From contig CAYYQL010000018.1 in assembly GCA_964473825.1 (NCBI GenBank), positions 14,622-45,544 of the forward strand: DNA of 30,923 bases. The letters run 5' to 3'. This document shows positions 1 through 30,923 of the stretch, piece by piece (within the stretch, counting starts at the first letter, position 1; each line of letters starts with the position of its first letter). The translations under genes and the position numbers were made by a program. Source of the stretch: an uncultured archaeon. Lineage in GTDB: Archaea; Asgardarchaeota; Thorarchaeia; Thorarchaeales; Thorarchaeaceae. Under the pieces are notes generated by a model. It worked only from the letters and a program-made list of their open reading frames with translations. It did not search any database and had not been told where the DNA came from.

Positions 1-3000
1 GGATGGGGCACTTGGAACTGGACGAATGCAGTACATGTCTACAATGAAAGCGATGGACTCCACTTCAGGATTCATGTCAATACGATGTTTTGGCAAATGA
101 ACGTCACGGATTCCGCATACACCGTTGTCGTGACTGCTCATACTGATCCCTATATCGACCCAACTCCACTTACATTCTATATCACTGTAAAGGCCACATC
201 AACAACACTCGGAAAGAGCACGAGCGCCATCGACGAGTTCTATAAGACACACGAAACTCACGACTTCTGGCTAACCATCAGTACTCCAACTGTCACAAAT
301 TTGACAGACCTGGATGTACACACATACCTTGTCAAACTGGGTGCCACGAACGTGAGCTGGGGCGAGCTGACAGATAATGGCGACTACTACACCTTGCCTA
401 CCAGTGCTCTGCATGGATTGCCTGTGGGATTCTATACAGTCACGATTGCTCTGTCGAAGCAGAACTATGTCAACAGGACGGTTGTCCTAGATGTCAATAT
501 CGACCCTGTCCCGATGATGGTAGATTCGTTGATTGCGAACAGCTACCTCTGGGACACTGGAAGTGAAATCATTGCCTTCGAGTTCATAAACGACCTGAAC
601 GGAAGCAATCCCGAACTCTCGGGGGTTACAGTGACGTTACAGTGGTTCACTGGCAGCTGGGTATCTATTTACAATATGACACCTCGGACACTCAGTCCAA
701 CGCTTGGAACCTACACAACGACCTTCCCCTCTGATTTGTTGGATGCTAGTGCCGATTATTTCTTGCGGGTCACCTGTTCTAAAGCCAATTACGAGACAGC
801 CGCGGCTAACTCCTCATCGCTCCATGTTAGTCCTGCACCAACGACTCTTGATATCGTGAGTTCATCCACAACAATTGTGGACTGGCTAGATGCTGGCATG
901 TTTGACCTCTCATTTGTTCGTGATAGCGGGAGTGTGGGCCTGTCCGGTGCTTCTATAACGAACAACTGGACCCAGCCGATGTCAGTGAGTTATCAGGGCT
1001 CTGGCACCTACAGGCTGAGTTTTGATACGTCAGTACCCTCGGGTTCCTATACCATTGATCTGGCCTTTTCTCTGGCAAACCACGTTGATGGTCTGGCTCA
1101 AGTCGAACTGACTGTCCGGATTCCATTGCTGATTGAGGCGGATTTCAGTTCAATAGAGAATTCACTTGAGACCTATTGGACCCATTCTTTCGATATCAAT
1201 ATCACCCTCTACGACCAATCGAGAACCGACACTCACGTGGTGGCCGCAGCTATCACCTACTCGTGGTATATGGAGTCAGTGATTGATCAGAGCGGAACAC
1301 TGACAGAAGGGCCCTCAGGGCTCTACTATATGACTCTGAATGCAAATGATGCCCTTCCAAACGACCTCTCCTATATCGATGACTACTACACCATTGTGCT
1401 CACGGCTGAGAAGTCGGGATGCACCACCGCAGTATCCACAATCTACGTGGTGATCAGTTCAACTCCTAATGAGATTGTGTTGGCTCAAGATTACTATGAG
1501 CAGTTCTATGATGACACATTCGACGTTTCGTTCTACTGGAATAACACCCTGGATAATGCCCCGATAACCGAGTTCGAGACCGCAACTTATGCCGTTTTAG
1601 ATATCTCAGCCAACGTCACAACCGGTGTGAACGAAGGTACAGGATGGTACACCATCAGCCTCAACACCAGAGAACTGGGCATGATTGCAGCGGTCCAAGG
1701 GTCGGTATACGTCTTACGCATCAGGATGACACTTAGCGGGTTTGAGTCCCACGAGCTAACAACCGTGGTGGTTCTGATTCGAGAGGCTCCGACTGCTCTC
1801 ATCATAGAAGAGATTAGTGAAGTGAACTGGAGCGACCAACTGGAGATAGTGGCCCGTCTCTGGGACACAGAGCATAACGTATTGGTCGATGGCCCCGCAG
1901 AGGCCACTCTCATGGTTTACGGTACCGACTACAGTCAAGTTGCCAGCAACAATGGTTCTGGAATATTCATTTGGACGGTCCAGACCGATGACTGGTTCAG
2001 CGGGAGCACAGAGTACCTCTTCGAGTTCGCGTACTCGCTTGAGAACTATGTTGATGGCTCAAACTCAACAAACATCTACCTGAACCCGATTCTCGCAGTG
2101 ATCACGAAGGATGTATCGCAAACAACCCCCATTTCTGTGGTCTGGAGTGAGGAGTTCGGCCTTCGAGTTAATGTTAACCAAGACTACGGTACACTGAGCA
2201 GTCCCATCAATGGTCTGACTGTAACGTACACATGGCTGGGCACATCCGTTTCTGGTGTCTTCACAGGCATTGGCAATGGTGGATATATCACCACAGTCAA
2301 CTCCAGCGAGATTCCTGTTGGCGAATATGTGCTTGTGGTTGATACATCTAACCAGAACTACACCTTCAGTAGCTGGAGTGTAGATGTCACGGTGAGTCCT
2401 GTGCTAGCCGACCTTCATCCGAGCCAGAGCTCCTTTGAGGGGATCTATGGTGGGTCTGCCTTCACAGTACGGTTGACGTACAACATCAGCTCAGGCATGA
2501 CTTTCGCTGGTCGCATCCTTGAGAATGCTGGAGTGGTTTCAGACTTCGGTGGCGGTCAGGTTGGAACTTGGGATGCATCAACGGGGACTTACAGGTTTGT
2601 TATTGATCCAACGACGCTGGATGCTGACCTGATACCTGGCGTCTTCACGGTTAATTTCACGGCCACACTGGAGAACTACACCACGGCCACGATACAAGTC
2701 ATCTTGGACATTTCGGCATCGACGAGTCTAACTGTGCCGAACATCCAAGTACAAATCGGTCAGACTGCCACAATATACGTGAATTACTATGATAGCACGA
2801 AGGCTCAACAGGTACCGTTCGACGCAGTGACCTCGCTGACATTGACAACACCTCTCGCTGAGTTCTCAAAGGATGACTTCCAAGTTGCAGATGACGGTCG
2901 GTACTACCTAGAGATATCCCCGTCACAGATTGGAGAAATCAGCAGTGAGCCCTACACACTTACAGTGAGTGTTATAGCTGACGGCTATGAGCGCCAGATT

Positions 3001-3912
3001 GGTGTCAGCGCCGAGGCTCGTGTCATAGAAACTCAGTATACAATTCCTCTCGTCGTTACCACGCTTGTCATTCCACAGTCTCAGCTCTTCTTATTCCTGA
3101 TGATGATAGGTGGCTTCATCGTGGTCGGTACCGTAGTCACGGCGGTGCGGAGATGGAGAATGCCCTACCAGATCAAGCAGATCAACTCGGCTCTCAAGGA
3201 CATCGAAGACAACAAGAGAGCTAAGGTTGAGGGCATCAAGAACATGGGGATGGTAGTTTCAGAGCTCCTAGCTCCAGGTCTTGCAAATCTCGATATTGAA
3301 ACGCCGCATATCGATGTCGCCCCAGAAGTTGGTTACGAGGAAATTCTCGGCGAGGATACTGAAGACCTCTTGGGCGAACTCGACGCCTTGGATGAAGTTG
3401 GGGAAGAGGGTGCGGCTGACTTAGACGACGTTGAGGTGCGGGACTACGAGGCCGAGCTTGAGGCAGAACTCGAGTCAGTAGAGGAAGGCGCAGAGGTAGA
3501 GGTTGACGAAGAAGCTGAAGCAGAAGTTGAATCCGAGACAGAAGCTGAGGAAGAAGCTGAAACAGATGCTGAGAGTGCCGAAGAGCCATCTGAGGTCCCT
3601 GAACTTGAGGAGGAAACTGAAGCGGAAATCGAGCCTGAGGAAGAAATAGACGCAGATTTCGAACCTGAACCAGAGGAGGAGGTCGAGGCGGAAGAAGAAC
3701 CCTCTGAAGAAGAAGCCGAGGTCGAGCCCGAGGATGCAGCAACTGAAGAAGAGCCCGATTCAGAACCCTCTGAGGATAATCGAAAGATGGAGCTCATCGA
3801 GAAACTTCCCGACGAAATCAGAGAGGCTATCCCAACCGAGGATCTGAAGCTGCTTAGCATTGAGGAATTGGAGGCACTTCTCGAATCTGATGCCGAGTTT
3901 CTAGGAGAATAA
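1..3912 (+). CDS. Giant single-pass cell-surface protein with tandem Ig-like/beta-sandwich repeats, C-terminal TM helix and acidic cytoplasmic tail (5'-partial)
   Basis: Frame is open from position 1 (GWGTWNWTNAVHVYNES...), so the true start probably lies upstream of the window. About 9 repeats of ~105-115 aa share G-x-Y...Y-x-[LIV]...[KL]-x-[NG]-Y; many N-x-S/T sequons; hydrophobic helix LFLFLMMIGGFIVVGTVVTAV followed by RRWR; Glu-rich tail. Confidence 0.85.
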   Translation, partial: GWGTWNWTNAVHVYNESDGLHFRIHVNTMFWQMNVTDSAYTVVVTAHTDPYIDPTPLTFYITVKATSTTLGKSTSAIDEFYKTHETHDFWLTISTPTVTNLTDLDVHTYLVKLGATNVSWGELTDNGDYYTLPTSALHGLPVGFYTVTIALSKQNYVNRTVVLDVNIDPVPMMVDSLIANSYLWDTGSEIIAFEFINDLNGSNPELSGVTVTLQWFTGSWVSIYNMTPRTLSPTLGTYTTTFPSDLLDASADYFLRVTCSKANYETAAANSSSLHVSPAPTTLDIVSSSTTIVDWLDAGMFDLSFVRDSGSVGLSGASITNNWTQPMSVSYQGSGTYRLSFDTSVPSGSYTIDLAFSLANHVDGLAQVELTVRIPLLIEADFSSIENSLETYWTHSFDINITLYDQSRTDTHVVAAAITYSWYMESVIDQSGTLTEGPSGLYYMTLNANDALPNDLSYIDDYYTIVLTAEKSGCTTAVSTIYVVISSTPNEIVLAQDYYEQFYDDTFDVSFYWNNTLDNAPITEFETATYAVLDISANVTTGVNEGTGWYTISLNTRELGMIAAVQGSVYVLRIRMTLSGFESHELTTVVVLIREAPTALIIEEISEVNWSDQLEIVARLWDTEHNVLVDGPAEATLMVYGTDYSQVASNNGSGIFIWTVQTDDWFSGSTEYLFEFAYSLENYVDGSNSTNIYLNPILAVITKDVSQTTPISVVWSEEFGLRVNVNQDYGTLSSPINGLTVTYTWLGTSVSGVFTGIGNGGYITTVNSSEIPVGEYVLVVDTSNQNYTFSSWSVDVTVSPVLADLHPSQSSFEGIYGGSAFTVRLTYNISSGMTFAGRILENAGVVSDFGGGQVGTWDASTGTYRFVIDPTTLDADLIPGVFTVNFTATLENYTTATIQVILDISASTSLTVPNIQVQIGQTATIYVNYYDSTKAQQVPFDAVTSLTLTTPLAEFSKDDFQVADDGRYYLEISPSQIGEISSEPYTLTVSVIADGYERQIGVSAEARVIETQYTIPLVVTTLVIPQSQLFLFLMMIGGFIVVGTVVTAVRRWRMPYQIKQINSALKDIEDNKRAKVEGIKNMGMVVSELLAPGLANLDIETPHIDVAPEVGYEEILGEDTEDLLGELDALDEVGEEGAADLDDVEVRDYEAELEAELESVEEGAEVEVDEEAEAEVESETEAEEEAETDAESAEEPSEVPELEEETEAEIEPEEEIDADFEPEPEEEVEAEEEPSEEEAEVEPEDAATEEEPDSEPSEDNRKMELIEKLPDEIREAIPTEDLKLLSIEELEALLESDAEFLGE

Positions 3913-3926
3913 ATCTGATGAACCAC

Positions 3927-3975
3927 AAAAGGTCGGAAGCCTTAGCTTCCTTCCTTTTCTTTCTCTTTTCTCTTG
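3927..3975 (+). terminator. Putative terminator: stem-loop plus pyrimidine tract
   Basis: aaaagg-tc-ggaagc-ctta-gcttcc-tt-cctttt hairpin followed by a T/C-rich run, starting about 15 nt after the stop codon. Confidence 0.65.
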
Positions 3976-4255
3976 AATGACGTTATGTAGTGTCAAGTAC
4001 AAACAGGATAGCGATATAAGCGATTCACAGGAAGACATTCTAGAGCATCAAAAGAGTGGGAACTATAGTTTGGTGAATGTAGGCCATTTGCTTACACAGC
4101 TCCCAGCTAGTCAAGATTGACGGGCTTTTCCGTCATTGCCCCCACTTTACTTGTGCTCATACAGTGAACCGAGAATGCTTCTATCTGTAGGAAGCACAAG
4201 ATAGCCCAATGCTTCAAACTGGACGAACTCTCTCATATATGGACCGTGTAGAAAC

Positions 4256-5137
4256 ATGATTCGCGAGATATACGTGTTCAAGGAAGGACAGACCCTTTTC
4301 AAAGATGTTATTGTCCCAAACAACGACCTTGACACGGATGCGGTTATGATGCTTGTTTCTTCTTCGGCCATGAAGCTCCAAGAGTGGAAGATAGACAGTA
4401 TGGAGATCGAGCGATTTCGATATGTATACATGAATTCACATGATACCCAATTCATTGTCACAATGGATCGTCAGGCTTCGTTGCAGAAGGTGACGGAGGC
4501 CATGATGAACATGGTTTCAAAATTCATGACTGCCTTTGAGAGCGTCCTAGAGTCTGACGAATGGAAATCGACAGACTTCTCTCCCTTCAAGGTCGGATTT
4601 CGCTCTCTTGTAGGCCGGATTCCCGTGAAGGTATGTCTTGCCGGACATGGTGGAACTGGTAAGACCACTCTTCTTGAGCTCGCAACTCTGCCCTCCCAAG
4701 GCCCCCCTCAGGAGTATGTTCCAACTTTCTTTGGTGACAAGGCTCTACTTAAGGCGGACTTCGACCCCTATGTTTTTAGTATGTTCGACCTCGGAGGTCA
4801 AGACAGGTTTGTGCAGGAGTGGGGGAAGATTATTCGTGCAGGAAGCATGGTTATCCTGGTCACTGATTCTACCGAGGAGAACATGGCTTGGACGAAACGT
4901 GTAGCATACCCCGTGCTGAAGTCTGAATTACCTTATGCGCGTGCAGTCGCAATAGCCAACAAACAGGACTTGAAGGGGGCACTCTCACCTGAAGAAGTTG
5001 GCCGACGCTTGGATGTTCCAGCATATGGAATGCAGGCAAATAAGAGGGATTTTCGTGACCGGTGGCTCAAGCTGTTGAAAGGTGTGGCGTTTGAAACATT
5101 GGAATACAGAATCGTCAATGAGATAGAGGTCGAATAA
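4256..5137 (+). CDS. Longin-like domain fused to an Arf-like small GTPase
   Basis: G1 GHGGTGKTT, G2 YVPT, G3 FDLGGQDRF, G4 ANKQD, G5-like GMQA. The N-terminal ~120 aa show the beta-beta-alpha-beta-beta-beta-alpha-alpha pattern typical of longins (MIREIYVFKEGQTLF...YVYMNSHDTQFIVTMD...). Confidence 0.88.
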   Translation: MIREIYVFKEGQTLFKDVIVPNNDLDTDAVMMLVSSSAMKLQEWKIDSMEIERFRYVYMNSHDTQFIVTMDRQASLQKVTEAMMNMVSKFMTAFESVLESDEWKSTDFSPFKVGFRSLVGRIPVKVCLAGHGGTGKTTLLELATLPSQGPPQEYVPTFFGDKALLKADFDPYVFSMFDLGGQDRFVQEWGKIIRAGSMVILVTDSTEENMAWTKRVAYPVLKSELPYARAVAIANKQDLKGALSPEEVGRRLDVPAYGMQANKRDFRDRWLKLLKGVAFETLEYRIVNEIEVE

Positions 5138-5138
5138 T

Positions 5139-5708
5139 ATGGATATTTCAGAGGAATCCTCACGAAACGTAATGGACGAGAAGGAACGTAAGAGGCTCAT
5201 TACCGAGATTGGACGAATTAAGGAGGTTCTTGACAGTTTCAAATACGGACTGAACTTCGAGGAGTTTGCGGATGAGGTTTTCAAGACTGTGAATCGTCAG
5301 ACAGTGGTAGTCAAGCGTCTGGAGTCGACGATGCTTCAAATTATGGATCGGATGAATGCCTTGGAAACGAAGCTGGATGAAGGAATAGAAGTCCGAGTGG
5401 CTTCCGTTTCGGGCGACCTGGAGATTGGTGAGAGCAGAACGGGGGTCACCACTGACGTGGCGATGGAATCGGAGGGTGATGTGGTTTCAGAGGGGGAAAT
5501 AGAGCGAAGTCGAAAGCAACTTGAGAGCGAGGCATCCGAATTAGAGATGAAGATTAGCCGCTTATTTGAGAAAGAAAACGAGCTGTTGGAAATGGGCCTG
5601 AATGATCCTGCTAGTGCGGAGGAATATGAGGAAAAGGCACGAGTGGCCAGAGAGATGCGCTTAGACTTAAAGAATCAGCTCAAGATTATCAAGCAAGAAC
5701 TAGACTAA
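5139..5708 (+). CDS. Hypothetical alpha-helical/coiled-coil protein
   Basis: Starts 1 nt after the GTPase stop; two heptad-rich helical regions separated by an acidic linker. Confidence 0.8.
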   Translation: MDISEESSRNVMDEKERKRLITEIGRIKEVLDSFKYGLNFEEFADEVFKTVNRQTVVVKRLESTMLQIMDRMNALETKLDEGIEVRVASVSGDLEIGESRTGVTTDVAMESEGDVVSEGEIERSRKQLESEASELEMKISRLFEKENELLEMGLNDPASAEEYEEKARVAREMRLDLKNQLKIIKQELD

Positions 5709-5723
5709 TCAGGTGATTTGAAA

Positions 5724-6089
5724 ATGGGATTATTCGATCGGTGGAGAAGAAAGAAAGAAGACAAGAGAGACACTAGGGTCAAAGGGCGGGAGATACTTAC
5801 AAGTCAACCGCCCTCTGCAAGAGTGAAGCAAGTACAGGATCTTTCACCCGAGGGTCAAAGCCAGTTGGCTGCCCTCGTTGCAGAATATGAGCGTCTGAAA
5901 AAGCGCCGAGAGGAGCTTCAAGATGAACGTGGCCAACTCACAGAGCGACTTGACCGGGGAGAACTTACACCCATCGCGTTCAGGAAGGAGCTTATGTCCC
6001 GCATTCAGGAAGCCTCTAGAGTCACGGAGAATCTGAAAACAACCTCTTCAAAACTGGCTTCTATGGGTTATCGGGGCATTCTTCACTGA
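5724..6089 (+). CDS. Small protein with basic/amphipathic N-terminus and C-terminal helical hairpin (steadiness-box/CdvA-like)
   Basis: AGGTGA SD at 5711-5716; ATG at 5724 gives MGLFDRWRRKK; hairpin turn LTERLDRGELTPIAFRKEL. Confidence 0.75.
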   Translation: MGLFDRWRRKKEDKRDTRVKGREILTSQPPSARVKQVQDLSPEGQSQLAALVAEYERLKKRREELQDERGQLTERLDRGELTPIAFRKELMSRIQEASRVTENLKTTSSKLASMGYRGILH

Positions 6090-6100
6090 GGTGAGGAACA

Positions 6101-7531
6101 CTGTCCGACGAACACGACAGTCCTCAAGAGAATACAGAACCCTCTGGTATTGAGGAAGAGACCAAGCGTCTGATAGACGAAGCCACGGCTGGAGATGGCC
6201 CTAGATTCGGTACTGATAAGGGCACTGCGTCGCGAGCGAAGCTTGAGGTGGGGCCTGAAGAAGGCTCTGCCGCAAGACTGATTGACGAAACATTTGCCCG
6301 AATACAGGTCAGAATGGAGGATCTTCTCTCAACTGTTGAAGATAGCCTTAGGTCCACACAGGATGGACTTGACGGACAAGTCAACAAGGTCATAGAAGAT
6401 CTATCCTCAAAGTTGAAGGCAGCCGGTCTCGGTGTCTTCACCACGAAGGCTGTATCCATCGTCAAAGAAGAGGTACAATCAGGTCTATCGAGTAAGGCGG
6501 TTCTGTCAGCAGTATTTGACACGATTGGCGAGGTACGCGATGAAGTTGGCGATATCGTGACCAAGGCCAGCAGAGGAGCCGTCCGCAGCGTCGGAGAGAC
6601 AACCGTCAATCTTCGGTCAAGGTTAGTGCGGCTTCATGCCCGACTCAGTGAGAAGGAGCAAGACCTCGAAGCTGCTCTGGCCAATATTGGGCAACTACGT
6701 TCTCGTGTTGCTGAACTCAAGGTGATGCTTTCATCAAAGACTGAGGCAACGGCTGGGAGTCAACAGGAGGTTTCTCGTCTAAAGCAGGTGGTATCGAATC
6801 TTGAGGAGGCTCTTGAGACGCGGGATGCCTCGATATCAACACTCAAGGGAGAACTCCAACAGGCAAACTCACAGATTGACGAGCAACGAAATCTACTCGC
6901 GAAATTAGATTCGGCCGAGGAACTTGTAACCGACTACGAAGAGAAGACAAGAGAGGTTTCCGTACTCAAGGGAAGACTTGCTGAAGCCAATGAAACAATC
7001 TCTCAGAGGGATTCAACAATCGACATTCTTCGAGAGGAGGTTGGACGACTCAGCAATTCAACGGAACAGATGAGTGCCAAGATTGGTGAGTTTGAAGAGA
7101 ACCTCGCTATTCTTCGCGGAGAACGTGAAGCCGCGAAGACTGAAGTCGAGCAGCTCACGGCCCAGATTACTGAGCTCGAGGCTCGGTGGGACACGCTTTA
7201 TCAGGTTGCCGAGGAGGAACCCGGCTTCAAGGCCTATTTTGTTGTTGCAGACAAGAAGCACTGGTTTGAGCTCTCTCATCTCTCATCGGCACTTGGAGTA
7301 CCGGTCGTGTTACTGAAGCGACAGCTTCAGAAGTTCATTGATGCCGGTCTTCTGGAGATTGATGGAGAACGCATCCGTCCCCGTAATCTCTCTGAAGTGG
7401 CTCAAGAGGCCGCAGGTGTTGATGAGAAGCTTCTCGAGGATGCAAAGGCTGGTCTAGATGCCGCCAGTTCGCAGGACCCCGAGGATGAAGTGATTCAGTC
7501 TGAAGAGGAATCGGGAAGAAAACAACGATAG
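6101..7531 (+). CDS. Long coiled-coil protein with C-terminal winged-helix/HTH domain
   Basis: Probable CTG start at 6101, after a GAGGTGA SD and in frame with the 6248 ORF (MSDEHDS...). About 190 aa of continuous heptads, then FKAYFVVADKKHWFELSHLSSALGVPVVLLKRQLQKFIDAGLLEIDGERI (wHTH pattern). Confidence 0.8.
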   Translation: MSDEHDSPQENTEPSGIEEETKRLIDEATAGDGPRFGTDKGTASRAKLEVGPEEGSAARLIDETFARIQVRMEDLLSTVEDSLRSTQDGLDGQVNKVIEDLSSKLKAAGLGVFTTKAVSIVKEEVQSGLSSKAVLSAVFDTIGEVRDEVGDIVTKASRGAVRSVGETTVNLRSRLVRLHARLSEKEQDLEAALANIGQLRSRVAELKVMLSSKTEATAGSQQEVSRLKQVVSNLEEALETRDASISTLKGELQQANSQIDEQRNLLAKLDSAEELVTDYEEKTREVSVLKGRLAEANETISQRDSTIDILREEVGRLSNSTEQMSAKIGEFEENLAILRGEREAAKTEVEQLTAQITELEARWDTLYQVAEEEPGFKAYFVVADKKHWFELSHLSSALGVPVVLLKRQLQKFIDAGLLEIDGERIRPRNLSEVAQEAAGVDEKLLEDAKAGLDAASSQDPEDEVIQSEEESGRKQR

Positions 7532-7571
7532 CTAGCTGAGTTGGATTCACAACCTCAGATAAAGGAGAGCA

Positions 7572-7922
7572 ATGATATTGACACGGTCACTGGACGACAC
7601 AATGCGTTTTCTTGAGAATTACACGCTCGCTTGGCATCATTGGCTAATCGTGTTGTCACTGTTGAAACTTGGAGGAGCTGCGACAAAAGGACAAATCATG
7701 CCAGCGTTCAAGAAGGAGGGATTCTCCCCTCACGCAATCAATGAGGTATTTCGGACTGATTTGATTGAGCTAGGCCAGGCAGTCGAGGTAGAAGGAGGGA
7801 CCCATAGTATTCAACCGGACACGATGATCTATCTTACAGAAAATCCCAAGTTCAGGTCATTTGTAAAGAAGAATCTGAAATCCGTTGTTCGAACACTCAA
7901 GAGACGAACTCCAGATGCTTAG
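7572..7922 (+). CDS. Small hypothetical protein, probable winged-helix fold
   Basis: AAGGAG SD upstream; pattern IVLSLLKLGGAATKGQI...DLIELGQAVEV...IYLTE resembles helix-helix-helix-wing. Confidence 0.7.
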   Translation: MILTRSLDDTMRFLENYTLAWHHWLIVLSLLKLGGAATKGQIMPAFKKEGFSPHAINEVFRTDLIELGQAVEVEGGTHSIQPDTMIYLTENPKFRSFVKKNLKSVVRTLKRRTPDA

Positions 7923-8149
7923 AATCTTACATATCTCTAAAAGAATCAAGTCTTTACATGTAAGAAATGTGTAAGATTTCCTCCTTGTTGGTATATTGTG
8001 TCGGTCATGGCGGTGGAGAGGTGGAACGCAGAAGTCTCTTGCAGGCGACGTTCACTCACCAAACTGTAAGAAACAGATTTTATATTGCCAACGTGATTTC
8101 AGGCACAACTCTTTTCTTGAGATTACATCTTTGGAAGGCTGGGATTTCG

Positions 8150-8470
8150 ATGACCATCAAGGCATCCAAGTGCAGTCAGTGTGGGCGGTTTGTGATACCT
8201 CCGCGGGAGATTTGTCCCTATTGTAGGAGTACTGGTTCCGACATTCTGACGGTACAGGTTTCTTCTCGCGGCATAATCGATAGCTACACAGTCTTGCATA
8301 TGCCACCAGAGGGGTTTACTCCTCCGTTACTTCTGGCACTAGTGCGGCTAGAGGTAGGTGCGTCGATTCTATGCCTGGGTGAAACTGACATTTCAGATAG
8401 CGTGGCAATAGGCACTCCTGTTTCTGTTGAAGCCGACGAGGAAGAACGGTTTCGATTCAAGACAATATGA
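8150..8470 (+). CDS. DUF35/ChsH2-like Zn-ribbon + OB-fold protein
   Basis: KCSQCGRFVIPPREICPYC rubredoxin-like ribbon, then GIIDSYTVLH..PEGF..PLLLALVRL OB fold; probable start ATG 8150. Confidence 0.9.
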   Translation: MTIKASKCSQCGRFVIPPREICPYCRSTGSDILTVQVSSRGIIDSYTVLHMPPEGFTPPLLLALVRLEVGASILCLGETDISDSVAIGTPVSVEADEEERFRFKTI

Positions 8471-8580
8471 CCTGATCAACTCTGTTTTCAGTTACTGATG
8501 ACCGATTTCTCACTGTTTCCTGAAAGCGCATAGGTATTGATTTAAGGAGTGATGCCTAACGCCCGCGCAAGTGGATTGAC

Positions 8581-9747
8581 ATGACTGCTCATTTGAGTGA
8601 CGTTCTATGGACAGAGGATGAGATAGATTTTCGCGAGGAAGTGCGCGGCTTCTGTCAGAAAGAGATTGCACCAATCGCTGATGAGATTGACCACGGTCCC
8701 TATCCGCGGGAGCTTCTTCGGAAGATTGGAGAGGCTGGATACATGGGTGTGCTCCACGAGAAAGAGCTTGGCGGGTCGGAACGAGGGAACTCGTTTGAGA
8801 TTATTGTGGCTGAAGAAATATCCGCTGTGAACGGGGGTCTAGACATGGCTCGTATGGCCTCTACGACTCTCTACGGAATGCCAGTCAGCAAGTTTGGCAC
8901 AAAGGAACAGAAGGAAGAGTACCTCAAACCCATCATAACAGGGGAGAAGATCGGCTGTATCGGGATTACTGAACCCAATGTGGGATCAGACACCGCTGGT
9001 ATGGAAACCCAGGCCAAGAAGGATGGCGATGAGTGGGTTATCAACGGTGAGAAACGCTACATCACAAACGGAAGCCAGGCTGACTTCATGTGCTGTTTCG
9101 CAATCACTAATCCAGAAGTCAAGGCGAAAGAGGGAATGACCGCATTCATCCTCGATACCAAGGCAGATGGATTCAGCGTTGTTGAGGATCATGACCTCAT
9201 GGGAATGAAGTCTGCGAGAGTGTCACATCTGAAGCTTGAAGATGTTCGTGTGAAGCCAGAGATGGTCCTTGGTGAACCCGGTCAGGGCTTCTGGATTCTT
9301 ATGGATGAGCTTGATAGTGAGCGGACGGCTATTGCAGGTGAGGCAATAGGATACGGCCGCACTCCGTATGAAATTGCGGTTCAGTATGCTGATGAACGAG
9401 AGCAGTTCGGACGGAAAATCAGGCAGTTCGAGGGTATCAGTTTCAAGATAGCTGATATGGCCATGAAGTTAGAGGCTGGACGTGCGTTGACGCTCACAGC
9501 AGCGAGAATGCTCGATAAGGGAATGAAGGCTACCAAGCAGGCAACAATAGCCAAACTGTATACGACTGAGGCTGCCATAGAGATAACCAATGATGCTCTC
9601 CAGATTCTCGGTGGTGCCGGGTACACGACCGACTACCCGATAGAACGATTCCTTCGCGATGCGCGTCTAATGACTATCGGAGGGGGAACCGTAGAGATAC
9701 TTAGGTTTCTTATCCAACGGGAAGTTTACAAGGAGTTCTTCCCTTGA
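8581..9747 (+). CDS. Acyl-CoA dehydrogenase
   Basis: ITEPNVGSD, WVINGEKRYITNG, REQFGRKI, QILGGAGY, TIGGGTVEI motifs. Confidence 0.95.
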   Translation: MTAHLSDVLWTEDEIDFREEVRGFCQKEIAPIADEIDHGPYPRELLRKIGEAGYMGVLHEKELGGSERGNSFEIIVAEEISAVNGGLDMARMASTTLYGMPVSKFGTKEQKEEYLKPIITGEKIGCIGITEPNVGSDTAGMETQAKKDGDEWVINGEKRYITNGSQADFMCCFAITNPEVKAKEGMTAFILDTKADGFSVVEDHDLMGMKSARVSHLKLEDVRVKPEMVLGEPGQGFWILMDELDSERTAIAGEAIGYGRTPYEIAVQYADEREQFGRKIRQFEGISFKIADMAMKLEAGRALTLTAARMLDKGMKATKQATIAKLYTTEAAIEITNDALQILGGAGYTTDYPIERFLRDARLMTIGGGTVEILRFLIQREVYKEFFP

Positions 9748-9787
9748 GCATAGTAACAATGCGTTTGACAAGAAAGAGGAATATATC

Positions 9788-10339
9788 ATGACAAAGCTGG
9801 AATATCTGATGGTCTATGCGGAATCTGGTCTTCCTATCTACAGCAAGTGTTTTGGGGGATTTTGCAGAGCGGCCTTCAAGAATCCCGAAATGTTATCTGG
9901 TCTGCTCTCCGCCATAGAAACAATACCCCCAACTCTAGGGGCTGGGCTATCCTTGAACTCGATCACGATGGGGCATACCCAGATGCGGTTCTCAAAGAAG
10001 ATGCCGAGCGGCCACTCGGTCGTCATCGGACTCTCTGAGGAGGCTCCTGAGGTTGTTCAGGCTGTATTCGAGGCTGTTTCCGATGTGCTCGATATGCCCA
10101 ACTTTCGGGAAAAGGACTGGGGCACTATCACTCGCGACGAGATGGATGAATTCAAAGAAGAGCTGCTTAAACGCTCATTGGTTGACGCTCTTCATGATCA
10201 CGGCGGCTTTGAGGATGCATGCCCTCTGGGCGACCAATGCCCGATGCATACCGATGCAGTGATGTCTCGCAGAGAAACGATCTGGAATTCAATGAAAGCG
10301 AAATATCGCGCTCTCAGAGAGAAGATGTCCCGGAAATAG
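9788..10339 (+). CDS. Longin-like domain protein with Cys/His-rich C-terminal motif
   Basis: N-terminal LEYLMVYAESGLPIYS and LSGLLSAI helix are typical of longin-like domains; CFGGFC and CPLGDQCPMH motifs. Confidence 0.7.
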   Translation: MTKLEYLMVYAESGLPIYSKCFGGFCRAAFKNPEMLSGLLSAIETIPPTLGAGLSLNSITMGHTQMRFSKKMPSGHSVVIGLSEEAPEVVQAVFEAVSDVLDMPNFREKDWGTITRDEMDEFKEELLKRSLVDALHDHGGFEDACPLGDQCPMHTDAVMSRRETIWNSMKAKYRALREKMSRK

Positions 10340-10346
10340 AATGCGA

Positions 10347-10365
10347 GGGGAGGGAACCCCTCCCC
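10347..10365. terminator. GC-rich hairpin between convergent genes
   Basis: ggggaggg-aac-ccctcccc perfect 8-bp stem between the stop codons at 10339 and 10372. Confidence 0.55.
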
Positions 10366-10371
10366 CAAAAG

Positions 10372-12162
10372 CTAGTCCTTTGCGAAGGCTACAATCCTGA
10401 AGACTCCCTCGTGTTCCTCAATGGTTGCTATGAAACTATCACCAGGTGACACGGTGAGTAGCTCGTACCAATCGGTCGTGTTCATCCAGTCTGCCATTCC
10501 CTCAATCCACTCAAAGGTCGAGTTGTCCGTTCTCAGAACGATGTGGGTGTTACCGTCCGATACATAGGATGTTACATTCAGGGCTGTTGCACTAAGGTCA
10601 AAGCGTTCGTCTTCGGTTGGAGGCTCTACAAAGCCGAGCATCTCTTCTACCTCTTCGATGTATCCTTCTCTCACGGCAGCGACGAGATCCGGATTGGAGG
10701 TTGTTCCCTTGGATTGAGTGAAGGAGAGTCCCTCCGTCTGTGCGTCCACGATGCCGAACGCGTGGAGTCTGAAGTCACTTATCTCATATGCCTCGGCATC
10801 CTCGTTGTAGGTGGAGTCATACCAGTAGACCGGGCAGTACCATGTCTGACGAATATAGGTTGAGTTGATTTGTACTGGATACAACAGTGGCATAGCTCCA
10901 AAATATGACCCGCTGACAGGTTGTGCAAACTGCTTGATCACTTCGTTGACTGCAGCCTCGCCGCTGACAAACGAAAGATTGGACATATCATAGTAATGGA
11001 TACCATCTGAAGTACCTCTCATAAGACCACTAAGAGTGAGGCTAGCTGCATCGGGTGGATGTAGCGCGACTAATGCCTCTACACGGTCCGTATCAGGGTT
11101 GAGTATGTATCTGGTATCCTCTGTCATCCTAAGTCTATCTCTTGACGCTTGGATGAACCACAAGAACCCTCCGGCGAAGAGGTCGAATCCGTCGTCCCTT
11201 CTATATCCGCCCCAGCGGTTTATCTGACGCTCCAACCATTCCTCAGAATATGCCTGTGTTATCCAGTCGGGTGTTTCTGCTAGAGTTGCGTATGTTCTCA
11301 CTGTACCATTCTGACAGTAGACCTTTGGTCCCAAGGGGCGCTCGATAAAATCCCAGCCAAGTTGTGTACGTGTCTGTACATAGACCAGATTGTTAGCAGG
11401 ATCCCAGGTGGGGTAGGCATACTCGTACGCAGATGTCATGTCTTCGAGGTAGTTACCAAACTGAATGTTTCGATCCCAGAAGAGCCCCTCACCTACAGGT
11501 ATCTGTACGTCTGTGATGACTTCAACCAAACTTGGATTGTTTGCATCTACTACGATAAAGCCTTGGATGAAGTTCTCTGAAAGGACGTTAGTGGACACGA
11601 CTATACAAACCCACACGAGCCGCCCGGCACGGGTTGTAATGTGCGAAGCAGCAATCTCAACATTTGAGCCTATCGATGACAGAAACTTCCTTGCAACAAA
11701 TGAAGCATAGAGCGAAGTCACGAGGCGAACTCGATCATCAGGTATTGGGTTGTTGAACAGCATTCCTTCTTCTTCGGTGATGAACTCGTTTACTGTCTGT
11801 GCATTGGCAACATCTGATGTCCAAGTTATGACCCCAGTGAAGGCTGGAATGACCAGTACAATGATGAAACCCATGCACACAAATGGCAGCCTTAGCCCTT
11901 CCATAAGATCCTCGACTCGTCCTCCCGGACGGAAACCGCCTGAGAAAATCATGAGCACTCCAAAGCTCATGAGAAGACCGATGGTGGCCCAGGGCAGCGC
12001 CATCATGGAGAAGATGCAGATTATCACCCATGCGACAGTCCCCCATATCAATCGTAGAGGCAACCACCGAATAAGTGCTCGTGCTCTCAGCATTCCGGGT
12101 CTATATGGCAGAGGGATTGCGTGCACTAGTATTGAAATCAAGAGGAACAACATCACATTCAT
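10372..12162 (-). CDS. Uncharacterised membrane-anchored protein (N-terminal TM helices, large extracytoplasmic domain)
   Basis: 596 aa; AGGTGA SD; 3-4 hydrophobic helices in the first ~115 aa, then a beta-rich domain with N-glycosylation sequons. Confidence 0.8.
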   Translation of the reverse strand: MNVMLFLLISILVHAIPLPYRPGMLRARALIRWLPLRLIWGTVAWVIICIFSMMALPWATIGLLMSFGVLMIFSGGFRPGGRVEDLMEGLRLPFVCMGFIIVLVIPAFTGVITWTSDVANAQTVNEFITEEEGMLFNNPIPDDRVRLVTSLYASFVARKFLSSIGSNVEIAASHITTRAGRLVWVCIVVSTNVLSENFIQGFIVVDANNPSLVEVITDVQIPVGEGLFWDRNIQFGNYLEDMTSAYEYAYPTWDPANNLVYVQTRTQLGWDFIERPLGPKVYCQNGTVRTYATLAETPDWITQAYSEEWLERQINRWGGYRRDDGFDLFAGGFLWFIQASRDRLRMTEDTRYILNPDTDRVEALVALHPPDAASLTLSGLMRGTSDGIHYYDMSNLSFVSGEAAVNEVIKQFAQPVSGSYFGAMPLLYPVQINSTYIRQTWYCPVYWYDSTYNEDAEAYEISDFRLHAFGIVDAQTEGLSFTQSKGTTSNPDLVAAVREGYIEEVEEMLGFVEPPTEDERFDLSATALNVTSYVSDGNTHIVLRTDNSTFEWIEGMADWMNTTDWYELLTVSPGDSFIATIEEHEGVFRIVAFAKD

Positions 12163-12204
12163 TCTTTATCACCTATGGCAGTTGACCTGTTTCCGCATAG
12201 GCTT

Positions 12205-12720
12205 TTAGTGTTTTCTTCCCATCTCTTTTCGATACCTCGCTACAGCTCCTCCCTCGTTAATCAGGTCAAGCATATATTGTGGGATTGGATCCGCATTGAA
12301 CGTCTTGTTTTCAGTCTGATCCACTATTTTCCCCTTGATGAGGTCAACTGAGAGCATATCACCATCTACTATCTTTGATGTTGCATTCTCAAGAATGATG
12401 ACCGGTAGGCCAATATTGAATGAATTCCGGTAGAATAGTCGAGAAACGGACTCTGCGACTACGCACCTAACACCGAGTGTATGGAGTACTTGAGGTGCTT
12501 CCTCACGGGAAGAGCCTCCGCCGAAGTTACGTCCTGCGACTACTACATCGCCTTCTTCAACTCTCTTCGCAAAGTCCCCGCGAAGCCCCTCGAGAGCATG
12601 CTGAGCCATCTTCTCGTAGCCGAGAAGTGTAAGATATCGTCCTGGCACAATCTGGTCCGTATCAACATCGTCACCTAGGAGCCATGCTCTGCCTTCTATT
12701 TTTGTTAATCCTTCTGCCAT
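12205..12720 (-). CDS. leuD: 3-isopropylmalate dehydratase/homoaconitase family small subunit
   Basis: GDDVDTDQIVPGRYL, AGRNFGGGSSREEA, LFYRNSFNIGLP. Confidence 0.9.
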   Translation of the reverse strand: MAEGLTKIEGRAWLLGDDVDTDQIVPGRYLTLLGYEKMAQHALEGLRGDFAKRVEEGDVVVAGRNFGGGSSREEAPQVLHTLGVRCVVAESVSRLFYRNSFNIGLPVIILENATSKIVDGDMLSVDLIKGKIVDQTENKTFNADPIPQYMLDLINEGGAVARYRKEMGRKH

Positions 12721-12723
12721 AGT

Positions 12724-13989
12724 CTAGGCCTCCCGGGGGTCCGATATTCTTCCCTTCAGTGCACTTGCGGCAACGGTTGCAGGCGATGCCAAGTACACTT
12801 GTGAGTCCGGATGTCCCATCCTTCCCCTGAAGTTGCGATTCGTTGATGACACACACACCTCTCCCTTCCCCAAGACACCAAGATGGCCTCCTACACATGC
12901 GCCACATGTGGGATTGGTGATGACAGCCCCGGCCCTCACAAGAGTCTCAATGATGCCTTCATCAAGAGCGGCTAAGTATGTAATCCTACTTGCCGGAGTG
13001 ACTACTAAACGAATATCGGGATGAATGTGTTTGCCTTTCAATATCCTTGCCGCAGCTCTCAAATCCTCGATTCTTCCGTTAGTACATGATCCGATGAACG
13101 CCTGGTCGAACTCGACACCCTCTGCTTCAGAAACGGGCTTGCCGTTTGCTGGACTGTGAGGAAATGCTACCATGGGTTCCAAGGGTTCGTGAGTGAAATC
13201 GTATTCCAAAGAGTCAAGATACTCTGCGCCGTCATCAGGGTATACGGGTTTCCAAGACAAACTTGGTGTGGTTGTTTCGAGCCACATTCTGACTGCGTCG
13301 TTTACTGTCATCAGGCCGGTCTTTGCACCTGCTTCAACAGTCATATTGCAGATGGTCATCCGAGAAGCAACGGACATTCTATCGATTGTAGGCCCGTGAA
13401 ACTCCATCGACATGTAGTTGGCTCCATCAGCACCAATGTCTTTGATGATTTTGAGTATCAAATCCTTGCTCATTACCGACGGACCCAATTCGCCTTGGAC
13501 ATCTACTCTCATGGACTGGGGAACTCGGAACCAGTTCTTCCCCGTTGCCAGTATTATGGCACTGTCGGTAGCAGCTAGACCGGTTGAGAATGCATTGAAT
13601 GCGCCGTAGGTTGTTGAGTGCGAGTCAGACCCAATTACGAAATCGCCAGGTTTGACCAATCCCAGCTCGGGCAATACCTGATGGCAGATACCACATTCGA
13701 TGTCACAGAAGTGTTCGATACCCTGTTCTTTGACAAACTCACGGTTCCGTCTGTGGATCTCTGCACTCTGCGGATCCTTGGCAGGTGCCCAGTGGTCATT
13801 GACAACGAGAATCCTCTGTGGATCCCAGACTCTCTCAAGCCCCATCTCTTCTAGAATCGGGAGGATTCTTGAGCCTAGCACTTCATGGGTCATGAGCAGG
13901 TCGACTTCGGCCTCAATGATTTCTCCTGCTGTTGCCTTTCCCTCCGTCGAGTGACTTGCAAGAATCTTCTCAGCAAGAGTCTTCCCCAT
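12724..13989 (-). CDS. leuC: 3-isopropylmalate dehydratase/homoaconitase family large subunit
   Basis: KTLAEKIL, GICHQV, GSDSHSTTYGA, GSCTNGR, CGACVG (three Fe-S Cys), STNRNFRGRMG. Confidence 0.92.
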   Translation of the reverse strand: MGKTLAEKILASHSTEGKATAGEIIEAEVDLLMTHEVLGSRILPILEEMGLERVWDPQRILVVNDHWAPAKDPQSAEIHRRNREFVKEQGIEHFCDIECGICHQVLPELGLVKPGDFVIGSDSHSTTYGAFNAFSTGLAATDSAIILATGKNWFRVPQSMRVDVQGELGPSVMSKDLILKIIKDIGADGANYMSMEFHGPTIDRMSVASRMTICNMTVEAGAKTGLMTVNDAVRMWLETTTPSLSWKPVYPDDGAEYLDSLEYDFTHEPLEPMVAFPHSPANGKPVSEAEGVEFDQAFIGSCTNGRIEDLRAAARILKGKHIHPDIRLVVTPASRITYLAALDEGIIETLVRAGAVITNPTCGACVGGHLGVLGKGEVCVSSTNRNFRGRMGHPDSQVYLASPATVAASALKGRISDPREA

Positions 13990-13992
13990 CAA

Positions 13993-15153
13993 TCATTCCC
14001 CCTGAATGGCTTGCCTGGCCCTCTTAGCAGTCTCCGTGCCGACCTCCTGCGTTGATGAGGGATCGACTTCAGCCCACCTGTCGCGACAGATATCAAAGGT
14101 TCTGACTTCACCCTCTCGAAGAATTCGTGTAACTCCTTGTCTGATGGCTTCTGCTCCAGAAGTGCATCTGGGATCCGCATGTCTTTCACCCAGCCAGTCG
14201 AGGAGCATCGCCGCCGACAAAACCGCAGCAATGGGATTTGCCCTGTTTTGCCCGTAATGCTTTGGAGCAGAGCCGTGAACTGGCTCGAAGACTGCCTTCT
14301 CTTGTCCGATGCTTGCTGCCGGAGCCATCCCGAGCCCCCCTTGTATGGCTGCTCCTATGTCTGACACAATGTCACCGAACTCGTTCGATGTGACCACCAC
14401 ATCGTATCTTGATGGTTTTAGAATCAATCCCTGTGCAAATGCATCAACATACTGGTAGTCTTGTGCCACGTTTGGAAAGTCTTCTGCAACCTTCTCATAC
14501 ATCTTTCTAAAAAGCATGCATCCCGCAAGGAGATTACTCTTGTCCACACACGTGACTCGCTTGGCTTGGTCTGCAGGTGCTCCACTCCGCTTCTGCGACA
14601 TCTCAAATGCAAATCTGGCTACTCTTTCACTTCCTTTCTGACTAATAATCCGTACATCGATGGCTGTTTCCTGCTCTCCCCCTCTTGTGAGAGTTCCCCT
14701 GACAGGGCTATAGAGACCCTCGGTGTTCTCTCGGACTATCACAAGATCGATGTCTCTCCCCTTCCGGAGGTTAAGAGGTGAAGGAACTCCTTCATACAGC
14801 TTGACTGGCCTGACATTGGCATAGAGGTCCAAGTCGAACCTTAGTCCTAATGCAATGCTGTAGCCTGCAAGATTCCCATCTGGTAGTCTGATTGCGTTTC
14901 CATTGTCATCGATACCGCCAACAGCTCCGAAGAGTATTGCATCAGCCTTCTCTTTAACGAATCTCTCTGTTTTGTGAGACCACTCTCTACCTGTCTCAGC
15001 ATAGTACTCTCCTCCGCATTCAAAATCCTTGAATTTGAGGTATTTCGTTCCCTGCGCAGCCTGGATGTGTTCTAGCACCTTGGTTGCCTCAGGGATGACT
15101 TCTCTTCCTATCCCGTCGCCCGGCAGTACCGCGATAGTGTATTCTCTTGCCAT
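13993..15153 (-). CDS. Isocitrate/isopropylmalate/homoisocitrate dehydrogenase family protein (LeuB-like, NADP-type determinants)
   Basis: LPGDGIGREV, LYANVRP, VRENTEGLY, DKSN, NEFGDIVSD, FEPVHGSAPKH..ANP. Confidence 0.92.
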   Translation of the reverse strand: MAREYTIAVLPGDGIGREVIPEATKVLEHIQAAQGTKYLKFKDFECGGEYYAETGREWSHKTERFVKEKADAILFGAVGGIDDNGNAIRLPDGNLAGYSIALGLRFDLDLYANVRPVKLYEGVPSPLNLRKGRDIDLVIVRENTEGLYSPVRGTLTRGGEQETAIDVRIISQKGSERVARFAFEMSQKRSGAPADQAKRVTCVDKSNLLAGCMLFRKMYEKVAEDFPNVAQDYQYVDAFAQGLILKPSRYDVVVTSNEFGDIVSDIGAAIQGGLGMAPAASIGQEKAVFEPVHGSAPKHYGQNRANPIAAVLSAAMLLDWLGERHADPRCTSGAEAIRQGVTRILREGEVRTFDICRDRWAEVDPSSTQEVGTETAKRARQAIQGE

Positions 15154-15168
15154 TCGAATCCCCTGATT

Positions 15169-15525
15169 TCAAAAGCTTCCAAGCCAACCCAAGTCGACTC
15201 CCTTGTCGTCCATCAGGTTGACCATCGTATCAATGCGTTCCCCATCCACATATCGTATCTTGCAGCGTATCGTGAAGGCTCTCTTGCATTTATCGCAGCG
15301 AACCTTCCAGTCCTCAACAACAGGTTCTAGTCCCCTGCCTGTGATGGTATCAGGTCTTCGTTCAAAATCAATCAGTGATAGCTCATCACCATCACAAGCA
15401 TATGTGCACTCTTTGAGGGGGATTCCTTCCATCCCTCTTCTTCCCAGTGCAACAAAGACCTCGTCAGGCAGTTCGTCAAGGCTCCGTTCCGCCAATCTAT
15501 GCACCTTGCTCTTCATCAGCACCAT
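15169..15525 (-). CDS. Hypothetical protein with putative Zn-binding Cys pairs
   Basis: CTYAC and CDKC motifs; ends 15 nt upstream of the dehydrogenase start on the same strand. Confidence 0.75.
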   Translation of the reverse strand: MVLMKSKVHRLAERSLDELPDEVFVALGRRGMEGIPLKECTYACDGDELSLIDFERRPDTITGRGLEPVVEDWKVRCDKCKRAFTIRCKIRYVDGERIDTMVNLMDDKGVDLGWLGSF

Positions 15526-15559
15526 TACGGATAAATGAGACGGTCTTACCAGTTGCTGT

Positions 15560-16468
15560 ATGACCAGACTAGTGACCTATGCCATGGCTGACAGGAAATC
15601 GATTGGTATCCAACTGGAGGGAGGGGTACTTGATCTCCCTGAGCTTGCCTCTCTCCTGAACGTAATTCATCCGGTTCGAGGGGAGTCTTTTCCAACAGTG
15701 ATGAATGAGCTTCTTGAGTGGGACCAAGGTCTTGATGCTGTCAGAGAGATGCTGTATGGGTATACTGCTCTACCTGATGGGGGTCGTCCGTCCCTGTTAC
15801 CCCACGATGCACTCACCATCAAGGCCCCCATTGAACGTCCAGGGAAGGTGGTGGCACTTGGCCTCAACTATCGCGATCATGTAGAGGAAACAGGGCGTGA
15901 GATACCTGATTTTCCTGTCATCTTTGCGAAATTCTCTTCCTCAGTGGTTGGTCCAGATGCCCCAATTCCTCTCCCCCGGGTGAGTCAGAAGATCGATTGG
16001 GAGGTTGAGCTCGGAGTCGTGATAGGTAAACGCTGCAAAGACACATCGAAAGACGATGCTCTCGAGCATGTGGCTGGGTACACAGTCTTGAATGACGTTA
16101 GTGCAAGAGACCTACAGAGAAGCGATGGTCAATGGGTCCGAGCGAAGTCACTTGATGCCTTCTGTCCCATGGGTCCAGCGATAGTGACTTGCGACGAGCT
16201 CGGTGATGGGTCGGGTCTCGACCTGTGGACCAAAATCAATGGCAGAGTGAAGCAGTCCTCCAATACATCCAACCTGCTCTATGGTGTTACTGATATAATC
16301 CAGTACCTTTCCGCGTCGTTCACCTTAGAACCCGGCGATGTCGTCGCGACCGGCACCCCAGCAGGAGTTGGAGATGCACGAGATTCCCCAGAATACCTGC
16401 GTGAGGGGGATGTTATGGAGCTCCATATCGAAGGTATAGGAACACTGCGTAACCACATAGTTGGGTGA
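15560..16468 (+). CDS. Fumarylacetoacetate hydrolase family protein
   Basis: KVVALGLNYRDH, DWEVELGVVIG, LNDVSARDLQ, WVRAKSLDAFCPMGP, GDVVATGTPAGVG. Confidence 0.95.
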   Translation: MTRLVTYAMADRKSIGIQLEGGVLDLPELASLLNVIHPVRGESFPTVMNELLEWDQGLDAVREMLYGYTALPDGGRPSLLPHDALTIKAPIERPGKVVALGLNYRDHVEETGREIPDFPVIFAKFSSSVVGPDAPIPLPRVSQKIDWEVELGVVIGKRCKDTSKDDALEHVAGYTVLNDVSARDLQRSDGQWVRAKSLDAFCPMGPAIVTCDELGDGSGLDLWTKINGRVKQSSNTSNLLYGVTDIIQYLSASFTLEPGDVVATGTPAGVGDARDSPEYLREGDVMELHIEGIGTLRNHIVG

Positions 16469-16479
16469 AGCGAATGGCT

Positions 16480-18771
16480 TCATAGTCGCCTGAAGTGGAC
16501 TCTGATCTCCTGCCCTGCCTTGAATTGTGCCTTGACTCTTGCGACTTCTGGGGCAATCTTCTCAATCTCTACCTGTTTGTCGTCGATCATAGCATCGATC
16601 GGTTCCCATTCACTAGAGAACACGAAAAAGACACACTCTTCCACGTGAGTATCTCTGTTCACGACAACACTCAGCTCGTTCTGAGATGGATCCCAGTCTT
16701 GATTCTTCAGCTCAACGGCTCCTTGCGAAAAGTGTATCGACGTACTAAGAACACACGGGACTTGCGTCTTTGGCTTGATGGTCAACAGTCTACAGGAATG
16801 AGGCTCCACGTTTTCGATATTCACTATGTCCTCGGTCTCACCCTCGTAGGTGTGCTCCCAGAACTCGAAGACATGGCAGGGTACGCCTTCATCGCGTCCT
16901 ATGTCAGTCAATGAGAACTCGATATCTGTGGCTTCTTCCGTCAGATTAACGACTGCCACAATGGTCCACTGGCCCATATGACAGTCGAGTGGCAGGGCAA
17001 ACAAACTGGGCTCGGCCTTGCACAGGGCATCGGGGCTGAAACCACCATTTCTCATTGGGGGCAGTATCTTGTCCACTAATGCTAGGCGCTCCTCGTTGAC
17101 CTCCATCATCCGATCACTGAGTAGCACGGCGCCTCCGCTCACAGCAACAACCGAGAGCCAGAGTCGCACCTCATCGAGGGTCAGGTTATTATCATCCTGT
17201 CTCACGAGAATACAGTCCGGGTCGTTCATCCAGAACCTGTTGTGGAGGTTCGCTCTGGTCATAGTATTGATGCAGCACTCGTAAACTCCTCCACCCCATT
17301 CAAGACGCCAGTCTGTGGCGATGTCGGTACCTATCCTCATCATGTTGACAAGGCCGATACATGGCCCGAGGGGCGCTCCGCAACCCAATATGAGTGAGTT
17401 CCCCACCGATTCTCGTATCTTCTCCAGCCCTCGTCTGAGAGCTTGTGTGCCTGTCAGCTTGTTGTCATACCTTTTACCCTGAACAGCGGCATGGTATAAG
17501 AAGTCGATTTTGAAGTACTGAAAGCCCTCTTCTCTCAGTGTCTTGAAAAGAATCTCAATAAAATCAAGAACAAGGGGATTCGTGAGGTCGAGGGCGTAGT
17601 ACTTACCCAGCCAGAGCGGGTTCTCGTCTACAGGAATGGGCTCATTGTTATCATCTCGCACAAACCAATCAGGTCTGTCCTTGAATATCTCCGAGTGCTC
17701 AGAGGCGATGAAAGGTGCTGTCCAGATGCCAGCCCTATAGCCAGCTTCTTCGGCCTCTTTCACTATCTTGCCAAGCCCTGACGAGAACCTCTCATTCGTT
17801 TCCCAGTCGCCGACTGCCTTCTGATACCCATCATCCAACTGGATCCACCCAATGTCTGGGAATCGCTTCTTCAGGAACGATATGTTCTCTACGATCTCTT
17901 GTTCATCAGGCATTGTGTAGTAGAAGTACCAGCTGCACCAACCAGTAGGCACATCATCCCAACTGATTGCCTGCATTCTCTTGGCAAGAGTGTCAGTATA
18001 CATCTCAAGACACTCTGATGGATTGTTTCCAACTGTCACAAGGAGTTCTTCAGACATAAGAGTTGCATTGGTACCCAGAGCAATTCCATCCGTGAAACAG
18101 CTAGATGCTATCTGTGCTAGTCTCTTGTCTTCTTCTTTCCTGCCGAAGAACATAATCTTCGGATGTTGGTCTCTTAGTGTCACGAAGCCCAGAGTAATTG
18201 AATTGTTGCTCTTCGTATTGTGAAGAACCGAGTAATAGTGGCTTACGTTCCTTCCATTAGCTATCTCTGAGGCTTGGCTCAATTCCCAAGAGTGATACCC
18301 ATTCCTGAAGAAGAGGAGTTCTTGGGACTTCCACCCGGTATAAACTCTAGTGGCATCGTCTACATCGATGACTAGGGGGTCTATCGAGTCTACCTTCACC
18401 GAGTCGCCAGTTCTGTTTTTGAATTGCACTACAGACGAATACCCTGGGTATTCCTTTGTTATACTTAGTTTGACATGAATCTCAGCTGTCTGTTCCGTAT
18501 TCTGCAGACGGATTACTACTGCCTTTCCTTCTCCCCGCTCATCCCTGAAATCCAGAGTGCTGAAACTCTTGTAGATCATCTGTCTCGAGTCGAAGACTTC
18601 CTGTTCCGTATGAACCTGGATGTAGCCACGCGAGAAGCACATATCTTTCTCATCAGAAGAAGTCAGCATAAGGAGGCCAAGCTGTGTATCGAAGAAAATC
18701 GTGACATTGCCATTGCTCAGGCGGATTCCCTCTTCAGTCACTTCAAGTTGACACGGATTCTCGTCAGACAA
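16480..18771 (-). CDS. Glycoside hydrolase family 36 alpha-galactosidase
   Basis: PTGWCSWY, IQLDDGYQ, GIWTAPF, FKIDF (nucleophile), MRIGTD (acid/base), WMNDPDC. Confidence 0.92.
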   Translation of the reverse strand: MSDENPCQLEVTEEGIRLSNGNVTIFFDTQLGLLMLTSSDEKDMCFSRGYIQVHTEQEVFDSRQMIYKSFSTLDFRDERGEGKAVVIRLQNTEQTAEIHVKLSITKEYPGYSSVVQFKNRTGDSVKVDSIDPLVIDVDDATRVYTGWKSQELLFFRNGYHSWELSQASEIANGRNVSHYYSVLHNTKSNNSITLGFVTLRDQHPKIMFFGRKEEDKRLAQIASSCFTDGIALGTNATLMSEELLVTVGNNPSECLEMYTDTLAKRMQAISWDDVPTGWCSWYFYYTMPDEQEIVENISFLKKRFPDIGWIQLDDGYQKAVGDWETNERFSSGLGKIVKEAEEAGYRAGIWTAPFIASEHSEIFKDRPDWFVRDDNNEPIPVDENPLWLGKYYALDLTNPLVLDFIEILFKTLREEGFQYFKIDFLYHAAVQGKRYDNKLTGTQALRRGLEKIRESVGNSLILGCGAPLGPCIGLVNMMRIGTDIATDWRLEWGGGVYECCINTMTRANLHNRFWMNDPDCILVRQDDNNLTLDEVRLWLSVVAVSGGAVLLSDRMMEVNEERLALVDKILPPMRNGGFSPDALCKAEPSLFALPLDCHMGQWTIVAVVNLTEEATDIEFSLTDIGRDEGVPCHVFEFWEHTYEGETEDIVNIENVEPHSCRLLTIKPKTQVPCVLSTSIHFSQGAVELKNQDWDPSQNELSVVVNRDTHVEECVFFVFSSEWEPIDAMIDDKQVEIEKIAPEVARVKAQFKAGQEIRVHFRRL

Positions 18772-18833
18772 GTAGCCACCAACCTCTCTTCTGCTGCCTT
18801 ATACATCTCCCTCTTATCCTTTGCCTGAAAGAC

Positions 18834-19391
18834 TCAGTTAGATAGTCGTGATGCCCTTTCTATGGCATCGTCTGCTGCTTCATACTCAAACAATCTCTTG
18901 TGAGCTGTGGCGAGAAGTTCCCATACTTCTCTGTCATTCGGCTGCATCTCCAAGTATCTCTTAGAGTAGACCTTGACCTCTTCCCATTCATTCCGCGCCT
19001 CATGTATCTTGGCGGTGTAATATAATGCCCTCTTGTGATTTCTTTCTGGCCCCATGAGTTCATGAAACACTGTCATCGCTTCATTCCACTCTTCGTTCTC
19101 ATAGTGTTCCATGGCCTTCTCGAATCTCAGTTCCATATCACTGTATTCAGGTATCTTGCTCGCTATCTTACCTGTCACTAGAGTGGTGGAACAGCACACA
19201 ATCAGCATCGTTATTATCACAGTGACTCCCAGAACCATCAATGGTTCAACCGGCAGTATTCCATGGCCTCCTAGCCAAGCAACCACGATGCCGGAAATAA
19301 GCACGACCCCCCCAATTGCGAGCATTATCTTGATTCGGCTTCTTCCCTCTCTCTCAGGGACTTTGTCCAAGTCTATGCCTTCATCAAGCAT
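18834..19391 (-). CDS. Two-TM membrane protein with C-terminal TPR repeats
   Basis: Two hydrophobic helices, then TPR-like units (ALYYTAKIH...YLEMQPNDREVWELLA). Confidence 0.85.
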   Translation of the reverse strand: MLDEGIDLDKVPEREGRSRIKIMLAIGGVVLISGIVVAWLGGHGILPVEPLMVLGVTVIITMLIVCCSTTLVTGKIASKIPEYSDMELRFEKAMEHYENEEWNEAMTVFHELMGPERNHKRALYYTAKIHEARNEWEEVKVYSKRYLEMQPNDREVWELLATAHKRLFEYEAADDAIERASRLSN

Positions 19392-19411
19392 GGGATAGTT
19401 CTCCGCCTACT

Positions 19412-19427
19412 AGGAGTCTAGACTCCT
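19412..19427. promoter_or_regulatory. Perfect 16-bp palindrome (possible operator or hairpin)
   Basis: aggagtctagactcct is its own reverse complement; it lies 20 nt upstream of the 19391 start. Confidence 0.4.
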
Positions 19428-19444
19428 CTTTTAGGTCTGCTGAC

Positions 19445-20098
19445 TCAATCTCCGGGCCGGTTCTGATCCTGAGACTTGAACCTCTTAGCCTGTTTCTTCC
19501 TTTCCTCGTATTCTTTGTGTTGCCGCTGAGCTTCGAGATTCCTCATCGAAACGCTAATCCATCGGCCCACATGGTGCCTGAGTGATGGATTGAGTTTCAC
19601 AGCCAGTTCACCATATACCACTGCTTTCTCATGTTCTCCCTCGATGAAATGGGCATTTGCTTTGTTGTAAAGCGCCTCTGCATAATCTGGCTTGAGCGCC
19701 ACGGCTCGTGTATATGCTTCAATTGCTCGTTTCCCTTCCGCTAGACGAGAAAAGCAATTGCCCAGATTGTTCCAGACCTCGGGATCGTCGGGATTCAATT
19801 CGGCAGATCTCTCATAGCATTCTCGAGCCTTCTCATAATCGTAGAGCTCGTAGAGGGCATTTCCTTTGTTGAACCATACCTCGGGAATCATGTTATCAAT
19901 GGAGAGGGCGTCGTCGTAGGCCTTTACTGCCTCTTCAAGTTCTCCCGACTCTTGCAGAGCATAAGCCAGATTGTAGTATCCTTCAAGCGAATCTGGATTC
20001 TCCTTGAGGAGCTCTTTCAGATTCTCGACTGCTTCCTCGTACAGTCCTGCCTGTATTAGCTCAATTGCTTTCTGTAGTTGTTCACTCGAGTCTGACAT
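19445..20098 (-). CDS. Tetratricopeptide repeat protein
   Basis: About 5 canonical TPRs (YYNLAYAL, WFNKGNAL, WNNLGNCF, LYNKANAH). ATG 20098 (MSDSSEQL) avoids overlap with the upstream gene. Confidence 0.92.
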   Translation of the reverse strand: MSDSSEQLQKAIELIQAGLYEEAVENLKELLKENPDSLEGYYNLAYALQESGELEEAVKAYDDALSIDNMIPEVWFNKGNALYELYDYEKARECYERSAELNPDDPEVWNNLGNCFSRLAEGKRAIEAYTRAVALKPDYAEALYNKANAHFIEGEHEKAVVYGELAVKLNPSLRHHVGRWISVSMRNLEAQRQHKEYEERKKQAKRFKSQDQNRPGD

Positions 20099-20144
20099 CG
20101 ATACGCCGAGGGTACCTGACTGAATAAAGACTTCCGAAACAGGA

Positions 20145-20573
20145 CTAATCTGGGGTGCTGGCACTTCTTCTGCCAATTATCGTAAGGATGATTCCAATCC
20201 AGCCGATTGACTGTGAAATGGCCTCCAAGAGGTTAATGAGACCCTCTACACCTGCGAAGTATACCACCTTCACAAGTTGTATGATGAGCCCAATGAGCCC
20301 CATACCTGCGGCAATCCCTATGATGAATTTTCCCGTTCCCACGCGTGGAGTGGTGATGAGAAAGCCACCAGCAATGACTCCAATTCCTCCGAGACCTGCA
20401 ATGAAGACCAGCACCTTGAGCAGGATATCTACAATAGGAACCAGAAACTCCAGTTCAGGAATGGTTCCAATCAGACTCAGAAACTCAAGCGCACCGATGC
20501 TTCCCACAGCACCTGCGATGATGAGAAGGATTCCGCCTACTAGGCAGAGAAAAAGCGGTCTCTTGTTCTGCAA
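20145..20573 (-). CDS. Small Gly-rich 4-TM membrane protein
   Basis: Four hydrophobic Gly-rich helices; probable TTG start at 20573 after GGAGA (MQNKRPLFLC). The longer ORF would overlap the PHP gene. Confidence 0.75.
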   Translation of the reverse strand: MQNKRPLFLCLVGGILLIIAGAVGSIGALEFLSLIGTIPELEFLVPIVDILLKVLVFIAGLGGIGVIAGGFLITTPRVGTGKFIIGIAAGMGLIGLIIQLVKVVYFAGVEGLINLLEAISQSIGWIGIILTIIGRRSASTPD

Positions 20574-20634
20574 TTCTACAATCTCCGTGGGTAGGATATG
20601 TGTCAGACTTTTGTGTCTATCTGTCGGAGTCTCG

Positions 20635-21471
20635 CTACTTGGGACTCCAGAGTCTCTCGACTCCCAGTGCTCGAAGCATGGCATATGCCTGGGATATGCC
20701 TGCCCCGACATCTTCAGGGCAGTGAGCGTCCGAGGCAACAGTAATCTTGGACACACCTCGCTGCAAGAGTGCCTGAGTCAATTCCTCCCCGGGCATGGGT
20801 TGGTCTAAACCCTTTCTCAAGGGTGATGTATTTACCTCGAATCCGATATCGTGTTTCTTCATGAGCCTGGCAAGCTCCTCTACGTGTCGTATCCATGATG
20901 AACGGACTGCTCTACCGAAATGCTTCTCTCCATACCTTCTGTAGAGGTCGATGTGGGCCAAGATATCGAAGAATCCAGTTTCTATGGCCTCTTGTAGTGA
21001 CGAATAGTACTTGGATGTTGCCTGTTGCAGCGTACATTTGCTGAACACCTCATCTGCACCTTTGGGGGTTGATATGGCCTTATGATCGACAAGGTGTACA
21101 GCACCAATGAGGACGTCGAAATCAGTATCAAAGAACCTGTCTGGGAGTGCGCTCTCAAATTCGGGATGGTAGTCTATCTCCGCACCGAGGAGTATTCTTA
21201 GACCCGAGTTCTGATACCTGTCACGTGCATCAAGCACTTCTTCAACATACGCTTCAATCCATTCTCTAGATTGAACCGGAACTCTCTCTCCGTGAACCAT
21301 GACAAAGCAGTCATCAGTAAGGAGGTCTGTGTCAACATGGGTGGTAACTGCTATCTCTTCAAGGCCTTTCGCCAGAGCGAACTGGCAGAACTCGTCAATG
21401 GAGCCTACCGCATCGATTGAGTAGTTGGGGTGTGTGTGGTGATCTTGCAAGATCCAGTTTCTGTTCGTCAC
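20635..21471 (-). CDS. Histidinol-phosphatase HisJ/HisK-family PHP phosphoesterase
   Basis: DHHTH, TTH, GAEID, GAVH, LAHID, EVNTS, ASDAH..DVG motifs. Confidence 0.88.
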   Translation of the reverse strand: MTNRNWILQDHHTHPNYSIDAVGSIDEFCQFALAKGLEEIAVTTHVDTDLLTDDCFVMVHGERVPVQSREWIEAYVEEVLDARDRYQNSGLRILLGAEIDYHPEFESALPDRFFDTDFDVLIGAVHLVDHKAISTPKGADEVFSKCTLQQATSKYYSSLQEAIETGFFDILAHIDLYRRYGEKHFGRAVRSSWIRHVEELARLMKKHDIGFEVNTSPLRKGLDQPMPGEELTQALLQRGVSKITVASDAHCPEDVGAGISQAYAMLRALGVERLWSPK

Positions 21472-21523
21472 GGCATACTCACCCCCTCACTTCTAATCGG
21501 TTCTTTGCTGCCCATCTCCTGTG

Positions 21524-22744
21524 TCATCCTCTCTCACCATAGCCCTCTGATTCCTCCACAGGAGAGTGCTTCAGCGGTTCTTCTCTCATGAAGAGGGCAA
21601 CGATTGTTGCCAATACACTTGTTATAACGAGAAACAGGATTGATGCTTGGAGCCCATACAGGTCTCCTATTGCCCCAAAAATCCATGGTGAAAGTGCTCC
21701 TGGAAGTGCTCCCAGTGAGAAAAGGATTCCAAACGCCAGTCCCTTGCTCTGCTGCGGACTCACCTCTGTCTGAAAGGCTTGGTCTGGGGGAGTGCCCCAA
21801 TAGTAGAAGAATCCGATCCCCATCAACGTTACAGCAAGTAACGTCGGCGCTAGGGCGAAGTTCAAGAGGAGAAGCAACGGTGCCATGATGCCCGTGCTCA
21901 TGATCATAAAGGGCACTCTCTTTCCGATTCGGTCTGAAACCGGACTTGAGACTGTTTCTGCAACAAAACCTGTTGATATCATGAGTGTTGTGAGAGACCC
22001 TGCCCATACTGGTTCGTAACCGTAGCTTACGACAAGATAGAGGGGCATGAGAAGACTTGTGCATCGGAATGGTACCCCTCTGAGTCCCGAGTATAGTATC
22101 GCTAGGAAATAGTTTCTGGTCCATCCATCCGGCCCATCTCTATCATCTGGGCTGATCTCGCACTGCGAGCCAGTACTGTCTTGGCGCATCAGTACCATCA
22201 CAGGCACAAAGAGAAGGATTCCTGCGAATCCGAGAAGAACAAGAGAATCTCGCCAACTTCCAAGAGTCACGAGAAGAGCAACACCCAGCACGGGTATCAG
22301 CGCCGTTCCAATCAGTCCTCCCATAGCTTGGACTCCGACTGCGCTGGCCCGCTTCTTGGTGGGAAAGTGCTCTGAGAGAGCCGGAAACGAACAAGGATGG
22401 AACAACGAAACGCCTAGTCCGAGGGCAAGCATCAGAACAAAAAGATAGATGAAATCGCTTGCGAAACCTGCCATGAGTATGAAGAAACCACCCAATAACA
22501 CGCTGGTCGGAATGAAATAATTCCGCCATCCACGGTCTGCGCAGTATCCAACACCGAGATGTGCTAGGGTCATAGTCAATATTGCTGCACTTGTGACCAT
22601 TCCCGCCTGTGTCAGGCTCAGGGAGAGCTCTTCAGTTATCACTGGTAGGAACGGGGCGATTGCTCCTGTGTAGACATGATTTAGGAAATGGGCAAGTGTG
22701 CATGCAGCCAGTACTGCAACCGATGCGCTGGTGACCCTGTTCAC
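21524..22744 (-). CDS. MFS transporter
   Basis: About 12 TM helices; HFLNHVY N-terminus; motif-A-like GYCADRGWR and SDRIGKR; FHP motif (FsR-like). Confidence 0.92.
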   Translation of the reverse strand: MNRVTSASVAVLAACTLAHFLNHVYTGAIAPFLPVITEELSLSLTQAGMVTSAAILTMTLAHLGVGYCADRGWRNYFIPTSVLLGGFFILMAGFASDFIYLFVLMLALGLGVSLFHPCSFPALSEHFPTKKRASAVGVQAMGGLIGTALIPVLGVALLVTLGSWRDSLVLLGFAGILLFVPVMVLMRQDSTGSQCEISPDDRDGPDGWTRNYFLAILYSGLRGVPFRCTSLLMPLYLVVSYGYEPVWAGSLTTLMISTGFVAETVSSPVSDRIGKRVPFMIMSTGIMAPLLLLLNFALAPTLLAVTLMGIGFFYYWGTPPDQAFQTEVSPQQSKGLAFGILFSLGALPGALSPWIFGAIGDLYGLQASILFLVITSVLATIVALFMREEPLKHSPVEESEGYGERG

Positions 22745-22868
22745 AACGCTACCTCACTTTTTTGCGTGGTCAGGCAGACAAAGGACAACGAATTAAGAGT
22801 GCTGGTGTCAACATCTAGGAATCACTTGAGAGAGGAGCTTTTTGTGCAGAAGTAGCAACATCAGGCAA

Positions 22869-22926
22869 GCTGATGGCCAAGGATAACCTCGGCCATCAGC
22901 GCATCCGATTTTCGACTCGGTTTTTT
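22869..22926. other. Tandem stem-loops in the protease-MFS intergenic region
   Basis: gctgatggcc-a-agg-ataa-cct-c-ggccatcagc (fully paired with one G-U on the minus strand), then ccga...tcgg followed by tttttt. Confidence 0.5.
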
Positions 22927-23018
22927 GTGTGGGTTGGCTATGAAATGCTCCCTTTTAACCTTCCGAATCTAAGCAAGCTAAGTGTATCTGGAAGCACTTG
23001 GCATCTGTAGATCATATT

Positions 23019-24980
23019 CTACAGCAGACTTGTTATCCACATTGTGATTTTCAGAGCCAACAGATCATTGGCATCGGAGTTGTAGTGACCTCTCATTCCC
23101 CAGTTATCAATGAAGAAATTTGAGCCGCTTACAACAATACGTCCTCCACCCTCCTCTTCCAAACAGGAGAGCACAATCTTGCCCCCAAGGGTGGCGAGCG
23201 TTACCGCTTCTTGAGGGATTTTCATGGGGGCGCCAACAAAGTCGAAATCTGATATACCGCTCGTTATCGGGTGGGCGGAAAGGTCGGTTACAAGTGCCGG
23301 GCTGGAGCCGAAAGGCACTTTTGTGTAGTTGAACTGGATGCCCGTCCAATTGAGAAAGTCATTGAGGGAGGCGATGTCGAGACTCGAGTTCGACAAAGCA
23401 GCCACGAATATTCCTCCTCCTTGCTCGTAGTATTGCTGATACGCCTCCTTCTCTTGCTGCGAGAAAGGAAGCGAGAACTGCTCAAACTGGTCTGGAGTTG
23501 ATTCGTTGAAATCCCACGCACACGGATCGAGAAGGAATACTCCATCGTATTCCAGCAGCGTGGCAAGCGATGTCTGTGAGCTGTCTCTGATCTCTGTGAC
23601 GGATATATCGTTCGCGACGAGCTTCTCATAGAGTTCTCTAAACTGCCCGTAAGTTGTGTCAATACTCCACGTCGTGTGACTGATGTCAAATGCAATTCGT
23701 GCCACTGGGTCATCAGCCTCGAATTCGATGAATAGTGATGCAACCGAAGACTCCGATTCAAAGGTGATATTTGCAGCGTAGGTGCCCGGGCCGCTTGTAG
23801 GTACTGAGATGTTCAATCTGAACAGGCCGGTCTGATTGATCGAGTAGGTCGCGGGAAGCTCGAATACCTCTGGGGTTGTGGACTCTACCTCCACTTCAAA
23901 GGTTGTATACTGTGATGAAAAGATTTGAACATTGAAATAATACCTATCTCCAAGGAACAGCCTCTCAAAATCGAGTGGCAAGTTCTTCGGATGGACATAA
24001 GCGATGTGGGGTATTGTTCCCGTCACATTAGACTGAGCGAGTAAGTTGATTGCTGCAGAGATGTCAAGGCTTCCTGCTCCAACCACGTATGGTGCATAAG
24101 GCATTTTCCTTGCTGAGCTGAAGAGCAACGAGAAGATCAAACCTGGGCTCCAATCGATGTTGTTTGACTTGCAATAAGCAATAATGTCGGCTGCACCTGC
24201 ACTGACTTTGGGTGCCGCGAAACTCGTACCGTAGTATCTTGCAGAAGACGTCTCAACATAACCGGGGGCTGCGATATCCGGCTTGACCATTCTTGTGGCT
24301 GTTGGTCCTCTACTTGAGTATTCTGCTGGAATTCCATATTCATCGAGTCCTGCCACTGCTATGCAATGAGGATACACTGCAGGAGTAGATATCGTGTTTC
24401 CTGCCAGTCCGCCCTCTCCAGAGTTACCTCCAGCAGCTACAACGACAGCTCCATGGTAGAAAGCATATTCCATGGCCTCCTCTAATGGGTCCCCGTAGGT
24501 GGGACTCCCACCGAGACTCAGGTTGATCACTGAGCAATTCTGTTCTATTGCCCAGTGGATTGCTGCGATGAGTCCTTCTGTTGTCGCTCCTCTCTCTTGA
24601 GCCATGACCTTGGCATTTACAAGGAGTACGTTGCTGCTTGCCTGAACAATTCCTTTTGCAACCAGAGTGCCATGGGGAGTGCCTTGCGGACTCGAATCGG
24701 TAACTGATGGGTCCGAGATGTTATAGCCAAACTCTGGCAAGACAAAGCTCCTTTCAGCTACTACCTTTCCCTGCAGTGTCAAATCGATGTTCATCCCCGA
24801 GTCGAGTACGGCAACTCTCACTGACGTTTCAGACTCTGGACTTGGGAAATCCAGTTCCAAGATCGCGAAAATGCCGCCGCTGAGTACAATCATGGCAATG
24901 ATGATAATGGCCAGAATCTTTCTTGTGCTTGAGCCAGTACTCTTGGGTCGTGTAGGTGATGGTTCCCAGTATCTGTACAA
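23019..24980 (-). CDS. Membrane-anchored S8 subtilisin-like serine protease with Ig-like and C-terminal GATase-like (DUF4350/ABC-aux-like) domains
   Basis: Catalytic VAVLDSG, PHGTLVA, AAGGNSG, GTSFAAP; N-terminal TM helix; probable TTG start at 24980 after GGTGA (the ORF track starts at 25007). Confidence 0.9.
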   Translation of the reverse strand: MYRYWEPSPTRPKSTGSSTRKILAIIIIAMIVLSGGIFAILELDFPSPESETSVRVAVLDSGMNIDLTLQGKVVAERSFVLPEFGYNISDPSVTDSSPQGTPHGTLVAKGIVQASSNVLLVNAKVMAQERGATTEGLIAAIHWAIEQNCSVINLSLGGSPTYGDPLEEAMEYAFYHGAVVVAAGGNSGEGGLAGNTISTPAVYPHCIAVAGLDEYGIPAEYSSRGPTATRMVKPDIAAPGYVETSSARYYGTSFAAPKVSAGAADIIAYCKSNNIDWSPGLIFSLLFSSARKMPYAPYVVGAGSLDISAAINLLAQSNVTGTIPHIAYVHPKNLPLDFERLFLGDRYYFNVQIFSSQYTTFEVEVESTTPEVFELPATYSINQTGLFRLNISVPTSGPGTYAANITFESESSVASLFIEFEADDPVARIAFDISHTTWSIDTTYGQFRELYEKLVANDISVTEIRDSSQTSLATLLEYDGVFLLDPCAWDFNESTPDQFEQFSLPFSQQEKEAYQQYYEQGGGIFVAALSNSSLDIASLNDFLNWTGIQFNYTKVPFGSSPALVTDLSAHPITSGISDFDFVGAPMKIPQEAVTLATLGGKIVLSCLEEEGGGRIVVSGSNFFIDNWGMRGHYNSDANDLLALKITMWITSLL

Positions 24981-25248
24981 TGATTTCACCAGCTGGACCG
25001 TATTCAATGCGGCCTATCTGTTGACTCCTTAGACCACATGAACCTATCGGCAATGGCATCTAGGGCTAAGAAGCATGGTAAGATATATGAGCTCTAGCCT
25101 CCCTGTTTTAAGGAGGCGGCCTAGACAGAATCGCAAGAGCAAATCGGAAGAGGAACTCTATGAACGAAATCATTGAGTTGGCTTTGGCACAAGTTCATTT
25201 ATTTGGTTCAGGGCGATTTTCTGCTCTAGGCAACGAGAGGTAGACACC

Positions 25249-28170
25249 TTGTCCAATCAGGAAGCCATCACAACAGCTCCATCAGAAGATGTGGATTATC
25301 ACACGATGCCACTTGATGATGTTGTCAAGCATCTTTCAACCGATGTGGCAAACGGACTCTCAGAGGAAGAGGTCAGGGCACGCCAGCAACAGTATGGGCC
25401 AAACGCCATCAAGAAAGTCAAGGGCAGTTTCTGGAAGGTATACTTGGCACCCATATTGAACTGGCTCATCACGATTTATCTTGTAAGCTCCTTTGCGCTT
25501 CTCTTCTTAGCGTGGGCTTTTCCCTCGCCAGAAACTGACATCAGCCAGGCCCTCCTCTGGTTGGCGGTTGTGACGGTCAATTGCATTGTGGCGATTTTTC
25601 AACAGTTTCGGGCACAGAAGAAGCTCGAAGCACTGGAGAAGCTGTCCACGGGCGAGTGTCGGATCATCCGAAACGGCACCGAGAAGGAAATCCTGCCTCA
25701 GGAGCTTGTGCCCGGTGACATTGTGAAGCTTGAGCAGGGCGACCGCGTGCCTGCTGATGCTCGTCTTGTCAATGCCTCCAATCTCAGTATTAATGAGGCC
25801 TCTCTCACGGGAGAGAGTGTTCCTGTGGCCAAAGAAGAGTCTGCAGAAGTATCAAGAAAGGCTCCCCTCACAGAAATGAAGAACATGGTCTTCCTTGGAA
25901 CATATGTTGCCACTGGAACTGCTTTGTCTATCGCAACAGCAACAGGTAGTAATACTGAGATTGGCAAGATACAGGGCTCTCTTGAACGACTGAATACAGG
26001 TGATATTCCTCTCAGGAAGAAGGTGAACAGGCTTGCGAAGTACCTCGGGATAGCCGCGGTCGGCCTTATGATCATCTCCATCCTATGGCGTGCCTTAGTT
26101 CTTCCACTGCTGGATGCTTCTGGTTTTGACTTCGGCATCTATGCGGTTGCTGCCCATCTCACTGAGGGAATAACCAGGGCAATGACGATCATGCCCATCA
26201 ATATCCCCCTGTTGACTACAATCGTGCTCTTGACAGGAGTATTGGCAATGGCCAAACAGGGAGTCATCATACGCGACCTCTCCGCCGTGGAGAGCCTAGG
26301 CCGGGTCAGCGTTATCTGTTCAGACAAGACCGGTACCATGACACGCAATGCAATGACTGTCACTTACATCTGCGACATGGAGCATCTCTACAAGGTGACA
26401 GGAACAGGCTACGAGCCTGAGGGCGCAGTCTATCGTGTACGAGATTCGAAACTCCGGGATAGCGCGAATCCTGAAGACTTGACGCTTGTTTCAGATATTT
26501 CTAATATGCCCCCCCTCAAGAAACTCATAGTATGTGGAGGAATCAACAACGACGCTGCTCTCATCAAGAAGCAGGTCACTGAAGAGGGTGAAGAAGTATG
26601 GACTCCTCTGGGTGATCCAACCGATGCTGCCCTTCTGACTTTGTTCCGCAAGAGTGGCTTAGATGAAGATGCGATTCGTTCTCAGTATAAGATTGTTGAA
26701 GAATTCCCCTTCGAGTCAGAACTCAAGAGGATGTCTAAGATATGCGAGGACGATAGTACGTACATTGCTTTTGTCAAGGGCGCCACTGAGGTGCTTCTTG
26801 AGCGCTGTGACTCAGTTCACAAGGGGAATAACGTATCTACACTGGACTCGGAGACGCGGCACAAGATAGAAGAGATGTCTGTATCATTTGCAGAGCAAGG
26901 CTATCGGGTCATTTCTTTGGCCTACAAGAACATGAATACAGTGCCTCGGTCGAACCGAGCACGTGAAGAGACAGAGAGCGGTCTTACATATATCGGGTTC
27001 GCCTCGTTGGTTGACCCGCCGAGATATGGGGTCCGCGAGGCTATAGATGCCTGCCACAGTGCAGGGATCAATGTCATTATGATTACGGGTGATGCCTCAG
27101 CAACTGCAAAGACTATTGCCTCAGATCTCAATATCATGTCTGACTTCTCTCTCGTCGCTGAGGGCACCGAGATTCCTGACCTGTCAGATGATGACTTTGG
27201 GCGAGTCAATGTGTTTGCCCGTGTTAATCCGGAGCATAAACAGGTCATCGTGGAGCGGTATCAGGATCAGGGTAAAGTAGTCGCTATGACTGGGGACGGA
27301 GTCAACGATGCGCTCGCGTTGGCGATGAGTGATGCTGGCATTGCAATGGGCATTACAGGCACCGATGTGGCCAAGGAGGCGGCTGACCTGGTCATCACCG
27401 ATGACAGTTTTGCTTCTATCGTGACCGGGGTTCACGAAGGACGAGGCCTGTTTGCCAAGATACGAATGATGGTGTATTTCTATATAGCCGTCAATCTCTT
27501 TGAGAGCATCATATTTTTCGGGGCGTTGTTCTTCCTTCCCGCGTATGTCAACATGCTGTCCTCATGGCAGAGCCTCTATCTTGTTGTGACAACGCACTCT
27601 TTTCCAGGTCTGGCTCTTGTGTTTGATAAGGTGTCACCCAATGCAATGAAAGAGAAACCTCGAGATAGCGAGGAGATAATCAACAGACCGTTTGCCAAGT
27701 TCATGGCCATCAATGTCCTCCTTATGGCCTTCGGAACAGGCATGGTATATTTCCTGACATTCACTGGTTGGATGGGAGTGGTCGGTCTGTATCCTGAGAA
27801 TATTGCCGGAACCTACGCAGGGATTGTAGACGCTCCCTTGAAAGCCACTATCATGATGCTAACAGTAATCCTCTTGGTGGAGAGCACATTAGTATTGACC
27901 ATACGCAGAATCAACATGCCCCTTCACGAGAGCCTGCGAGAGCCTGGCACCATTAGGTATGTATTCTTCCTGGGACTCATCTACTTGGCACATCTCCTGC
28001 TGATGTATGTGCCTGTCGTACAGGACATACTGAGTCTCTACGGTTTGGACTTCTACTTCATGCCGCTCACATCATACGACTGGTTCATCTGCATTATCTT
28101 GTCTCTTCCTGCAATCGTCGGAATGGAACTGTACAAGATGTACCTTAGGGACCGAAACATAGAGCTGTAA
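25249..28170 (+). CDS. P-type ATPase, P2-like backbone with atypical transport site
   Basis: GDRVPAD, LTGES, CSDKTGT, KGATE, DPPR, MITGD, TGDGVNDA; about 10 TM; TM4 reads PINIP instead of PEGLP. Confidence 0.95.
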   Translation: MSNQEAITTAPSEDVDYHTMPLDDVVKHLSTDVANGLSEEEVRARQQQYGPNAIKKVKGSFWKVYLAPILNWLITIYLVSSFALLFLAWAFPSPETDISQALLWLAVVTVNCIVAIFQQFRAQKKLEALEKLSTGECRIIRNGTEKEILPQELVPGDIVKLEQGDRVPADARLVNASNLSINEASLTGESVPVAKEESAEVSRKAPLTEMKNMVFLGTYVATGTALSIATATGSNTEIGKIQGSLERLNTGDIPLRKKVNRLAKYLGIAAVGLMIISILWRALVLPLLDASGFDFGIYAVAAHLTEGITRAMTIMPINIPLLTTIVLLTGVLAMAKQGVIIRDLSAVESLGRVSVICSDKTGTMTRNAMTVTYICDMEHLYKVTGTGYEPEGAVYRVRDSKLRDSANPEDLTLVSDISNMPPLKKLIVCGGINNDAALIKKQVTEEGEEVWTPLGDPTDAALLTLFRKSGLDEDAIRSQYKIVEEFPFESELKRMSKICEDDSTYIAFVKGATEVLLERCDSVHKGNNVSTLDSETRHKIEEMSVSFAEQGYRVISLAYKNMNTVPRSNRAREETESGLTYIGFASLVDPPRYGVREAIDACHSAGINVIMITGDASATAKTIASDLNIMSDFSLVAEGTEIPDLSDDDFGRVNVFARVNPEHKQVIVERYQDQGKVVAMTGDGVNDALALAMSDAGIAMGITGTDVAKEAADLVITDDSFASIVTGVHEGRGLFAKIRMMVYFYIAVNLFESIIFFGALFFLPAYVNMLSSWQSLYLVVTTHSFPGLALVFDKVSPNAMKEKPRDSEEIINRPFAKFMAINVLLMAFGTGMVYFLTFTGWMGVVGLYPENIAGTYAGIVDAPLKATIMMLTVILLVESTLVLTIRRINMPLHESLREPGTIRYVFFLGLIYLAHLLLMYVPVVQDILSLYGLDFYFMPLTSYDWFICIILSLPAIVGMELYKMYLRDRNIEL

Positions 28171-28399
28171 AGAATTCATGGTGATTGTGTTCCAGATCTC
28201 CTCTACTATGTTCGGTTTGCGTCCCTCCCTTGTAGATACTGAAAATCTCGGGGCGCTACAGAAACAGAAGATATCTTCCCACAGATGACCTGTTCAAGGG
28301 TTCATGGTGAGGTATCTATGTATTCTGTATACGCTCCGTATCTACTATGGGAACTCTATATATAATTGTCAGAGTTAGTCTTACTCGGATGAAATAGCC

Positions 28400-29254
28400 T
28401 TGGCGCGAAAGACAACTCACAAGATTCAGTTGATGAAGGAAAAGGGTCAGAAGATTGTCATGCTCACAGCATATGACGCTCCTACAGCTAAGATACTGAG
28501 CGAATGCGGTGTTGACATCATTCTTGTGGGCGATTCCGTGGGGAACTCACTCTTGGGTTACGAAAGTACAATCCCTGTGACTCTTGAGGATGTTATCCAT
28601 CATTGTGCAGCTGTGAAACGTGGCGGGCCAAAATCGCTGATTGTCGGGGACATGCCTTTCATGTCCTATAAGGTCTCCATAGAACAGGCTCTTGAGAACT
28701 GTGGTCGGATGCTGCAACAAGGTGGTGCTGAAGCAGTGAAGATTGAGGGGGCAGGGAGAGTGCTGCCAACGGTTGAGGCCATTGTGGACGCGGGCATACC
28801 TGTCATGGGCCACATCGGGCTGACGCCACAGTCGGTTTTCGAGCTTGGTGGCTATAGAGTACAAGGGCGGACAGCGGGCAAGGCTGAACTTCTTGTTGAA
28901 CAGGCAGAAGCCCTTGAATCGGCGGGCGCGTTCTCTCTGGTGATCGAACTCGTTCCCAGCGAGACTGCAAGGCTCATCACAGAGGCTGTTGATATTCCAA
29001 CTATTGGCATTGGCGCCGGCCCTCACTGCGATGGGCAAGTCTTGGTCTTATGGGACATGCTGGGGTTGTTTGAGGAATTCAAACCAAAATTTGTGAAGAA
29101 ATACGCAGACATCCGAAGCGTGATAGTCAAGGCAGTGCAAGAGTATTCTGATGACGTTAGGACGGGGAGCTTCCCCGACTCTGATCACAGCTTCGAGATG
29201 TCTGAGGAGGAATCAGGCCGTCTGTACGGACGAGTCAAGCCCAATGATGAATAG
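28400..29254 (+). CDS. panB: 3-methyl-2-oxobutanoate hydroxymethyltransferase
   Basis: MLTAYD, ILVGDS, GDMPFMSY, VKIEG, GHIGLTPQS, IGIGAG..CDGQVLV. Confidence 0.97.
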   Translation: MARKTTHKIQLMKEKGQKIVMLTAYDAPTAKILSECGVDIILVGDSVGNSLLGYESTIPVTLEDVIHHCAAVKRGGPKSLIVGDMPFMSYKVSIEQALENCGRMLQQGGAEAVKIEGAGRVLPTVEAIVDAGIPVMGHIGLTPQSVFELGGYRVQGRTAGKAELLVEQAEALESAGAFSLVIELVPSETARLITEAVDIPTIGIGAGPHCDGQVLVLWDMLGLFEEFKPKFVKKYADIRSVIVKAVQEYSDDVRTGSFPDSDHSFEMSEEESGRLYGRVKPNDE

Positions 29255-29255
29255 A

Positions 29256-29462
29256 CTATTCTTCTTTCACAGTCTTGTTCAGGGCATCTACAAGCTTGTC
29301 CGTATCGATGCCATGTGCAGTTGCACCCTGCTCGATATTCTCGTATCTGGCAGCCATGCACCCTACACAATGTAGGCCCCATTCCATGAATGTTCTGGCT
29401 GTCTCTGGCCACTTCATTACTACTTCGGATATGCCCATTTCTTTAGTGATCGTCTGTGCCAT
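29256..29462 (-). CDS. DUF1858-domain (CxxC redox/Fe-S-associated) protein
   Basis: ITKEMGISEVV..WPE...F...GLHCVGC....ENIEQGA.AHGID. Confidence 0.9.
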   Translation of the reverse strand: MAQTITKEMGISEVVMKWPETARTFMEWGLHCVGCMAARYENIEQGATAHGIDTDKLVDALNKTVKEE

Positions 29463-29537
29463 TGTAATCACGCTTTATTCATTATCGTTAATTTTAACAA
29501 TAGTATACAATCGCTGTGGCCTAATATATTTTTGCTA

Positions 29538-30500
29538 TCAGGCCTCGAACACGAAACGGTCTCCCACACATCCCCTGATGTATCTGCTTCCGAAACTATC
29601 TCGCATCTCTTTCTGTGCCTTTGATCCTGTGCAGTGGATGGGCGTGATGTAATGCGGTTGGTGCTTTTCCAGGTCCGAGATTGTTGGATCTATCCTGTCT
29701 TCGTTCTTGCCACCCAAGTGAAATCCTCCAATGATGTTGAGAATATCGTTCTCCTGGGTCATGCTTGAGGCCTGTCGAGTGATGTTGACAACACCAGCGT
29801 GACTACATCCTGCCATTATGACTATCCCTCGCTCACCGACATGTGCCACCAAACAGCTGTCATCAATCACATCTTCATCCTCCACCCATTGTGAGTTGAT
29901 GAATGCCCTATGTCCCGGGAAGCCTCTCTCGTAGGAAGTGGTCCGAGGAATCTCTCCTCCTGTCATAAGGGTGGAGTCGGCAAGGAGCGTTGGATTGGGG
30001 CTGTAGACAAGCCTTCCGCCTGCACTCTCGATCTCCTGCTCTGTCGGCACTCTGGAGAACTCTCGGATTCTTTTCCAGAACAGAAACTTGCGCTCAACAC
30101 CCCTCTTGCGAAACATGGCTTCGTGGACGTAGACAGAAATCTCTGGCTTACCGATGGTCTCTATTGCACCGAGGAGACCGCCCATGTGATCCCAGTGCCC
30201 ATGGCTGATTGCAATCGCATCGATTTGTTCGAGGTCAATCCCTAACTTGGCCGCATTGTACAGGAGCAGTTCGCTCGACGGTCCAGTGTCATACAGCACC
30301 TGATGGGCTTCATCATCAACTTCTGTCTTGACCAAGAGAGCAAGCCCATGCCCTGACCGTAGGTTCAGTTCGTTCTTTTCAGGCTGTTCTATCCATTCAG
30401 GTGGTGGCGAGACTACCGGGGCCGTGGTCTGCTTGTAGCAGACGGAGTTGTCCACTAGGATTACGATCTCAAGTCTGTCTATAGGTTGAAGATGAGTCAC
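29538..30500 (-). CDS. MBL-fold metallo-hydrolase (archaeal DHPS-like family)
   Basis: ILVDN, GHGLALL, LYDTG, SHGHWDHMGG, GCSHAG, GGFHL, PIHCTG. Confidence 0.9.
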   Translation of the reverse strand: MTHLQPIDRLEIVILVDNSVCYKQTTAPVVSPPPEWIEQPEKNELNLRSGHGLALLVKTEVDDEAHQVLYDTGPSSELLLYNAAKLGIDLEQIDAIAISHGHWDHMGGLLGAIETIGKPEISVYVHEAMFRKRGVERKFLFWKRIREFSRVPTEQEIESAGGRLVYSPNPTLLADSTLMTGGEIPRTTSYERGFPGHRAFINSQWVEDEDVIDDSCLVAHVGERGIVIMAGCSHAGVVNITRQASSMTQENDILNIIGGFHLGGKNEDRIDPTISDLEKHQPHYITPIHCTGSKAQKEMRDSFGSRYIRGCVGDRFVFEA

Positions 30501-30524
30501 TTCTCGTCAGTCCTCACAGTCTCT

Positions 30525-30923
30525 CTACACAACCATATGGTCAAGACCCTTGTCCCGCAGGACCTGTGGAAATACCTTGAAGAGCGGCTTAATCTTAGAG
30601 AGAAGACCCAATGCCTTGGGTATGGATCCCTCCATCTTGACCTCTCTCTTAGCCATGGCTATGGTCGTGTTCAGCTTCCCCTGCCAGAACTTGTTCGTGG
30701 TTTCTGATGTGCTCCAAACAGAAATCTCGGGATCAGCATCACTGTCAAACGCCAGAGTACCTAGTTCGCCGTCTGGGCCCGGATTCTTGAAGTCGATTGT
30801 AACATGAAGTTCGGGCTGTTCAATGTCGAATCTTACGATAATTCCCGACTTCTCCAGCTTCTCCATGACTTCTTCATTTTGCTTCGCGCGTTTCCAGAAT
30901 TCCTCAAATACATCTTTCAGTTG
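30525..30923 (-). CDS. SCP2 lipid/sterol-binding domain protein (5'-partial)
   Basis: FWQGKLNTTIAMAKREVKMEGSI SCP2 signature; frame stays open to the window end (QLKDVFEEFWKRAK...). Confidence 0.85.
   Translation of the reverse strand, partial: QLKDVFEEFWKRAKQNEEVMEKLEKSGIIVRFDIEQPELHVTIDFKNPGPDGELGTLAFDSDADPEISVWSTSETTNKFWQGKLNTTIAMAKREVKMEGSIPKALGLLSKIKPLFKVFPQVLRDKGLDHMVV

Follow-up and report, generated by a model that had tools for sequence, protein, structure and literature searches.

Closest Described Systems

Fusions of a longin domain to a small GTPase are already known in Asgard archaea (Liu et al., 2020/21; Tran et al., 2024; Zhu et al., 2025; PMC10933270, bioRxiv 2020.10.19.343400, PMC11914678), and none of these three studies gave partners for the fusion proteins. 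In MK-D1, GTPase genes were reported to lie generally outside operons with regulators (Tran et al., PMC10933270). Close to them stand the Asgard Arf-related GTPases (ArfR/AArf), represented by the structures of GerdArfR1 (8oum) and HodArfR1 (8ouk), and an N-terminal amphipathic helix has been treated as the defining feature of Arf proteins (Vargova et al.). Other systems that invite comparison are the eukaryotic longin regulators GATOR1 (NPRL2-NPRL3) and FLCN-FNIP on Rag GTPases with Ragulator/LAMTOR1, and C9orf72-SMCR8 on Arf1; the bacterial MglA-MglB and conservon CvnA-D systems; and Arl1 with the GRIP-domain golgins.

Here, we describe a locus from a member of the Thorarchaeaceae, within a window of 30,923 nucleotides, the whole stretch of DNA that was analyzed. 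No description of this operon was found in the literature searched. Judging from gene order, its genes g1–g5 form the downstream end of a Thorarchaeial cassette of seven genes, in the order f408, g0, g1, g2, g3, g4, g5. The cassette resembles GATOR1, FLCN-FNIP and C9orf72-SMCR8 in placing a potential longin pair beside a small GTPase, with winged-helix-type domains following the longin of the putative regulator f408, and it resembles Ragulator/LAMTOR1 in having a small helical protein, g3, whose N-terminal MG end is of a membrane-binding type. In contrast to the Rag system, in which the GTPase is Rag-like with a C-terminal roadblock, the GTPase of this cassette resembles Arf and carries its longin at the N-terminus; f408 showed no detectable sequence homology to NPRL2, FLCN, SMCR8 or C9orf72, and g3 gave no match to LAMTOR1. 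As in MglA-MglB and the conservon, a Ras-superfamily GTPase is accompanied by a partner of the roadblock/longin superfamily, by a small winged-helix protein and by a membrane component, but the regulator domain of the cassette is a longin, which is fused to the GTPase, and a sensor-kinase-like ATPase is absent. In Myxococcus, long coiled-coil proteins serve as effectors.

Gene Organization and the Longin-Arf-Like GTPase

An earlier note on this DNA had described five co-directional genes with Shine–Dalgarno (SD) sites before the third to fifth genes and no enzyme motif apart from that of the GTPase. The ORF coordinates confirmed that g1–g5 are all on the + strand with intergenic gaps of 1, 15, 11 and 40 nt. 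SD-like sites were present before g3 (GGTGAT, 5712–5717), g4 (GGTGAGG, 6090–6096) and g5 (AGGAG, 7563–7567), and an additional GAGGT (5126–5130) precedes g2. In Pfam and NCBIfam, the GTPase carried the only enzyme signature and the other four proteins had none. The reading frame of g4 is open from 6095, and its first ATG, GTG or TTG is the GTG at 6248. The g4 orthologs in ten other genomes have a GTG, TTG or ATG start at, or within a few codons of, the site that corresponds to CTG 6101. They keep the motif IEEETKRLMxxA at their N-terminus; a start at GTG 6248 would remove this motif. A CTG also occupies the position in a genome of the same genus. The region 5900–6400 was covered by three assemblies, two identical to the window and the third differing by one unlocated letter. 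The start of g4 is thus probably CTG 6101.

The first gene, g1 (4256–5137, + strand), encodes a protein of 293 aa that matched Pfam Arf above the cut-off (E 4.6e-12), and its AF2 model had a pLDDT of 88.6 and a pTM of 0.86. The model begins with a longin domain (aa 1–121; 4256–4618, + strand) with the DSSP order bb-a-bbb-a-a and without an N-terminal helix. In VIA-align, this domain matched the VAMP7 longin 4afi_B with Z 15.9 (rmsd 2.2 over 116 aa; model residues 1–123) and 2vx8_A with Z 14.7. The G domain follows (aa 122–282; 4619–5101, + strand), and its top Foldseek match was the Asgard GerdArfR1 (8oum, E 5.6e-11), followed by Arl8b, Arl3, Arl6, Arl1 and Arf1; with VIA, Arf6 gave Z 20.2. 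The G1 motif GxxxxGKT, the switch-I Thr157, DxxGQ with Gln182, and NKQD were invariant across 20 homologs. From motifs and fold, the G domain is predicted to be a catalytically intact Arf-like domain, agreeing in both respects with the Asgard ArfR proteins, but no amphipathic helix immediately precedes it. According to the model, the longin takes up the N-terminus, where Arf proteins have that helix. The designation of g1 as a longin-Arf-like GTPase in the earlier note was therefore upheld by the AF2 fold, the VAMP7 longin and 8oum matches and the intact motifs.

Conservation of the Cassette

Conservation of gene order across related genomes had been set beforehand as a test, and it holds: the order g0-g1-g2-g3-g4-g5 was kept in 11 genomes from nine genera of the family, with ortholog identities of 77–93% for g1, 62–85% for g5 and 37–69% for g2–g4, and a second family of the same taxonomic order kept g1 to g5 in sequence, although a further gene, of 510 aa, separates g4 from g5. 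Orthologs of g0 lie immediately upstream of g1 in most Thorarchaeaceae, and at least 13 Thorarchaeial genomes have an f408 ortholog that precedes g1 by approximately 7 kb. In the genus labelled g3 (G004 and G019), f408 directly adjoins g1; the genes g0, g2 and g4 are missing, and f408-g1-g3-g5 is kept. In one further genome (G025), the f408 ortholog is beside a g0-like gene on a different contig. Three genomes without a g1 ortholog (G005, G007 and G011) are also without g5.

Family-level gene order alone proves little, because synteny within the family extends equally to the genes for DUF35 and acyl-CoA dehydrogenase, which are unrelated. Beyond the family, a trio of f408, a longin-GTPase and a g3-like protein forms tight operons in Thorarchaeia, Freyarchaeia, Jordarchaeales and family f13, and f408-g3 pairs occur in families f21 and f6. 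The g3 family is found directly downstream of longin-GTPase genes in Freyarchaeia, Jordarchaeales and other Asgard lineages, and this genome itself has three paralogous f408-GTPase pairs. Based on these comparisons of gene order, we consider that the arrangement exceeds chance, and that g2, g5 and the surface protein are Thorarchaeial additions to an older f408-GTPase-g3 core of several Asgard lineages. The proposal that the genes form one unit stands insofar as the unit is conserved around the longin-Arf-like GTPase, with g1 and g5 absent together, but it does not consist of five genes, since f408 and g0 also belong to it.

The Upstream Genes f408 and g0

The gene for f408, a protein of 387–408 aa, precedes the window by a short distance and lies approximately 7 kb upstream of the five genes. 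Besides a WDxxxGP motif, the protein contains a winged helix of the ArsR type; its C-terminal domain matched HTH_20 with 28.2 bits, over the cut-off, and also matched ArsR-family structures (E 0.0022), and databases name it an ArsR, HxlR or MarR transcription regulator. Its N-terminus aligned weakly with the g1 longin (89 columns, pairwise P 0.0016) and matched no longin family in Pfam or the PDB sequence search. The Thorarchaeial orthologs carry WDDE[LV]GP, with a spacing equal to that of W33-D34 ... G38-P39 in C9orf72 (PMC12290439). The N-terminal domain contains no invariant arginine, so a role as an arginine-finger GAP is unsupported.

The surface protein g0 is a giant type-I protein whose C-terminal 1303 aa are in the window as an open frame (1–3912, + strand); its gene starts approximately 3.3 kb before the window (G000:C18:11278), with zero gap to the f408 gene. 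A single transmembrane helix (3043–3153, + strand; aa 1015–1051 of the window frame) was the sole segment over the Kyte-Doolittle threshold. It is followed by a conserved cytoplasmic juxtamembrane segment (3148–3402, + strand; RRWRxPYQIKQIN ... LLAPGLA ... ELDALD), which was the only well-conserved cytoplasmic part in an alignment of 12 orthologous tails; the tail beyond it, running to 3912, is acidic and poorly conserved. The earlier suggestion of a link between the operon and this protein gained support from the insertion of g0 between f408 and g1, which are direct neighbors in other lineages.

The Downstream Proteins g2–g5

The protein g2 (5139–5708, + strand; 189 aa) is acidic and helical (pI 4.6), and its position is conserved in Thorarchaeia with 49–69% identity. 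It consists of N-terminal helices, an acidic linker and a C-terminal helix-turn-helix with an EEYE motif; the homolog in G025 was detected by HMM alone (E 5e-5), and homology to the proteins after the paralogous GTPases was not significant.

The small basic protein g3 (5724–6089, + strand; 121 aa, pI 10.1) combines the N-terminal segment MGLFDRWRRKK with a helical hairpin whose turn reads LDRGELTPxxFRK. M1 and G2 were invariant in the first alignment, and MG is kept among the g3 N-termini. The hydrophobic moment of the N-terminus lies in the 93rd–98th percentile in Freyarchaeial and Jordarchaeal members, and Thorarchaeial members are moderately amphipathic (42nd–65th percentile) with a net charge of +2 to +6. 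A search for an N-myristoyltransferase gave no match here, nor in the control genomes. The conserved MG with its hydrophobic/basic segment is a candidate membrane binder, and could thus provide the membrane-binding tip that the earlier note had expected.

Counted from CTG 6101, g4 (6101–7531, + strand) is an acidic coiled-coil protein of 476 aa, composed of the N-terminal motif (aa 17–28), a conserved helical region containing AGLGVF, a coiled coil with SMC-type matches (approximately aa 165–368), a winged-helix-like domain (aa 375–430; 7223–7390, + strand) and an acidic tail. The winged-helix-like assignment follows from the sequence pattern, in which ARWDxLYQVAEDEPxFKAYF ... GLxEI is conserved; aa 391–427 matched Pfam HemN_C weakly (E 0.0026). 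The corresponding cassettes of two other Asgard families contain shorter g4-like proteins (157–239 aa; HMM E 1e-12 to 1e-16).

The last protein, g5 (7572–7922, + strand; 116 aa, pI 9.6), was modeled by AF2 with a pLDDT of 90.8; most orthologs start two codons downstream, which gives 113 aa. The model has the order H-b-H-H-b-wing-b followed by a long C-terminal helix. Its top structural matches were all winged helices (Z up to 8.1), the best being FOX, ORC, ArsR and MarR domains, and the family was detected in Thorarchaeia alone, as an orphan winged helix. The helix at the recognition position (net −2) and the wing (net −3) are acidic, and all positive charge is in the separate C-terminal helix. 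Across the cassette, g2, g4 and the g0 tail (pI 4.6–4.7) are complementary in charge to the basic g3 and g5.

Functional Interpretation

We favor, with chances that we put slightly above even, the interpretation that the cassette encodes a membrane-associated small-GTPase switch along with a dedicated regulator, an anchor and effectors of the coiled-coil type, and that this switch is linked to a receptor or adhesin on the cell surface. The regulator f408 would pair with the g1 longin and set the nucleotide state, as a GAP or GEF. The N-terminal MG amphipathic/polybasic segment of g3 would take the complex to the membrane with its hairpin holding on, much as LAMTOR1 does in Ragulator. Candidates for GTP-dependent effectors or scaffolds are the two acidic rods, g2 and g4, along with the basic g5, and the switch may be coupled to the state of g0 through the conserved cytoplasmic segment.

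It is considerably less probable that the cassette acts in golgin-like tethering, in which GTP-bound g1 recruits g4 (and g2) to a membrane via the small C-terminal domain of g4, and the rods tether membranes, vesicles or the surface-protein tail. As in Arl1 and the GRIP-domain golgins, an Arf-family GTPase accompanies a long coiled coil, here of approximately 200 residues, whose C-terminal domain is conserved, globular and a candidate for binding; Arl1 in the golgin-245 GRIP complex was among the top structures for the g1 G domain, and g4-like proteins recur next to the GTPase in other Asgard families. However, these relatives are short, the sequence pattern at the end of g4 is that of a winged helix rather than a GRIP domain, and the core can do without the rods, since the genus labelled g3 keeps f408-g1-g3-g5 but neither g2 nor g4. 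No Thorarchaeota are known to possess internal vesicles, which also counts against tethering.

Signaling to transcription seems comparably improbable. Here f408, g5 and the g4 end would be DNA-binding regulators with the GTPase and surface protein as sensory input, in the manner of the actinobacterial conservon, which combines a membrane sensor and a roadblock protein with a GTPase and a winged-helix protein of the DUF742 type. The HTH_20 and ArsR-family matches and the database names of f408 are consistent with this reading, as is the predominance of DNA-binding winged helices among the structural neighbors of g5. A further point in its favor, and the sole likeness to DUF742, is a sub-threshold match (E 5.5e-6; 26.6 bits vs. 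a cut-off of 27) of a related longin-like protein, 303 aa long, from a sister cassette of another lineage. The acidic helix at the recognition position of g5 and its acidic wing argue against this reading, and no histidine-kinase-like ATPase was found in the cassette. Moreover, winged helices often mediate contacts between proteins, for example in ESCRT-II, cullins, ORC and NPRL2/3.

An ESCRT-like remodeling or division module, with a steadiness-box hairpin in g3 and ESCRT-II/CdvB-type winged helices in g4 and g5 assembling under GTPase control, is very unlikely. The proteins after the paralogous GTPases gave weak, sub-threshold CdvA-like coiled-coil matches (PF18822, E 1.6e-4 and 0.033), the CdvA hairpin resembles the steadiness box by HHpred (Makarova et al., PMC11188069), and one g3 ortholog matched Mod_r/Vps37 (E 0.011). 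However, the likeness is one of fold class only, helical hairpin and winged helices, and family-specific signal was absent in all tests on cassette proteins. No g3 member matched Vps23_core, the PDB profile search returned no ESCRT-I chain, and its best matches were a designed hairpin and ribosomal protein uL29; the proposed steadiness box thus reduces to generic helical hairpins, with a Vps37 signal not beyond noise. Likewise, g5 is a generic single winged helix with FOX/ORC/ArsR/MarR neighbors rather than Vps25/22/36, and its top 50 structural matches included no ESCRT-II chain. Snf7 homologs are on other contigs (C4 and C10), and no Vps4, Snf7 or ubiquitin gene was in the cassette at any examined locus. 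The earlier interpretation is therefore partly supported overall, and a specific link to ESCRT was not found.

Finally, inherited synteny without shared function, which the DUF35 and acyl-CoA dehydrogenase genes illustrate, is likewise very unlikely, since the core genes remain paired in distinct Asgard families although their flanks differ entirely, the gaps are 1–40 nt with SD sites, and g1 and g5 were lost together.

Through this conserved operon of helical, membrane-binding-type and winged-helix proteins beside a giant surface protein, one of the many unexplained “eukaryote-like” GTPases of Asgard archaea gains a matched and testable set of candidate partners.

Gene layout and the start of g4

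The window covers C18:14622-45544 in the genome of a Thorarchaeota MAG from microbial mats. The five genes g1 to g5 lie on the forward strand, with open reading frames at 4256-5137 (g1, the longin-Arf-like GTPase), 5139-5708 (g2), 5724-6089 (g3), 6101-7531 (g4), and 7572-7922 (g5). These coordinates bear out the description in the earlier note of five co-directional genes with gaps of 1, 15, 11, and 40 nt, and the SD sites that it had placed before genes 3-5 were seen, as SD-like sites, ahead of genes 2 to 5. The g4 frame is open from 6095, and its first canonical start is the GTG at 6248; a start there would cut off the acidic N-terminal motif IEEETKRLMxxA, which is kept in the g4 orthologs. 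In the orthologs, the start codon (GTG, TTG, or ATG) falls on the position of the CTG at 6101 or no more than a few codons from it, a sister genome likewise has CTG at this position, and the CTG itself is 4 nt past the SD-like GGTGAGG. Judging by the ortholog starts, the N-terminal motif, and the sister-genome CTG, the CTG at 6101 is the best call and most likely the start of g4, as the first reading had it. The region 5900-6400 is covered by three metagenome assemblies, two of them identical to the window and the third with a single-letter difference at an unlocated position.

An Arf-type GTPase with an N-terminal longin domain

Residues 123-254 of g1 matched the Pfam family Arf (PF00025) with a score of 46.2 bits (cut-off 22.3; E = 4.6e-12), and GxxxxGKT, Thr157, DLGGQ (with the catalytic Gln182), and NKQD were invariant in 20 homologs. 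The AF2 model (pLDDT 88.6, pTM 0.86) has a ββ-α-βββ-α-α arrangement in residues 1-120, followed by the G domain, for which the nearest structures in Foldseek were Asgard ArfR (8oum), Arl8b, Arl3, Arl6, Arl1, and Arf1. According to DSSP, the N-terminus has the longin order β-β-α-β-β-β-α-α without an N-terminal helix, and this domain was superposed on the VAMP7 longin 4afi_B with Z 15.9 and rmsd 2.2 over 116 residues (Z 14.7 for 2vx8_A; VIA). g1 is an Arf-type G domain with intact motifs joined to a longin domain. The same two-domain architecture was also found in two archaeal clusters of a structure atlas, and longin-fused Arf- or Rag-like GTPases of Asgard archaea have already been published (PMC10933270; bioRxiv 2020.10.19.343400; PMC11914678). 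An assignment of g1 to the Rag/Gtr GTPases was rejected: the chain stops about 10 residues beyond the G domain, with no C-terminal roadblock, a Gtr1_RagA Pfam search of the window g1 protein gave no match at E 0.1, and LokiRagO (8yl2) reached Z 15.1 against 20.2 for Arf6.

According to Vargova et al., Arf proteins are recognized by an amphipathic helix that lies at the N-terminus of the protein and switches in step with the bound nucleotide. Such a helix is absent from g1, in which residues 1-121 are the longin domain; helix 111-119, ahead of the G domain, falls inside the part of the model (1-123) aligned to the VAMP7 longin.

Conservation of the cassette in Thorarchaeia

A tblastn search of 20 fetched loci showed the order g0-g1-g2-g3-g4-g5-DUF35-ACAD in 11 genomes from nine genera of the family, where g0 is the giant type-I surface protein upstream of g1 and ACAD an acyl-CoA dehydrogenase. 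Gene-order conservation had been proposed as a check on the five-gene operon, and g1-g5 keep their order in these 11 genomes. The conserved cassette is upheld, but not its upstream boundary: the unit reaches upstream to g0 and to f408, a winged-helix protein encoded before the window. The f408 ORF is 408 aa long, with zero gap to the start of g0 (reading of C18:4000-15000); its length in other sources is 387 aa, with the start MPEGLAVLKWDDELGP. In at least 13 Thorarchaeial genomes, an f408 ortholog precedes g1 by about 7 kb. The g0 protein, which ends at window position 3912, has one transmembrane helix, a conserved cytoplasmic juxtamembrane segment of 85 residues, and a variable acidic tail. 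In one genus (G004 and G019), f408 directly adjoins g1 and the cassette is f408-g1-g3-g5, without g0, g2, and g4; in G023, a short g0 lies between f408 and g1. g0 is an insertion that separates two genes which are direct neighbors elsewhere.

Variants of this upstream part were also seen. In some genomes it is duplicated: G012 (locus L070) carries two g0 genes in tandem, with f408 on one side and g1 on the other, and in G021 (C1:1224393-1233664) f408 occurs twice, the copies being separated by 8 kb.

Outside the family, G025, a genome from a second family of the same order, has g1-g2-g3-g4, an extra 510-aa gene, and then g5, with another upstream neighbor and without the DUF35 and ACAD genes. 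The extra gene (L025 7958-9490) encodes an N-terminal f408-type signature, MPAGIALCSWNEKEG (HMM E = 2e-11), and the true f408 ortholog of this genome is on another contig, adjoining a g0-like gene (L067). The g5 profile matched 42 of the 76 genomes of the family and the one sister-family genome, and none of 224 other Asgard genomes. All three genomes without a g1 ortholog also lack g5; the two genes were lost together.

Downstream of g5, a DUF35/ChsH2-type OB-fold protein and the acyl-CoA dehydrogenase (7967-9747) follow directly; they look like unrelated metabolic neighbors that are syntenic within the family only. The next gene (9788-10339) encodes a protein of 183 aa that begins like a longin (weak Fuz_longin_1 match, E = 0.015) and contains a Cys/His set; its place after ACAD is kept in most genomes of the family, and it is absent from the G025 cassette. 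Convergent to the cassette, the minus strand at 10372-12162 encodes a protein of 596 aa whose N-terminal part is hydrophobic. A protein similar by eye occupies the same relative place in G025 (L025 10454-12181, minus strand) despite different intervening genes, so the 596-aa protein may belong to the cassette neighborhood.

f408 as a candidate regulator

Over its full length, f408 is homologous (E = 1e-63 to 1e-12) to proteins that adjoin g1-like GTPases at five other loci, including the paralog of the source genome itself on contig C4. An ArsR-type winged helix makes up its C-terminal part (HTH_20, 28.2 bits; PDB ArsR family, E = 0.0022), and the full-length profile matched ArsR-type winged helices only; for the N-terminal 145 residues, no relevant Pfam match (19 members) or PDB profile match was obtained. 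In hhalign, this N-terminus was aligned with the g1 longin over 89 collinear columns (pairwise P = 0.0016). In the protein atlas, the clusters nearest to f408 were Asgard ones, all of them unnamed.

Members of the family share the signature MPxGxxVxxWD[DN]xxG, and all six Thorarchaeial orthologs examined have WDDE[LV]GP, that is, a GP motif. In longin-GAPs, this motif precedes strand 2, and W33-D34 and G38-P39 of C9orf72 are essential (PMC12290439); the spacing in the Thorarchaeial f408 is the same. In members from other lineages the motif reads WD[DN]R[LIV]G[AT], and the Pro is thus no general feature. No Arg was invariant or near-invariant in the 19-member N-terminal alignment, and a conserved catalytic Arg finger was thus not found. 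In eukaryotic longin-GAP complexes the catalytic Arg can sit on a partner subunit, and for this reason the missing Arg in f408 leaves room for a complex with GAP activity. Liu et al. (bioRxiv 2020.10.19.343400) described an NPRL2-like family, with a longin and a small C-terminal domain, in most Thorarchaeial MAGs; they also mentioned longin-fused GTPases, which were not reported as neighbors of that family.

Two further f408-like/GTPase gene pairs are present in the source genome (C4:131157-132762 and C11:23971-27588). After the C4 pair comes a helical protein of 210 aa that gave weak GvpG and CdvA-like matches, and in the C11 pair the GTPase domain is within a 609-aa ORF. In profile-profile comparisons with the approximately 200-aa proteins that follow paralogous GTPases, the g2 orthologs gave a nonsignificant P of 0.027 over 27 columns, and g3 gave P = 0.0088 for the hairpin only, by which homology is not established.

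The core cassette in other Asgard lineages

Among 301 sampled Asgard genomes, 107 encode small proteins that were identified with the g3 profile, and 15 of these places were fetched for neighborhood reading. Tight f408-GTPase-g3 operons were found in family f19 (Candidatus Freyarchaeum and relatives), in f7 (Jordarchaeales), and in f13, where a g4-like protein of 232-239 aa is additionally encoded; in f21 and f6, f408 is paired with g3 only. In a further family (G031), the cassette comprises f408 and the GTPase together with a helical protein, a protein of 303 aa, and a g4-like protein of 157 aa. The g3 of the window has a pI of 10.1, the N-terminus MGLFDRWRRKK, and a final hairpin with the turn LDRGELTPxxFRK. 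Nearly all g3-type proteins start with MG, after which comes an amphipathic segment (GIVEKVKSFFRTLL, for example); the hydrophobic moment was at the 93rd-98th percentile in the Freyarchaeia and Jordarchaeales members, and the Thorarchaeial members have a short hydrophobic patch and then a polybasic run.

A conservon/MglAB-type module was rejected, as a separate roadblock, a DUF742 protein, and a sensor-kinase-like ATPase are absent beside the GTPase; the Pfam search of the five window proteins and f408 gave no match to Roadblock/LC7, DUF742, or HATPase. In a sister cassette from another Asgard family, the 303-aa protein (L027 5558-6466, minus strand) gave a sub-threshold match (E = 5.5e-6; 26.6 bits, cut-off 27) to DUF742, the family of the conservon protein CvnC, and also had a weak NPR2 match (E = 0.012).

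g2, g4, g5, and the question of ESCRT relationships

The remaining proteins differ in charge. The helical g2 (pI 4.6) contains an acidic linker and, at its C-terminus, a helix-turn-helix. In g4 (pI 4.7), the N-region is helical and conserved, about 200 residues form a coiled coil with SMC-type matches, and a conserved end that resembles a winged helix is followed by an acidic tail. g5 (pI 9.6; model pLDDT 90.8) consists of a winged helix, H1-β1-H2-H3-β2-wing-β3 according to DSSP, and a long basic C-terminal helix; its wing and the helix in the recognition position are both acidic. Its best structural matches were all winged helices, none of them close (FOXN1, Z 8.1; ORC, Z 7.9; ArsR family, Z 7.6; and MarR). 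Against 1.84 billion representative proteins, the g5 profile had only 11 matches, comprising its own family, fragments, and two repeat proteins, and in the protein atlas g5 was nearest to unnamed "transcriptional regulator" clusters (0.91-0.92). Homology was not established between g5 and the g4 end domain (P = 0.09) or between g3 and g2 (P = 0.047) in profile-profile comparisons.

The earlier note had likened g3 to the ESCRT-I steadiness box and the winged helices to ESCRT-II, and neither likeness found support beyond a hairpin and a winged helix of generic kind. None of the g3 family members scanned (15, then 19) matched Vps23_core, one matched Mod_r at E = 0.011 and two SHOCT at 0.011, and the PDB profile search with g3 returned generic hairpins only, namely a designed hairpin and ribosomal protein uL29. 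ESCRT-II subunits have a tandem pair of winged helices, whereas g5 has a single one plus the C-terminal helix, and there was no ESCRT-II chain among its top 50 structural matches (Foldseek, VIA). The Snf7 genes are on contigs C4 and C10, not on the window contig. Genome searches for Vps23_core (PF09454) and N-myristoyltransferase were silent; because control genomes were equally silent, these absences carry no weight and are not counted as evidence. The only thread toward ESCRT is the sub-threshold CdvA-like coiled-coil matches in the proteins after paralogous GTPases. Makarova et al. (PMC11188069) tied the CdvA hairpin to the steadiness box via HHpred, and we take the CdvA/steadiness-box likeness to be at the fold-class level only.

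A proposed mechanism and its significance

In the mechanism that we propose, f408 would pair with the g1 longin and regulate the switch, either as a GAP or as a GEF. g3 would be the membrane anchor, lending in trans a helix of the type found at the N-terminus of Arf proteins, g2, g4, and g5 may be effectors or scaffolds with complementary acidic and basic charges, and g0 would be the membrane partner. For the function of the cassette, signalling, tethering, and control of transcription remain as rivals. It is conceivable, if on balance rather unlikely, that f408, the longin-Arf-like GTPase, and g3 are an archaeal equivalent of the GATOR1/FLCN-Rag-Ragulator or C9orf72-SMCR8-Arf arrangement and possibly its forerunner, with the Arf-type amphipathic helix provided in trans by a small protein and, in Thorarchaeia, with wiring to a giant surface receptor or adhesin; the Thorarchaeial switch would then be a prokaryotic pathway from a transmembrane receptor to a G protein.

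Asgard genomes encode dozens of small GTPases and longin/roadblock proteins, and we know of no native partners for these proteins. Matching GTPases to regulators is hard because Asgard GTPase genes are generally outside operons (Tran et al., 2024; PMC10933270), and a 2025 paper in Traffic asks which GTPases are the partners of the Asgard GP-motif longins (PMC12290439). The cassette answers this question by genome context, with one defined Arf-like GTPase and a set of candidates: a longin-type regulator, a membrane anchor, coiled-coil/winged-helix effectors, and, in Thorarchaeia, also a membrane receptor or adhesin. A full-text literature search found no published description of the operon; that of Liu et al. 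has different components, a LAMTOR1-like roadblock protein, a Rab-like GTPase, and a DENN protein. All the candidate partners are small enough for expression and in vitro tests. If the anchor in trans is real, it would bear on the origin of Arf-type membrane switching before eukaryotes.

What the first reader, a model, noticed from the sequence alone, without database searches (positions are those of the whole stretch)
25249..28170. P2-like ATPase with a rewired transport site: PEGL replaced by PINI (reminiscent of flippase PISL) and TM6 Asp replaced by His
The catalytic core is intact (TGES, DKTGT at 26323-26337, KGA, TGDGVND). TM4 reads MPINIP (26191-26208), losing the ion-binding Glu (SERCA E309). 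TM6 reads YLVVTTHSFPGLAL versus the canonical WVNLVTDGLPA.AL, losing N796 and changing D800 to His (27595-27597). TM5 N..E (AVNLFE) and a TM8 Glu (LLVES) remain. Established: P4 lipid flippases have Ile at the E309 position (PISL) and are regarded as eukaryotic. Inference: this is not a standard Ca2+ pump; it may move a different ion or a lipid/organic substrate, possibly as a P2-to-P4-like intermediate or a convergent form. It retains TGES rather than the P4 DGET.
Basis: partly seen in the sequence, partly recalled or inferred. Interest (0 to 1): 0.8.

Follow-up and report, generated by a model that had tools for sequence, protein, structure and literature searches.

The report
Asgard P-type pump, rebuilt ion site
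This gene encodes an intact ATP-driven membrane pump from an old, almost purely Asgard-archaeal sister branch of the calcium-pump family whose ion pocket has been rebuilt around two glutamates, two asparagines and a histidine, so it probably pumps a small cation other than calcium, and nothing marks it as a lipid flippase.

Summary
TM4 reads P-I-N-I-P, TM6 has His783 where Ca2+ pumps have Asp, and the TM5 N..E and TM8 Glu are kept. This is not decay. 120 of 121 close Thorarchaeota homologues carry IMPINIP, and 30 divergent representatives (33-64% identity) keep N318 (27/30), E752 (30/30), H783 (29/30) and E878 (28/30). A clade profile matches 382 of 400 genomes of the phylum. Old tandem paralogues (42-45% identical) both keep the site. 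In trees the clade is monophyletic (support 100) and lies outside the sampled canonical PEGL pumps (96-98), level with the P3 branch. The clade has also lost the conserved acidic residues of the TM1/TM2 ion path. This genome separately carries two canonical PEGLP pumps. The flippase or P4-intermediate reading is not supported: TGES not DGET, two buried glutamates, P4 model 103 bits against a cut-off of 431, and all 50 best fold matches are P2 cation pumps. Bona fide P3A proton pumps also have a hydrophobic residue at that TM4 position. Best reading: a one-site pump for a non-Ca2+ small cation, substrate unproven. This scan found orthologues before on other DNA. I found no paper describing the clade.

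The parts
25249..28170 (+). Complete gene for a 973-aa P-type ATPase (TTG start; purine-rich GAGAGG 8-14 nt upstream)
   Evidence: ORF list and translation; Pfam Cation_ATPase_N, E1-E2_ATPase, Cation_ATPase, Hydrolase, Cation_ATPase_C; upstream sequence; AlphaFold2 model with mean pLDDT 81.5, pTM 0.70
25450..25452 (+). TM1 Pro68, which replaces the canonical Gln of the Q-F pair next to the ion gate
   Evidence: Pro in 27/30 clade members, Gln in 103/111 canonical relatives
25603..25605 (+). TM2 Gln119, which replaces a near-invariant canonical Glu of the cytoplasmic ion path
   Evidence: Acidic in 0% of the clade and 97% of canonical relatives; similar losses at positions 71, 97, 100 and 123
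25807..25818 (+). A-domain dephosphorylation motif TGES
   Evidence: kept in most clade members
26194..26208 (+). TM4 motif P316-I317-N318-I319-P320 in place of PEGLP; the helix is unwound here in the model
   Evidence: the model shows a helix break at 315-317
26323..26337 (+). Phosphorylation motif DKTGT (Asp359)
   Evidence: invariant in alignment A1
27292..27321 (+). Hinge motif GDGVNDALAL: the catalytic Asp residues are intact, but Leu689 replaces the near-universal Pro of GDGVNDAPAL
   Evidence: Leu in 83% of the clade, Pro in 96% of canonical relatives
27493..27504 (+). TM5 N749-L-F-E752, which corresponds to the SERCA site I ligands N768/E771
   Evidence: N in 26/30 and E in 30/30 clade members
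27583..27597 (+). TM6 V779-V-T-T-H783: the canonical Asn is replaced by a hydrophobic or aromatic residue and the canonical Asp by His
   Evidence: Position 779 is Y/F/V in the clade and N in 105/111 canonical relatives; position 783 is H in 29/30 and D in 98/111; LMCA1 alignment
27880..27882 (+). TM8 Glu878, which corresponds to SERCA E908 of site I
   Evidence: E in 28/30 clade members; canonical relatives have Q 68, E 32 of 111

Best explanation
The gene encodes a catalytically competent P-type ATPase of a distinct, ancient and nearly Asgard-specific lineage. That lineage is sister to the canonical PEGL (P2-type) pumps. The usual Ca2+ site II is abolished: the TM4 Glu is Ile, the TM6 Asn is hydrophobic or aromatic, and the TM6 Asp is His. 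The acidic residues lining the TM1/TM2 ion path are gone. What remains is a single polar pocket at the position of SERCA site I, formed by N749 and E752 (TM5), H783 (TM6), E878 (TM8) and N318 on the unwound part of TM4. Inferred mechanism: an ordinary E1/E2 Post-Albers cycle that moves one small cation other than Ca2+ per ATP. My leading guess is H+ or another monovalent cation, carried by the Glu-His pair, by analogy with the Asp-Arg pair of P3A proton pumps, which also have a hydrophobic residue after the TM4 Pro. A borderline transition metal (Mn2+, Fe2+ or Zn2+) bound by His plus two carboxylates is a close second. What is shown: the anatomy, its conservation, the phylogenetic position and the distribution. 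What is inferred: the substrate and the direction of transport.
For: Catalytic motifs and the P2-type domain set are intact. The general P-type model TIGR01494 gives 267 bits against a cut-off of 62. The site pattern is conserved in 120/121 close homologues and in 30 representatives down to 33% identity: N318 27/30, N749 26/30, E752 30/30, H783 29/30, E878 28/30. The clade is monophyletic with support 100 in three trees. The canonical PEGL pumps form their own group excluding it, with SH-aLRT 98 and 96. The clade profile matches 382/400 genomes of the phylum and 89/90 high-quality ones. Tandem paralogues only 42-45% identical both keep PIN[IL]P, N..E and His. All named members are Thor-, Odin-, Hel- or Promethearchaeota, apart from one MAG labelled Korarchaeota. 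Acidic residues at five conserved TM1/TM2 positions are lost. P3A proton pumps read PVAMP and PVAQP. This genome also has two canonical PEGLP pumps and two CPC heavy-metal pumps, so this gene is an addition and not the cell's Ca2+ pump. The model has TM4 unwound at 315-317, and its 50 best PDB fold matches are all P2 cation pumps.
Against: No experiment bears on the substrate. The gene neighbourhoods are unrelated housekeeping genes with no regulator, chaperone or subunit that could point to an ion. No riboswitch lies upstream. Four of the five SERCA site I ligand positions are kept, so a Ca2+ or Mg2+ specificity is not excluded. His is an unusual ligand for H+/Na+/K+ pumps of this superfamily. 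An ATP-driven proton pump would duplicate the role of the A/V-type ATPase. The trees contain no eukaryotic P2B/C/D, P4, P5 or P6 references, and the node joining the clade to the canonical P2 pumps is weak (61).
Confidence: 0.72

Rival explanations
1. It is a transition-metal pump (Mn2+, Fe2+, Zn2+, Co2+ or Ni2+) built on a P2 scaffold. The metal is bound by His783 plus Glu752 and Glu878, with the two Asn residues as further ligands, and it exports metals that are abundant in anoxic sediment.
For: The conserved ligand set His + 2 Glu + 2 Asn is typical of borderline-metal sites and untypical of Ca2+ sites (general coordination chemistry, my own knowledge). P1B-4 pumps use a TM6 His (own knowledge). 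Among the closest solved relatives is SPCA1, solved with Mn2+ bound. Near-universal presence in a sediment-dwelling phylum.
Against: There is no Cys, Met or His-rich metal-binding domain. No metal regulator or chaperone lies next to any of the five loci inspected. The acidic vestibule residues that could attract divalent cations are lost. The genome already has two CPC-type heavy-metal pumps.
Confidence: 0.28
2. It is, as the databases annotate it, a Ca2+ (or Mg2+) pump that uses only the site I position.
For: The best sequence and fold matches are LMCA1, SPCA1 and SERCA. Sources name homologues 'Ca2+-transporting ATPase'. N768, E771 and E908 equivalents are kept.
Against: The TM4 Glu and TM6 Asp, needed for Ca2+ binding in studied P2 Ca2+ pumps (established knowledge; PMC10654040 calls the TM6 Asp omnipresent in Ca2+ efflux pumps), are Ile and His in 29-30 of 30 clade members. 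All Ca2+-pump equivalog models fall well below their cut-offs. The clade lies outside the canonical group. The genome has two canonical PEGLP pumps.
Confidence: 0.07
3. It is a flippase-like pump for a lipid head group or another bulky organic substrate (polyamine, organic cation): a functional analogue or precursor of eukaryotic P4/P5 pumps.
For: A hydrophobic Ile sits at the gate position, as in PISL. The acidic ion path is lost. The clade is confined to the archaeal relatives of eukaryotes.
Against: The A-domain motif is TGES, not DGET. Two strictly conserved buried Glu residues plus a His are kept. TIGR01652 scores 103 bits against a cut-off of 431, and TIGR01657 scores 236 against 618. 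No PhoLip_ATPase domains match. No P4 or P5 structure appears among the 50 best fold matches. P3A proton pumps share the hydrophobic TM4 residue. No CDC50 match was found in the genome, though the control for that search was silent.
Confidence: 0.05
4. It is a decayed or non-transporting relic, or the motif changes are sequencing or assembly errors.
For: None found.
Against: The frame is uninterrupted. The same motifs occur in hundreds of independent assemblies. All catalytic residues are invariant across 28 sequences of 33-63% identity.
Confidence: 0.02

Closest known systems
Prokaryotic and Golgi P2A Ca2+-ATPases (Listeria LMCA1, PDB 9euq/6zhf; SPCA1/PMR1; SERCA)
   Same: Same domain order (Cation_ATPase_N, A, P, N, Cation_ATPase_C) and the same TGES/DKTGT/GDGVND catalytic set. 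They are the best sequence matches (E 1e-120 to 1e-100) and the best fold matches (TM 0.7-0.8). The TM5 N..E and TM8 Glu correspond to SERCA site I.
   Different: TM4 PEGLP is PINIP. The TM6 Asn and Asp are Val and His. The acidic TM1/TM2 path residues are lost. The hinge Pro of GDGVNDAPAL is Leu. Scores are 502 and 434 bits against cut-offs of 798 and 703. The clade branches outside the canonical group.
P3A plasma-membrane-type H+-ATPases (TIGR01647; examples L096 from a cyanobacterium, L097 from a Methanobacterium)
   Same: A hydrophobic residue follows the TM4 Pro (PVAMP/PVAQP against PINIP). Both are expected to have a single protonatable site. Both branch at about the same depth from the P2/P3 base.
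   Different: P3A pumps use a TM6 Asp and, in plant and fungal pumps, a TM5 Arg (PMC10654040). Here TM6 has His and TM5 has N..E with no Arg. TIGR01647 scores 332 bits against a cut-off of 615.5. The two form separate clades in all trees.
P6 ATPases (M. tuberculosis CtpE family, as proposed in PMC10654040)
   Same: They are another prokaryotic lineage outside P1-P5 in which the TM6 Asp is replaced.
   Different: According to that review, P6 pumps keep PEGL in TM4 and have Ile, not His, in TM6, and they are reported from bacteria. No P6 sequence was available to test relatedness directly.
P4 lipid flippases
   Same: Ile follows the TM4 Pro (PISL against PINI).
   Different: P4 pumps have DGET where this protein has TGES. 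There is no PhoLip_ATPase_N/C match. TIGR01652 scores 103 bits against a cut-off of 431. Buried Glu/Glu/His are kept. No Cdc50 was found (control silent). P4 pumps are eukaryotic only (PMC10654040).

Membership tests
P-type ATPase superfamily (HAD-IC, TIGR01494) | DKTGT phosphorylation site, TGES-type A-domain loop, TGD and GDGxND hinge motifs; model score over the cut-off | tested here: met
   All motifs are present and invariant in A1. TIGR01494 gives 267 bits against a cut-off of 62.3.
P2-type cation pumps (broad sense) | Cation_ATPase_N and Cation_ATPase_C domains, P2-like fold, TM4 unwound at a Pro | tested here: met
   Both Pfam domains score over their cut-offs. The model has a helix break at 315-317, and its 50 best PDB matches are all P2 pumps.
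P2-type cation pumps (broad sense) | PEGL motif in TM4 and a conserved Asp in TM6 | tested here: not met
   TM4 reads PINIP and TM6 has His783. In the clade the counts are 0/30 Glu and 0/30 Asp, against 110/111 and 98/111 in canonical relatives.
P2A/P2B/P2C/P2D equivalogs (TIGR01522, 01116, 01517, 01106, 01523) | Score over NCBIfam's curated cut-off | tested here: not met
   Scores against cut-offs: 502/798, 434/703, 401/507, 369/946, 414/645 bits.
Canonical prokaryotic P2A-like group | Branches within the PEGL clade in a tree | tested here: not met
   The PEGL pumps, including two TIGR01116-validated references and this genome's own two paralogues, form a group with SH-aLRT 98 and 96 that excludes the clade, which itself has support 100. 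Eukaryotic references are missing from these trees.
P3A H+-ATPase | TIGR01647 score over the cut-off; TM6 Asp as proton acceptor | tested here: not met
   332 bits against a cut-off of 615.5. His stands at the Asp position. The clade is separate from the validated P3A references.
P4 lipid flippase | DGET A-domain motif, PISL in TM4, PhoLip_ATPase_N/C domains, TIGR01652 score over the cut-off | tested here: not met
   The protein has TGES and PINI, there is no PhoLip match at E<=0.001, and TIGR01652 gives 103 bits against a cut-off of 431.
P4 lipid flippase | Cdc50 beta subunit encoded in the genome (P4A/P4C) | tested here: inconclusive
   PF03381 has no match in G000, which is 95.7% complete. 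The family rang in none of the prokaryotic control genomes either, so the search was not shown able to detect it.
P6 (CtpE) ATPase | PEGL kept in TM4, Ile in place of the TM6 Asp (PMC10654040) | tested here: not met
   This protein has PINIP and His783. Relatedness by tree was not tested because no P6 reference sequence was available.

The most novel reading that the evidence does not exclude
The clade is a new family-level branch of P-type ATPases, confined to Asgard archaea. Its His/Glu/Glu/Asn pocket would carry a substrate class not yet seen on a P2-type scaffold, for example ammonium or an organic cation, or a lipid or polyamine head group. That would make it a functional forerunner or analogue of the eukaryote-only P4/P5 pumps.
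Probability: 0.08. Interest if true: 0.9.

Novelty: new variant of a known kind. Interest (0 to 1): 0.58.

Why it matters
P-type ATPases are among the best understood pumps, and their families (P1 to P5, plus a proposed P6) are defined by their transmembrane ligand sets. The 2023 review by Palmgren (PMC10654040) expects further prokaryotic families but names none like this one. Here is a lineage present in about 95% of the sampled genomes of the archaeal phylum closest to eukaryotes, often in two old copies. Its ligand set (Ile/Asn in TM4, His in TM6, Glu in TM5 and TM8) has no studied counterpart. Public annotation calls it a Ca2+-ATPase, which is probably wrong, and one paper used such annotation to argue that Ca2+ signalling is important in Asgard archaea (PMC7997004; I did not check which protein that paper meant). 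Finding the substrate would add a new specificity rule to the superfamily and correct ion-homeostasis models for Asgard archaea. It does not currently bear on the origin of lipid flippases.

Tried and rejected
1. Gene neighbourhood as a clue to the substrate. In this window the neighbours are a subtilase and ketopantoate hydroxymethyltransferase. Four other clade loci have tRNA synthetases, an Arf-like GTPase, aldehyde:ferredoxin oxidoreductase or a DNA methylase next door. Nothing is conserved, so there is no clue.
2. Riboswitch or other RNA upstream. Rfam found nothing in the window.
3. The search for related loci on genome contigs with the clade alignment (the first try, got no answer). It was useless for distribution, although some of the loci led to the reference genomes.
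4. An archaeal P2C reference. TIGR01106 found nothing in the five handles or the controls.
6. Literature. No paper in the library holds 'PINIP' in this sense, and none links P-type ATPases of Asgard lineages to this site. The search for FUPA families gave nothing usable.
7. Decay or error was rejected on the conservation data.
8. P4, P5 and P6 could not be placed in the trees, because the tools gave no way to bring in reference sequences. Their exclusion rests on HMM scores, motifs and fold matches only.
That they converge is inferred from homology to SERCA site I.
Full report
OBSERVATION. The ORF at window 25249-28170 (+) is open for 973 codons from a TTG start. A purine-rich GAGAGG lies 8-14 nt upstream. 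Motif positions are TGES 187, MPINIP 315-320, DKTGT 359, KGA 510, TGDGVND 681, AVNLFE 747-752, TTHSFPG 781-787 and LLVES 875-879. Pfam finds the full type-II architecture: Cation_ATPase_N, E1-E2_ATPase, Cation_ATPase, Hydrolase and Cation_ATPase_C. HMMER aligns the protein to the Listeria Ca2+-ATPase LMCA1. There P-I-N-I-P falls on P-E-A-L-S, and V-V-T-T-H falls on N-L-V-N-D. In SERCA numbering (motif correspondence IPEGLP / NLVTDGLP, my own knowledge) the changes are E309->I317, G310->N318, N796->V779 and D800->H783. N768/E771 (N749/E752) and E908 (E878) are kept.

NOT DECAY. The 120 best database homologues are 63-95% identical, and where named they are Thorarchaeota or Promethearchaeota. 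Of 121 sequences, 120 carry IMPINIP, and all carry a His in T[TS]H[STV]FPG. An exhaustive search of 1.84 billion cluster representatives shows about 40 clusters (30 full-length, about 10 fragments) above roughly 520 bits that share the pattern. Among weaker hits everything reads PEGLP / NL.TD. In the 30 full-length representatives (33-64% identity to the query) the site columns are as follows. Position 317 is I21/V3/F3/W2/L1, against E in 110 of 111 canonical relatives. Position 318 is N27, against G105. Position 749 is N26. Position 752 is E30. Position 779 is Y/F/V, against N105. Position 783 is H29, against D98. Position 878 is E28, against Q68/E32. Thr782 is not conserved. The conserved pocket is therefore N(TM4), N..E(TM5), H(TM6) and E(TM8).

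FURTHER CLADE-SPECIFIC CHANGES. A screen for discriminating columns found 35 such positions. The most telling are in TM1 and TM2. The canonical Q-F pair of TM1 becomes P-[L/I], with P68 in 27/30. Five positions that are acidic in 53-97% of canonical pumps are acidic in only 0-27% of the clade: positions 71, 97, 100, 119 and 123. They include the near-invariant Glu of TM2, which is Q119 here. Together with the TM4 Glu and the TM6 Asp, seven conserved carboxylates of the ion path and site are gone. In the hinge, GDGVNDAPAL becomes GDGVNDALAL, while the catalytic Asp residues are untouched.

PHYLOGENY. I obtained labelled references by searching named genomes with curated models. These were P3A (L096, 1030 bits; L097, 920 bits), P3B (L102, L103) and SERCA-type P2A (L104, L105). 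I added this genome's own four other P-type ATPases. In a FastTree of 91 rows rooted on the two CPC pumps, the clade is monophyletic (support 100, stem 0.34) on an unresolved backbone. IQ-TREE on 52 rows gives a three-way split. The clade has SH-aLRT 100. P3A+P3B has 93. All PEGL pumps together have 98, and that group includes both validated P2A references and this genome's own C8 and C12 paralogues. Adding the ATPase halves of nine 1400-1700-aa fused relatives, which are the best non-clade hits, does not change this: clade 100, PEGL group 96, and a weak 61 joining the two. The lineage is thus sister to, not nested in, the sampled canonical P2 pumps. The limits are that no eukaryotic P2B/C/D, P4, P5 or P6 sequences could be included, and that the searches were quick ones without bootstraps.

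DISTRIBUTION. A profile of 28 clade members (A1) matches 382 of 400 genomes of the window's phylum at E<=1e-120, and 89 of 90 high-quality genomes. By my reading of the table, the best E-value is below 1e-200 in roughly 370 of them. The looser threshold could include canonical pumps. Many genomes of one family (f22) carry two copies in tandem. In three such pairs the copies are only 42-45% identical, yet both keep PIN[IL]P, N..E and the His. Every named member is Thor-, Odin-, Hel- or Promethearchaeota. The one exception is a MAG labelled Korarchaeota, whose contig carries an Arf-like GTPase near the pump and whose protein nests among Thor sequences, which suggests mis-binning or transfer. This genome (95.7% complete) also has two canonical PEGLP pumps and two CPC pumps, so the PINIP pump is an additional function.

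STRUCTURE. The AlphaFold2 model built on A1 has mean pLDDT 81.5 and pTM 0.70, and TM4 is broken at 315-317 exactly as in solved pumps. Its 50 best Foldseek matches in the PDB are all SPCA1, SERCA, Na,K-, H,K-ATPase or LMCA1 (TM about 0.6-0.8), with no P3, P4 or P5 entries.

WHAT IT IS NOT. It passes no equivalog cut-off. PMR1-type gives 502 against 798, SERCA-type 434/703, PMCA-type 401/507, P2C 369/946, P2D 414/645, P3A 332/615, P3B 327/611, P5 236/618 and P4 103/431. The flippase reading rests on Ile after the TM4 Pro. The validated P3A proton pumps read PVAMP and PVAQP, so that feature is shared with cation pumps. TGES rather than DGET, the absence of PhoLip_ATPase domains, the strictly kept buried Glu/Glu/His and the fold matches all speak against a P4-like function. 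A search for Cdc50 in the genome was negative but uninformative, because its controls were silent.

MECHANISM (inferred). The enzyme should run the normal phosphorylation and dephosphorylation cycle. SERCA site II cannot form. The site I position keeps four of its five ligand positions, with His replacing the bridging Asp and an extra Asn from TM4. His is a poor ligand for Ca2+ or Mg2+, the acidic vestibule is gone, and the cell already has PEGLP pumps, so Ca2+ is unlikely. I see two readings as comparably plausible. (a) Transport of H+ or a monovalent cation, with the Glu752/Glu878-His783 cluster as the protonatable or counter-charged element, analogous to Asp684-Arg655 of plant P3A pumps (PMC10654040). 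This fits the loss of the acidic funnel, the hydrophobic gate residue and the housekeeping-like distribution. (b) Transport of a borderline transition metal bound by His plus two carboxylates. This fits the ligand chemistry and the sediment habitat, but no metal-related neighbour, regulator or domain was seen. I put about 0.4 on (a), 0.28 on (b), 0.07 on Ca2+/Mg2+, 0.05 on lipid or organic substrates and 0.02 on decay, and leave the remainder for other or unforeseen substrates.

PRIOR KNOWLEDGE. Palmgren's 2023 review lists P1-P5 plus a proposed P6 (CtpE: PEGL kept, TM6 Asp->Ile) and expects more prokaryotic families. It says P4 pumps are eukaryote-only. A survey of Asgard transporters reports only 'a putative Ca2+ ATPase' and copper pumps (PMC7997004). 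No paper in the searchable library mentions this motif set. Within this scan the same clade was flagged on at least seven other windows, and three follow-ups reached the same general reading. I re-derived the observation, the conservation and the anti-flippase arguments independently. I add the loss of the acidic TM1/TM2 path, the hinge Pro->Leu change, the sister-group placement against validated P2A/P3A/P3B references, the 400-genome survey and the old tandem paralogues.

VERDICT. The substrate is unknown, probably a non-Ca2+ small cation. The flippase idea is not supported.

Noticed in passing
window 1-3912 (+): A very large ORF (at least 1275 aa, open at the window's 5' end) has no Pfam match at E<=1e-5.
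   Followed up: no
window 4256-5137 (+): A 293-aa protein carries an Arf-family small-GTPase domain at residues 123-254 behind an N-terminal extension of about 120 aa. This is a typical Asgard 'eukaryotic signature' gene. Arf-like GTPases also lie near the pump in two other clade loci (L091, L093), at varying distance and orientation.
   Followed up: partly
L110 (G154:C12:7800-14700), L111, L112: In one family of the phylum the pump occurs as two tandem genes only 42-45% identical. One copy reads P-I-N-L-P with Q-H...H-S-[FL]-P in TM6. The other reads P-I-N-[IL]-P with Q-W...H-[TM]-F-P. This is an old duplication whose two copies may differ in function.
   Followed up: partly
L091 (GCA_012974725.1 contig JABAHQ010001742.1): A MAG labelled Korarchaeota carries a clade member (P0128) that nests among Thorarchaeota sequences, with an Arf/Ras/Roc GTPase two genes downstream. 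The contig may be mis-binned Asgard DNA, or it may reflect a transfer.
   Followed up: partly
P0145, P0283 (JGI metagenome proteins): One clade member, sister to an Odinarchaeota sequence, has lost the His (TM6 reads T-Q-F-A-P), and it reads P-V-S-I-P in TM4 and S..E in TM5. It is a derived exception that could serve as a natural specificity variant.
   Followed up: no
P0158, P0166, P0176 and six more (1400-1700 aa): The best non-clade hits are long proteins with a canonical PEGL ATPase in the C-terminal half behind a 500-780-aa N-terminal region that I did not examine. They form their own group (support 99) inside the canonical pumps.
   Followed up: partly
window 10372-12162 (-), 5139-5708 (+), 9788-10339 (+), 29275-29652 (+): Four further ORFs of 125-596 aa have no Pfam match.
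   Followed up: no
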